Both the position numbers and the translations under genes were made by a program. The notes under the pieces were generated by a model that saw only the letters and a list, made by a program, of their open reading frames with translations, ran no database searches and was not told the DNA's origin. Source: Candidatus Eiseniibacteriota bacterium (GTDB taxonomy: Bacteria; Eisenbacteria; RBG-16-71-46). From it: a stretch of DNA of 64,000 bases. Below are positions 1 to 64,000 of the stretch, piece after piece (position 1 is the stretch's first letter; each line of letters begins with the position of its first letter). The DNA lies in the NCBI GenBank assembly GCA_963707915.1, contig OY970178.1:1888001-1952000 (forward strand), written 5' to 3'.

Positions 1-723
1 GCCCGAGGACTTGCCTTCACCGCCGCCCATCGGGTGATCCACCGGGTTCATGACGACGCCCCGGACGCTGGGCGCACGACCCCGCCAGCGGTTCCGACCG
101 GCCTTGCCGAGCGAGACGTTCTCGTGGTCCAGGTTGCCCACCTGGCCCACGACCGCCCGGCAGTTGACGTGGAACTTGCGCACCTCGCCCGACGGCAGCC
201 GCAGCTGCGCGTAGTCCCCGTCCCTCGCCATCAGCTGGCAGTAGGTGCCGGCCGAGCGGGCGATCCGGGAACGGCGGCCCGGGAACAGCTCCACGTTGTG
301 GATGTTGGTGCCGAGCGGGATGTTCTTCAGCGGCAGGCAGTTCCCCGGGCTGATCTCCGAGTCGCCGCCCGACTGCACCTTCATCCCGACCTTGAGGCCG
401 TCCGGCGCCACGATGTAGCGGCGCTCGCCGTCGGCGTAGTTGAGCAGCGCGATGCGGGCCGAGCGGTTCGGATCGTACTCGATGCTGGCGACCCGGGCCG
501 GGATCCCGTCCTTGGTGCGGCCGAAGTCGATGATCCGGTAGCGCCGCTTGTGCCCGCCGCTGATCCAGCGCTGCGAGACGTGGCCCTGGTTGTCGCGGCC
601 GCCGGTCTTGTAGAGCCGCTCGGTGAGCGACTTCACGGGACGGCTCCGCGTCAACTCCGAGAAGTCCGGCAGGACCGTGTGCCGGAGCGTCGGGGTGGTC
701 GGACGGAATTTCTTGAGACCCAT
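1..723 (-). CDS. rplB: 50S ribosomal protein L2 (3' end runs off window)
   Basis: Manual translation from ATG 723: [14 protein letters not shown]...GGRDNQG...[12 protein letters not shown]...[13 protein letters not shown]; follows rplW. Confidence 0.97.
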
Positions 724-733
724 GGCCGTTCCT

Positions 734-1024
734 TTAGATCTGCTCGAACAGCTCGATCTTCTGATCGGGCTTGAGCGTGACGATGGCCTTCTTCCAGTCA
801 CTGCGACGGCCGGACGCCCGGCCCTGCCGCTTGACCTTGCCGCGCAGTTGCTGCGTGCGGACCGAGCCCACCTTCACGGAGAAGATGACCTCGATCGCGC
901 GCTTGATCTCGATCTTGTTGGCGTCCCGCGCCACCTCGAAGTGGTACTGGTTCTGCGTCTCGCGCAGCGTCGTACCCTTCTCGGTGATGAGCGCCCGGCG
1001 CACGATGGATCGGGGATCGTTCAT
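734..1024 (-). CDS. rplW: 50S ribosomal protein L23
   Basis: ITEKG...[11 protein letters not shown]...WKKAIVTL; S10 operon order. Confidence 0.97.
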
Positions 1025-1656
1025 TTGACGAAGACCTCCTTCATGCGCTCGAGCCCGTCGGCGGTCACCAGCAGCGCGTCGCTGTTCACCAGCTCGTACG
1101 CGTTCACCTGGTGCGCCAGCGTCATGTTCAGGTTGCGCAGGTTGCGGCAGGACTTGAGCAGGTTCTCGTCCGCCCGTCCCACGACCAGCAGCGTGCGCTT
1201 GTCCGCCAGGCCCAGGCGCTCGAGCACCTCGACCATCTGGCGCGTCTTCGGCTCCGCGAACGTCAGCGACTCGAGCACCGTCACCGCGTTCGCCGCGGCC
1301 ATCTGCGAGAGCGCGGCCGCCAGCGCCGCGCGGCGCTGCTGCTTCGGCAGTTCCGTGCGGTAGTCACGCGGCTTCGGACCGAAGGCGCGGCCGCCGCCGG
1401 GCATCAGCGGCGTGTTGTTCGCACCCTGGCGCGCGCGGCCGGTGCCCTTCTGGCGGAACGGCTTGCGCGTGCCGCCCGACACGTCGCCGCGGCTCTTGAC
1501 CTTGGCCGTGCCCTGCCGCTGGTTGCCCAGGTGACGCTTGATCGAGAGGTACAACAGGTGCTCGTGCACCTGCTGCCCGAACAGCGCCTCCGGCAGGCTC
1601 GTCGTGCCCTTGTCGGCCCCGTCGAGGCCACGGATCCTGGCGTTGATCTCGCTCAT
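1021..1656 (-). CDS. rplD: 50S ribosomal protein L4
   Basis: [16 protein letters not shown]...[14 protein letters not shown]...FGPKPRDY. Confidence 0.97.
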
Positions 1657-1657
1657 G

Positions 1658-2281
1658 TCAGCCTTCCCGCTTCTTCACGACCACCAAGCCGTTGGTCGGC
1701 CCCGGAACCGCGCCGCGCACCATGAGCATGTTCTGCTCGGGGTCGATCGCGACGACCTCCAGGTTCTTGATGGTCAGATTGACGTTGCCCATGTGCCCGG
1801 GCAGCCGCTTGCCCTTGATGACGCGCGAGGGGTACGCGGAGGCGCCGATCGAACCGGGCTGCTTGCCGGCCGTCGGGCCGTGCGAAGCGTGCCCGGCGAT
1901 GAAGCCGTAGCGCTTGACCACGCCCGCGAACCCGCGGCCCTTGGTCACCCCCTGGATGTCGACGTGCCGGCCCTTCTCGAAGATCGAGACGTCCAGGCTC
2001 TGGCCGACCGCCAGCCCCTCGATGCTCTCCACGCGGAACTCGCGCAGGTGGCGCTGCGGAGGAAGGTTGCGCTTCTTGAACTGTCCGAGCGCAGGCCGGG
2101 TGAAACGGGACTCCTTGTTCGTCCCGAAGCCGAGCTGCACCGCCGTGTACCCGTCGCGCTGCGTGCTGCGCAGCTCGGTGACGGTGCACGGCCCCGCCTC
2201 GATGATGGTCACGGGAATGGCCTCGCCCCTCTCGTCGAAGAACTGAGTCATGCCCACTTTTCTGCCCAGCAAACCGATCAT
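1658..2281 (-). CDS. rplC: 50S ribosomal protein L3
   Basis: [13 protein letters not shown]...[14 protein letters not shown]...KRLPGHMG...VRGAVPG. Confidence 0.97.
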
Positions 2282-2301
2282 GGTTGGTCCCACTTGCCCG
2301 C

Positions 2302-2613
<312 letters not shown>

Positions 2614-2617
2614 CCCC

Positions 2618-3817
<1,200 letters not shown>

Positions 3818-3870
3818 GAACCTTTCCTCCGTCGTCCGGGACGACGCAAAAGGCCGGGTGCGACCCGGGC

Positions 3871-5949
3871 CTAACCTCTCGCCTTCGCGACGATCTCGTC
3901 CGCCACCGACTGGGGCAGCGTGTCGTAACGGGAGAACTGCATGGAGTACACGGCGCGCCCCTGGGAGATCGAGCGCATCCGCGTCGCATATCCGAACATC
4001 TCCGCCAGGGGCACCGACGCCGCGATGACGCGGGCTTCCGAGCGGATGAACATGCCGCCGATGCGGCCCCGGCGCGCCGACAGGTCGCCGATGATGTCGC
4101 CCATGTACTCCTCGGGCACCACGACCTCGACGTCGAAGATGGGCTCGAGCAGCTTGGGCTGTGCCTTCGCGCAGGCCTCCTTGAACGCCATCGAGGCCGC
4201 GATCTTGAACGCCATCTCGGACGAGTCCACCTCGTGGAATCCGCCGTCCAGGAGGGAGACCTTCACGTCCACCATCGGGTAGCCCGCCAGCACGCCGCCC
4301 CGCATGGCCTCCTCGACGCCCCGCTCGACCGCGGGGATGTACTCGCGCGGGATCGACCCGCCGGTGATCCGGCTCTCGAACTCGAAGCCCTTGCCGGCCA
4401 CCTGGGGTTCGACCCGCAGCGTGACGTCGGCGAACATGCCGTGGCCGCCGGTCTGGCGCACGAAGCGGTGACGCACCTCGGCCGCCACGGAGACCGTCTC
4501 CTTGTACGAGACCTGGGGCTTGCCCACGTTCGCGTCCACGCTGAACTCGCGCTTCATGCGGTCCACCAGGATCTCGAGGTGCAGCTCGCCCATGCCCGAG
4601 ATGACGGTCTGGCCCGAGTCCTCGTCGGTGCGCACGCGGAAGGTCGGGTCCTCCTCGGAGAGGCGCTGCAGGGCGTTCGCGAGCTTCTCCTCGTCGACCT
4701 TGGACCGCGGCTCGATGGCCACGTCCACGACCGGCTCGGGGAAGATCATGGCCTCGAGCGCGAGCGGGTGGTCCGGGTCGCACAGCGTGTGGCCCGTGCT
4801 CACCTTCTTGAACCCGATGCCCGCCGCGATGTCGCCCACGAAGACCTCGCTGACCTCTTCCCGCTTGTTCGCGTGCATCTGCACCAGGCGGCCGACGCGC
4901 TCGTTGCGCCCGGTGAATGCGTTCAGCACCTGGTCGCCGGTGCGGACCGAGCCGGAGTAGACCCGGAAGAACGTCAGCTTGCCGACGTACGGGTCGGTCG
5001 CGATCTTGAAGGCCAGGGCCGCGAACGGCTGGTCGTCGCTGGGCTCGCGCGTCACGCGCTCCCAGGTGTCGGTGGTGTGGCCCTGCACGGCCGGCATGTC
5101 GAGCGGCGACGGCAGGTAGTCCACCACGGCGTCCAGCAGCCGCTGCACGCCCTTGTTGCGGTAGGCCGAGCCGCACAGCACGGGGTGGATGGCGCCCAGC
5201 AGCGTGCCCTTGCGCAGCGCGCGGCGGACGTCGTCCACGGTGAAGGGCTGCTCGTGCAGGTAGCGGTCGAGCAGCAGCTCGTCGTGCTCGGCGACCGCCT
5301 CGAGCAGGGCGATGCGCGCCTCGTCGGCGCGGGCCCGCAGGTCGCGCGGGATCTCCTGGACCTCGAAGGTCGCGCCCTGGTCGGCCTCGTCGTAGGCGAG
5401 GGCCTTCATCTCCACCAGGTCGATCAGGCCGGTGAACTGCTCGCCCAGGAACATCGGGACGTGGATGGGCACGGGCTTCGCGCCGAGCCGGTCGCGCATC
5501 ATCCGGACGACGTTGTCGAAGTCGGCGCCCACGCGGTCCATCTTGTTGACGAAGGCGATGCGCGGGACGTTGTACTTGTCGGCCTGGCGCCACACGGTCT
5601 CGGACTGGGGCTCGACGCCGCCCACCGCGCAGAACACGGCGACCGCGCCGTCGAGGATGCGCAGGGAGCGCTCCACCTCCACGGTGAAGTCGACGTGACC
5701 GGGGGTATCGATGACGTTGATGCGGTGTTCGCGCCAGAAGCAGGTGGTGGCGGCGGAGGTGATGGTGATGCCGCGCTCCCGTTCCTGCTCCATCCAGTCC
5801 ATCGTGGCGACGCCGTCGTGCACCTCGCCCAGCTGGTGGATCCGGCCCGTATAGAAGAGGACGCGCTCGGTCAAGGTCGTCTTGCCGGCGTCGATGTGGG
5901 CCATGATACCGATGTTCCGGTAGTGCTGGAGCGTGGTCTGCCGAGACAT
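3871..5949 (-). CDS. fusA: Elongation factor G
   Basis: [15 protein letters not shown]...DTPGHVDF...NKMD...GMGELHLE; 692 aa. Confidence 0.98.
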
Positions 5950-6169
5950 GTGCAGCGACTTCCTATCCGGACGAAGATGACAGCTAGTTCACCACCTGCC
6001 TTTCCGTCGTCGAAAGCGCGGTGATGGGATGCGTTACCATCCGCAGTGTTCAGACCCGGCCCGGCACCTTTTCCGGGATCCGGGACCAGGCCGGCCTGAC
6101 GCCGACCTTCACCCGTCGATGGTGTCTTGAGCGACTCCGGCGCGGCCCGGTTCGCCCGGGCCCCGCTTC

Positions 6170-6640
6170 CTACCAGCGATAGTGCGCGAAGGCCTTGTTG
6201 GCCTCCGCCATCTTGTGCGTGTCCTCGCGCTTCTTCACGGCGCCGCCCTCGTTCTTGGCGGCGGCCATGATCTCGGCGGCGAACTTCTCGGCGAACGTGT
6301 GGTCGGGCCGCTGGAGCGCGTAGCCGATGATCCAGCGCGTCGCCAGGGCGTTCCGCCGGTCCGGGCGGACCTCGACCGGGACCTGGTAGTTGGCACCGCC
6401 GACCCGGCGCGACTTGACCTCGAGCATGGGCTTGACGTTGGTCATCGCCATCTTGAGGACCGTCATCGCCTCCTGACCGGTCTTCTGCTCGACCATCGTC
6501 ATGGCGCCGTAGAAGTGACGCTCGGCGATCGAACGCTTACCGGTCTCCATCAGGCCGTTGATGAACCGGGTCACCAGGACACTGTCGTATTTCGGGTCCG
6601 CCGCGGGCTCCCGGCGTCTCACGAAACCCTTGCGAGGCAT
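6170..6640 (-). CDS. rpsG: 30S ribosomal protein S7
   Basis: EVKSRRVGGANYQVP...HKMAEANKAFAHYRW. Confidence 0.98.
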   Translation of the reverse strand: MPRKGFVRRREPAADPKYDSVLVTRFINGLMETGKRSIAERHFYGAMTMVEQKTGQEAMTVLKMAMTNVKPMLEVKSRRVGGANYQVPVEVRPDRRNALATRWIIGYALQRPDHTFAEKFAAEIMAAAKNEGGAVKKREDTHKMAEANKAFAHYRW

Positions 6641-6744
6641 GCGCCTTTCCTCTCCTCATTCGAGCGAGCGCCCGCTGGAGACTCGCTCCGTGGGCGGTCC
6701 GGTGACGCGGCTGCGCGGCCCGGGGGCCCGCGCCGTTCGCGCCG

Positions 6745-7113
6745 CTACTTCGACTTGGTTCCGTACTTCGATCGGCTCTGCTTGCGCCCGCTCACCCCGC
6801 TCGCGTCCAGCGTGCCGCGGATGATGTGGTAGCGCACTCCCGGCAGGTCCTTCACGCGGCCCCCGCGGATGAGCACGATCGAGTGCTCCTGCAGGTTGTG
6901 GCCCTCGCCCGGGATGTAGCAGGTGACTTCCATGCCGTTGACCAGCCGCACGCGCGCCACCTTCCGCAGCGCCGAGTTCGGCTTCTTCGGCGTCGTCGTG
7001 TACACGCGAGTGCACACGCCGCGCTTCTGGGGGCTGCCCTTCAGCGCGGGCGCGCCGGTCTTCATCTTGATGGGCCGCCGACCATGGCGGATCAACTGGT
7101 TCAGCGTGGGCAC
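6745..7113 (-). CDS. rpsL: 30S ribosomal protein S12 (GTG start)
   Basis: PTLNQLIR...[11 protein letters not shown]...[21 protein letters not shown] before GTG 7113. Confidence 0.98.
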
Positions 7114-7212
7114 GGAGTTCCTCCAACCACTTGTCGATAATGGGATTGCACGGTATGTATGGCCACGGCACCCGCGAGGGAAGGACACGCGCCGTTTCCG
7201 CGCAGACCGGGG

Positions 7213-7241
7213 AATCTAGGGACTTGGCCTTCGCTTGTCAA
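7213..7241 (-). promoter_or_regulatory. sigma70 promoter of the str operon
   Basis: TTGACA-N17-TAGATT on the minus strand directly after the rpoC stop. Confidence 0.8.
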
Positions 7242-7245
7242 GCTG

Positions 7246-11457
<4,212 letters not shown>

Positions 11458-11537
11458 TCCACTCTCCTCGAACGGGCCCGGTCGGCGTTGCGGTCACTCC
11501 GCGCCGCGGACCGGGTCCGGATGCTGTCAGGACGGGC

Positions 11538-15407
<3,870 letters not shown>

Positions 15408-15563
15408 GGCCTTCCCGCCTTTCTCAATGGGGAAGCATGTCGCACCCGGCGCCGATAGCCCGGAGCCGAGGCCCCCCTGGCGCACCCTGGAACGGTGCGA
15501 CCGATGCCGGGCCGGTGCCGAGCACGACGCTGGCGCTCCACTTCTGGAGAGAGCGGTCCGTGG

Positions 15564-15941
15564 CTACTTGATCTCGACGGTCGCGCCCTGCTCCTCGAGC
15601 TTCGCCTTGACCTCCTGAGCCTCTGCCTTCGCGATCTTCTCCTTCACCGGCTTCGGCGCGCCGTCCACCAGGTCCTTCGCTTCCTTCAGCCCCAGCCCGG
15701 TCAGTTCGCGCACGACCTTGATGACCTGGATCTTCTTCTCGCCGGCGCCCGTGAGGATCACGTCGAACTCGGTCTGCTCCTCGGCCACGGCCGCGGCGCC
15801 GGCACCCGGCATGGCCGCCATCATCATGGGGGCGGCCGCCGTGACGCCGAACTTCTCCTCGTAGGCCTTCTTCAGCTCGGAGAGCTCCATCACGGACATG
15901 TTGGCAATCAGGTCGAGCACCTGGTCAATGGTGGTGGACAT
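15564..15941 (-). CDS. rplL: 50S ribosomal protein L7/L12
   Basis: [10 protein letters not shown]...EQTEFDV...[12 protein letters not shown]. Confidence 0.98.
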
Positions 15942-16034
15942 GGGTTGGATCTCCTTCTGCGGTTGCGTGGGTTTCGTTTTGAAAACCTGGTCGGGGGCCC
16001 GCCCGCCTGAGGCGGGTGCCCGGCGAATCGTTCG

Positions 16035-16559
16035 TCAGGATGCCTTGCTCTTCTCGCGTTCGAGCACGTCGGCCATGACCGCGGGCAGACGCAGCGTCGC
16101 ATCGATCGCGGAGAGGAAGGACGTCATCGGGGCGATGATCGTGCCCAGCAGCTGGGACAACATCACCTCGTAACTGGGCAGCGTGGCCAGCACGGCGATC
16201 GCCTTCGGCTCGTACAGCCGGCCGTCCACCACCGCCGCCTTGATCCGCGGCCTCTCCTTGTCCTTGGCGAAGTCCGTCAGGATCTTCGCCGGGCTCACCT
16301 CGCTGACCTGGCTGAACACCACGCCGGTCGGGCCCTCGAGGAACGGGTCCAGCGCGGTGATCCCGCGCTCGTGGAACGCGCGCTTCAGCAGCGTGTTCTT
16401 GACGACCCGGAACTGCACCTTCTGTTCGCGGCACTTCGCGCGCAGCTGGGAGAGCGAAGCGACGTCCATGCCGCTGAAGTCGGCGAGGAAGACGCCGCGC
16501 ACGCCTTCGAGCCGCGCGCTCGTCTCCTGGAGGATCTTGGCTTTCTGGGGAGTCGGCAT
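16035..16559 (-). CDS. rplJ: 50S ribosomal protein L10
   Basis: VVKNTLLKRA...LEGPTG...LATLPS; position between rplA and rplL. Confidence 0.96.
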   Translation of the reverse strand: MPTPQKAKILQETSARLEGVRGVFLADFSGMDVASLSQLRAKCREQKVQFRVVKNTLLKRAFHERGITALDPFLEGPTGVVFSQVSEVSPAKILTDFAKDKERPRIKAAVVDGRLYEPKAIAVLATLPSYEVMLSQLLGTIIAPMTSFLSAIDATLRLPAVMADVLEREKSKAS

Positions 16560-16571
16560 CGGTCGGTCCTC

Positions 16572-17282
16572 CTAGTGCCCGAGGTCGGCCGTGACGGTCG
16601 CCGGGTCCAGCACGATGCCGGGTCCCATCGTGGCGCTGATGGTGAGTGTCTTGACGTAGGCGCCCTTCGCGGCCGCGGGCCGGGCCCGCATCAGCTCGCG
16701 CAGGAAGGTCAGGGCGTTCTCGAGCAACTGGGCCTCGCTGAACGACGCCTTGCCCACGGGTGCGTGCACGTTGGAGCCCTTGTCCACGCGGAACTCGATC
16801 TTGCCCGCCTTGAGCTCCTTCACGGCCTTGGCGACGTCGAAGGTCACCGTGCCGCTCTTGGGGTTCGGCATCAGCCCGCGCGGCCCGAGCACGCGACCGA
16901 GCTTGCCGACCTCGCCCATCATGTCCGGCGTGGCGACGATGGCGTCGATCTCCAGCCAGCCCTGCTGGATCTTCTGGACGTAGTCCTCGGCGCCGACGAA
17001 GTCCGCGCCGGCCTCCTCGGCCTCGCGCACCTTGTCGCCCTTGGCCATCACGAGCACACGCAGGCTCTTGCCGGTGCCGTGCGGCAGGACCACCGTGCCA
17101 CGAACCAGCTGGTCCGAGTGGCGGGGGTCCACGCCCAGGTGGGATGAGACCACGATGGTCTCGTCGAACTTCGCGCGCGCGGTCTGCTTGACGAGCCGCA
17201 CGGCCTCGGCCAGGTCACGGATCTGACCCGCCTGCCGTGCCACGTCCGCCGCGGCGCGATAACGCTTGCCGTGTCGTTTCAT
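16572..17282 (-). CDS. rplA: 50S ribosomal protein L1
   Basis: AKFDET...[24 protein letters not shown]...[19 protein letters not shown] before ATG 17282. Confidence 0.98.
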
Positions 17283-17292
17283 GGATCCTCCC

Positions 17293-17328
17293 GTGGTGCC
17301 GGCGTGGCGGGCTTTCCGCCACTCCCAC
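17293..17328 (-). promoter_or_regulatory. Probable L1-binding autoregulatory RNA site upstream of rplA
   Basis: GTGGGAG-TGGCGG-AAAG-CCCGCCA-CGCCGGC-ACCAC immediately before the rplA SD; fits the stem/internal-loop pattern of L1 leaders. Confidence 0.55.
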
Positions 17329-17527
17329 GCGGTGCTGCTCGACGGTGTCGGTGCTGTCCCGCCCCGGGACACCTGCGGCCCGGCGCGGGCTCGAATCCCC
17401 ACCCTGCGTGCGCCCCGGAACCGGGCGGCAACCCGCAGCGCGGAATCTCCCCTGACCTCCTGGGCCGCGCGGGCACCCGCCGAAGGCGGGTCCGGCGCGC
17501 CCGGGACCGCGGGCAGGGCCCCGCGGC

Positions 17528-17728
17528 CTAGCTGGTGAACTCCTCCTCGACCGCGTCCAGCTCGGCCTCGGTGGCGTAGCCTTCCTTCACCACCCAGTCG
17601 AGCGTCTCGTTCAGATCCTTGATGGCATGCTCGCCGTTCGCCACCCGGTTCCGGACGATCTCGTAGATCTCGCGCGGGGTCTTGCCCTTGAGGAGCTGCT
17701 CAGCCTCTTCCTTGGTCAGCGTCACCAT
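17528..17728 (-). CDS. 66-aa acidic helical hypothetical protein inserted between rplK and rplA
   Basis: Starts 16 nt after the rplK stop with a purine-rich RBS; host-like GC3-rich codons; natural amino-acid composition. Confidence 0.8.
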
Positions 17729-17744
17729 CCGGTCTCATCCCTTC

Positions 17745-18170
17745 TCAGTCTTCGAGCTCGATGCCCATGCTGCGGGCGGTTCCCAGAACCATTCGCTCGG
17801 CGGCCTCGACGGTCGCGGAATTCAGGTCGGGCGCCTTGAGCTCGGCAATCTCGCGGACCTGAACGCGAGACACCTTGCCGACCTTGGTCCGGTTCGGAAC
17901 ACCGGAGCCCTTGGCCAGCCCGGCCGCCCGCTTCAGCAGGATGGCCGCCGGAGGCGTCTTCATCTCGAACGTGAAGGAGCGGTCCTTGTAGACCGTGATC
18001 ACGACCGGGATCACGAGTCCCGACTGGTGCTGGGTCTTGGAGTTGAACTGCTTGCAGAACTCCATGATGTTGATGCCGTGCTGCCCGAGCGCCGGCCCGA
18101 CCGGCGGCGCAGGCGTGGCGCTGCCGGCATTGCACTGCAGCTTCACCACGGCCTGGATCGGTTTCGCCAT
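17745..18170 (-). CDS. rplK: 50S ribosomal protein L11
   Basis: [26 protein letters not shown]...GTARSMGI. Confidence 0.98.
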
Positions 18171-18227
18171 TCTGTTCCTCCCGGGCCGCGAACGCCGCCC
18201 GTCTGCTCCCCCACCGGTCGCGCGACG

Positions 18228-18758
18228 CTAGACCGGCTGCACCTGCAGGAAGTCGAGCTCGACGGGCGTCTGGCGCCCGAAGATGCTCACCATCACCTTG
18301 ATCTTGCCGCGCTCGTTGTTGACCTCGTCCACCACGCCGTTGAACCCGCTGAACGGGCCGTCCCCGACGCGCACATGGTCACCCGTACGGAACTGCACGT
18401 TCGGCGCGGGCTTCGACTTCGTCTGCTCCATCTGCCCGAGCACCCGCCGCACCTCGTTCTCCTTGAGGGGCACGGGTGTCTTGTTCGGGCCGATGAAGCC
18501 CGTCACCCCGGGGACGTTCTGCACCAGGTGGCGCGTCTCGTCGCTGAGGTCCATCTCGATGATGACGTAGGAGGGGAAGGTCTTGCGCTTGGACGTCTTG
18601 CGCTTCCCGTCCTTCATCTCGACGTACTCCTCCTTCGCCACCAGGACCTCGCCGAACTGATCGACCAGCGCGGCGGCCTGGATGGCCTTGCGGAGGTTCT
18701 CCTTCACCTTGTCCTCGTGGCCCGAGTAGGTGTGGACCACGAACCACTTCTTGCTCAT
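18228..18758 (-). CDS. nusG: Transcription termination/antitermination factor NusG
   Basis: WFVVHTYSGHE...FPSYV...KOW domain GPFSGFNG...IFGRQTPVEL. Confidence 0.97.
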   Translation of the reverse strand: MSKKWFVVHTYSGHEDKVKENLRKAIQAAALVDQFGEVLVAKEEYVEMKDGKRKTSKRKTFPSYVIIEMDLSDETRHLVQNVPGVTGFIGPNKTPVPLKENEVRRVLGQMEQTKSKPAPNVQFRTGDHVRVGDGPFSGFNGVVDEVNNERGKIKVMVSIFGRQTPVELDFLQVQPV

Positions 18759-18837
18759 GTGCCTTCCCGATTCCCGGGGGCCGCCCACCGTCCGCCTCGA
18801 TCGGCGGACCGGTCGCGCACCGCTCCGGGCCAGCGCC

Positions 18838-19029
18838 CTAGCGGAACAGCAGCCTCACCCCGAGCTGGAGGACGTAGTCCACCATCCCGACGAACACGGA
18901 GATCAAGAGCACCGCGACGATCACGACGATCGTCGAGGCGCGCAGCTCCTGGCGGGTCGGCCAGCTGACCTTGGTGGACTCCACCTTCACTTCCTTGACG
19001 AACTCACGGACCTGCATGGTCCACGCCAT
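18838..19029 (-). CDS. secE: Preprotein translocase subunit SecE
   Basis: E..KVSWPTRQEL followed by one TM helix; between tRNA-Trp and nusG. Confidence 0.95.
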   Translation of the reverse strand: MAWTMQVREFVKEVKVESTKVSWPTRQELRASTIVVIVAVLLISVFVGMVDYVLQLGVRLLFR

Positions 19030-19117
19030 CTGTGCGCCCTCTCGAGGAGGTCTCGTTCACGTGCGGCCGAAGCCGCATGACTCCACACCCGACCCGCTCC
19101 CGTGCGGGCACCCCGGC

Positions 19118-19194
19118 TGGCAGGCCTGGAGGGATTCGAACCCCCGACACCCGGTTTTGGAGACCGGTGCTCTAGCCAGCTGAGCTACAGGCCT
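19118..19194 (-). tRNA. tRNA-Trp(CCA)
   Basis: AGGCCTG acceptor stem, anticodon loop CTCCAAA, GTTCGAATC T-loop, encoded CCA end. Confidence 0.97.
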
Positions 19195-19260
19195 AAGTCG
19201 TATCCGGGCCGACTCGCGGCGGCCCCCATCGCCATCGCACGACCCACAGCCCGACGCGCG

Positions 19261-19410
19261 CTAGCGCGTCTCCTTGTGGGCGGTGTGCTTCCGGCAGGCC
19301 GGGCAGTACTTCTTCTGCTCGACCCGGTCCGGATGCAGGCGCTTGTTCTTCTTGGTGATGTAGTTGCGATGCTTGCAGTCGTTGCAGGCGAGGATGACCT
19401 GGTCTCTCAT
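19261..19410 (-). CDS. rpmG: 50S ribosomal protein L33 (Zn-binding, two CxxC)
   Basis: Manual translation [49 protein letters not shown]; too short for the ORF track. Confidence 0.97.
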
Positions 19411-19446
19411 GTCGTGTCCCGTCTCCGCTGCCGGACGATCGGCCCG

Positions 19447-20647
<1,201 letters not shown>

Positions 20648-20865
20648 TCCAGGGCTCCTGTTCTGCGGTGTGGCGGTGTTGAGGTCCTCGTTCGGCGGGC
20701 GCCGCGGCGGGAGTCACCGGCCGCCGCGATCCATCCGGTACGACCCTGCCGGCCGGATCAACCCCGCGCGGTGCCCGGCACCGCTCGATCTGCCTGCTGC
20801 TACATCACCCCGACCGGCCGCGCGACAGGCGCGCCAACCGGGAGCCAAGTCCATCCTGCGACAAC

Positions 20866-20941
20866 TGGAGCCCACGATCGGAATCGAACCGATGACCTTT
20901 TGCTTACCATGCAAATGCTCTACCGACTGAGCTACGTGGGC
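20866..20941 (-). tRNA. tRNA-Thr(GGT)
   Basis: GCCCACG acceptor; TTTGC-ATGGTAA-GCAAA anticodon arm; CCA end. Confidence 0.96.
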
Positions 20942-21108
20942 TTAAGACATCAAGACGCGCGAAGGCGAGCCAGAAGCGGACCTTCTCGAAGCGATGGAGC
21001 AAGGCGACCCGACCCCGGAGAACCTGCTCCGCGTCCGGATGCAGAAAGACGCACTTCCCCAAGCCGGCTTCTCAAGTTTCAAAGCCGTCGGGGAATAGCG
21101 GGCACGCA

Positions 21109-21137
21109 AATCTAAGCCCCGGCCACTCCGATGTCAA
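21109..21137 (-). promoter_or_regulatory. sigma70 promoter for tRNA-Thr(GGT)-tufB
   Basis: TTGACA-N17-TAGATT. Confidence 0.75.
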
Positions 21138-21241
21138 TGCAAGAAGCAGGGAAGAAGCGAAATCCGTCCTTCCCCGCAGGGGACCGCCACGGCGCTCGGG
21201 GGGCTTCCGGAGGGCCCTGCAGGCACTGCCGCCAAGGAGGA

Positions 21242-21317
21242 TGGAGCGGGAAACGGGATTCGAACCCGCGACCCTCAGCTTGGAAGGCTGACGCTCTAGC
21301 CGCTGAGCTATTCCCGC
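21242..21317 (-). tRNA. tRNA-Gly(TCC)
   Basis: GCGGGAA acceptor; TCAGC-CTTCCAA-GCTGA arm; CCA end. Confidence 0.97.
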
Positions 21318-21341
21318 TCAAGCCGTTGTTCAGGAAGGAGA

Positions 21342-21426
21342 TGGTGGAGGGGGGAGGATTCGAACCTCCGAAGGCTTCGCCGACAGATTTACAGTCTGTT
21401 CCCTTTGACCGCTCGGGAACCCCTCC
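21342..21426 (-). tRNA. tRNA-Tyr(GTA)
   Basis: GGAGGGG acceptor; ACAGA-CTGTAAA-TCTGT arm; long variable arm; CCA end. Confidence 0.97.
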
Positions 21427-21539
21427 ACACCTGCGAGAGCAAGGCTTCACCCTGACGCGCAGCCTTGGGTCCGCTCGGATCGCTGCATCCCGGCTCCGGC
21501 AGGCCCCTGCCCATCCCGAAGGGGGATGGACCACTGCTG

Positions 21540-21612
21540 AGCTGGCGAAGGGACTTGAACCCCCAACCACCTCATTACAAATGAGATGCTCTACCAATTG
21601 AGCTACGCCAGC
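21540..21612 (-). tRNA. tRNA-Thr(TGT), CCA not encoded
   Basis: GCTGGCG acceptor; CTCA-TTTGTAA-TGAG arm; discriminator followed by CAG. Confidence 0.94.
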
Positions 21613-21645
21613 GGACCCAAAGGCTCGCGCAAGAAGAGCGAGGTA

Positions 21646-21674
21646 AAGATAGTCAGCGCGCCCGGGACTGTCAA
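21646..21674 (-). promoter_or_regulatory. sigma70 promoter of the tRNA Thr-Tyr-Gly cluster
   Basis: TTGACA-N17-TATCTT about 33 nt upstream of tRNA-Thr(TGT). Confidence 0.8.
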
Positions 21675-21723
21675 GACGCGGATGCGCGCCGCTCGCCAGG
21701 GCCCCGAAGCCCGGCCACATGCG

Positions 21724-21772
21724 AAAAGGCAGCCAAGTCGAGCGAACCTGAGTCCACTCTGTGGCTGCCTCT
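21724..21772 (-). terminator. Intrinsic terminator ending the putative sigma54 transcript
   Basis: AGGCAGCCA...TGGCTGCCT outer stem with inner GAGTGGAC-TCAG-GTTCGCTC stem (two G-U pairs, valid only on minus), then TTTT. Confidence 0.65.
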
Positions 21773-22034
21773 TCCCGAGAGAACAGGGGGTGACCGGGAA
21801 GAACCCCGTTGTCCTCCCGGCTTCGTTGACCGGGCGTATTTGGTTTTTTTGCAGAATGAACAGCGAACCACTACTCAACTAGACACCGACCAAGTCGAGG
21901 CTTCTCTCTCACCCCTTTCTCGTTCGGCCCCATCGTCGAGGCCAACCTGCCAACCAGGGTACGAGCCCTGCCCTGCAGCCATTACGCCGCAGGATGTTCC
22001 GGGTGATCGACTACGCTCGCTCTCCGTATCCGTG
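21724..22034 (-). ncRNA. Putative ~310-nt sigma54-dependent small RNA
   Basis: Bounded by a -24/-12 promoter and a terminator; several stems; no ORF with RBS and host-like codon usage. Confidence 0.5.
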
Positions 22035-22044
22035 CATCGTGCAT

Positions 22045-22060
22045 TGCAGGGCGCGTGCCA
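22045..22060 (-). promoter_or_regulatory. sigma54 (-24/-12) promoter
   Basis: TGGCACGCGCCCTGCA versus consensus TGGCACG-N4-TTGCW (GG-N10-GC, one mismatch). Confidence 0.8.
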
Positions 22061-22099
22061 TCACCCGGGCCACCACGCGACACGACGAAGATCCGCCGT

Positions 22100-22124
22100 G
22101 AAAACCATATGATGCAATGGATTG
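22100..22124. promoter_or_regulatory. IHF-like AT-rich bending site
   Basis: AAAACCATATGATGCAATGGATTG containing CAA-N4-TTG, lying between the enhancers and the sigma54 promoter. Confidence 0.4.
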
Positions 22125-22178
22125 CGCTCGTCGTCCCGGTCCGGCATCGGGGCCTCGGCGGACCGGCAGTTCAAGGAA

Positions 22179-22271
22179 GTGTTACGTCCAGAGGTAACAC
22201 GTTCCGCGACGCATTGTCCGCCAACTCCCATGGGCGCAACCACTTCGCGACTGTTACCCGCGAGGTGACAC
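22179..22271. promoter_or_regulatory. Two palindromic upstream activator sequences (candidate bEBP binding sites)
   Basis: GTGTTAC-N8-GTAACAC (22179-22200) and TGTTAC-N7-GTGACA (22252-22270); both contain GAGGTRACAC. Confidence 0.65.
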
Positions 22272-22301
22272 TGTTCCCCGATGGCGCGGCCCGAAACAGG
22301 A

Positions 22302-22332
22302 ATCGGGGCGGGGGATGAATCCCCGCCCCGAT
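22302..22332 (-). terminator. Hairpin terminator after the TPR-bEBP gene
   Basis: ATCGGGGCGGGG-N7-CCCCGCCCCGAT 12-bp inverted repeat 17 nt after the stop. Confidence 0.65.
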
Positions 22333-22349
22333 CTCCGCCCGCGACCCGG

Positions 22350-24774
22350 TCAGGGCAGCGTGATGCTCAGGCGCTTGAGTCTCGCGTAGAGCGTCTTGCG
22401 GCTGACGCCCAGCAATTCGGCCACGCGACTCTTGTTCCGGCCCGCCCGCTGGTAGGCGGCCATGATGGCGGCCCGCTCCTGCTCCGCGGTGTCGTGGGCC
22501 GGGCGGACTGGCGAGGACTGCAGCAGGAAGGGCAACAGCGCGCCCGCGTCCAGGCGCTCGCTGCCGACGTGGAGCGCGCCCACCCGCTTCATCACGTTCT
22601 CCAGCTCGCGGACGTTGCCCGGCCAGGGGTGCGAGAGCAGCACCGCCTCGGCGTCGGCGCTCAGTCGCGGGCCCTGGAAACCGCCGTAGAAGGCCAGGAA
22701 GTGCCGGGCCAGCGGGACGATGTCGTCCGAGCCGCTCGCGCAGCGGCGGCACGCGGATCTCGATCTCGTTCAGGCGGAACAACAGGTCGCGCCGGAACAA
22801 CCGCTCCCCCTCGCTGCCCCGCAGTTCCCGGTTGGTGGAGGCGATGATGCGCACCTCCGCCCGACGCACCCGGGTCTCGCCCAGCCGCATGTACTCGCCG
22901 CTCTCGAGGAAGCGCAGCAGGGTGACCTGCACGTCCTGCGGCAGGTCGCCGACCTCGTCCAGGCACAGCGTGCCGCCGTCGGCCGCCTCGACCAGCCCGG
23001 CCGCGTCGGCGTGCGCGCCCGTGAAGGCGCCCTTGCGGTGGCCGAAGAGCTGCGAGAGGGCCAGTTCGGCGCGCAACGCACCGCAGTTGACCGCCAGGAA
23101 CGGCCGGTCCGCCCGCGCGGAGAGCACGTGGATGGTCCGCGCGATGAGCTCCTTGCCGGTGCCGGTCTCTCCCGTGATCAGCACCGACAGGTCGGTGCCC
23201 GCCGCGCGCCGCGCCATGGCCTCGACCCGCTGCATGGCGTGGGAATAGGCGACCAGCGTGGGCGCCCGGTGCTTGCGACCCGGCGGGACCACGCGGGCGG
23301 CGGTCGCCGCGGCCCCGGCGGCGCCCAGCAGGCGCTGCAGCTCGAGATCGGTGCGTTCGAGCCACTCCTGCGCCGAGAGCTCGGCGAACAGCGCGCCGGC
23401 ACGGTAGAGGTGGTGCCGACCCTCGCGCGGTTCGCTCACCACCCGGCCCAGCTCGAACAGCGTGCGGGCCAGCTCGTAGCGCTCGCGCAGCCCGGTCAGC
23501 ATGCGCACCGTGTCGGTCCAGCCGCGCAGGGCGTCCTCGTGCCGGCCCCGGGCCCAGGCGATCGCCGCTGCCGCGCGGTGCCCCAGCGCCAGCTCGAGCC
23601 GGTCCTCGATGCGTTCCGCCAGCCGCAGGGCCCGATCGCAGGCGAGCTGCGCCTCGTCCAGCCGGCCCAGGCGGGTCAGCGCATCGGCCCGGCGCCGTTC
23701 CAGCTCGACCACCAGGTCGCCCTCGGGGGCCAGGACGGCGGCCAGCAGGCTGGCCTGGTCGTAGCGCGCCAGCGCCTCGGCGTGCCGGTCGCGGTCGGCG
23801 TCCAGCTCGCCGAGGAACTCGATCGCCAGGACCTCCTCGCGGGGCGCGCCGTGCTCCCGGGCGCGCTTCAGGGCGTCGGCGAACAGGGCCTCGGCGTCGG
23901 CGAAGCGGCGCTGCAGGCGGGCGATGTTGCCGCGCGCGATCCGCACCGTCGCCAGGCGCAGCGGGTTGGCGAGCTGCTCGTAGACCTGCTCGGCCTGGAC
24001 GTAGCACTCCTCGGCCTGCTCCCATTCCCCGCTCTTCTGGTGGACGATGCCCAGGTTGAGGAGGGCATCGGCCGTCGAGGGGAACCGGCCCAGGCGCCGG
24101 AACACGTCGAGCGCGGTGCGCAGGCAGGCCACCGCCGCGTCCCACTCGCACAGGTTCTTGAGGATCAGGCCCAGGTCGCTGCGGGCGCGGGCGGAGCGCC
24201 AGTCGTCGCCGAGGCGCCGGTACAGCCCGAGCGCCTGCTCGTAGAAGTCCCGGGCCTCGTGGAGGTCCCCCTCGCGGTACGCGATCCGGCCCAGGTGGTG
24301 GAGCGCGCGCGCCGCGAGGTCGTGATCGCCCGAGGCGTCCGCCAGGGCGAGGGCCGCGGAGGAGTCCACGCGGGCGTCGTCGAGACGGCCCAGCCGGAAG
24401 AGCGCCTCGGCGCACTGCAGGTGAATCCCGGCCCGGCCCGGGACGGCGTCGACGCCCCCCTCGGTCGCCAGCAGCTCGCGACAGTGCGCCAGCGCGCCCA
24501 GCGTGTCGCCCTGGGCCAGCCTGCACGCCACCGCCCGGCTCTCGAGCGCCACCCGGCGGGCCGGCGAGAGCGTCCGCGCTGCAGGCAGCGCGAGCAGGCG
24601 CTCGATCGTCTCCAGCGCGGGCACGGAACTGTCCGCCTGCAGGTACAGGTCGGCCAGCATCTCGAGGTCGGCCACCGCGTCCTGCGGGGTGCCCCCGACG
24701 GGCAACCCCGATCCGCAGGTCAGCGCAAGCTTCCCTTCCAGCTCGGCAATCCGATTCCGGTCATCGATCGGCAC
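22350..24774 (-). CDS. TPR-repeat sigma54-dependent enhancer-binding protein (TPR-AAA+-Fis HTH); apparent frameshift at ~22729
   Basis: ~500 aa of TPR-like repeats; GETGTGKE, GAFTGA, DEVGD, FRRDLLFRLN; second frame supplies WPGNVRELEN and NKSRVAELLGVSRKTLY. Confidence 0.92.
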
Positions 24775-24813
24775 GCCGGTACTCCGGTCAATTCGGCCCT
24801 AGCCAGCTGGGTG

Positions 24814-25170
24814 TCAGAAACGCAGGAAGATGGCCCTGAGGCCCAGCAGGAACAGTTGTACAGGGTTCGTCGCGACGCTGATGGGAGCCATCTCCTCACC
24901 CACGAGGACAGCCCCTCTCTGCGGCACCACCTGGCTCGTGCTGTTGCGAACCACGGTCAGCTTGCCGGCCTTGCCGTCTCCGGGCCCCATCGGCACATCC
25001 GGGTCACCGAGTGACGGTAGGGGATCGCCCCCGTCCGGCGAAATGACGAAGCTGCCGGAGCCGCTGTCCGCGAAGGACGTCGAGGGCGCGGCGAAGGAGA
25101 GGAAGCAGGTGGTGAGGAGACACAGCGTCAGGACGAACGCCCACGAGCGATTCATCGCGAATCGGAACAT
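24814..25170 (-). CDS. Small secreted protein/propeptide (118 aa)
   Basis: AGGAAAGG RBS; signal peptide ending near SFA|D; G/D/P-rich GGDP..GDPD core; hydrophobic C-terminal helix; 39 nt upstream of the bEBP. Confidence 0.8.
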
Positions 25171-25323
25171 GAGAACCTTTCCTGTGTCATGAAACGATGA
25201 ACCAAAGCGCCCGGCCTGCTATGACTTCTCCCGCCAGAGGGGTCGCCGTCACGGAGTGAGGTCGGGATACGGGGTGACCCCTCTCTCCGCAGACGTCGTT
25301 TGCGGGCAGCCCGGTACGGAAGG

Positions 25324-25353
25324 ATTGTAGTCCCGTTGCTCCCGGCGCGGCAA
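25324..25353 (-). promoter_or_regulatory. sigma70 promoter of the propeptide-bEBP operon
   Basis: TTGCCG-N18-TACAAT. Confidence 0.55.
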
Positions 25354-25480
25354 GGGGATGTTGCGCCCGAACGTCGGGCCCGGGGCGCCCCGGGGAGCGC
25401 CCACCGCCCGGCTCCCGGCCGGCGCCGGCACGGCGCGGCCCCGGGTAGGGAGATCCCCGGGGCCGCCGTGCGGGCCGCGA

Positions 25481-26902
25481 CTAGCGCCGCTTGAGCCTGG
25501 GCGGCTGTCCCTTCACGTCTTCGAGCACCACGCCGAATTCGTCCAGGAGCCGCTGCCGCAGGGCGTCCGCCCGGGCCCAGTCGCGGTCCTTGCGGGCCTG
25601 CTCGCGCTCCCCGGCCAGCGCCAGGACCTCGGTTGGCCAGGACTCCCCGGCGGGCTTTCTCCAGAAGAGGCCGAGCACGCCGCCCAGGCCGAGCAGGACC
25701 CGGCCCGCCGCGGGGCCCTCGGGCGAGCCCTCGTCCAGCGCCCGGTTCACCTCGCGCGACAGGTCGAACAGGTGCCCGATGGCCTTGGCGCTGTTGAAGT
25801 CGTCCTCCATCGCCTCGTGGAACGAGCCGCTCGCACTCCGCCACCGCCCGGCCCAGGTCCCCGGTCGGGGCCGTCCCGGCGGGCAGGTCCCAGGCCCGCG
25901 CCCGGGCGAGCACGCCGATCAGGCGCTGGTGGGCCACCGCGGCCTCGGCCAGGCGCTCCTCGTTGAACTCGAGCGGGCTGCGGTAGTGGGTCGAGAGCAG
26001 GTAGTAGCGCACCACCTCGGGGTCCGTGCGGCCGGCGATCTCGTCCACGTAGAACAGGCTGCCGGTCCCGGTGCTCTTCGAGATCTTGTCGCCGCCGGTC
26101 GTCACCATGCCGTTCTCGGTCCAGAAGTTCGCGAACGGCTTGCCGGTGGCGGCCTCGCTCTGGGCGATCTCGTTCTCGTGGTGCGGGAAGATCAGGTCCT
26201 GCCCGCCGCCGTGGATGTCGAGGGTCTCGCCCAGGTACTTCATGCTCATGGCCGAGCACTCGATGTGCCAGCCGGGCCGGCCGGGCCCCCAGGGGCTCTC
26301 CCAGGCCGGCTCGCCCGGCTTGGCGCCCTTCCACAGCGCGAAGTCGAGCGGGTCGCGCTTCTCCTCGCCCACGTTGGCCTTGTCGCCGGCCTTCTCGCGC
26401 TCGCTCGCGCGCACCTCGTCCAGGCTGCGGCCCGAGAGCTTCCCGTAGTCGGCCTTCGAGCGCACGTCGAAGTAGACGTCGCCGCCCGCCGCGTAGGCGT
26501 GGCCCTTCTCGATCAGGCGGCGCGATCAGTTCGAACATCTCGGCGATGTGCTGGGTGGCGCGCGGGTAGTGCGTGGCCGGCAGGATGTTGTGCAGCGCCG
26601 CGCCCTCGAGGTAGGCGGCGATGTTGCGCTCGCTGACCGAGGTGTAGTCCACGCCCTCGCTGCGTCGCCCGGTCGATGATCTTGTCGTCCACGTCGGTGA
26701 AGTTGTAGACGTAGGTCACGTCGTAACCGAGGTGCAGCAGGTAGCGGCGCATCAGGTCGCCCGAGAGCGAGGCGCGGATGTGCCCGACGTGGGGCTTGTC
26801 CTGCACCGTCATGCCGCACACGTACATGCCCACGCGGCCGGGGTGGACGGGGACGAACTCGCGCTTCTCGCGCGTCAGCGTGTCGTAGATGCGCAGCGTC
26901 AC
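25481..26902 (-). CDS. cysS: Cysteine--tRNA ligase (about 3 apparent frameshifts)
   Basis: [63 protein letters not shown] spread over different frames. Confidence 0.95.
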
Positions 26903-27813
26903 GGGTTCTCCAGGGGGATGGCGGTGGCAGCCGCCGGGCCGGGCCCGGCGGACAGCGGTCGGATGGCGATCTCGCGGTTCGTCCCGGTGCGGATGTCCCC
27001 GGCGACCAGCGCCTCGTGGGCGCGCAGCCGCAGCTCGCGCGCCACCTGGAAGGCGTCGGCCCCGGGCCGGGACCGTACCACCATGCGCAATTGGACCTCG
27101 GCGCCGGCGAGCGCCTCGACGCCCCACAACTCGGCGGGCTCGATCAGCCGCTCGCGCCAGCACCGGCTCGGCATTCAGTCCGTCCACGACCCCGCGGCAC
27201 AGCTCGAGCGCCCGCCCGAGGTCCTCGTTGGCCCCGACCGGCACGTCCACGGTGAGGCGGTTCCAGTCGCGGCTGCGGTTGGTGACCGTCTTGAACTCGC
27301 CGTTCGGCACGTAGTGGACGAAGCCGTTGAAGCCGCGCAGCCGCGTGCAGCGCAGGCGTCACCTCCTCGACCAGCGCGGGCTGGCCCGCGACCTCGACCA
27401 GCTCGCCCACGGCGAACTGGTTCTCGACCAGGATGAAGTAGCCGGCGATCAGGTCGCGCACCAGCGTCTGCGCGCCGAAGCCCAGCGCGACGCCGAGGAT
27501 GCCGGCCCCCGCCAGCAGGGGCTTCACGTCCCAGCCGAAGATCGCCAGCGCGTGGATGAACGCCCCCGCCCAGATGACCGCGGTCGCCAGGCTGCGCAGG
27601 GTCTGGGCGACGCGTCTGCGCGCGCTGCGCGCTGCCCGGCCGGTCCTGGCCCGCGCGGACCATCCAGTGCCGCAGGCGGCCCACCAGCAGCCGCGCGACC
27701 TGCTGCAGCAGGAACGCACCGCCCAGGGTCAGCGCCAGGCGGATCCCCATCTCGGCGAGCTTCTCGGACTCCGGGATGAGGTGCAGGACCAGCAGGTACG
27801 CGGGCAGGTTCAT
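26899..27813 (-). CDS. Small-conductance mechanosensitive channel family protein (frameshifted)
   Basis: LAGAGILGVALGFGAQTLVRDLIAG..ILVENQFAVGE; VPNGEF..VTNRSRDW. Confidence 0.9.
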
Positions 27814-27876
27814 GTCGTCCCTCGCGGCGGCGGCGGCCCGGGCGCCGGCGGACCGGCGCCCGCGGGACCGGTCCGG

Positions 27877-28962
27877 TCAGACCAGGCCCTCGATCGTCCT
27901 GCGGTCGAGTCGCTTCACCAGCGCCACCAGCAGCTTCACCGCCTGCTCGAAGTCCTTCCGGCTGATGATGCTGACGTGGCTGTGGATGTAGCGCGCGGGA
28001 ACACCCATCGAGAGCGTGGGCACGCCCTGGCCGTTGAGGTGGATGCGGCCCGCGTCGGTGCCGCCGCGCTCCACCGCCTCGAACTGCAGCGGGATCCGCA
28101 GCTTCTTCGCGGTGTCCACCACCAGGTCGAGCAGCCCGCGGCTGGGGATCGCGCTGGCGTCGTAGACCACGATCAGCGGTCCGCCGCCCAGCTTCTCCTC
28201 GCCGTCGGCGCCCGGCGTGTCGTGCGCGATGCCCACGTCGAGCGCCAGGCCCACGTCGGGCTGGATCTTGAACGCCGAGGTCTGCGCGCCCCGCATGCCG
28301 ACCTCCTCCTGCACCGTGCCCACCGCGTAGAGCGTGTTCGGGTGCGCCACGCCGCGCAGCCGCAGCGCGACCTCGGCCGCGATGGCGCAGCCGATGCGGT
28401 TGTCCCACGCCTTGGCGAGCAGCAGGTCGGGGTTCGCCATCACCGTGAAGGGCGACTCGGGCACGATCGCGTCACCCGGGCGGATGTCGAGCTTCTTGCG
28501 CACGTCCCAGCCGGACGAGGCGCCGACGTCGATGTACAGGTCCTTGATCTCGAGGACCTTGCGGCGGTCCTCGTCGCGGATCTCGTGCGGGGGCTTCGAG
28601 CCCACCACGCCCGTCACGTCGCCCTTGCGGGTCTTGATGACGAGCCGCTGCGCCAGCACCACGTGGCCCCACCAGCCGCCGAGCGGCAGGAACTTGACGA
28701 AGCCCTCCTTGGTGACCGACTTCACCATGAAGCCGACCTCGTCGAGGTGGCCCGCCAGCATGACGCGCGGCGGCTCCGGCGCGCGCGCGCTGCGCGTGCG
28801 GGGCATGCCGCGCTTCTCGCAGATGAAGCTGCCGAGCCGGTCGTGGCTGATGGTCCCGACGCCCTTGAGGTGGCGCTCCAGCACGCGGACCACCGGGCTC
28901 TCGGCGCCGGGCGTGCCGTGCGCCTCGACCAGGTCCTTCAGGAATTGCAGCGTCTTGTCCAT
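27877..28962 (-). CDS. M42 family metallo-aminopeptidase
   Basis: [37 protein letters not shown]. Confidence 0.93.
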
Positions 28963-28979
28963 GGGGCCTCCGGGAGGGT

Positions 28980-29984
28980 TCAGCTGCGCGGTGCGGTCAC
29001 GGACGCCAGCTCGAGCGTGCGCGCGACGACGTCTTCGTAGGACATGCCCCGCCGCCCGCGCCGCCATCGGCACGAGGCTGGTCGGGGTCATCCCCGGGAT
29101 GGTGTTCACTTCGAGGCACGAGGGCTCGCCCCGCGGGGGCAGGCGGAAGTCCACCCGCGACACGCCGGTGCAGCCCAGCGACCGCGCGGCGCGCAGTCCC
29201 AGCGTCGCGGACGCTCGCGGCCAGCGGCTCCGGCAGGTCCGCCGGGCAGAAGTAGTCGGTGCGGCCCTTCGTGTACTTGTTCTCGTAGTCGTAGAAGCCT
29301 TGCTTGGGGCAGATCTCGACGATCGGCAGGGCCTCGTCGCCCAGCACGGTGACCGTCAGCTCGCGGCCCGGGATGTACTCCTCGATCAGGACGACCTCGC
29401 CGTGGAGCGCCGCCTCCATGAAGGCCGGCTCGAGGTCGGCCTCGCGCCGCACGATGGTGAGCGCGACGCTCGAGCCCTCCGCGCTGGGCTTGACCACGAC
29501 CGGCAGCCCGCCGCAGGCCTCGAGGTCCCGGGCGTCGGGCCGCTCGCCGGCGCGCCGCGCGGTCCACCGCGGGGTCGGCACGCCGTCGTGCACGAACACG
29601 CGCTTCGACATCACCTTGTCCATGGCGAGCGCGCTCGCGAGCACGCCGGAGCCGGTGTAGCGCTTGCCCGCCAGCTCGAGCAGGGCCTGGATGCGGCCGT
29701 CCTCGCCGAAGGTGCCGTGCAGCGCGATGTACACGACGTCCGCCTCGCGCACCGCCGGGACCTCCACCACGCCGACCTGCGCCCGCAACGGCAGGCGCGC
29801 CACTTCGGCCGCGCGTCCGCGCCGCGGCCTCCTCGCCGCCGGCGGGGAGCAGCGCGCCGTCGGCGGCGTCCACCGAGGTCACCTCGTGGCCCAGGGTGCG
29901 CAGCGCCCGCGCCACGCCCTGGCCGGTCTTGAGCGAGATCTCGCGTTCCGCGGAACGCCCTCCCATCAGCACCGCCACCTTCAT
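28980..29984 (-). CDS. ddl: D-alanine--D-alanine ligase (frameshifted)
   Basis: [54 protein letters not shown]. Confidence 0.94.
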
Positions 29985-30038
29985 CCAGGTCCTCCTGCCC
30001 GGGCATCCCTGCCGGGCGTCACCCTCGTGTGCTCTTCC

Positions 30039-34196
<4,158 letters not shown>

Positions 34197-34197
<1 letters not shown>

Positions 34198-35090
34198 CAG
34201 AACACCGAGAACCTGAAGTACTTCCGCGGATTCGCCTTGAGATCCGCGATCAACGCGCGCAGCTCCCGCACCGAGGCGTCCAGGTCCGCGTAGAGCCGCT
34301 CGTCCTTCACCAGCCGGCCGAGCGTGCCCTCGCCGCGGTCCAGCCGGGAGGCCGCGCCCTGCAGCGAGCCGCGCAGCGAATCGAGCTTGCCCGAGACCCG
34401 GTCGAGGTTCCCGGCCGCCGAGACGAAGTGGTCGAGCGCCGCGTCGAGGCTCTCCTCGCGGTCCACCACCAGCTTCTTCGCCGAGGTCGAGGTGGCCGAG
34501 ACGTTGGCCATGGTGGTGCGCAGCGCCTCGCGGTTCTCGGCCACCGCGCGCGACAGCTCCTCGCTGGCGCGCCGGAAGTTCTCGATCGACGAGGTCAGCC
34601 CGCCCCCCTGGTTCACCGCCACCGCCAGGCTGTCGAGCTGCCGCGCGATGGCCGCCACGCTGCCCGACGCCCGGCCCACGTCCGCCATCACCTCGGGCAG
34701 TCCCTTCTCGTAGACGCCCGGGATGGTGTCGCGCGGGCTCCACGGCTCGCCGGTGCCGCTGTAGTCCACCGCGATCACCTTGTCGCCCAGCATGCTGACG
34801 CTGCGGATCACGACCTTGCTGTCGCGCGTCAGCACGACGTCCCGCGACAGCGCGAGGTCGACGATCACGTGGTCGCCCACCAGCCGCAGGGACGTCACCG
34901 CGCCCTTGCGCACGCCGTTCACCTGGGCCTCGTTGCCCTCGGACAGCCCGCCGCCCTGCGGGAAGCTCACGTGCCAGGTGCGCTGGACGCGCGCCTTCGC
35001 GAGCGTGCTCAGCCAGGCGATCCCCCACAGCAGGATGGCGATCGCCACGAGCACCGTGATGCCGACCTGGATCTCCGTCTTCCGGCTCAT
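34197..35090 (-). CDS. mlaD: MCE/MlaD family protein
   Basis: N-terminal TM; GL..G..V.VNGV..G.V MCE motif; [21 protein letters not shown]. Confidence 0.9.
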
Positions 35091-35124
35091 GTCCGTGCTC
35101 TTCCCCCCGTCCGTCCCGGCCCGC

Positions 35125-35878
35125 CTACACCGGCTGGATCGGGCCCCGGCTCGAGCCCTCGATGAACTGCCGCATCATCGCATCGTCCGTGCGCCGTGTC
35201 TCCTCGGCCGTCCCGTCGAACACCACCCGGCCCTGGTAGAGCAGCACGATCCGGTCGCGCCACCGTGTAGGCGCTCCGGATGTCGTGCGTGACCACGACC
35301 GAGGTCACGCGGAGCCGCTTCTGCATCTCGCGGATCAGCTGGTTGATGACGTCCGCGGTGATCGGGTCGAGCCCGGTCGTGGGCTCGTCGTAGAGGACGT
35401 ACTCCGGGTCCATCGCCAGCGCCCGGGCCAGCCCCGCGCGCTTGCGCATGCCGCCCGACAGCGAGGCCGGCTTGAGCCCCACCGCCGACCTGGAGCCCCA
35501 CCCACTCGAGCCGCTCGTCCACGCGCCGGCGCACCTCCGCCTCGTCCAGGTCGCGCGCGTGCTCCAGCATCGCGCAGCGCCACGTTCTCGCCCACCGTCA
35601 TCGAGTCGAGCAGGGCCGCGCCCTGGAACAGCATCCCGAAGCGCCGGCGCACCGGGATCAACCGCTCCTCGCTCAGGCCCACGATCTCCTCGCCGTCGAT
35701 GCGGATCGAGCCCCGGTCGGGCTTGCGTCAGCCCGATGATGTGCTTCAGCAGCACGCTCTTGCCGGTGCCGCTCGGCCCCAGGATCACCAGCGTCTCGCC
35801 GGCGCGCACGTCAAGGTCGAGGTCCAGGAGGACCTGCTTGCGGCCGAAGCGCTTCGCCAGCCCGCGGATCTCGATCAT
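35125..35878 (-). CDS. mlaF: MlaF-type ABC ATPase (frameshifted)
   Basis: [30 protein letters not shown]. Confidence 0.9.
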
Positions 35879-36690
35879 GCGAAGATCATCCGGAACAGCA
35901 CCGAGGCCAGGATGAAGTCGAGGATCAGGATCAGCACGCAGGAGCTCACCACCGCCATGGTGGTGGCCCGGCCCACGCCCTCGGCGCCGCCCTCGGTCTG
36001 GAAGCCGTGGTAGCAGCCCATCATGCCGATGATGCTGCCGAAGAACACCGCCTTCACCAGCCCCGAGAGCAGATCCTTCATCCGGAAGAACTCCTGCAGG
36101 CCCTGCAGGTAGATCGGCGACGGCACCTGCAGCGTCGTCACCGCCACCACGTAGCCGCCGAGGATGGCGATCGCGTCGGCGTAGATGGTGAGCACCGGCA
36201 GCATGAGGATCGCCGCCAGCACGCGCGGCGCCACCAGGTAGCGCGTCGGGTTGATGCCCATCGCGCGCAGCGCGTCGATCTGCTCGGTGACCTTCATGGT
36301 GCCCAGTTCGGCGGCGATCGAGGCGCCCACGCGGCCGCCGATCACCAGCGCGGTGAGCACCGGGCCGAGCTCGATCACCACCGAGCGCAGGATGACGCCG
36401 CTCAGGTACTTGAGCGGCACCACCGAGGTGAACTGGTAGGCCGCCTGCACCGCGGCCACGGCGCCGGTGAACAGGCTCACCACGATGACCAGCCAGAGCG
36501 AGTCCACGCCGATCGCGCTCATCTGCTGCGTGACCAGCCGGGCCGCCGGGAGCCGCCGCGAGCCGGCGCGGGTGGTCTCCAGCATCATGCTCGAGACGCG
36601 GCCGACCTCCGAGAGCCAGTCGCCCAGCCGCGCGCCCGCGTAGCGGAAGCCCTTGAGGGCGATGTCGTCGGGGGTCACGCCGTTCGGCAT
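35875..36690 (-). CDS. mlaE: MlaE-type ABC permease
   Basis: [43 protein letters not shown]. Confidence 0.93.
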
Positions 36691-36693
36691 GGG

Positions 36694-38085
36694 CTAGAAC
36701 TCCGGCGAGGTCTCGCCCTCGAACGACGGGGAATACGGGACGAACTTGGTGCTCTCGCGCAGGAACGTGAGCTTCACCTTGCCGGTCGGGCCGTTGCGCT
36801 GCTTGGCGATGATGATCTCCGCCTTGTTCGGCTCCGCTTCCTCGTTGTAGAGGATCTCGCGGTAGACGAACAGCACGAGGTCCGCGTCCTGCTCGATGCT
36901 GCCGCTCTCCCTCAGGTCCGAGAGCTGGGGGCGGCCGGTCTTGTCGCGGGTCTCGACGGCGCGCGAGAGCTGCGACAGGGCCAGGATGGGGATGTTGAGC
37001 TCCTTCGCCAGGCTCTTGAGCCCGCGGGTGATCTCGGAGATCTCCTGCACGCGGTTCTCGACCTTGACGCTCGAGCGGATGAGCTGCAGGTAGTCGATGA
37101 TCAGCATCCCGAGCCGGTTCTCCGCGCGCAGGCGGCGGCACTTGGCGCGGATCTCCATCAGGGTCGCGGCCGGCGAGTCGTCGATCAGGATGGGCGCGTC
37201 GTTGAGCAGGCCCGCGGCGGTGGTGAGCCGGGGCCAGTCCTCGTTGGTCAGCCGCCCGCTGCGCACGCGGTGCAGGTTGATGCCGCCCTGCGAGCAGAGC
37301 AGCCGCTGCGCCAGCTGCTCCTTGCTCATCTCGAGCGAGAAGACCGCGACCGGCACGCGCTCGTGCTTGCCGGTCGGGATGGCGGCGTTCTCGGCGAAGT
37401 TCAGCGCCAGCGCGCTCTTCCCCGCGCCCGGCCGCCCGGCCACGATCACCAGGTCGCTGTTCTGGAAGCCGGCGGTCAGCTCGTCCAGCTCGCTGTACCC
37501 GGTGGGCACGCCGGTCACCAGCGCCTGGCGCTCGAACATCCGCTGGATGTGCTCGAACGAGGGCTTGAGCAGGTCGCGCACCAGCACGAACCCGGCCCGC
37601 ACGCGCTGGTCGGTGATGGCGAAGATCTTCTGCTCCGCGCGGTCGAGGATGGCGGGCGTCTCGTCGCCGGCGGCGAAGGCCTCCTGCTGGATCTCGGTCG
37701 AGGCCTTGATGAGCTGCCGCAGGATGGCCTTCGAGTGGATGATGCGGATGTGGTGGTCGAGGTTCGCGGTGGTGCTCGCGTACTCGAGGATCTGCGCGAG
37801 CGCGGGCGGCCCGCCCACCGCCTCGAGCTCGCCGCGCTTGCGCAGCTCCTCCGAGAGCGTGACCAGGTCCGGCTTCTCGTTGCGCTCGTAGAGCGCGACG
37901 ATGGCCTCGTAGATCTTCTGGTGCGAGGTGCGGTAGAAGACCTTCGCGTCGATGGTCTCGACCGCGCGGCCGATGGCCTCGGCGTCGAGCAGCAGCGCCG
38001 CCAGCACCGAACGCTCGGCGTCGAGCGCCTGCGGCGGGGTCAGGGCTTCGCCGAACGACGCGGGGCCCGACATCGAGTCACTCAT
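36694..38085 (-). CDS. dnaB: Replicative DNA helicase
   Basis: [48 protein letters not shown]. Confidence 0.97.
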
Positions 38086-38120
38086 GGCTGCTCCTCAACG
38101 CGGTCGCGCCCGGCGGGGCG

Positions 38121-38969
38121 TCAATCCGTCGGGTACTCGCGCGCCAGCAACTGCATGTCCTCCCACACCGGGCGCTTGAACTCCGGGTTCCGCAGCACCG
38201 CCGCGGGATGGTAGGTCACGATCAGCTTGGCGCCGCGGAAGCGGTGGACCTGGTTGCGCATGCTCCCGAGCGTCGCCTTGACGCCGAGCAGGTGCTCGCC
38301 CGCGGTCTTGCCCAGGCAGCAGACGATGCGCGGCTGGAGCACGTCGAGCTGGCGGTGCAGGAAGGGCGACGACTGCTCGACCTCGTGCGGCAGCGGCACG
38401 CGGTTCTCGGGCGGGCGGCAGTGGAGCACGTTGCCGATGAACACGGTCCGGCGGTCGAGCGGCACGCCCGGGATGAGGTGCGCGTCGTCCATCGCCTTGA
38501 TGATCTTGTCGAGCAGCTGCCCGCCCCGGCCCACGAACGGCTCGCCCAGGCGGTCCTCGTCGGCGCCCGGCGCCTCGCCGACGAAGACGATGCCGGAGAG
38601 GGCCGTCCCCACGCCGGGCACGGCCTGGTTGCGCGTCTCGCACAGGCCGCACTGCCGGCAGGCCCGCACCTCGGCGGCGATCTGCTCGAGCACCGGCGCC
38701 GCCGCCGCCGCGATGGCCCGCCGCGGGGCGAGGTCGGGCGCCGGCGGCGCGGCGACGGGCGGCGCGACCGGCGCGCGCACCGCGGCCCGTGGCGCCGCTT
38801 CGGGCCGCGCGGCCGGCACGGGCGGCGGGACCGCCGCCACGGGCTTCGCGGCCGACGGCCGCTTCACGCGCGCGACCAGCTCGGCGTTGCCCGCGGCCCG
38901 CTCGAGCTCGAGATGCCGCCGCACGCTGCGCACGACGGCCGCGGCCTCCTTCCTCGGGTCGTCGCTCAT
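38121..38969 (-). CDS. Family 4 uracil-DNA glycosylase with Pro/Ala-rich N-terminal extension
   Basis: CRQCGLC, GEAPG..ED..GEPFVG, CRPPENR, YHPAA. Confidence 0.92.
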   Translation of the reverse strand: MSDDPRKEAAAVVRSVRRHLELERAAGNAELVARVKRPSAAKPVAAVPPPVPAARPEAAPRAAVRAPVAPPVAAPPAPDLAPRRAIAAAAAPVLEQIAAEVRACRQCGLCETRNQAVPGVGTALSGIVFVGEAPGADEDRLGEPFVGRGGQLLDKIIKAMDDAHLIPGVPLDRRTVFIGNVLHCRPPENRVPLPHEVEQSSPFLHRQLDVLQPRIVCCLGKTAGEHLLGVKATLGSMRNQVHRFRGAKLIVTYHPAAVLRNPEFKRPVWEDMQLLAREYPTD

Positions 38970-40351
38970 CGCCCCTTCCCGCCGCGCTTCGGCTTCGCGG
39001 ACGCACGCCCGGCCTTCGCGGCCACGCGCCCCGCCTTCGCGGCCACGCGCCCCGCCTTCGCGGACGCGGCGACGGCCTTCGCCGCAGGCCGGCGCGCCGC
39101 GCGCAGCTCGAGCACGCGGTCGAGGATCGCCTCGGCGACCTCGCGCTTGCTCTGCTCGGGCAGCTCGCGCGCGGTGCGCGCCTCGACCAGCGTCACCACG
39201 GTGGTCTCGCCGCCGATGCCCTGGTCGGGCGCGTTGAGCGCCACCAGGTCGAGCCCCTTGGCCGCGAGCTTCTCGCGCGCCCGCGCCAGCCCGCGCGAGG
39301 TCTCCAGCGCGAACCCGACGAACACCTGTCCCGGCCGGCGTGCCGCGGTGAGGCCCGCGAGGATGTCGGGGTTGGGCTCGAGCGCCAGCGTCACCGGCGC
39401 CGCGCCGCGCTTGAGCTTCTCGCGCGCCGCGCGGGCCGGCCGGTAGTCGGCCACCGCCGCGGCCATCAGCACCACGTCCGCGCGGGCCGCCGCGCGCTTC
39501 ATCGCGCGCTCCATCTCGAGCGCGGTCGTCACGGTCGCCAGCGCCACGCCCAGCGGCGGCTCGATGCTCGCGGGCCCGGCGACCAGCGTCACCTCGGCCC
39601 CGCGGTCGCGCGCCGCCTCGGCCAGCGCGAAGCCCATGCGCCCGCTCGAGCGGTTGGTGAGCACGCGCACCGGGTCGATCGGCTCCTCGGTGCGCCCCGC
39701 GCCGACCAGCACGCGCACGCCCGCGAGGCCCGCGCGCCGCGCCGCCACGCGCTCGACCGCCGCGCCGATCTCCTCGATCTCGGCCAGCCGTCCCGGCCCC
39801 ACCAGCCCCGAGGCCAGCTCGCCGCTCGCCGGGCCGACGATGACCGCGCCGCGGCGGCGCAGCACCTGCACGTTCTCCTGGGTCGCCGGGTGGCGCCACA
39901 TGCCGAAGTCCATCGAGGGGCAGACCACCAGCCGCGCGCGGCTCGCCAGCACGATGGTGGTGAGCGCATCGGGCGTTTCGCCGTGCACCAGCCGCGCCAT
40001 CAGGTGCGCGGTGGCCGGCGCCAGCACCACGACGTCGGCGGCCTCGGCCAGGTCGATGTGCCCCACCTTGCCGGTGGTCTTGCGGCGCGCGGCCTCCGGC
40101 AGCACCAGCTCGTGCTTCTGCTCGTCCCAGAGCGTGGTGATGACCGGGTTGCCCGACAGCGCCTCGAAGGTGAGCGGCGTGACGAAGCGCTCGGCCGACG
40201 GGGTCATGACCACGACCACCGCGGCCTCGCGGCGTCGTAGCCAGCGCACCAGCTCGCAGGTCTTGTAGGCGGCGATGCCGCCCGAGACCCCGACCAGGAC
40301 GGTGCGGCCGCGCAGCACGGCGGGCCTAGGCTTCGGGCGCCGGAGTGTCAT
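38966..40351 (-). CDS. coaBC: Phosphopantothenoylcysteine decarboxylase/ligase
   Basis: GVSGGIAAYK, HIDLA, EPIDPVR..TNRSSGRMG, AAVADY, VGFALE. Confidence 0.95.
   Translation of the reverse strand: MTLRRPKPRPAVLRGRTVLVGVSGGIAAYKTCELVRWLRRREAAVVVVMTPSAERFVTPLTFEALSGNPVITTLWDEQKHELVLPEAARRKTTGKVGHIDLAEAADVVVLAPATAHLMARLVHGETPDALTTIVLASRARLVVCPSMDFGMWRHPATQENVQVLRRRGAVIVGPASGELASGLVGPGRLAEIEEIGAAVERVAARRAGLAGVRVLVGAGRTEEPIDPVRVLTNRSSGRMGFALAEAARDRGAEVTLVAGPASIEPPLGVALATVTTALEMERAMKRAAARADVVLMAAAVADYRPARAAREKLKRGAAPVTLALEPNPDILAGLTAARRPGQVFVGFALETSRGLARAREKLAAKGLDLVALNAPDQGIGGETTVVTLVEARTARELPEQSKREVAEAILDRVLELRAARRPAAKAVAASAKAGRVAAKAGRVAAKAGRASAKPKRGGKGR
39012..39063. repeat. 21-bp tandem repeat (~2.5 copies) encoding an AKAGRVA tail of CoaBC
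   Basis: gccttcgcggccacgcgcccc twice plus a partial copy. Confidence 0.8.
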
Positions 40352-40535
40352 CGTAGAGGAACGGGACCTCCTGGCGGATCGTGCGCTCGAGCGCGGTGGC
40401 CGTCACCTTGCCGATGATGTTCTCGCCGGTGCGGCGCGACCAGTCGTTCAGCCGGCGCGCCTCGCGCGAGGCGATGATGCAGAGCTCGTACTTGTTCGAG
40501 CCCCGGGGCGGGATCAGCGATGCGAGCTTCGTCAT
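40326..40535 (-). CDS. rpoZ: RNA polymerase omega subunit
   Basis: NKYELCIIASREARRL; lies between gmk and coaBC. Confidence 0.85.
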   Translation of the reverse strand: MTKLASLIPPRGSNKYELCIIASREARRLNDWSRRTGENIIGKVTATALERTIRQEVPFLYDDTPAPEA

Positions 40536-40569
40536 GGGAGGCGTTTCTCCTCGTTGAGGGTCGTGGGTC

Positions 40570-41241
40570 TCAGGTCGCAGGCTGCAGGCGCCGCACGCGG
40601 GCGCGCTCGGCGTCCACGATCGCGGTCAGGCGGGCGACCGCCTGCTCCAGGTCGTCGTTCACCACCAGGTAGTCGTATTCGCGCCACTCGGCCAGCTCGC
40701 CGGGGGCGTTCTTGAGCCGCGTCTCGACCACGTCGGGCGCGTCGGTGCCGCGCTTGAGCAGCCGCTTGCGCAGCGCGTCGATCGAGGGCGGGTGGACGAA
40801 CACCGAGACCGCGTCCTTGCGCGCGCGGCGCACGCTGGCGCCGCCCTGCACGTCCACGTCGAGCACCACCACGCGGCCGGCCTGCACCTGCTCGTCCACG
40901 AACCTCGCCGGCGTGGCGTAGAGGTGGTTGTGCACCTCGGCCCACTCGAGGAAGCGCCCCGCCGAGCGGCGCCGCTCGAACTCCTCGCGCGCGACGAACT
41001 CGTACTGCACGCCGTCCTCCTCGGTCGAGCGCCGCGGGCGCGTGGTCGCCGAGATCGAGAACACGCACTCCGGCCGCGCGGCCACCAGCCGGTCCACCAG
41101 CGTGCCCTTCCCGGCGCCGCTCGGCCCCGAGAGCACCAGCAGGAAGCCGCCGGGCGCGAAGCGGAACGGCGCGCCGCCCGCCGGCTCCGCCGCAGCGGCC
41201 CGCGTGCCTGGCATGTCGGGACCCGGTGCCAGCACGCTCAC
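40570..41241 (-). CDS. gmk: Guanylate kinase
   Basis: GPSGAGKGT, SATTRPRR, FLEWAEVH, DVDVQG, YDYLVVNDDL. Confidence 0.95.
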   Translation of the reverse strand: MSVLAPGPDMPGTRAAAAEPAGGAPFRFAPGGFLLVLSGPSGAGKGTLVDRLVAARPECVFSISATTRPRRSTEEDGVQYEFVAREEFERRRSAGRFLEWAEVHNHLYATPARFVDEQVQAGRVVVLDVDVQGGASVRRARKDAVSVFVHPPSIDALRKRLLKRGTDAPDVVETRLKNAPGELAEWREYDYLVVNDDLEQAVARLTAIVDAERARVRRLQPAT

Positions 41242-42116
41242 TCCACGTTCTGCACCTGCTCGCGCAGGCGCTCGATCTCTTCCTTCATCACGATCACCGC
41301 GCGCGCCACCTCGACGTCGTTGGCCTTCGAGCCGATGGTGTTGGCCTCGCGGTTCATCTCCTGCAGCAGGAAGTTGAGCTTGCGGCCGGCCTGCTCGGGG
41401 CCGTCGATCAGCGAGTGGAACTGGTCCAGGTGGGCCGAGAGCCGCACGCACTCCTCGGTGAAGTCGAGGCGGTCGGCCATCATCGCGACCTCCTGGGCGA
41501 CCCGCACCGGGTCCATCTCGATGTCGGCGAGCAGCACCTTGAGGCGCGCCATCAGGCGCTCCTTGGCCTCGAGCGGGCGCTGCGGCGCGCGCTCGGCCAC
41601 CACGTCGAGCTGCTCGCGCACCAGCTTGAGCCGCTGCACCGAGTCCTTCGCCAGCGCCTGGCCCTCGCGCGCCTTCATCACGTCCATGCTGTCGCAGGCG
41701 CGGGTCACCAGGTCCTTGACCACCGCCCAGGTGTCCTCGTCCGAGAGCGCGGTGTGCTCCCAGGCGAAGACGTCGGGCAGCGCGGCCAGGGTGCGCAGGT
41801 CGAGCCCGCTGTCGAGGTGGTAGCGCGTCCGCAGCTTCTCGAGCAGGGCGACGTAGCGGTCGGCCACCAGCTCGTTGACCTTCAGCTCCTCGCCGGTCTC
41901 GCCCGCGCCCGACCAGGTGATGGTCAGGTTGAACTTGCCGCGCGAGAAACGGTCGGCGATGAGCTGGCGGATGCGGTCCTCGAACAGGCTCACCACCTTG
42001 GGCGAGCGCAGCGAGACTTCGCAGAAACGGTGGTTCACCGACCGGATCTCTGCGGTCAGACTCAAGCCGTCGCGGTCCAGCTCGGCCGAGCCGAACCCGG
42101 TCATGCTTCGGATCAT
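41238..42116 (-). CDS. yicC: YicC/YloC family endoribonuclease
   Basis: MIRSMTGFG, RSVNHRF, GRKLNFLLQEMNREANTIGSK, REQVQNVE. Confidence 0.95.
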   Translation of the reverse strand: MIRSMTGFGSAELDRDGLSLTAEIRSVNHRFCEVSLRSPKVVSLFEDRIRQLIADRFSRGKFNLTITWSGAGETGEELKVNELVADRYVALLEKLRTRYHLDSGLDLRTLAALPDVFAWEHTALSDEDTWAVVKDLVTRACDSMDVMKAREGQALAKDSVQRLKLVREQLDVVAERAPQRPLEAKERLMARLKVLLADIEMDPVRVAQEVAMMADRLDFTEECVRLSAHLDQFHSLIDGPEQAGRKLNFLLQEMNREANTIGSKANDVEVARAVIVMKEEIERLREQVQNVE

Positions 42117-42140
42117 GGGAACCTCCTGCGGGGAGCGGCC

Positions 42141-42170
42141 AAAGTAGGCTACCGGGGTCCGAAAAGTCAA
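42141..42170 (-). promoter_or_regulatory. sigma70 promoter of the yicC operon
   Basis: TTGACT-N18-TACTTT. Confidence 0.55.
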
Positions 42171-42279
42171 AGCAGTGGCGCGATTTGCGGGGGATTTCGC
42201 CGATCCGCGCACGGCCGCGGTCGCCCACCGGGTTTCCACCGGCGCGTGGGGATAGCGGCCGGAGAGGCCGCGGGAGCGC

Positions 42280-42669
42280 CTACTCGTCGTCCTCGTCGTG
42301 CCCTGGCTTGCCGAAGAGGCCCTCGAGCTTCTTGCGCGCGTCGCTCGGGTGCGGCGCGTCCGGCGGGACGGGCCCGCCGAACAGGCTCTCGAGTCGGGCG
42401 CGAGCCTCGGCCTCGCGCCGGTTCTCGCCCGTGCCCGCCACGAACGAGCGGCGGTTGAACGAGAAGAACTCGCAGAAGTTGCGGCGCGCCTTGTCCTCGA
42501 CCAGCTCGGCCTCGGTCTCGCGGCAGGAGTTGTTGCGCGCGTCGTCGTGGTGCCGGCAGTTCATGCAGCAGCGCAGGTCCCGATGGCAGCCCTCGCACTC
42601 GCTGTCGCGCGGGATCGGCTCGTCGTACGGCACCGCCTTGCCGCAGGCCTGGCACTGGATCTGTGGCAT
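42280..42669 (-). CDS. Cys-rich (Zn-binding) hypothetical protein, 129 aa
   Basis: CQAC..CEGC..CCMNCRHH..C..NFCEFF. Confidence 0.8.
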   Translation of the reverse strand: MPQIQCQACGKAVPYDEPIPRDSECEGCHRDLRCCMNCRHHDDARNNSCRETEAELVEDKARRNFCEFFSFNRRSFVAGTGENRREAEARARLESLFGGPVPPDAPHPSDARKKLEGLFGKPGHDEDDE

Positions 42670-42799
42670 GACCCGAGCGTGCGCCCCGACGCAGGGGCGA
42701 GTCAAGAGTCCAGTGCGCGCGGTCCGGTGCGCGCCGCTGCCCGCGGCGTGCGAGCGGCGGGGCCGGCGCGAAGCGGAACCTGAGGTGCCGCCCCCGCCG

Positions 42800-43354
42800 C
42801 TACTTCCGCCCCGTGCCCGCCGACACGCGGCGCAGCGTGCCGGTGAGGTAGCGCGCGAGCGTGCCGCCCGGCGGGGCGGTGTCGAAGCCGACCTCGAGGG
42901 CGCCATCGGGCTTCGCCTCGTAGGTCAGGCGGAAGCGCGGCCCGCCCGGCGCTCCATCGCTGTCGAACGCCACGCGACCGGCGCCCTCGCCGAAGGAGAG
43001 GCGGTACTCGATGACGTGACCCTCGTTGTCGAAGTAGATGGCGCGGAAGGCGGAGTCTCGTTCCGGATACACCAGGAGCAGGTCCTGGTGCGAGAACGCC
43101 GCGCGCCCGGGTGTCGCCGGGTAGTCGGCGCGGTTGCGCCGCACCAGGATGCGGCCATCGAGGTCGAGCGCGAAGCTGCAGCTCCCGCCCCCGGCGCCGG
43201 GACCGCCCGCGCCCTCACCCGTCCATTCACCGAACAGGAAGCGCAGGCGCTCCCACCGATCGGCCTTCGCGGCGTCGGCGGCCGCGGCGGGCCGGGCGGG
43301 GATCGGAGCCACGAGAAGCGCGAGCGACAGGAACACCAGCGGGCGGAGTCTCAT
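42800..43354 (-). CDS. Secreted hypothetical protein, possibly calycin/nitrobindin-like beta-barrel
   Basis: Signal peptide; L..L.GEWTGEG motif; YFDNEGH. Confidence 0.7.
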   Translation of the reverse strand: MRLRPLVFLSLALLVAPIPARPAAAADAAKADRWERLRFLFGEWTGEGAGGPGAGGGSCSFALDLDGRILVRRNRADYPATPGRAAFSHQDLLLVYPERDSAFRAIYFDNEGHVIEYRLSFGEGAGRVAFDSDGAPGGPRFRLTYEAKPDGALEVGFDTAPPGGTLARYLTGTLRRVSAGTGRK

Positions 43355-43528
43355 GGCGGGCGACCTCCGAGATCGTGTCCGGCGCCCCGACCCGCCACCA
43401 GCGGGTGCCCGGGTGCCGGCTGCCGGCGATTCTGACCCATGGATGGGCGGGAGCGCCAGCCGGACGGCCCGGCAGGAACGGCACAGTGGGCACGCCGGCC
43501 GCATCGGTGCGGCCGGCGCGCTGGGGCT

Positions 43529-43837
43529 CTAGCGGTTCGACGCCGCCGCCCCGCCCACGACCTGGTAGATCTCGCGGCTGCCCGAGACGTACATCTCGGT
43601 GTAGCCCTTCATGCGGTCGCGGATGCCGGGCTTCTCCATGTGCTCCTTCATCCGACGGCCGTGCTCTTCGAGGCTCTCGACCTCGGTCTCCATGATGACC
43701 GTGTTGAACGGACCGACGAAGTCCGTCAGCACCCGCGTGTTCAGATGGTGCTCCTCGGCCACGACCTCGGCGAACAACCTGGCGAGCTTCGATGCCATGC
43801 CGGGCTTCGCGGTGAACGTCTCGCGGATGACGAACAT
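43529..43837 (-). CDS. NIPSNAP/ABM-like dimeric alpha+beta barrel protein
   Basis: MFVIRETFTAKPG...TDFVGPFNTVIMETEVESL...GSREIY; GAGGAG RBS. Confidence 0.7.
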   Translation of the reverse strand: MFVIRETFTAKPGMASKLARLFAEVVAEEHHLNTRVLTDFVGPFNTVIMETEVESLEEHGRRMKEHMEKPGIRDRMKGYTEMYVSGSREIYQVVGGAAASNR

Positions 43838-44100
43838 GGGAACCACTCCTCTCTCGGTTGCGGCGGCACCTGCGTGGGCCGACCGCGACCGGTCCGGACT
43901 CGCGACCCTGCTTCCCCGGGCCCTGCTCCCGCGGCGGCCGCAGGAGCCCGTCAGCGATGTCCTTTCGGATGGTCCTGCGGGGCGAAAGGAGCGCGCGCGT
44001 TTCGCGGGCGTGCCGCTGGCACGACAGCTCCCCGGCCCGCGGCGCCGGCGCGGTTCCGGCCGGTTGCCGGGCCCGGGCGGCTGCACTAGCTTCAGCCGTC

Positions 44101-45111
44101 ATGGACCGACCTGAGCCGGAGTCCGCCGCGTCGCAGGAGCGGGAACGCTTCGCGCAGGCCGTGCGCGCGCTGCGCAAGTACCGCGGTCGCCTGGCGCGCA
44201 AGCTCGAGGCGCTGCAGAGCGACCTGGCCGAGGCCGAGCGCGCGCCCCAGTTCCGCCGCTTCGGCGAGACGCTTCTGACCTACATGCGCCAGGTCCCCAC
44301 GCGCGCCGCGAGCGTCGCGCTGCCCGACCCGCACGACCCCGCCGTCACGCACGAGATCCCGCTCGAGCCCGGGCTCAACGCGCAGGGCAACGCCGCGCGC
44401 TATTTCAAGCGCGCCGCCAAGGGCGAGCGCGGGCTCAAGCAGGTGCCGCCGCGGCTCGGCGCCGTCGAGGCCGAGCTGCACGCGCTCGAGGTGCTGATCG
44501 AGCGGGCGCGACCGCTGCTGGAGCTGGTGGCCGAGGGCGGGCACCCCGCGCCCGACCACGCGCTGGCGCACGCCCTGGAGACGACGCTGGCGCGGCTGCC
44601 CGAGACCGTGCGCGACAGCATCGGCGCGCCGGAGATCGCCAGGGCGCCGGGCGCCGCCGGCCCGCGCGGGCGCAACGCCGAGCCGCTGCCCGCCGCGGTC
44701 GCTGCCGGCGAGGAGCGCGCCCCGTCCGCGCGACTGCAGCCGCGGCGGCTCAAGACCGCCGAGGGCTGGGACGTGCTGATCGGACGCACCAGTGACGGCA
44801 ACGACTACCTGACCCACCGGCTGGCGCGGCCCGAGGATTACTGGTTCCACGTCGGCGGCGGGGTGAGCGGCTCGCACGTGGTGCTGCGGCGCGGCAAGGG
44901 CAAGAACGAGCCCTCGAAGCAGACCATCGAGGAGGTCGCGGCCTGGACCGCGTTCTACTCCCAGGCCCGCACCGCGGGCCGGGTGCCGGTCATCGTCACG
45001 CGCAAGAAGTACGTGCGGAAACCGCGCGGCGGGAAGGCGGGGCTGGCGCTGGTCGAGCGGGAGAAGAGCGTGATGGTGCGGCCGCGGGAGCCGGAGATGC
45101 CGCAAGGATAG
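44101..45111 (+). CDS. RqcH/FbpA-like protein with coiled-coil, M and NFACT-R domains only
   Basis: IPLEPGLNAQGNAARYFKRAAK; IGRTSDGNDYLT..DYWFHV..SGSHVV..KYVRKP. Confidence 0.85.
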   Translation: MDRPEPESAASQERERFAQAVRALRKYRGRLARKLEALQSDLAEAERAPQFRRFGETLLTYMRQVPTRAASVALPDPHDPAVTHEIPLEPGLNAQGNAARYFKRAAKGERGLKQVPPRLGAVEAELHALEVLIERARPLLELVAEGGHPAPDHALAHALETTLARLPETVRDSIGAPEIARAPGAAGPRGRNAEPLPAAVAAGEERAPSARLQPRRLKTAEGWDVLIGRTSDGNDYLTHRLARPEDYWFHVGGGVSGSHVVLRRGKGKNEPSKQTIEEVAAWTAFYSQARTAGRVPVIVTRKKYVRKPRGGKAGLALVEREKSVMVRPREPEMPQG

Positions 45112-45123
45112 GCCGCGCCCCGT

Positions 45124-45160
45124 CGACACGGCGGCCGCCCAGTGCAGGTGGCCGCCGTGT
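45124..45160. terminator. Hairpin between convergent genes
   Basis: GACACGGCGGCCGCC-N7-GGTGGCCGCCGTGTC. Confidence 0.7.
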
Positions 45161-45176
45161 CTCGAGTCCATTCCCG

Positions 45177-48100
45177 CTACTTGATCACCGCGGCCTTTGC
45201 GGAAGCCGACTTGCCCGCCTGCGTGAGACGGATCACGTACACGCCCGGTGTCAATGGTCCGCCGGGTCGGACGTCCACCTGGTGCCAACCAACCCCGAGC
45301 GCGCCCACGTCACGCCTCAGCAACTGCCGTCCACCCACGTCGAAGAGCTCGAGCGTGGCCGCTGCAGGAGTCGGGAGCGCGAAGCGCACGATCAGCGCCC
45401 CACCCGGAGCCGGATTCGGCCGGACCCCTTCCAGGGAGAATACGAGGCTCGGGATCTCCACCCAGACCTCCTCCGTGAACGCCTCGCTCCCCTTCGACTG
45501 GAGGCCGATGCGATACGCGTAGCGGCTGCCGCTCTCGACCGATGCATCGCGGAGGTCGACGTAGCCCATTCCGTCGGGCCAGCGGTCCTCCAGCTTCGCC
45601 CACGCCTCCCCTTCCCGCATCCGATACACCGCGACCTGGTCCACGCCGCCGCTGACGAGCCAGCGTAGTCGCACCGCTCCGTCCACGACCCGGCTCTCGA
45701 CCAGCGATGCAAGCGTCGGAGTCGGCTCGTCGTCGCACAGCCCCCCGCTCGTGCACACGGTGCCCCGTCGCCAGTAGACGGCAGGCGAGCCGGCGCGCTC
45801 ATCGATCCAGGCGATGTCGAAGCGCCGACCCTCGCACGTGATACGCGGCGCGGTCGAAGTCCCGGTCGCGTTGGTCACACGCACCGGGGGTTCCCATCCG
45901 TTGCCATCGAAGATCCGGTGGTAGATCTCGCTGTTCCCGTCGCGCGTATCGGCCCACACCAGGTGCACGCGCCCCGCGTCGTCCGCGACGAGGTCCGGCG
46001 TCTCCGACGCCATCCCGTCCACCTCGCTCACCGGGATGGCCGGACTCCACGCCAGCCCGTCGAACAGGGTCCAGTAGATCTCGCGGTGCCCACTACGCAT
46101 GCCCGCCCAAGCCACGTGAACCCGGCCGGTAGCGTCCACGGTGACCTTCGGGTCCTGCGGCACGTCGAGGCTGGCCGAGAGGCTGCCTTCGCTGCCCCAC
46201 GTGCCTTCCCATCGGTCATAGGAGACGTATTCCGCCCCGACGGCCCCAGCAGCCCACACCGCGTACATGCGACTCCCCGCCCCCGTGGCGAGGTCCGGCC
46301 ATGAACGATAGGGTCCCTGCGACAGGTTCATCGGAGTCGTCCATGATCCCTCCCACTCCGATGACGCGATGGCGGCCTGCCCGGCGGCCGACTCCCACCA
46401 CACCATCTTGGCGCCGTAGATGCTTCCGACAACCCGCGGGGCTTCGGCCTCGCCGGTGAGTGAGCGAACTTCGTCCGCGGGCAGCCACGAACCGCCCCAA
46501 CCGCGACACCAGATCCGCGACACGCCAGAGCCGTCGGACTGGCTCCATGCCACCCGCGCCGTGTGGACCGGGCCGGCAACTGCCCACTCCGTCCCTGCCA
46601 CGACACTCGGGTTCGAGTTCCCGGTCCCGGTGGAGAGCGCGGCACCATCGGTCCATGACAGGCTGTCATCGGGATAGTTCCGGAACCCACGCAGGTACCG
46701 AACGACTCCGTCCTCGGCATCCGGGGCGCGGTCAGCCCAAACCACGTGCACGCCACGTTCATCGACGGCCAGGTCAGGGCTCGAGCAGACCCGCGACCCA
46801 CCCGCGACGCGCTGCTCCCGGCACCAGATGACCGTGTCGAGCGGCGCGCTGATCGTGAATGCTTGGTCGCTCAAGTCGTAGTTCGTCCCCGCCTCGTCGT
46901 GGGCCACCACCTTGAGGAAGCACTGGGAGCTCGGCGGCCCCGTCACGATCCAATCAAGCGAGGTCACGCCTGTCAGGCCCGAGGCGATGGTCTCGAATGG
47001 CCCCGCGGAACCCGCGCGCGACAGCAGCACGTCAGTCGTGCGCGACCCTACCCCGCCGGAGACGGACCACCGCAGGTACTCCGGCGAACCGACGACCAGG
47101 CGCTCACCTCCGTTCGGGTAGAGGACCTGAACGGCGGTTGAAGCGACATCATTCACGTGGATCGGAATACACACTCTGGGACCGTCGCACGACCCATCGT
47201 TGGGAATGAAGCATGCCTGGTAGTCGCCCTGCCCCGAGTAGCCCGGCGTCCAGCGGAAGGTCGTACCGTCGAACGTGGCCCCGAGCGGAAGCCCGTCCTG
47301 CCGAATGGCAACGGGGTCTCCATCGGGGTCCGCTGCGGCGACGTTGAAGCTCAGTGTCGCCCCCTCGTTGACGATCTGGGCAACGCCCGGGCCCGGACCC
47401 GTGATGTAGGGACATCGGTTTGGCCCGAATGTCCACGGCCCGTAATCCGCCGAAGCAGAGTTGCCCGCGTTGTCGTAGGCGACAACGTGGAGCGTGTGGG
47501 GCGTGTACCAGGCGCCCGCCGCGTTGATCGCTGAGGACCAGCTTGTCCCCGCGACACAGCCCGGCGCGCCGTTGTCCCACCACACGCAGTACCTGTTGAT
47601 GCCGCTGTGCGCGTCCCCGACAGTGAAGGAGACTCCCTGGTCCGATCGGTAGTAGCCCGGGGCCGGGCCGGAGAAGGAGATGGTCGGGGAAATCGGATCG
47701 TAGTACAGAGTGGCTGCGCGGATCTCCGTACTCCAGTGTCCAACGAGGTCCTTTGCCTGGACCTGCAGGGGATGGGCGCCCGCCGCAAGCGACCCTGCGG
47801 GGAAGTTGAGAGTCAGGCCCGCCCTGCCATCAAAGTCATCGAAGAATGTGCGCGGGTAGTACGTCCAGGCGTCGTTGTTCCAGCCACTCAGCAGCAGATT
47901 GAAGCCCACGCAACCGCTGCCATAGACGTCCGGGCCTACCGGGTTGACCTCGGCCGGATCCTGCCCACCGATCGCGAGACTGATGGCACCGTTTGTCCAC
48001 CCCGGTGGGTCGACGGTGACGAATCTGAAGGTCGGCGCCTGGTCATCCTTGCGCCAGTAGAAGAAGAGCACTGCGATGCTGTCCCCTCCTCCGCTGCCAT

Positions 48101-48563
48101 ACGCGACCGGGTCCACCCGCAATTGCTGTATCGTGCCAGTCCACCCGGGGATGTTGTCGAGTCTGACGGTGAGCCAGGAATCTCGTTCGGGGCGCGATGG
48201 GTTGGTGAAATTGACACTCTGGCCGGCAACGAAATCGGTCCCGGTCCTGAAGAACACCTGCCCACTGGTGTTCGTCCCATAGTTGTAGAACCCGAGCCGC
48301 ATGTAGTTGAAGTCGGACGCCGCGCAAGTGAGCGCGGGGCTCAACACCTGCGGGTCGTTCCCAGGGTTGATCACCCACTGGTTGACGATGGGACGCCACT
48401 TCGTCGCGTTCGCGAGGGTCCAGTTGTTCTCGAAGCCGCTGTGGTCCGTGAAGAGTGGGCTGTTGGGACACGCGGCGAACGCGGCGGAAGCGGCCACCTG
48501 GATGGCCACGACTATCGCAAGGAGCTGCCAAGAACGATTCCTCTGGTCGGGCCTGCCGTCCAT
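45177..48563 (-). CDS. Large multidomain secreted protein with C-terminal T9SS/FlgD-Ig-like sorting domain
   Basis: Signal peptide; Ig-like domains (VNEGATLSF..ADPDGD; PNGGE); repeated VHV.W propeller-like units; C-terminal RPNP..ELFDVGGR..GVYVIRL. Confidence 0.85.
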   Translation of the reverse strand: MDGRPDQRNRSWQLLAIVVAIQVAASAAFAACPNSPLFTDHSGFENNWTLANATKWRPIVNQWVINPGNDPQVLSPALTCAASDFNYMRLGFYNYGTNTSGQVFFRTGTDFVAGQSVNFTNPSRPERDSWLTVRLDNIPGWTGTIQQLRVDPVAYGSGGGDSIAVLFFYWRKDDQAPTFRFVTVDPPGWTNGAISLAIGGQDPAEVNPVGPDVYGSGCVGFNLLLSGWNNDAWTYYPRTFFDDFDGRAGLTLNFPAGSLAAGAHPLQVQAKDLVGHWSTEIRAATLYYDPISPTISFSGPAPGYYRSDQGVSFTVGDAHSGINRYCVWWDNGAPGCVAGTSWSSAINAAGAWYTPHTLHVVAYDNAGNSASADYGPWTFGPNRCPYITGPGPGVAQIVNEGATLSFNVAAADPDGDPVAIRQDGLPLGATFDGTTFRWTPGYSGQGDYQACFIPNDGSCDGPRVCIPIHVNDVASTAVQVLYPNGGERLVVGSPEYLRWSVSGGVGSRTTDVLLSRAGSAGPFETIASGLTGVTSLDWIVTGPPSSQCFLKVVAHDEAGTNYDLSDQAFTISAPLDTVIWCREQRVAGGSRVCSSPDLAVDERGVHVVWADRAPDAEDGVVRYLRGFRNYPDDSLSWTDGAALSTGTGNSNPSVVAGTEWAVAGPVHTARVAWSQSDGSGVSRIWCRGWGGSWLPADEVRSLTGEAEAPRVVGSIYGAKMVWWESAAGQAAIASSEWEGSWTTPMNLSQGPYRSWPDLATGAGSRMYAVWAAGAVGAEYVSYDRWEGTWGSEGSLSASLDVPQDPKVTVDATGRVHVAWAGMRSGHREIYWTLFDGLAWSPAIPVSEVDGMASETPDLVADDAGRVHLVWADTRDGNSEIYHRIFDGNGWEPPVRVTNATGTSTAPRITCEGRRFDIAWIDERAGSPAVYWRRGTVCTSGGLCDDEPTPTLASLVESRVVDGAVRLRWLVSGGVDQVAVYRMREGEAWAKLEDRWPDGMGYVDLRDASVESGSRYAYRIGLQSKGSEAFTEEVWVEIPSLVFSLEGVRPNPAPGGALIVRFALPTPAAATLELFDVGGRQLLRRDVGALGVGWHQVDVRPGGPLTPGVYVIRLTQAGKSASAKAAVIK

Positions 48564-48737
48564 GCAGCACCTCCGGGGTTGTCTTGCTTGCCAGTCGAAC
48601 TGCGGTCGTTCGCAGACAACGCACGGGACCCGGCCGTCAACGGCTGAGGATGCCGGACATGCCACCACAGGGGGCGTGGTGCTTGAACCGAGGGGACCCA
48701 TGGCTGCGGCCTCCGCCAATGTGGGCGATTCCTCAGC

Positions 48738-48765
48738 AGTCTATGCCGGCCGGCGGCGGAGTCAA
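48738..48765 (-). promoter_or_regulatory. sigma70 promoter of the large surface-protein gene
   Basis: TTGACT-N16-TAGACT. Confidence 0.5.
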
Positions 48766-48969
48766 TAGGAATCGCCAGGGCGGGCAGATCGCGATGCTCC
48801 CTTCCCATGAGTGGCAATGATCCAAGGGGCCGGAGAACGCGCGACGTGACTACCCGGAGCCAGACTGCGCGAAGGGCACGGGAAGCCTACGAAGAACCGA
48901 GGACTTGAGCGCGTGTCGGTGGTAGCCTGGGCTGTCGTTAGTTGCCAACCGCCACGCGAAAGGCCCCTC

Positions 48970-49902
48970 GTGACCACGGCTGCGGACAGAGACGTTCTGA
49001 TTCGTCTGAACGCGTTCCGATTCCTGGACGAGCAACGACTGCTCTACGGCGGCGACATACCGTGGGCAGCACTTGACGGAGGATTCCGATTCCAGGGCGA
49101 GCGCGTGCCCCTGATCGGACCGCAGGGGATCTTCAAGCCCAAGGTCCTGTCGAGGCCAATCCCGATCAGCATCGCAACAACGCCGCCAAGGCCTGGCCGG
49201 CCAGCTCCTTACGAGGACCGGCAAGATCCGGATGGACTACTTCATTACAAGTATCGTGGCGAAGACCCGAGCCACTACCAGAATGAGGGGCTCCGCATCG
49301 CGATGCGCGAACAGATTCCCCTCATCTACTTCATCGGTATTGCGAAGGGCTGGTACTCGGCCGCCTACCCGGCGTACATCGTCAAGGACGACCCCGCCTC
49401 GCTCTCCGTGACCGTGGCGATAGACAACAAGGCGGCCGTCGGCGTCTTCTCCGATCGCGTCGCAGAGCAGGCAACAGACGTGCGGAGGGCCTATGCGACC
49501 CAGCTGACCCGCCGCAGGATCCATCAAGACCAGTTCCGCCACAGCGTACTCGTTGCCTATCGGGAGTCGTGCGCAATCTGCAACCTAGGGCATCGGCAAC
49601 TGCTCGAGGCCGCGCACATCATCCCGGATAGCGACCCTCGCGGGGAACCTGTCGTGAGGAACGGCCTGTCCCTCTGCAAGCTGCATCATGCTGCCTTCGA
49701 TAGCTACATGGTCGGCATCACGCCCGAGTTGGTCATTGAGGTCCAGCAGGCCGTAAGGAAGGAGAAGGACGGGCCAATGCTTGTCCACGGACTTCAGAAC
49801 TACCATGGGCAAAGGCTTTTGGTGGTCCCGAGGCAGGAGCAGAACAGGCCGGACAAGGAGTTCCTCGCTGAGAGGTATGAGCGCTTCAGGCAATTCGGGT
49901 AG
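48970..49902 (+). CDS. HNH restriction-like endonuclease with SRA/PUA-like N-terminal domain
   Basis: RIHQDQFR..V..AY..CAIC..LEAAHII..NGLSLCKLHHAAFD; lower GC than host genes. Confidence 0.85.
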   Translation: MTTAADRDVLIRLNAFRFLDEQRLLYGGDIPWAALDGGFRFQGERVPLIGPQGIFKPKVLSRPIPISIATTPPRPGRPAPYEDRQDPDGLLHYKYRGEDPSHYQNEGLRIAMREQIPLIYFIGIAKGWYSAAYPAYIVKDDPASLSVTVAIDNKAAVGVFSDRVAEQATDVRRAYATQLTRRRIHQDQFRHSVLVAYRESCAICNLGHRQLLEAAHIIPDSDPRGEPVVRNGLSLCKLHHAAFDSYMVGITPELVIEVQQAVRKEKDGPMLVHGLQNYHGQRLLVVPRQEQNRPDKEFLAERYERFRQFG

Positions 49903-49954
49903 GCGCAGTCCTACTCCTCTCCTCCTCCCGCCGCCGGCGCAACCAGACCCCCCC

Positions 49955-50785
49955 TCACATCCTCCCCAGATTCCACACGCCGCCGGCGTACACGCCGTGC
50001 GCCTGCGGGCCGGCGAGGGGCACGATGATGCCGGCGTCCAGCTCGAGCCAGGGCCTCGGCTGCAACGTCGGGCCGAGCAACAGGGCGACGGTGGGCGCGC
50101 CGCCGGCCGGGCCGCTCGTGCCGGGCAGGCCGAAGACTTCGGTCGCGGCGCCGAGCACGCCGACCAGCGGGTAGCCGAAGGACGCGGTCCACAGCGTGGC
50201 GTCGCGCGGCGTCACCGAGCCGTCGCCACCGCGACGCGTGTAGCCCGCGTTGATGTCCATCGCGACCGGGCCGAACTCGTGGCTCGAGATGAGCAGCAGC
50301 GACCCATCGGTGGTGCCCGTGCCCGTGCCGCGCGAGACGGCGCCAGTGGGCAACTTGAGCGTGGGCAGCACGGCGAAGTCGCCGAGCACCGCCGCGTGGT
50401 CGAAGAGGCGCCATTTCACGCCGGCGGAGAAATCGCCCACGCCCGAGCCCGCGGGATCGGTGGAGGTGAGCCGCGTCCACGGCGTGCTCAGCCCGAGTTG
50501 CACGTGACTCGCGAGCCCGATCTTCGTGAACACGGGCGCGCTCAACGCGCGTCCGCCGCCATCGAGCAGGTCGCCCTCGAGCCCGGCCTCGATCTCGATC
50601 CAGCCGGGCGCCACGGTGTGCGCGTGCGTCGCCACGGTGGGCCGCTCGGGCATCACGGCGTGCGGATCGCTGGCGCCTTCCTCCGCACGCGCGAGCGCAG
50701 GCGCGCCGACGGCGAGCGCGAGGAACAGCCCCGCGCGCGCCAGCCCGCGCCACTTCCGGCTGCCCGGCACGCGCAGTCCCGCCAT
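49955..50785 (-). CDS. Outer-membrane beta-barrel 'transporter' (Phenol_MetA_deg-like)
   Basis: Signal peptide; ERPT..HTVAPG..EIEAG; G.GD...GVK; alternating beta strands. Confidence 0.7.
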   Translation of the reverse strand: MAGLRVPGSRKWRGLARAGLFLALAVGAPALARAEEGASDPHAVMPERPTVATHAHTVAPGWIEIEAGLEGDLLDGGGRALSAPVFTKIGLASHVQLGLSTPWTRLTSTDPAGSGVGDFSAGVKWRLFDHAAVLGDFAVLPTLKLPTGAVSRGTGTGTTDGSLLLISSHEFGPVAMDINAGYTRRGGDGSVTPRDATLWTASFGYPLVGVLGAATEVFGLPGTSGPAGGAPTVALLLGPTLQPRPWLELDAGIIVPLAGPQAHGVYAGGVWNLGRM

Positions 50786-50789
50786 GCCC

Positions 50790-52700
50790 CTACCCCCTCG
50801 CCCCCTGCTTCCGCTCGTCCCCCGCGCGCACGGTCCAGCCGACGCGGTCGCAGTGCTCGAGCAGGGGCACGGCGTACTTGCGGCTTACGCCCGCCAACTC
50901 CTTGAACTCCGCCATCGTGAGCACCGCGCTCTTCGCGAAGTGCTCCGCCAGCTTCGCGCGCAGGACCTTCATCTGGTGCGCGGTGTAGATCAGCTCCTGG
51001 TTCACGCGCACCAGCCGCTCGAGGAACAGGCCGAGCGCCGCCACTTCCGACGCGGCACTGCCGAGCTTGCCCTGCCACTGCAGCGCGTCGGGCACGCTCA
51101 TCCCGTTGGCCTCGAGCTCGGCCTCCACCTTCTTGAGCGCCTCCATCGTAGCGGCGGGCGGCTCCCAGGGCGAGTCGGCGGGACGCACGCGCTGGCTGCG
51201 CACCTCGAGGCGGCCCTCCTCCTCCAGCGCATGGAACGCGGCGTCGAACAGCGTGGCCTCCATCGCCACCTTGAGTCCGCTCTTCAGTTCGCCCTTGGGG
51301 AAGCCGAAGCGCGCGGGAAACCGGTCGGCGTAGCCGCGCACCTCGCGCTCGATGTGCTCCAGCGCGGCGTGCCAGCGCTTGAGCGCCAGCCAGCGGTCGG
51401 CGAGCGGCATGGCGATCTCGTGTTCCTCGAGCAGGCGCGCGAGCGCGGCCTGGGTCACGGTCTGGCTCTCCCCCACCACCTGCGCGAGCCGCGCGGTCGG
51501 GACCGGCGTGGCCTCGGCCTCGACTCGTTGCAGCAGCCGGGCCTCGAGCGAACCGCTCTCGCGCACCTCGAGCGCGTCGAGCGCGCCGTGGCGGCGGCGC
51601 TTGGCGGCCACGGGCTCGATGACGCTGCCGCCACCGATGGTGTGCGAGGGCGAGTACTGGCGGATCACGAAGCGGTCGCCGCGCGCGGCCACGGTGGGGC
51701 GCTCGAGGCGCATCTGCGCCAGGGCACTCGCGCCGGGCGCCACGCTCTCGCCCTCGAGCAGCACCAGCCGGCCGATGATCTCGCTCGCGCCGAGGTGGAA
51801 GCGCACGCGGGTGTTGGCGGGCCATTCCTTCTCCAGGTCGGCGAGCGCCTCGAAGCGCACGTCGAGGATGCTCGAGGGCTTGAGCGTCCCGGCCGCCAGC
51901 AGCCAGTCGCCGCGCTCGACCTGCTCGCGCTCGACGCCGTGCAGCGCGACGGCGGTGCGCTGCCCGGCACGCGCCTCGTCCACCGTCCGCCCGTGCACCT
52001 GCACGCGCCGCACGCGCACCGGCAGGCCGCGCGGCTGCAGCTCGAGCGTGTCGCCGGTGCGAACGTGGCCGCGCCACAGCGTGCCGGTCACCACGGTGCC
52101 GAAGCCCTCGACGGTGAACACGCGGTCCACCGGCAGCCGCGCGGGCTCGGTGGCGGGCCGCAGCGGCAATCCGGCGAGCTGCGCGTCCACGGCGGCGAAC
52201 AGCTCGGGCGTGCCGGCGCCGGTCACGGCGGAGAACTCGACCACGGGCGAGGCGGCGAAGGGCGTGCCGGCGAGCAGCGCGGCGACGTCGCGCCGGATCT
52301 CCGCGACCCACTCGGCATCGACCAGGTCGCGCTTGGTGAGCACGACGACACCGCGCGTCACGCCGAGCAGCCGCACGATGGCGAGGTGCTCGCGGGTCTG
52401 GGGCATCACGCCCTCGTCGGCGGCGATGACCAGCAGCACCAGGTCCACGCCGCCCACGCCGGCGAGCATGTTCTTGACGAAGCGCTCGTGCCCGGGCACG
52501 TCCACGATGCCGAGGTGCACTCCACCGGGCGTGACCAGCGGCGCGAAGCCGAGGTCGATGGAGATGCCGCGCTTCTTCTCTTCGGGCAGCCGGTCGGTGT
52601 CCACACCGGTCAGCCGGCGCACCAGAGCCGTCTTGCCGTGGTCGATGTGGCCGGCGGTGCCGACGATGGCGAGGCGGGTGCCGGGGGCTTCGGGGGGCAT
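50790..52700 (-). CDS. selB: Selenocysteine-specific elongation factor
   Basis: [40 protein letters not shown]-terminal w[18 protein letters not shown]. Confidence 0.96.
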
Positions 52701-52880
52701 GCGCGCAGTCTAGCGCACGGCGCGGGCTCCTGCCGCGCGACCGGGCGCCGCGGCACGCCCGTCCCGTCGGATCGGAAGACCGCTCACGCCACCGGGCCAC
52801 CCCGCGGCGCACGTTCGTCGTCCGCCGCGCCGCGTGCCGGCTGACGCCGCCGGGGCGCCCCCTACCCGGCGGCGCCCCCC

Positions 52881-54230
52881 TCACGCCGCGGTGCGCGTGA
52901 CCACCGTGCGCGGGCCGCCGTAACACTTCAGCGCGTGGCGCAGGCGCTCCTCGAGTGGGGCGTCGGGCGGTGCCCCGCAGCGCTCCGCGACCCGGCGCGC
53001 CTCCTCCGCGCGGAGCCCGAGCGTTCGCAGCCAAGGCAGCAACTCGGCCTCGTGCGGGGCCAGCTCCCGCGTCCCGCCCCGCTCCCGCTGGGCAACCTCC
53101 CGCCGCACGGCCTGCGCCGCCTCGTGAGCCCGCTCCCGCCTGGCCTCCATGAAGTCGCGCCCGAAGTGTCGCTCGGCCTCGTACTGGTTGTGCGCCCGGC
53201 AGCGCAGCCGCAGGCCCCGCACCGTGCCCTGCCCGCCGTCGGCCACCGGCTCGACGTGGTCGTACTCGAGCCGCGTGCGCGCCTCGCAGCGGTGCCCCGC
53301 AGCGCTCACGAACGTGCAGCGGCCGCCATCGCGCTCCCATACGGCGCGCTTCACGTCCGCGGGGACGTGGCGGGGGTCGTCGCTGGCGTGGCAGCGGCAG
53401 GGCCGGTCGGTCTTCGCGAACTTGCGCTTCTCGAGCTGTGCGACCAGGGCCTTCAAGGCGCGGGCGAACACGGCGGCCGGGTCCCCGGAGGGCACGGCGT
53501 GCCCGAGCAGGGCCTGGGCGTAGATCAGGTCGTCGTGCGCTTCCTGGTCCATGGTGAACTGGACCGCGAAGCGCTGCGGCGCGAGGGGGGCGACCTGGTG
53601 CGCGCGCGCGACCGGCGGCGGGAGCGAACCGGCCGGCGACTCGCCCGGCGCCGAAGCCAAAAGTTCAGTGGGACTGAATTCTACTGTCCCCGGGGACAGT
53701 AAAGTTGAGACACACTGAACACTCGCCTCGGTCAGCGGGTGGCCTGTCGCGTCGAGTGTGCCCGCGGACGGTTGCTGCGCCGACCACGCGCCCGGCAGCG
53801 GCTGGATCACGCTCGGCAGGTCGGGCCGCGGAAACCGCTCGGCCAGGAGTTGCTCGACCGCCGCCCTGCTCCGGTGCGTCGCGGCGGCGAGAAGGTCGTC
53901 GACGTTCCCGGGCGTCAAGCAGGACGCCAGCACGACCACGGCGCTCAGGTGCAACCGGCCGTCGGCCAGCATCCCGTGGATGGCCGGGAACTCGCGGGCG
54001 ACGCGCGCCACCCGGATGCGCTTATAGGCGCTCTCCTCCGAGAAGCCGAGCCGCTCGACGCAGTACGCGAACATCGAGGGGTAGCCGGCCTCGGCGTAGA
54101 GCCGCCGGGCATCCACCTCCCCGAGGTGGGCGACGAGCAAGGCCGTGGTCGCGCGGTCCTGGGCGACGAGTGTGCGCAACTCGCGTAGCAGGGCCTGGTC
54201 GGACAGGTGTGAGAGCGCGTAGCGGTTCAT
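52881..54230 (-). CDS. DUF222-like/HNH protein with RuvA-C-like tail
   Basis: LGEVDARRLY...SMFAYC; VWERDGGRC..RC..LEYDHV.P...GG...LRCRAHN. Confidence 0.85.
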   Translation of the reverse strand: MNRYALSHLSDQALLRELRTLVAQDRATTALLVAHLGEVDARRLYAEAGYPSMFAYCVERLGFSEESAYKRIRVARVAREFPAIHGMLADGRLHLSAVVVLASCLTPGNVDDLLAAATHRSRAAVEQLLAERFPRPDLPSVIQPLPGAWSAQQPSAGTLDATGHPLTEASVQCVSTLLSPGTVEFSPTELLASAPGESPAGSLPPPVARAHQVAPLAPQRFAVQFTMDQEAHDDLIYAQALLGHAVPSGDPAAVFARALKALVAQLEKRKFAKTDRPCRCHASDDPRHVPADVKRAVWERDGGRCTFVSAAGHRCEARTRLEYDHVEPVADGGQGTVRGLRLRCRAHNQYEAERHFGRDFMEARRERAHEAAQAVRREVAQRERGGTRELAPHEAELLPWLRTLGLRAEEARRVAERCGAPPDAPLEERLRHALKCYGGPRTVVTRTAA

Positions 54231-54600
54231 CGGCGTGACTCCGCGCGGGGGCGGGCCACGGGGGCGAACGAGCACTCTTTCTACCACACGCGATTTCGGC
54301 GCACGCAGAGCTCCGCACGCCGCAGAGCGCGCCATCGCGAGCGAACGATGCCGCGGCCGGGCGCGAAGCCGCGGCGGCGCGCCACTGCCGGCGCGCCGGG
54401 GGCCGATTGGAACGCCCCACGGCACCACGACCAGTACCCGTGCGCAGGGCTGTCAACAGGAATCTTCAACGCCTCCTGCACCACCCGACCCTCGAGCACG
54501 GCCCCACTCACCCGAACACTGCCGCGGCCGCACGTCTCCGATCCGGGACCGCCCCACGCACCCCACCCGCGGCGGCCGGCCCGCCATGGCCGTACCACCG

Positions 54601-54629
54601 TGGCACCCTCACCCCGCTCGGCCTTAGAC
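54601..54629 (+). promoter_or_regulatory. sigma70-like promoter of the GT-C gene
   Basis: TGGCAC-N17-TAGACT. Confidence 0.4.
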
Positions 54630-54667
54630 TGCCGCGGTCGCCGTTCCCGTCCGATCCCGGGGCCATC

Positions 54668-56206
54668 ATGTCCGACCGCCTGCGCCTGTCCGAAGCGCTC
54701 GTCGTGCCGCTCGCCTTCGCCGCGCTCAAGCTGGCGCTCCACGCGCTGGCGGTGACCCACTGGGGTTACTTCCGCGACGAGCTGTACTACATCGCCTGCA
54801 GCAAGCACCTGGCCTGGGGCTACGTGGACCAGCCGCCGTTCTCGATCGCGCTGCTGGCCCTGAACCGCTCCCTGCTCGGCGACTCGCTGCACGCGCTGCG
54901 CTGGCTGCCGGCGCTCTCGGGGGCGGCGACCGTGGTCGTCACCGGGCTGCTGGTGCGCGAGTTCGGCGGGCGCCGCTTCGCCCAGGCGCTGGCCTGCCTG
55001 TGCGCGCTGCTGCCGCCGGTGTGGCTGGCGGTGGACCACTTCTTCAGCATGAACGCCTTCGACACGCTGTTCTGGTCGCTGGGCGCGCTGCTGCTGCTGC
55101 GCGCGCTCGACGGCGGGCGCACCCGCACCTGGGTCGCTCTCGGGCTGGTGCTGGGGCTGGGCCTGCTCAACAAGACGAGCATGCTGTGGTTCGGCGGCGG
55201 GGCGTTCCTCGGCCTGCTGGTCTCCCCGCAGCGGCGGCAACTGCGCACGCGCGGGCCGTGGCTGGCGGCCGCCCTCGCGGCGCTGCTGTTCCTGCCGCAC
55301 GTGATCTGGCAGGTGGTGAACGGCTGGCCGACGCTGGAGTTCATGCGCAACGCGGCCGGCTCCAAGATGGTGCGCACCGGGCTCGTGGACTTCTGGGTCC
55401 AGCAGGTGCTGGTCATGAGCCCGGTGACGCTGCCGGTGTGGCTCACCGGGCTGGTCGCGCTGCTCGCGTCGCGGCGGGCGCGCGCGCTGGGCGTGGTCTT
55501 CGTCGCCACCGCGATCCTGCTGGTGGTGAGCGGCTCGAGCCGTCCCAACTATCTCGCGGTGGCCTACGCGCCGCTCCTCGCGATGGGGGCGACGGTCATC
55601 GGGCGCACCGCGGGCACCGGCCGAAGGCAGGTCGTTCGCCGCTGGCTGCGGCCCGCGGCGTTCGCGCTGGTGCTGGCCGGCGGGCTCCCGCTGGTGCCGG
55701 CCTTCCTGCCGGTCCTGCCGGTGGAGCGCCACGCCGCCTACATGCGCGCGCTCGGCGTGGGCATCAAGCCGCAGGAGCGCACCCGCGAGGGCGAGTTGCC
55801 GCAGGTCTTCGCCGACATGTTCGGCTGGGAGGACATGGTCCGTCGCGTGGCGCGCGTCTACCGCTCGCTGCCGCCCGCCGAGCGGGCCAGGTGCGCGATC
55901 CTCACCCGCAACTACGGGCAGGCCGGCGCCATCGACTTCTTCGGCCCGCGCTACGGGCTGCCGCCGGCGATCTGCCCGCAGAACAACTACTGGCTCTGGG
56001 GCACGCGCGGCGCGACCGGCGAGGTCGTCATCATCGTGGGCGGCGACCGCGACGACCGCCACGCGGACTTCCGCGAGGTGGTGCTGGCCGACACCACGAG
56101 CTGCCGCTGGTGCATGCCGTTCGAGAACGGCGCGCCGATCTTCCTGTGCAAGGGCCTGAACCAGCCGCTCGCGCGCCGCTGGGCGGAGATCCGCGCCTAC
56201 CGCTGA
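54668..56206 (+). CDS. GT-C fold membrane glycosyltransferase (GT39/ArnT-like)
   Basis: GYFRDELYY..HLAWGYVDQPP; many TM helices; FADMFGW; NYGQAGA. Confidence 0.88.
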   Translation: MSDRLRLSEALVVPLAFAALKLALHALAVTHWGYFRDELYYIACSKHLAWGYVDQPPFSIALLALNRSLLGDSLHALRWLPALSGAATVVVTGLLVREFGGRRFAQALACLCALLPPVWLAVDHFFSMNAFDTLFWSLGALLLLRALDGGRTRTWVALGLVLGLGLLNKTSMLWFGGGAFLGLLVSPQRRQLRTRGPWLAAALAALLFLPHVIWQVVNGWPTLEFMRNAAGSKMVRTGLVDFWVQQVLVMSPVTLPVWLTGLVALLASRRARALGVVFVATAILLVVSGSSRPNYLAVAYAPLLAMGATVIGRTAGTGRRQVVRRWLRPAAFALVLAGGLPLVPAFLPVLPVERHAAYMRALGVGIKPQERTREGELPQVFADMFGWEDMVRRVARVYRSLPPAERARCAILTRNYGQAGAIDFFGPRYGLPPAICPQNNYWLWGTRGATGEVVIIVGGDRDDRHADFREVVLADTTSCRWCMPFENGAPIFLCKGLNQPLARRWAEIRAYR

Positions 56207-56343
56207 GGGCCGGGGGCACCCTGCGCGGCCGTGGTGGGCGGCTCGCGCCCCACCGGGGCCCGGGTGACCGCCCCGCGCCCGGGCCCCGCGCCGTGGCCCC
56301 CGGCAGCGCCCCACGCCGTGGCTCCATCCGGACCGCGCGCCCG

Positions 56344-58344
56344 CTACGCGCCGCCCACCCGCTCGAAGCGCGCCGAGGAGGCCGTCCGGGTCCCGGTGGT
56401 CAGGTCGCGCACCCGCACGTCCAGCCGGTAGTGCCCGGGCTTGAGCGACTGCACCGGCACGGTGATGAACTGCCGGCGCAGCGGGCCGACGTTCGTCTCC
56501 TCGCTGCGCACGACGTAGTGCGGCAGGCGCTCGCCGAACGGCAGCAGCCGCTCGTACCACGCCCGATTGTCCCGCTCCTCGGAGGCCACGGAGTACTCGT
56601 ACTCGAAGTGCGCCTCGCCGTCGGCGCCGGGCGTCATGCGGTAGACCTCGAAGTAGGCGACCAGCGGCCCCTCGCCGCTCACGCGCGACCGGAGATTGGG
56701 GCCGAGCCGGATCTCGGGCGCGCTGCGCACCATGTCGATCGAGCCGCAGGTGACCACGACGTCGCTCATCGAGAGCCCGGCCGGGACGGCCGCGACCTGC
56801 TGCGTGGTCCGCGCCACGCCGCGCGCGCCGTGACCGTCGCGCACCGAGAAGGCCACGCGGTACACCCCGGGCGGGACGTCGAAGGTGAAGTCCCCGACGC
56901 GGCGCGACGCGGGCTCGCAGCCCGACGGCGAGAGCGTGCGCGCCAGCCGGGCGACCACGTGCTCGGTCGAGTCCACCAGCGCGCACTGGGCCCACAGGCT
57001 GTCCACCGGCGTGCCCGGGGTCTCGATCTGCGCCAGCAGCTTGGTGCCCTGCGCGCCCTCGAAGCGGGCGACCCGGCCCTCGACCGGCAGCGGCCTCACG
57101 CCGGGCGGCAGCGCCGGGAAGACCCCGCGTCCGCCCGCGGTCGCGACCAGGTCGCTGCGCTCGAGCGCGCGCGGGTCGGGCACGGGATCGGTGCTGCGGA
57201 AGCGCCCGCGCGGCGGCTCGTAGCGGTTCGAGAGCAGCACGTCCTGCAGCAGGACGGTCATCCCCAGCCCGGGGTAGGTCCAGACCTGGGTGTGCATCGG
57301 GTACCACATCGGGTCGCCGACCCGCCGCACACCGCCCAGGGCGGTGCGGCGGTACCAGTCGGTCTTGTTGGGTCGCTGCTCCGCCGGCAGGCCGGCCAGC
57401 TCGTAGATGGCCTGCTCCGGGGCGCCGTAGCGCACGTAGAGGTCGGCCCGCGAGTCCCAGCGCGACTGCGCCGGGTCGAGGAACACCAGGCTCGCGTGCG
57501 CGATGCGCGACCAGTACTCGAGCCGGGCCTCGTTCTCGGGGGTGGCCACGTCGGGGTCGGCCTCGCTCCAGAAGCGGCGCACGAACTCGTCCGCCATCCG
57601 CGGCGGCATCTCCGCCAGCGCTTCGCCGTCGTTGGGGGGCAGCAGCGGCGCGAGGTCCGCGAAGCGCGCCTGCAGCGCCGGCGGCAGGCCGGGGATCGCG
57701 AGCGTGAACAGGCTCTCGGCGCGCGTCGCCTGGCCGGCACGGTAGGCCAGGTAGGCGGCGGCCAGCCGCACTTCGGGGTCACCCGGGAAGCGTTCGCAGG
57801 CGCGTTCGGCGGTCGCGCGCGCGCGGGACGCCTCGCCGTGCTCGTAGAGCAGCGGCGCCAGCAGGACCCACGACTCGCGCAGGCCGGGGTCCAGCTCGGT
57901 CGCGGCCGACAGGTGCCGGACCGCCAGCGCGAGCGAGGCGGGCTCGAGGAAGGCGAGCCAGTCGCGCTTCCAGACCTGGCCGAGCCCGAGGCGCGCCGCG
58001 CCGCAGTGCCCGTCGAGCTCCACGGCCTGCTCGAAGCTCCGGCGCGCCTGCTGGTCGAAGCCGGCATCGAGGCACACCCGGCCGTACGACAGCCGCAGGC
58101 GCACGTCGCCCGGGGCGAGCAGGACGGCCTGCTGGAGATCGCGCAGCGCGACGCGGCGCGCGTCGAAGCCGCCCGTGGCCAGGCGCGCGTCGGCGTCGCG
58201 GCACAGGGAGTCGGCGCGGGCGGCGCGCGCGGAGGACGAAGGGGCGGGAGAGGCGACAACAGGCGTCGGGGCTCCGCCGGGGCTGCACACGGCGATCGCA
58301 CCGAGCCAGAGCAGGGCGTCGATGAAGGCCAGCCCTCGCTTCAC
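56344..58344 (-). CDS. Exported TPR + GWxTD-domain protein
   Basis: TPRs followed by FW...DPD..TPENE..LEYWSRIAHA...R..LYVRYGAP; C-terminal Ig-like domain. Confidence 0.82.
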   Translation of the reverse strand: MKRGLAFIDALLWLGAIAVCSPGGAPTPVVASPAPSSSARAARADSLCRDADARLATGGFDARRVALRDLQQAVLLAPGDVRLRLSYGRVCLDAGFDQQARRSFEQAVELDGHCGAARLGLGQVWKRDWLAFLEPASLALAVRHLSAATELDPGLRESWVLLAPLLYEHGEASRARATAERACERFPGDPEVRLAAAYLAYRAGQATRAESLFTLAIPGLPPALQARFADLAPLLPPNDGEALAEMPPRMADEFVRRFWSEADPDVATPENEARLEYWSRIAHASLVFLDPAQSRWDSRADLYVRYGAPEQAIYELAGLPAEQRPNKTDWYRRTALGGVRRVGDPMWYPMHTQVWTYPGLGMTVLLQDVLLSNRYEPPRGRFRSTDPVPDPRALERSDLVATAGGRGVFPALPPGVRPLPVEGRVARFEGAQGTKLLAQIETPGTPVDSLWAQCALVDSTEHVVARLARTLSPSGCEPASRRVGDFTFDVPPGVYRVAFSVRDGHGARGVARTTQQVAAVPAGLSMSDVVVTCGSIDMVRSAPEIRLGPNLRSRVSGEGPLVAYFEVYRMTPGADGEAHFEYEYSVASEERDNRAWYERLLPFGERLPHYVVRSEETNVGPLRRQFITVPVQSLKPGHYRLDVRVRDLTTGTRTASSARFERVGGA

Positions 58345-58499
58345 GTCGTTCCTCTCCCGCCCGGACGAACGGAGTATGGCGCTCCCGCGGGGTTGGATTC
58401 AACGGGAATCTGGCGGTCAGCGCGGGCCACCCCGCGGTCGGCGCGGACCGGCGCCGCAGCACGCGGGGCCTTGTCGCCTGCTCCGGGGAGGCAGCCGGT

Positions 58500-60380
58500 T
58501 CAGCCGGCGGGCGCGCGGCGCGCCAGCAGCAGCGTGATGTCGTCCGATGGCCCCTGGTCACCTTCGAAGCCGTGCACCGCGTCCACGATCCGGCGCGCGA
58601 GCGCCTCGCAGGGCTCGCCGGACCGCGGCCGGAGCAGCTCGAGCAGCCGTTCCTCGCCCCACATCGCGCCGTCGACCGCCTGCGCCTCGGTCACGCCGTC
58701 GGTGAAGAGCGTCAGCGTCGCCCCCGGCGCCAGCACCCCCGTGCCCTTCGCGTACGCGCCATCCTCGAGCATCCCGAGCAGCAGGCCCCCGGTCTCCAGC
58801 GTGGTCACCGCACCGTCGCACCCGACCACGTAGGGCGGGTTGTGCCCGGCGTTGCAGTACTCGAGCGTCCCGTCGCGCGGGTCGAGCACTGCGAGGAACG
58901 CGGTCACGAAGCGTCCGGGCTCGACGCTCTGGTGCAGGAAGCGGTTGACGCGCGCCATCACGTGCGCCGGGTCGCCGGTGCCGTCGAGCTGGCTCATGAG
59001 CGAGGCGCGGAACGCCGACATCAGCAGCGCCGCGGGCACGCCCTTGCCCGACACGTCGGCGATCACCAGCGCCACGCGCCCGTCGGCGAGCACCCTGTGG
59101 TCGAAGTAGTCCCCGCCCACCTCGCGCGCGGGCTCGCTCACCCCGGCGATGTCCACGCCCGCGACGCCGGGCGGCCGTTCCGGCAGCAGGCGTGACTGGA
59201 TGCGCCGCGCCAGCGCCAGCTCGCTCTCGATCCGTCCGCGCTCCCGCTCCAGTTCGCGCCCGCGCTGGAGGCCCTCGGCCATGCGGTTGAACGCCACGGC
59301 CACGCCCCACAGCTCGTCGTCGCCCTCGACCGGGATGCGGTGCTCGAGCCGCCCGGCCTCGAGCGCGCTCGCGCCGCCGCGCAGTGCGGCGACCGCGGCG
59401 GTGACGCTCGTTCCCAGTGCCCGCATCAGCCCGACGGCGCGGAACCACAGCCGCACGCCGGCGAACACCAGGATCGCGATCAGCCCCAGCGTGACGAGGC
59501 TCACGTCCCAGGCGAGCGCACGCCGGAAGAAACCGGCGAGTGTCGGCCAGAAGTCCACGTGGACGGTCAGCAAGCCGTTGGTGCGCTCCCACCCCGACGG
59601 CGTCCTCGCCCAGGAGCCCAGGTTCGCGAAGCCGTCGAAGAGCGAGAACCCCGTCCGCGCCTCCGGTCCGGATCGGGAAGGGGTCGCCGCGGGGACACCG
59701 GTGGGAAGGATCTCGACCCGTTGCCCCGCGACCTTCCGGAACACGAGCACGGCCTCGATGCGGCGCTGGATGTCCTCCGAGAGCGCCCCCCGCATCGGGA
59801 TCACCGCCAGGCCGGCGAGCGTGGTGTCGGCCGGTGCGCGCAGCGTCGCGCACAGGTACGAACGCCCGCCGACGATCAGGACCGGCACCTCGGGCGAAAC
59901 CGCCGGCAGCGTCGCCAGCGCGGCGGAATCGATGGCCTCATCGCCCGCCACGCGGTGCCAGTTCCCGCGGCCGAGCCACGCGGTCATCCCCAGCCGGCGG
60001 CCCGCCTCCGCTGCGGTGAGCGCGCGCAACCGCTCCTCGGCGAGCCCGGGCTGCGCGAGCGCGAGCGCGAGTTCGTCGTGCAGCGCCTGTGCCCGGGCCA
60101 GGTACTGGCCGCGCGCCGCCTCGGCCCGCTCGGAGGCCGTGCCCAGGTAGGAGCTGGACGCCCAGAGCAGGGCCATCACCACCACCGGGACCACCGTGGC
60201 GATCACCAGCAGCACCAGCAGGCGGCGGCCGATGCTGGGGATCGCGAGCGCGTGCCGCTGGATCGTGCGCACGAGCAGGCGCGTGCCCAGCCCGACGGTC
60301 GCCAGCACCAGCCCGAGCCGGAGCGCGAACCCGCTGATATCGCCCGCGTTCAGGAACGCCGCGAGCCGTGCGGCAATCAT
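58500..60380 (-). CDS. Membrane HAMP + SpoIIE/PP2C phosphatase (RsbU-like)
   Basis: HAMP DELWGVAVAFNRMA; VGGDYFD, ADVSGKG, NAGH, FTDGVTEA, DDITLL. Confidence 0.92.
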   Translation of the reverse strand: MIAARLAAFLNAGDISGFALRLGLVLATVGLGTRLLVRTIQRHALAIPSIGRRLLVLLVIATVVPVVVMALLWASSSYLGTASERAEAARGQYLARAQALHDELALALAQPGLAEERLRALTAAEAGRRLGMTAWLGRGNWHRVAGDEAIDSAALATLPAVSPEVPVLIVGGRSYLCATLRAPADTTLAGLAVIPMRGALSEDIQRRIEAVLVFRKVAGQRVEILPTGVPAATPSRSGPEARTGFSLFDGFANLGSWARTPSGWERTNGLLTVHVDFWPTLAGFFRRALAWDVSLVTLGLIAILVFAGVRLWFRAVGLMRALGTSVTAAVAALRGGASALEAGRLEHRIPVEGDDELWGVAVAFNRMAEGLQRGRELERERGRIESELALARRIQSRLLPERPPGVAGVDIAGVSEPAREVGGDYFDHRVLADGRVALVIADVSGKGVPAALLMSAFRASLMSQLDGTGDPAHVMARVNRFLHQSVEPGRFVTAFLAVLDPRDGTLEYCNAGHNPPYVVGCDGAVTTLETGGLLLGMLEDGAYAKGTGVLAPGATLTLFTDGVTEAQAVDGAMWGEERLLELLRPRSGEPCEALARRIVDAVHGFEGDQGPSDDITLLLARRAPAG

Positions 60381-61033
60381 CGCAGGCTTCCGCCGCCGCG
60401 CTCGAAGGTGGTCAGCTCACGCCGCAGCATGCGCCCCGCGTAGCAGTGGAGCCCCAGCGGGATCAGCCCCGCCTCGCGGAACAGGTGCCGGTAGACCGCG
60501 GCCGGGCGCTGGTGGAAGCCCTCCTGGTCGCCCTCGGTGGCGTCCTCCTTCGCGAACAGCTCGAGGAACGCCACGCCGCCGAGCATGCGCGCGATGGTCT
60601 TGAGCCCGCGGCGCGCCTCGTCCGTCCCGACGTAGTGGAGGACGTCGGAGCAGACGATCAGATCGTAGGGCGGGTCGAGCCCGAGCCGACCGAGCGTGCC
60701 CAGCGAGCCGAGCCGGAGGTTGCGCGCGCGCCCGTAGCGCTTCACCGCGTACTCGCTCGAGTCCACGCCGGTGTAGCGCGCCTTCGGCCGCGCGTGCCGG
60801 AGCAGCTCGCGCCACGGCCCCTCGCCGCAGCCCACGTCGAGCACCGTGCGCAACGGGCGCTCGAGCAGGTACTCGGCGGCCGCGACCGCCAGCTGCACGC
60901 GGCGCGCCAGCACGCCCTGGTGGACCACCGTCCAGCGCGGGTCGCGGTACCAGCGTTCGAAGTACTCGCGGTCGTAGCGCTTGGGCGTCGGGGCCCGCGG
61001 CGGTCGCGGGCGGGAGGCGGGGCCGCGCGGCAC
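60377..61033 (-). CDS. Class I SAM-dependent methyltransferase
   Basis: YDREYF..WY; VLDVGCGEG; YDLIVCSDVLHY. Confidence 0.88.
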   Translation of the reverse strand: MPRGPASRPRPPRAPTPKRYDREYFERWYRDPRWTVVHQGVLARRVQLAVAAAEYLLERPLRTVLDVGCGEGPWRELLRHARPKARYTGVDSSEYAVKRYGRARNLRLGSLGTLGRLGLDPPYDLIVCSDVLHYVGTDEARRGLKTIARMLGGVAFLELFAKEDATEGDQEGFHQRPAAVYRHLFREAGLIPLGLHCYAGRMLRRELTTFERGGGSLR

Positions 61034-61035
61034 GG

Positions 61036-62298
61036 CTAGGCCCCGGACTCCTTGACGCGCGTGACGTCCGCGCCCAGCGCGGCGAGCTTCTGCTCGATGA
61101 CCTCGTAGCCGCGGTCGAGATGGTAGATGCGCGAGATCCTGGTCTCGCCGTCGGCCACCAGCGCGGCGATCACCAGTGCGGCGCTGGCGCGGATGTCGGT
61201 CGCCATCACCGGGGCACCCGACAGGCGCTCGACGCCCTTCACGATGGCGACGTTGTTCTGCATGCGCACGTCGGCCCCCAGCCGCGCCAGCTCCGGCACG
61301 TGGCTGAAGCGGTCGAGATAGATCGTGTCGGTGATGGTGCTGGTGCCGTCGGCCACGGCGCACACCGCCATGATCTGCGCCTGCATGTCGGTCGGGAAGC
61401 CGGGGAACGGCTCGGTCACCACGTTGAGCGCGGCGGGCCGCGCCGGGCCCCGCACCGTGACCTCGCGCTCGCCGGCGAGCACCTCGCAGCCGGCCTGCTC
61501 GAGCACGCGCAGCACGCCCCCGAGGTGCGCGGGCTCGCAGTTCCCGATCGCCAGGCTGCTGCCGGTGATGGCGGCGGCGGCGAGGAACGTGGCGCCCTCG
61601 ACCCGGTCCGGGATGATGGCGGTCTCGATCGGCCACAGGTGCTTCACGCCGCGGATGGTCAGCTGCCGCGATCCGATGCCCTCGATGTCGGCCCCGCACT
61701 GCACCAGCACCTCGGCGAGCGCGGTGATGTCGGGCTCGATGGCCACGTTGTCGAGCGCGGTGACGCCCTCGGCGAGCACCGCGGCCATCATCAGCTGGGC
61801 GGTCGCGCCGACCGAGACCGTGCCGAAGTGGAAGGGGGCGCCCTTGAGCCGCACGTCGTGCCCGACGACGTAGCCGTGCTCGATCTCGAGGTTCGCGTTC
61901 ATCGCGTTGAGGCCCTCGAGGTGCAGGTTGATGGGCCGCGGGCCCCAGGCGCAGCCGCCCGGCAGCGAGACCCGCGCGGCGCCGAAGCGCGCCAGCAGCG
62001 GACCCAGCACGTAGACGCTGGCGCGCATGGTGCGCACCAGGTCGTAGGGCGCCTCGAACGAGCCGACGTTGGTGGTGTCCACCACGCAGGTGTGGCCGTG
62101 GAAGGCCACCTTCGCCCCGAGCGTCTCGAGCACGCGGGCCATGGTGCGCGTGTCGGACAGCAGCGGCATGTTGCGCAGCGTGTGCACCCCGGAGGTGAGC
62201 AGCGTCGCGGCCATGAGCGGCAGGGCGGCGTTCTTGGCGCCGCTGATCTCCACACGGCCGGAGAGCCGCCGTCCACCGCGAACGATCAGGGCGTCCAT
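61036..62298 (-). CDS. murA: UDP-N-acetylglucosamine 1-carboxyvinyltransferase (alternative start at 62373)
   Basis: SGAKNA, MRAS, LPGGCAWGPRP (active-site Cys), FPTDMQAQ, HLDRGYE. Confidence 0.97.
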   Translation of the reverse strand: MDALIVRGGRRLSGRVEISGAKNAALPLMAATLLTSGVHTLRNMPLLSDTRTMARVLETLGAKVAFHGHTCVVDTTNVGSFEAPYDLVRTMRASVYVLGPLLARFGAARVSLPGGCAWGPRPINLHLEGLNAMNANLEIEHGYVVGHDVRLKGAPFHFGTVSVGATAQLMMAAVLAEGVTALDNVAIEPDITALAEVLVQCGADIEGIGSRQLTIRGVKHLWPIETAIIPDRVEGATFLAAAAITGSSLAIGNCEPAHLGGVLRVLEQAGCEVLAGEREVTVRGPARPAALNVVTEPFPGFPTDMQAQIMAVCAVADGTSTITDTIYLDRFSHVPELARLGADVRMQNNVAIVKGVERLSGAPVMATDIRASAALVIAALVADGETRISRIYHLDRGYEVIEQKLAALGADVTRVKESGA

Positions 62299-62448
62299 GG
62301 TCTTGGGCCTCGCGTCTTGCGGAGCGGAAGGGTCGAGGGTGAGCGGATCGAGCCGGTGCGACGCGACATCCATGTGCGGATCCCCTTGCTGCGGCCGATG
62401 ACCGTCCCTGGCCACGCTGCGGCGACGTTCCTTGGGTGCGAAGGGCGG

Positions 62449-62527
62449 ATTATGCGAGCGGGGGCGCCCCCGTGCAAGGCGAGCGGCCGGCCGGCGCGTG
62501 GCATCCCGCGGCGGGGGACCGTATCAT
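62449..62527. promoter_or_regulatory. Divergent sigma70 promoters for murA and the DUF1684 gene
   Basis: Minus strand TTGCAC-N17-CATAAT (62449-62477); plus strand TGGCAT-N17-TATCAT (62499-62527). Confidence 0.55.
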
Positions 62528-62589
62528 CGCCGCGCCGGGCGGCCGGAGGCCGCCTCGCTCCCGTCTTCACGAGATCACGGAGGACCGAC

Positions 62590-63519
62590 ATGTCGAGGCT
62601 CGCGCTCGTCGCCCTGCTGCTCACGCTCCTGCCCGGCGCCGCCGGGGCCGCCCGCGTCTCCCCCGCCGGCCCGGCGCGGCTCACGCCGGCGGAGGCCGAC
62701 TCGCTGACGCGGGCCATCCTCCAGGACCGCGCCGATACCGAGCGATGGCTCCGGAGCGGCGCGACCTCGTACCTGGCGACGGTCCAGCGCGTGGACTTCG
62801 GCGCGCGGACGTCGCTCACGCTCGGCAGCGCCGCGGACAACGACGTCCGCATCGCCGATCCGGACGTGTCGCCCCACCACCTGGTCGTGACCGTGACGGG
62901 CGACTCGTTCGACGTCGCCGCGGCGGACCCCGGCGCCTTGTATCGCGTGAACGACGAGATGCGCAGCCGCAGCACCGTGGGCCCGAGCGGCATCGGGGTC
63001 GGGCGCTTCACGGTGCGCCTGTCGCACCAGCGCTTCCCCGCCATCATCGTCTTCGACCCGAAGAGCCCGGGCTTCTCCCGGTACAAGGGCCTCAAGTGGT
63101 TCCCGGTGGACCTCGCCTACCGCTACCGCCTGCCGCTCACGCCGAACCCGAAGCCCGACACGGTCGTCATCCTCTCGACCCGCGGGAACCGCCGCCACGC
63201 GGTGCGGGTGGGCTGGTTCGACTTCCGGGTGGGCGGGACCCCCTGCCGGCTCGAGGCGTCACGACTGCTGGAACCGGGCGTGGGCGAGAACGACTTCTCG
63301 GTGTACTTCCGCGACGCCACCACCGGCCGGGAGACCTACGGCACGGGCCGCTACGTGGACCCGGAGCGGATGCCGGACGGGCGTTACCTGCTCGACTTCA
63401 ACCTCGCCTACAACCCTGCCTGCGCCGTCTCCGACCACTACAACTGCCCGATCCCGCCCCGGGCGAACGTGCTCAAAGTGCCGATCCGCGCGGGCGAGAT
63501 GGACGCGGGGTACCACTAG
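62590..63519 (+). CDS. DUF1684 family exported protein with FHA-like insert
   Basis: Signal peptide; FRDATTGRETYGTGRY; LDFNLAYNPACA...CPIPP..N..IRAGE. Confidence 0.9.
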   Translation: MSRLALVALLLTLLPGAAGAARVSPAGPARLTPAEADSLTRAILQDRADTERWLRSGATSYLATVQRVDFGARTSLTLGSAADNDVRIADPDVSPHHLVVTVTGDSFDVAAADPGALYRVNDEMRSRSTVGPSGIGVGRFTVRLSHQRFPAIIVFDPKSPGFSRYKGLKWFPVDLAYRYRLPLTPNPKPDTVVILSTRGNRRHAVRVGWFDFRVGGTPCRLEASRLLEPGVGENDFSVYFRDATTGRETYGTGRYVDPERMPDGRYLLDFNLAYNPACAVSDHYNCPIPPRANVLKVPIRAGEMDAGYH

Positions 63520-63617
63520 GCGCTCGCACCGGGGGTCGCGGCGGCAGCACCTCTCCGCCGGCCATGGCGCGGGAGAGCCGGACGCTCGTGGACGCGGAGG
63601 TGCCACGGCCCGCCGGG

Positions 63618-64000
63618 TCAGCGAGCGGGCAGCGGCCGCCCGGCCCGATAGAGCGCGAGTTGCCGGGTGCAACCTTCGATCTCCTGCGGCCGGCCGGCGT
63701 CCCGCGCCAACTCGAGCGCGCGCCGTGCCGCGCGGATCGCGTCGGGGAAGCGTCCGACCGCGGCGCAGGCCGCCGCGAGCTGGACGTAGGAGGCCTGGTT
63801 CATCGAGTCGAGCCGCACGGCGGCCTCGTACTCGGGGATCGCCTCGGCCACGCGTCCGTCGCCCGCCAGCGCGGCGGCGAGGTTGTGGTGGAGCCGGGCG
63901 GTCGGGTGGGTGCGCAGCGCGGCCCGGAAGTGCGCGATCGCCTCGCCGTAGCGGCCCGCGAGCCCGAGCGCGCTCGCCAGGCTGTTCTCCAGCTCGGCGC
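63618..64000 (-). CDS. TPR protein, C-terminal part (5' end outside window)
   Basis: Open frame from the window end; HHNLAAALA...EAIPEYEAA...LAAACAAVGRFPDAI. Confidence 0.8.
   Translation of the reverse strand, partial: AELENSLASALGLAGRYGEAIAHFRAALRTHPTARLHHNLAAALAGDGRVAEAIPEYEAAVRLDSMNQASYVQLAAACAAVGRFPDAIRAARRALELARDAGRPQEIEGCTRQLALYRAGRPLPAR

Follow-up and report, generated by a model that had tools for sequence, protein, structure and literature searches.

A putative sigma-54-dependent structured RNA gene behind a TPR-type activator gene in two families of Candidatus Eisenbacteria

The window, by which we mean the whole stretch of 64,000 nucleotides analysed here, very probably carries on its minus strand a real sigma-54-dependent gene for a non-coding RNA (ncRNA). 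On sequence evidence this real-looking RNA gene is uncatalogued and order-restricted, being found in two Candidatus Eisenbacteria families of one order (soil/sediment, uncultured). An initial annotation of the window had proposed a novel ncRNA gene with its own sigma-54 promoter, a proposal which the relatives strongly support, with covarying base pairs and no match in Rfam. Comparison of the related loci shows a promoter, enhancer-like dyads, a terminator, a conserved fold, a lack of coding signal and linkage to an activator gene. The best explanation in our judgement combines the identity of the locus as a structured ncRNA gene with action of its product by base pairing, and we regard these two taken jointly as having about an even chance of being right.

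Position, promoter and ends of the RNA gene

The features of the locus, from the activator gene to the end of the RNA, are as follows.

22350..24774, minus strand: activator gene with TPR, sigma-54 AAA+, lid and HTH_8 domains (Pfam) and a 1-base frameshift near 22726
22252..22270, minus strand: distal enhancer-like dyad TGTCACCTCGCGGGTAACA, ~210 nt upstream of the promoter
22180..22199, minus strand: proximal enhancer-like dyad TGTTACCTCTGGACGTAACA, ~139 nt upstream of the promoter
22045..22060, minus strand: sigma-54-type -24/-12 promoter TGGCACGCGCCCTGCA, read from the sequence
21723..22034, minus strand: predicted RNA of ~312 nt, the short form of its family, without the P3-P4 subdomain
21723..21774, minus strand: intrinsic-terminator hairpin and U-run, with a 12-bp foot that is 98.1% paired

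The promoter reads TGGCAC-GCGCC-CTGCA at 22060-22045 on the minus strand, with GG at 22059-58 and GC at 22047-46, and its geometry places the predicted RNA start near 22034, expected within 1-3 nt of CGGAUACGG on the minus strand. The spacing of 10 nt between GG and GC, the presence of rpoN and bEBP genes in the genome and the dyads upstream are what is expected of a sigma-54 promoter. At the other end, the terminator hairpin at 21774-21723 (minus strand) has the arms GAAGAGGCAGCC...GGCUGCCUUUUC and is GC-rich, followed by UUUUC ending at 21723. A simple terminator scan of the region did not list this hairpin, because the scan needs at least 5 T in 8 bases and only 4 are present. Both ends of the RNA were inferred from the promoter geometry and the terminator, and together with the length they match the earlier coordinates, hairpin and U-run being found where the initial annotation had placed them.

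The G + C content is 0.575-0.645 along the RNA against 0.71-0.785 in the upstream gene. Inside the RNA region, minus-strand ORFs are of 35 aa or less, and two longer ones (66 and 91 aa) extend over the terminator as far as the tRNA promoter or the tRNA. The predicted fold of the minus strand beats that of shuffled sequences (z = -4.31, equalled by 0 of 100 shuffles); that of the plus strand is ordinary (z = -1.15, equalled by 13 of 100).

A tRNA-Thr/Tyr/Gly/Thr-tuf cluster lies directly downstream of the RNA on the same strand. The tRNAs had been credited with a sigma70 promoter of their own, and a sigma-70-like TTGACA-17-TATCTT site, matched at 10 of 12 positions, is indeed located at 21674-21646. 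The RNA was found upstream of the tRNA cluster in all nine relatives scanned with Rfam, at a distance which varies among relatives from about 80 to about 800 nt and is 700-800 nt in some.

In one metatranscriptome, contigs that come from relatives reach into the conserved core, a weak hint that the RNA is transcribed, with the reservation that RNA libraries can carry DNA. The sequencing runs each contained at most 0.11 of the sampled words, and the contigs of the four runs compared, all from relatives (at least 80% alike), are uninformative on start, end, strand or frameshift.

Members and distribution of the RNA family

BLAST of the region gave matches in 42 of 61 related genomes, with 32/36 in family f1, 9/10 in family f3 and 0/14 in eleven other families. 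The best-kept part of the family is a core at 21851-21763 of the window, in which a 20-mer, AATACGCCCGGTCAACGAAG, showed no variation among the first 29 relatives obtained by BLAST. When one genome each of 185,579 species was searched, the exact 20-mer was found in 72 records, of which 49 are named Candidatus Eisenbacteria or Eiseniibacteriota, 19 'bacterium' or 'uncultured bacterium', and 4 bear other names. All 102 loci have a TGGCAC-N5-xTGCx motif, placed 183-441 nt before the 20-mer, and a terminator-end pattern was found in 93 of the 102, some of the other nine being cut by contig ends. The promoter had been described as pointing into a lower-GC region without a credible CDS, which agrees with the lack of a conserved reading frame.

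The 102 loci reduce to 69 distinct sequences, on average 438 nt long. The usual length of the RNA in the family is 430-460 nt, with a range of 310-550 nt, and the copy in the window is among the short ones. Relatives L002 and L003, of the same genus, have ~120 nt extra between promoter and core, a subdomain with two hairpins. This subdomain is also missing from at least six other sequences (L025, L030, L037, L046, L049 and L096) and is therefore dispensable.

A covariance model of the 3′ core, R1, was searched against 151 genomes sampled across the phylum. The window copy scored 139.5 bits, and matches were found in 57 of 65 genomes of the two families of one order (f1 51/59, f3 6/6), with 0/85 in the draft genomes of 15 other families of the phylum. 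The gene is single-copy in each matched genome apart from G019, which has two. Eight f1 genomes gave no R1 match. Five of these have the activator gene cut by a contig end, as read directly in one case (the contig stops 127 nt past a dyad) and judged from match coordinates in four; the other three (G022, G100 and G154; 89-92% complete) have paralog-level activator matches only.

A check against Rfam had been suggested in the initial annotation. Searching the window and the loci of nine relatives against Rfam 15 at gathering scores returned tRNAs alone, with none in the RNA region, where even at E ≤ 10 only chance-level matches were obtained. A divergent housekeeping RNA was rejected, since the genome has its canonical RNase P, tmRNA, 6S and SRP RNAs at other places, each scoring above the cut-off of its model (254.9, 173.6, 71.2 and 60.5 bits, respectively). 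None of the papers listed by the literature searches reports such an RNA in the Candidatus Eisenbacteria phylum.

Predicted fold and conserved elements

The elements of the predicted RNA are listed from the 5′ end.

22024..22031, minus strand: 5′ strand of helix P1, GGAUACGG, pairing with CUCGUACC (96% of cells in 50 sequences)
21971..21995, minus strand: hairpin P6, UCCUGCGGC-GUAAUGG-GCUGCAGGG, just 5′ of the P1 3′ strand (minimum-free-energy fold)
21957..21968, minus strand: conserved block GGGCUCGUACCC, containing the P1 3′ strand, nearly invariant in the alignments
21906..21919, minus strand: purine-rich SD-like block GAAAGGGGUGAGAG, present family-wide as GGGGUGAG or GGGGGGAUGG
21821..21850, minus strand: A-tract and invariant 20-mer AAUACGCCCGGUCAACGAAG, predicted to be single-stranded, the candidate seed (invariant in 29 BLAST relatives)
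21775..21820, minus strand: long hairpin of 16 pairs, 12 of which vary on both sides, with a conserved 13-nt loop UUCUUCCCGGUCA that holds a second CCCGGUCA

The pairing tests used MAFFT alignments that were not fitted to structure. For the 3′ part, the alignment (A2) contained 69 sequences and the helices were hand-set, namely the 16-pair hairpin and the 12-pair terminator foot. Standard pairs filled 93.8% of the cells, compared with 46-63% when the 3′ partners were slid by 1-3 columns; 19 of the 28 pairs vary on both sides, in 109 cells, and none of 500 shuffles reached any of the five measures. In the long hairpin the helix cells were 89.5% and 95.6% paired, and in the terminator foot 7 pairs vary on both sides. 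G-U pairs are frequent in both (in 41 of 68 rows for pair 125:191 and in 38 of 68 for pair 74:118), which fits transcription of the minus strand; G-U pairs in the terminator had already been taken in the initial annotation as tying it to this strand.

RNAalifold on plain MAFFT alignments gave only fragments for the 5′ domain, so the helices there were set by hand and then tested. In the alignment of the 5′ part (A3; 50 long-form sequences, five hand-set helices), 79.7% of the cells were paired against 34-48% when slid, and both-sided changes occurred in 147 cells against 57-94, with the caveat that 113 of 500 shuffles had as many pairs varying on both sides. The helix equivalent to P6 was 85.9% paired in the relatives, and all 5 of its pairs vary on both sides. 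In P1, the 5′ segment, with the consensus CGGAUACGGGG, pairs with the downstream CUCGUACC; no covariation is seen because both strands are nearly invariant, and covariation in the alignments thus neither supports nor contradicts this helix. For the middle region, the linker from the G-rich block to the A-tract, RNAalifold returned no consensus fold. Taken together, the compensatory changes in the aligned relatives support a folded RNA with the 3′ hairpin, the terminator and the 5′ hairpins.

Three sequence motifs had been pointed out in the initial annotation. The first of the tandem ACGGA motifs at the 5′ end is conserved; the second is specific to the window, the family consensus being CGGAUACGGGG. 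The purine-rich SD-like tract at 21919-21906 is conserved as well and, just as had been described, is followed by no start codon at a suitable distance. The A-rich tract at 21850-21844 is present and kept in the relatives, and its proposed Hfq/Crc-like role is considered below.

Two further structures involving the 20-mer were considered. A small hairpin, CCCGG-UCAACGAAG-CCGGG, could hide the 20-mer but was rejected, since changes in its 3′ arm go uncompensated and this arm pairs within the long hairpin. An antisense promoter within the 20-mer was likewise rejected, as a -35-like TTGACC is present with no -10 box by eye.

The upstream activator gene and its putative enhancer sites

The activator gene lies upstream of the RNA in the same orientation in all 30 loci with 1.5-kb flanks, and ortholog-level activators (39-88% identity) occur in the same two families as the RNA. 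The frameshift near 22726 is an extra C relative to L002-L004. Several further genes in the window are broken or incomplete as well: cysS is spread over two ORFs, ddl over two pieces, and a 484-codon tuf ORF covers the GTP domain only. Since these other essential genes are split too, the frameshift is probably an assembly error and not the mark of a pseudogene. A strong hairpin at 22302-22332 follows the stop codon of the activator, which makes it unlikely that the RNA is a 3′-UTR product.

A dyad, TGTNAC-N6-10-GTNACA, is found at -200 to -213 in most relatives, and the proximal dyad of relatives at -126 to -141. By a strict pattern, at least one dyad is present in 51 of 69 unique loci at nearly constant distances. 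In the 3.6-Mb genome, which has one rpoN gene and 17 strong bEBP matches, the strict pattern TGTYACC-N4-9-GGTRACA has a single match, the distal dyad, and a looser pattern has 3, of which 2 are at the RNA locus. The third (G000:1326260) has no good sigma-54 site near it, where 3 two-mismatch matches were found and 2.8 were expected. Since the dyads keep fixed distances and have hardly any counterpart elsewhere in the genome, the RNA seems to serve as a dedicated output of the TPR activator.

From these features we infer that the RNA is transcribed and acts in trans through a seed, with feedback on its activator. Sigma-54 polymerase would transcribe the RNA gene when the upstream TPR-type bEBP binds the dyads ~140 and ~210 nt before the promoter, and the intrinsic terminator would end the transcript before the tRNA-Thr/Tyr/Gly/Thr-tuf cluster. 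The RNA would be the dedicated, perhaps the only, direct output of the activator. It would most likely pair in trans by means of the exposed C-rich element (AAUACGCCCGGUCAACGAAG), a second CCCGGUCA being held in the hairpin loop, and one probable target would be the ribosome-binding region of the activator's own mRNA, resulting in negative feedback.

Predicted pairing with the activator mRNA

The invariant, C-rich and predicted single-stranded element CCGGUCAACGA is complementary to the ribosome-binding region of the activator mRNA, where the facing site is as follows.

24782..24791, minus strand: leader of the activator mRNA, UUGACCGGAG, overlapping the SD and complementary to CCGGUCAA of the RNA

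The leader segment that faces CCGGUCAA reads UUGACCGG, and a second UGACCGG is located at 24757-24763, within codons 4-6 of the activator. The activator leader is short, and its only conserved part is (UCGU)UGACCGGAG; this segment overlaps the SD GGAG, eight or nine bases ahead of the GUG start, and is complementary to CCGGUCA(ACGA) within the invariant element. Counted by eye from the sequences, the leader has UGACCGGAG in 18 of the 33 f1 genomes and GACCGG in 23 of them, and the motif is absent from both f3 leaders (2/2); complementarity is extended to 10-12 nt in 3 of the 33 f1 genomes. The duplex between the element and the start region had a mean energy of -18.9 kcal/mol versus -14.3 for shuffled sequences, with p ≤ 0.05 in 17/33 genomes and always at the SD, and the copy in the hairpin loop reached p ≤ 0.05 in 4/33; these figures, like the motif counts, overstate the support because shuffling kept only mononucleotide composition and the genomes share ancestry.

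The site in the activator leader is far less conserved than the element in the RNA. A small hairpin that would sequester the SD can also form from CCGG in the leader, and GTTGACC is frequent between genes because it is the typical -35 box of this group. The complementarity at the activator SD suggests a feedback of the LuxO-Qrr kind, which we put forward tentatively as a possibility with less than an even chance. For action by base pairing as such, whatever its targets, the case is about evenly balanced.

Other targets were sought across the genome. Longer complements of the seed occurred in chance numbers (six 12-mers and one 13-mer). Three candidate targets have the motif at the ribosome-binding site, and no Pfam family was found in any of them. 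One candidate ORF, L173, has no homolog in 30 family genomes. Another, L174, was rejected, as its motif is the -35 box of a promoter whose TAnnAT -10 box is kept in relatives.

A more elaborate form of the feedback would be a closed loop, in which a small exported protein encoded upstream is sensed by the TPR domain and the activator then produces the RNA as its only output. The RNA in turn would stop translation of the activator mRNA, and of other mRNA, through the C-rich seed. Such a circuit would resemble quorum sensing in a phylum lacking Hfq, with a sister family using a different RNA. The chain as a whole appears rather unlikely to hold in all its links.

Alternative functions of the RNA

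Instead of pairing with mRNA, the RNA may be a sponge or scaffold for protein, whose two invariant CCCGGUCA sites, invariant loops and G-rich block would bind an RNA-binding protein or complex, and which would act by titration or assembly in the manner of CrcZ on Hfq/Crc. A 20-mer without variation in 72 records exceeds the usual need of a seed, the same 8-mer occurs twice, the RNA is large with several domains, and the search described above gave no convincing set of mRNA targets. The gene order is also that of cbrB-crcZ, as described in passages of PMC5113210. Against this, two sites are few for a sponge, no candidate protein emerged, and the known partners fail, with Hfq found in 0 of 41 family genomes and neither GGA nor ARN enriched. 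We consider protein binding unlikely as the main function, though a reading to be taken seriously.

Two specific partners had been raised in the initial annotation. Its check for csrA and hfq showed that CsrA is present in the genome, and Hfq was not found with the Pfam model in any of the 41 family genomes. The CsrA-like reading did not hold, and a sponge of the CsrB/RsmZ type was rejected: GGA occurs 10.55 times per RNA versus 9.93 in shuffled sequences and A.GGA 1.36 versus 2.07 times, and the 5′ motif lies within a helix. Binding of Hfq/Crc was rejected on the lack of Hfq (0/41) and on the ARN runs, which are not enriched (mean longest run 2.78 versus 2.23, with 9 of 69 sequences notable); the A-rich tract itself thus stands and its Hfq/Crc-like reading does not.

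A new catalytic or RNP RNA, in which the SD-like GGGGUGA and an anti-SD-like loop of the long form, GCACCUCCAU, engage the ribosome or translation apparatus, is an improbable reading. A length of ~450 nt, several conserved unpaired blocks and strong conservation would suit such an RNA, as would its constant place upstream of the tRNA cluster in 9/9 relatives scanned. However, the anti-SD-like loop is situated in the subdomain that is absent from the window and at least six sequences, 700-800 nt separate the RNA from the tRNAs in some relatives, and control by sigma-54 and a bEBP points to a conditional regulator and away from a housekeeping role. The genome has its canonical RNase P, tmRNA, 6S and SRP RNAs at other loci.

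The position on the same strand directly upstream of the tRNA-Thr/Tyr/Gly/Thr-tuf cluster would also be that of a cis-acting leader, readthrough of whose terminator would raise tRNA and EF-Tu expression under the activator's signal. This we regard as very improbable, because the tRNA cluster has a sigma-70-like promoter of its own, its distance varies from ~80 to ~800 nt, the terminator foot is a covarying 12-bp helix in nearly all members, and 300-450 nt of conserved fold would be unneeded.

Coding potential was assessed on the same homologs. Column entropy by codon phase was 0.40, 0.50 and 0.48, that is, with no three-base periodicity; an open frame with an in-frame start was found in 17, 13 and 21 of 69 sequences for the three frames; and the length from the 20-mer to the RNA end fell into all classes modulo 3 (29, 11 and 29 sequences). 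A coding region was rejected on the strength of these three results. The initial annotation had proposed weighing covariation against coding signal in homologs, and the outcome was compensatory changes on the one side and no codon periodicity or shared frame on the other. An mRNA for a small protein, for example in a frame through the core (...KKTKYARSTKPG...) that forms in the window a 66-codon GTG ORF at 21671-21871, is hardly credible: all three frames are open through the core in most members (55, 60 and 40 of 69) and an SD-like block lies upstream, but codon periodicity is absent, each frame has an in-frame start in no more than 13-21 of 69 sequences, indel lengths do not keep to multiples of three, the variable bases are compensatory for RNA and radical for protein, the 20-mer is invariant at every codon position, and the ORF would cross the terminator into the next promoter.

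Comparison with known activator-RNA systems

A sensor-activator wired straight to one regulatory RNA is known in a small number of well-studied proteobacteria (CbrB-CrcZ of Pseudomonas and Azotobacter, and LuxO-Qrr of Vibrio), and the same wiring also occurs in myxobacteria. CrcZ is ~400 nt long, and the Qrr RNAs are ~100 nt, Hfq-dependent and multi-copy. Pxr of Myxococcus, of ~100 nt, is encoded directly behind the bEBP gene nla19/pxrR and has a sigma-54-type promoter. Our locus resembles that of Pxr in having an RNA gene with a sigma-54-type promoter directly behind the gene of an enhancer-binding protein; it differs in that Pxr is a short RNA, and no Rfam family, Pxr included, scores on the window or its relatives. 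The RNA is similar to CrcZ in size.

According to passages of PMC5113210, crcZ has an RpoN promoter just downstream of cbrB, is activated by CbrB and has its own terminator, and in the parts of PMC5113210 and PMC4063720 that concern its action CrcZ works through several AAnAAnAA motifs bound by Hfq/Crc. The likeness to this system, as far as it is described there, is that the RNA gene lies directly behind the bEBP gene in the same orientation, with its own RpoN -24/-12 promoter and terminator. By contrast, our RNA has one A-tract only and no Rfam match, Hfq was found in 0/41 genomes, and the place of a response regulator is taken by a TPR protein. In Vibrio, LuxO is itself a target of the Qrr RNAs that it activates, which repress its translation (PMC3730234). 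In both that system and ours a sigma-54 activator drives, or is predicted to drive, a regulatory RNA, and the complementarity to the activator SD suggests the same feedback logic here; unlike Qrr, the present RNA is 310-550 nt long, single-copy (two in G019) and unrelated in sequence, occurs in an Hfq-less group, and its feedback is predicted.

The regulatory design has precedents; the RNA itself belongs to a new family and is of unusual size. The same logic would operate here in an uncultured phylum in which no Hfq gene was found, with a TPR activator in place of a response regulator. The RNA is about four times the size of a typical small RNA, with a dispensable 5′ subdomain and a 20-nt element unchanged in 72 records. 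It provides a new family for RNA catalogues and a marker for one Candidatus Eisenbacteria order, and the full set of parts (enhancer sites, promoter, RNA and candidate target) could be rebuilt in a laboratory host for an organism that has not been grown.

In a sister family of the same phylum, f11, an element in a comparable position was observed. It does not adjoin tRNAs and has no detectable similarity to the window RNA, with no match in Rfam and a best R1 score of 9.2 bits (E = 0.24). A homologous TPR activator of ~830 aa (33-37% identical) is followed there by a CGGCAC-N5-ATGCT promoter, and ~200-300 nt behind the activator are conserved in 39 of 41 genomes, making this a candidate RNA by position. 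If the f11 element is an RNA, the activator-RNA module would be older than either RNA family.

Surroundings of the activator gene

Two features flank the activator gene, which encodes a protein with TPR, sigma-54 AAA+, lid and HTH_8 parts and lies upstream of the predicted sigma-54-driven structured ncRNA (hereafter the RNA):

24814-25170, minus strand: ORF of 118 codons, directly before the activator gene
22302-22332, minus strand: GC-rich hairpin of 13 bp, AUCGGGGCGGGGA-UUCA-UCCCCCGCCCCGAU followed by UUCCUGUUUC, read by eye

The start of the ORF resembles a signal peptide, and the product, which belongs to no Pfam family, carries a GDPDVP motif and has a hydrophobic end. The 3′ end of the ORF is conserved among relatives in f1, the family with most carriers of the RNA. 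Because its stop codon and the activator start are only about 25-45 nt apart, the two genes are probably co-transcribed. The hairpin, located directly 3′ of the activator stop codon, is likely a terminator separating the activator transcript from the RNA gene; it was not among the sites listed by a simple terminator scan.

Several genes of the window have a frameshifted appearance in this assembly:

22726: one extra C in the activator gene
25152-27310: cysS, split into two ORFs
27877-29984: ddl, in two pieces, one an in-frame fusion with an M42 peptidase
19193-20647: tuf ORF of 484 codons, matching the GTP domain only

Single-base indels in the window should not be trusted.

The RNA locus in relatives and the sister family

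At eight loci of relatives (L009, L012, L015, L020, L021, L025, L028 and L030), a TGCTAnnnT-like -10 box was found just after the RNA terminator, with an ATG about 7-10 nt later; judged from this arrangement, the RNA and the tRNA cluster are separated there by what looks like an inserted leaderless gene. One genome, G019, has two copies of the RNA, on contigs C3 and C6; the activator gene copy next to the second one is truncated and covers just residues 2-302 of the query.

In the sister family f11 of the same phylum, another conserved stretch is found (alignment A4):

L124:2280-2580 (genome G088), minus strand: conserved, putatively non-coding stretch

It is kept in 39 of 41 genomes and located downstream of a homologous TPR activator, behind a sigma-54-type promoter, with repeated GTGACAT/ATGTC sites upstream. 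No Rfam family matches the stretch. It is a different element from the RNA of the window, to which it shows no similarity.

Intergenic dyad and promoter words

Besides the two enhancer-type dyads (TGTYACC-N-GGTRACA) at the RNA locus, a looser form of this pattern occurs only once more in the genome of the window (G000). This other dyad is intergenic, and its neighbourhood has no good sigma-54 promoter:

L119:1761-1778 (G000:C1:1326260-1326277): dyad TGTCACGGGGAGGTGACA

Upstream regions were also compared, in L177-L200, for a further gene:

G000:C1:1188851-1189330: conserved gene of about 140 aa

Promoters of the group seem to consist of the -35 box CGTTGACC and, 17 nt later, the -10 box TAnnAT, which occurs in these loci as TACGAT, TAGGAT and TAGCAT. 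This pattern helps in interpreting intergenic motifs of these genomes.

Follow-up and report, generated by a model that had tools for sequence, protein, structure and literature searches.

A small, predicted exported protein as the probable partner of a TPR-sensor sigma-54 activator in Candidatus Eisenbacteria

We have analyzed a small gene and its surroundings within a 64,000-nt stretch of DNA (the window) from a Candidatus Eisenbacteria genome. The gene (P0001; 24814..25170, minus strand) encodes a mostly disordered protein of 118 aa that is predicted to be exported. In every locus examined the small ORF is located directly upstream of the gene for a sigma-54 activator with a TPR sensor, and the small protein is therefore probably a dedicated signalling partner of that activator.

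The small gene and its protein

The original prediction placed an ORF at these positions. This is borne out; the 118-aa sequence is as it had been quoted, and the gene is real. The GC content of the three codon positions is 0.605/0.513/0.832, which is the order expected for a gene in a genome of ~70% GC, and GC3 is below that of the neighboring genes (0.945-1.0). The antisense frame that overlaps the small ORF has GC1<GC2. An ATG start codon with a ribosome-binding site of the GGAAGGG type 7-10 nt before it is found in 20/20 related loci; in the window the Shine-Dalgarno sequence is GGAAAGG (25176..25182, minus strand). The codon-position GC, together with the start codon and ribosome-binding site kept in the relatives, therefore establishes that the small ORF is a gene translated from M1.

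A word-indexed search gave 68 further homologues of 115-143 aa, nearly all of which align over their whole length, and those with a named source are all annotated as 'hypothetical protein'. Among 1.84 billion cluster representatives, a profile search picked out 148 clusters at E<=1e-3, with 35 at <=1e-10 and five at <=1e-30. The cluster lengths are almost all 103-121 aa and the matches run from end to end. The named records of the relatives are MAGs of Candidatus Eisenbacteria, and in the ESM Atlas the family comprises Eiseniibacteriota clusters only. The original prediction saw no folded domain in this protein, and none has emerged. It has no match in Pfam or NCBIfam, no Pfam family is common to more than two of 94 family members, and a profile search of the PDB gave no sequence below E=0.78.

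AlphaFold2 with a 94-sequence alignment predicts helices at residues 3-27 and 101-116 only, with low confidence elsewhere and a mean pLDDT of 65.6. The first of these lies within the predicted signal peptide (residues 1-34; 25069..25170, minus strand), which has R3 and R8 in its n-region, a hydrophobic core and the cut site SFA|D. Across the family there is a mean of 2.5 K/R before the core, the hydropathy of which is 2.5. The -1 column is Ala in 76/94 sequences and the -3 column is A, V, S, G or T in 86/94. Given the charge of the n-region, the core and the (-3,-1) columns, the N-terminus has the features of a cleavable Sec signal peptide, and cleavage is therefore predicted at A34|D35, leaving a mature protein of 84 residues. 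The signal peptide proposed originally thus agrees with the n-h-c layout and the (-3,-1) rule. A lipoprotein was considered and rejected, as LTLC has Leu (L16) at its -1 position and there is no lipobox; Cys17 is invariant among close relatives only, and is not conserved in the 94-sequence alignment A3.

The acidic stretch comprises residues 45-67, is disordered and is followed by a variable linker. It contains a single invariant motif, G55-D-P-D-V-P60 (24991..25008, minus strand; alignments A1, A2 and A3). GDPDxP is present in 202/204 family proteins. It is invariant in alignments A1 and A2, and in A3 G55 is invariant while D56, P57, D58 and P60 are each >=90% conserved. A GDPD-type motif had been proposed as the candidate active element, and its conservation among the syntenic ORFs is in keeping with this. 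The description of a repeated GDP/GDPD core does not hold up. One copy of GDPDxP (residues 55-60) is conserved, and the first GDP (49-51) is private to the window sequence. GPGDG is kept only among close relatives.

The protein ends in an Arg-rich hydrophobic helix (residues 101-118; 24817..24870, minus strand) terminating in Phi-R-F. The last 18 residues are hydrophobic and include 3-4 Arg, with a net charge of about +3.2. The C-terminal triplets across the family are LRF (71), FRF (32), LGF (12), IRF (11) and VRF (11). Distant clades end in GLR, LGLY, VQR or GIR, and the terminal Phe is not conserved there. A hydrophobic C-terminal helix had been anticipated, and a helix is indeed predicted at 101-116, but with 3-4 Arg and a net charge of about +3 it does not have the character of a membrane anchor. 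Tethering to the membrane, which had also been suggested, is doubtful at either end, given that the N-terminus resembles a cleavable signal peptide and the C-terminal helix carries these Arg residues. Two other interpretations of the tail were rejected. An amphipathic helix is not indicated, with a hydrophobic moment of 0.289 compared with 0.290 in shuffled sequences. C-terminal sorting signals (PEP-CTERM and similar) consist of a motif followed by a transmembrane helix and, at the extreme C-terminus, a basic cluster. Here GDPDxP is ~55 residues before the end and the 3-4 Arg are internal to the tail. An OMP-type or DegS-activating C-terminus has a conserved aromatic last residue and a Y-x-F or beta-signal pattern; most home-family proteins end in Phi-R-F, and Gly is absent from the beta-signal position.

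Part of the sequence conservation near the N-terminus has another origin. Codons 3-8 contain a perfect palindrome, CGATTC-N5-GAATCG (25148..25164). AAT at codon 7 and a G at the end of codon 6 are found in 20/20 loci, and CGA at codon 3 in 14/20. In the genome at large these are rare choices, with AAT at 4.6% of Asn codons and CGA at 3.7% of Arg codons. Because the palindrome and these rare codons are kept at codons 3-8, the unusual conservation of 'RFxxNR' is partly due to constraint at the nucleotide level. Only one subclade has the palindrome, and no second copy was found in the window, including the region upstream of the sigma-54 promoter described below. Four variants of its arms were seen, of which one keeps the pairing as G-U and three break it.

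The TPR-sensor activator and its probable small partners

The activator gene (22350..24774, minus strand) starts at a GTG at 24774, with GGAG at 24782-24785, 8 nt before the GTG. The gap between the stop of the small ORF (24814) and this GTG is 39 nt, and is about 40-90 nt in relatives. Pfam assigns TPR_12, TPR_1, TPR_2, TPR_MalT, Sigma54_activat, AAA_lid_14 and HTH_8 (a Fis-type HTH) domains to the activator; its N-terminus is made of TPRs and a receiver domain is absent. Intact relatives have 800-845 aa. In this assembly the gene is read in two frames, 22171..24774 and 22350..22643, and related contigs are one base shorter near 22729. The tuf (19193-20647) and cysS (25152-27310) genes are likewise each split over at least two reading frames. 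The relatives of all three genes are intact, and two of the three are essential. Because these two genes are split in addition to the activator, the interruptions are likely assembly indels of a single-contig genome.

The N-terminal sensor is predicted with high confidence. AlphaFold2 folds residues 1-500 of the activator with pLDDT 90.8 and pTM 0.83, as a superhelix of 25 helices comprising ~12 TPR-like repeats. The best Foldseek matches are the TPR domains of LGN/Pins (3sf4, 4wne and 3ro2), followed by OGT. The LGN/Pins matches have E of about 1e-11 to 1e-10, a TM-score of up to 0.72 on the target and ~20% identity. In this model the TPR domain could hold a disordered chain, and the resemblance to LGN/Pins is best regarded as generic TPR similarity.

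The order of the two genes is the same over a wide range of divergence. The small ORF is directly upstream of the TPR-sigma-54 activator in 8/8 loci of the same genus, in 12/12 from other genera of the family and in the further locus L024. It is also so placed in 18/18 loci of the same order and class that matched the profile weakly, and in 14/14 from other families of the class, which the profile mostly missed; these loci are not independent, because adjacency within one phylum is partly inherited synteny. The small ORFs of the last 14 encode a signal peptide, a G(D/S)PD motif and a W/R-rich tail, the motif being GSPDETLNPPP or GGDPD. In one family of the class GSPDETLNPPP comes directly after the predicted cut site. 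cysS was not found in the fetched stretch of 8/18 weak-hit loci (L030 begins at a contig end), so the pair is kept where its housekeeping neighbor is not seen.

The small-protein profile matches 95 of 201 sampled genomes of the phylum, including 74/86 of the home family, and the TPR domain matches 199/201. In the 12 home-family genomes without a match to the small ORF, a high-scoring orthologue of the activator is also absent, or is cut at a contig end. This co-absence is not independent evidence, because the two genes are adjacent. One genome (G019; loci L019 and L020) has two copies of the whole region of cysS, small ORF, activator and RNA. The activator is split and cysS is truncated in the second copy, which could be a duplication or a binning artefact.

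The same genome as the window encodes a second type of activator about 80 kb away (L060, G000:C1:1991967-1996193), a TPR-GAF-AAA+ protein of 1034 aa. Its gene is preceded by an ORF of its own, encoding 118 aa with a signal peptide, the sequence SGEPDVGQTP and a W/R-rich tail. Comparison of this partner with the small-protein family by hhalign gives a probability of 86.5% and E of 4.5e-6. In other genomes, loci of the second type have a small partner ORF in 11/11 cases, three with GDPD and eight with PKGDGDG(T/V)VVK. Since the second-type activators carry small partners of their own, small ORF and activator were duplicated as a unit, each type with its own motif. These paralogous pairs provide the strongest argument for a direct functional tie between the two proteins. 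A promoter of sigma-54 type is also located ~800 nt behind the L060 module, where a protein-coding gene appears to follow.

Promoters, a predicted RNA and the mRNA leader

The operon of small ORF and activator has a sigma-70-like promoter, TTGCCG-18-TACAAT (25324..25353, minus strand), which is the one site found in a consensus scan where 0.1 would be expected. Blocks of CTTGACC...CTAC(A/G)(A/C)T align across the same-genus loci. No sigma-54 promoter was found upstream of the small ORF. The only nearby sigma-54-like match, at 24801-24816, was rejected; it has two mismatches, one of them changing the GG that is conserved in the -24 element, and it is itself not conserved.

A sigma-54 promoter is located downstream of the activator gene (TGGCACGCGCCCTGCA; 22045..22060, minus strand), with one mismatch to the consensus. 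The promoter (TGGCACG-N5-TGC) is kept at the corresponding site in related loci; an rpoN gene is also present in this genome. It is followed by a predicted structured RNA of ~310 nt (21724..22033, minus strand), the ends of which are inferred; a terminator-like hairpin at 21728-21769 is followed by TTTT. The RNA matches no Rfam family. Across genera it contains nearly invariant blocks, for example AAAAAAACCAAATACGCCCGGTCAACGAAGCCGGGAG and GGGGCTCGTACCC. In the genus of the window the RNA is without a segment that in most other loci carries GCACCTCCATC. Two inverted repeats of the form TGT(T/C)AC-N7/8-GTAACA are located at 22179-22200 and 22252-22270, about 120-210 nt upstream of the sigma-54 promoter. 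Their distance is that expected for activator binding sites, which they may putatively be. The gene that follows the RNA differs between genera. In several others (L020:1016-1612; L017, L019, L022 and L023) it encodes a DUF6526 protein; in the genus of the window a tRNA-Thr/Tyr/Gly/Thr cluster and tuf are found instead.

The 5' UTR of the small ORF contains a hairpin (25248..25294, minus strand) with the loop UCACCCCGUAUCC, which includes the 8-mer CCGUAUCC at 25265-25272. The loop is ~100 nt upstream of the start codon. The 8-mer is found upstream of the ORF in loci of 17 distinct genomes. In 17/23 minimum-free-energy folds of single sequences the whole 8-mer lies within the hairpin loop, while the stem sequence varies by locus. 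RNAalifold found no consensus for the hairpin, the stems being out of register, and single folds were therefore used. Folds of the whole leader and of the start region were no more stable than shuffled sequences (z = -0.71 and 0.07).

The 5' seed of the sigma-54-driven RNA is GGAUACGG (22024-22031), and its predicted 5' end, GGAUACGG(GG), is the reverse complement of CCCCGUAUCC in the loop of the UTR hairpin. Both the seed and the loop 8-mers are present in 14 loci. Three pairs of seed and loop co-vary, namely GGAUACGGGG/CCCCGUAUCC, GGGUACGGG/CCCGUACCC and GGGCACGGGG/CCCCGUGCCC. The combination of GGGUACGGG with CCCGUACCC occurs in L025, L027, L028 and L030 and that of GGGCACGGGG with CCCCGUGCCC in L040; where a single base has changed, in L010, L018 and L042, a G-U pair is kept. 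L009 is a counter-example, with a degenerate seed and a poor match, and in the window itself there are 8 contiguous pairs only. In L031, L034 and L037-L039 the best complementary runs are at inconsistent places and may be due to chance. The pairing was judged by positional complementarity and covariation and not by duplex energy, which is uninformative because random windows score as well in DNA that is so rich in GC. Given that the predicted 5' end of the RNA is complementary to the UTR loop, with compensatory changes, these comparisons indicate an RNA feedback in which the sigma-54-driven RNA would pair with the leader of the small-ORF/activator mRNA.

A second possible element in this mRNA is a stem-loop around the stop codon of the small ORF (24805..24849, minus strand), which most of the single folds contain. 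With the register fixed, 62% of cells are paired and the covariation score is 0.255 compared with 0.191 in shuffles (2/500); it is lower when the register is slid. The stem differs between lineages. The evidence from the alignments for a stem-loop enclosing the stop codon is thus weak to moderate. Three metatranscriptome runs gave contigs of relatives only. One RNA-library contig of 3,723 nt spans the end of cysS, the small ORF and the activator of a relative that is ~90% identical; contigs of this kind cannot show a transcript.

Possible mechanisms and related systems

In the best explanation that we can offer, put forward tentatively, the small protein would be the exported (predicted) source of a candidate ligand for the TPR sensor of the activator. 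A processed signal precursor, a ligand and an anti-activator had all been suggested originally, and each of these would be a candidate role. A Sec-exported, intrinsically disordered protein of ~84 mature residues would partner an activator encoded ~40 nt downstream in the same operon. The TPR superhelix would read the ligand, with the G-D-P-D-x-P segment as the recognised core; the ligand might be a peptide that is processed and re-imported, or it might be part of the whole chain. Once activated, the regulator would then fire the sigma-54 promoter behind its own gene to make the structured RNA, and the 5' end of this RNA would pair with the loop of the UTR hairpin, closing a feedback loop on the mRNA of small ORF and activator. 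We infer the export, any processing and import, and that the TPR domain is bound; the sign of the feedback is likewise inferred. There are points against this model. The inner membrane is predicted to separate the two proteins, and the analysis identified neither a protease for processing nor an importer or a transmembrane relay. A simple contact is disfavoured, because the small protein is predicted to be exported while the activator is cytoplasmic. GDPDxP stays the same throughout a whole family of genera, unlike known peptide pheromones, which usually diversify. The conserved C-terminal helix would be superfluous in a simple propeptide. Lastly, the RNA evidence speaks for regulation of the operon and not for binding of the small protein to the activator.

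The problem of topology might be met in two other ways. The exported protein might act in the periplasm or outer membrane as an accessory or reporter of the envelope, with an indirect relay to the activator, as QseG does for QseE/GlrK. This is consistent with the signal-peptide features, and with the Phi-R-F-COOH end, which we take to resemble class II PDZ ligands or OMP-type C-termini. There is also the precedent of small exported proteins in operons of sigma-54 activators beside a sigma-54-dependent sRNA gene (glmY-glrK-qseG-glrR). Yet the cassette encodes neither a kinase nor a membrane sensor, TPRs take the place of a receiver domain as the sensor of the activator, and the small protein is without a lipobox, having L16 at -1 and a Cys that is not conserved in A3. 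The terminal Phe is also lost in more distant clades, and we regard such a role as fairly unlikely. Alternatively the precursor might bind the TPR superhelix in the cytoplasm as an anti- or co-activator and be removed by Sec export, following the logic of FlgM and ExsE, so that the activator would read export capacity. This solves the topology problem. It would also suit the paralogous partners, in all of which a disordered chain with an inner, type-specific motif lies between a signal peptide and a C-terminal helix, and superhelices like that of LGN hold long extended ligands. We know of no description of a Sec-dependent version of the FlgM/ExsE logic, however; overall this gating by export appears improbable.

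In two further explanations the small protein would not signal to the TPR domain at all. It might regulate as a nascent chain, in the manner of SecM, VemP and MifM, with a C-terminal segment that would stall the ribosome unless pulled by export, and so alter translation of the activator in cis. A signal peptide combined with conservation of the last ~18 residues, which are rich in W and R, would suit this, as would a stop codon 40-75 nt before the next gene and the possible stem-loop around it. Against it, the Shine-Dalgarno sequence of the activator is not consistently sequestered, with P(unpaired) of 0.01-0.93 across 24 loci, and there is no arrest motif of the RAPG/P type or ending in Pro. 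Moreover the invariance of GDPDxP would be left unexplained, and the downstream gene encodes a regulator and not a secretion factor. We consider stalling of this kind highly unlikely. An equally small probability attaches to a co-transcribed passenger that has an extracytoplasmic job of its own, for example as a membrane-active or surface peptide, and sends no signal to the activator. The acidic N-terminal half (net charge -1.8) and cationic hydrophobic tail (net +3.2) do recall layouts of pro-peptide and active peptide, and the predicted RNA targets the leader of the small ORF, but the tail is not amphipathic, and duplication together with each activator paralogue, with type-specific motifs, would be hard to explain.

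Returning to the ligand model, the closest comparison is with the RRNPP systems of Bacillota and phages (Rap-Phr, NprR-NprX, PlcR-PapR and AimR-AimP), in which the gene of a small Sec-exported propeptide lies right beside that of a cytoplasmic TPR regulator, and paralogous pairs have different peptide motifs. As set out in PMC10075063, the RRNPP signature has five criteria: propeptide size (10-100 aa, or 21-50 aa where validated), Sec export, receptor size (250-500 aa), TPRs and adjacency of the genes (-60 to 400 bp). The gap of 39 nt here is within the range for adjacency, and the activator has TPRs by Pfam and a superhelix by AlphaFold2. Export by Sec is likely for the small protein, judging by its n-h-c layout and (-3,-1) columns. 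On the other hand the small protein has 118 aa (103-121 aa in the family), and relatives of the activator have about 800-845 aa, both above the ranges given. The host also differs, being a diderm candidate phylum, as does the receptor, where TPRs are joined to a sigma-54 AAA+ engine and a Fis-type HTH in place of an XRE HTH. Unlike RRNPP propeptides the small protein has a motif that is internal and invariant, and a conserved C-terminal helix. Because both sizes fall outside the ranges, although adjacency and TPRs agree, the pair is not a member of RRNPP; by analogy it may work in a similar manner.

The predicted feedback resembles that of LuxO and Qrr in Vibrio, where a sigma-54 activator drives an RNA gene beside its own gene and the RNA pairs with the leader of the activator (PMC3262071). 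The present activator has a TPR superhelix as its sensor and no receiver domain, unlike LuxO, a response regulator that is phosphorylated and receives its input from membrane kinases. In contrast to Qrr, the RNA has ~310 nt and no Rfam family, and its pairing site is in the leader of the small ORF, the first gene of the operon. The glmY-glrK(qseE)-qseG-glrR(qseF) region of Enterobacteriaceae is similar in having the gene of a small exported protein in the operon of a sigma-54 activator, beside an sRNA gene. QseG differs in being a lipoprotein and in acting together with a sensor kinase; the cassette described here has no lipobox, kinase or receiver domain. For the sensor itself there are the superhelical TPRs of LGN/Pins, which have been solved with partner proteins or fragments (Inscuteable, NuMA and Frmpd). 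These partners bind as a long extended peptide in the inner groove. LGN/Pins is eukaryotic, unlike the activator sensor, with ~20% identity to it, and a generic TPR resemblance of this kind is common.

The TPR-activator family matches 199/201 sampled genomes, and the cassette is therefore probably a central regulatory device of a widespread, uncultured lineage of soil and sediment. With two genes, one promoter and one RNA it is compact, and could be rebuilt in a laboratory host. In the accessible portions of the literature on Eisenbacteria, TPR enhancer-binding proteins, Gram-negative RRNPP and Qrr/luxO feedback, neither the small-protein family nor the cassette is described. It is possible, if rather doubtful, that the diderm Candidatus Eisenbacteria have a form of peptide signalling so far known only from Bacillota, with several cognate pairs of propeptide and TPR receptor per genome, a sigma-54 engine and a Qrr-like RNA feedback on the mRNA of propeptide and receptor. 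If the small protein is the signal of the activator, the pairing would be joined to sigma-54 transcription and RNA feedback, a combination that we did not find in those portions of the literature, and the partnership of peptide and TPR receptor would extend from Gram-positives and phages to a diderm phylum.
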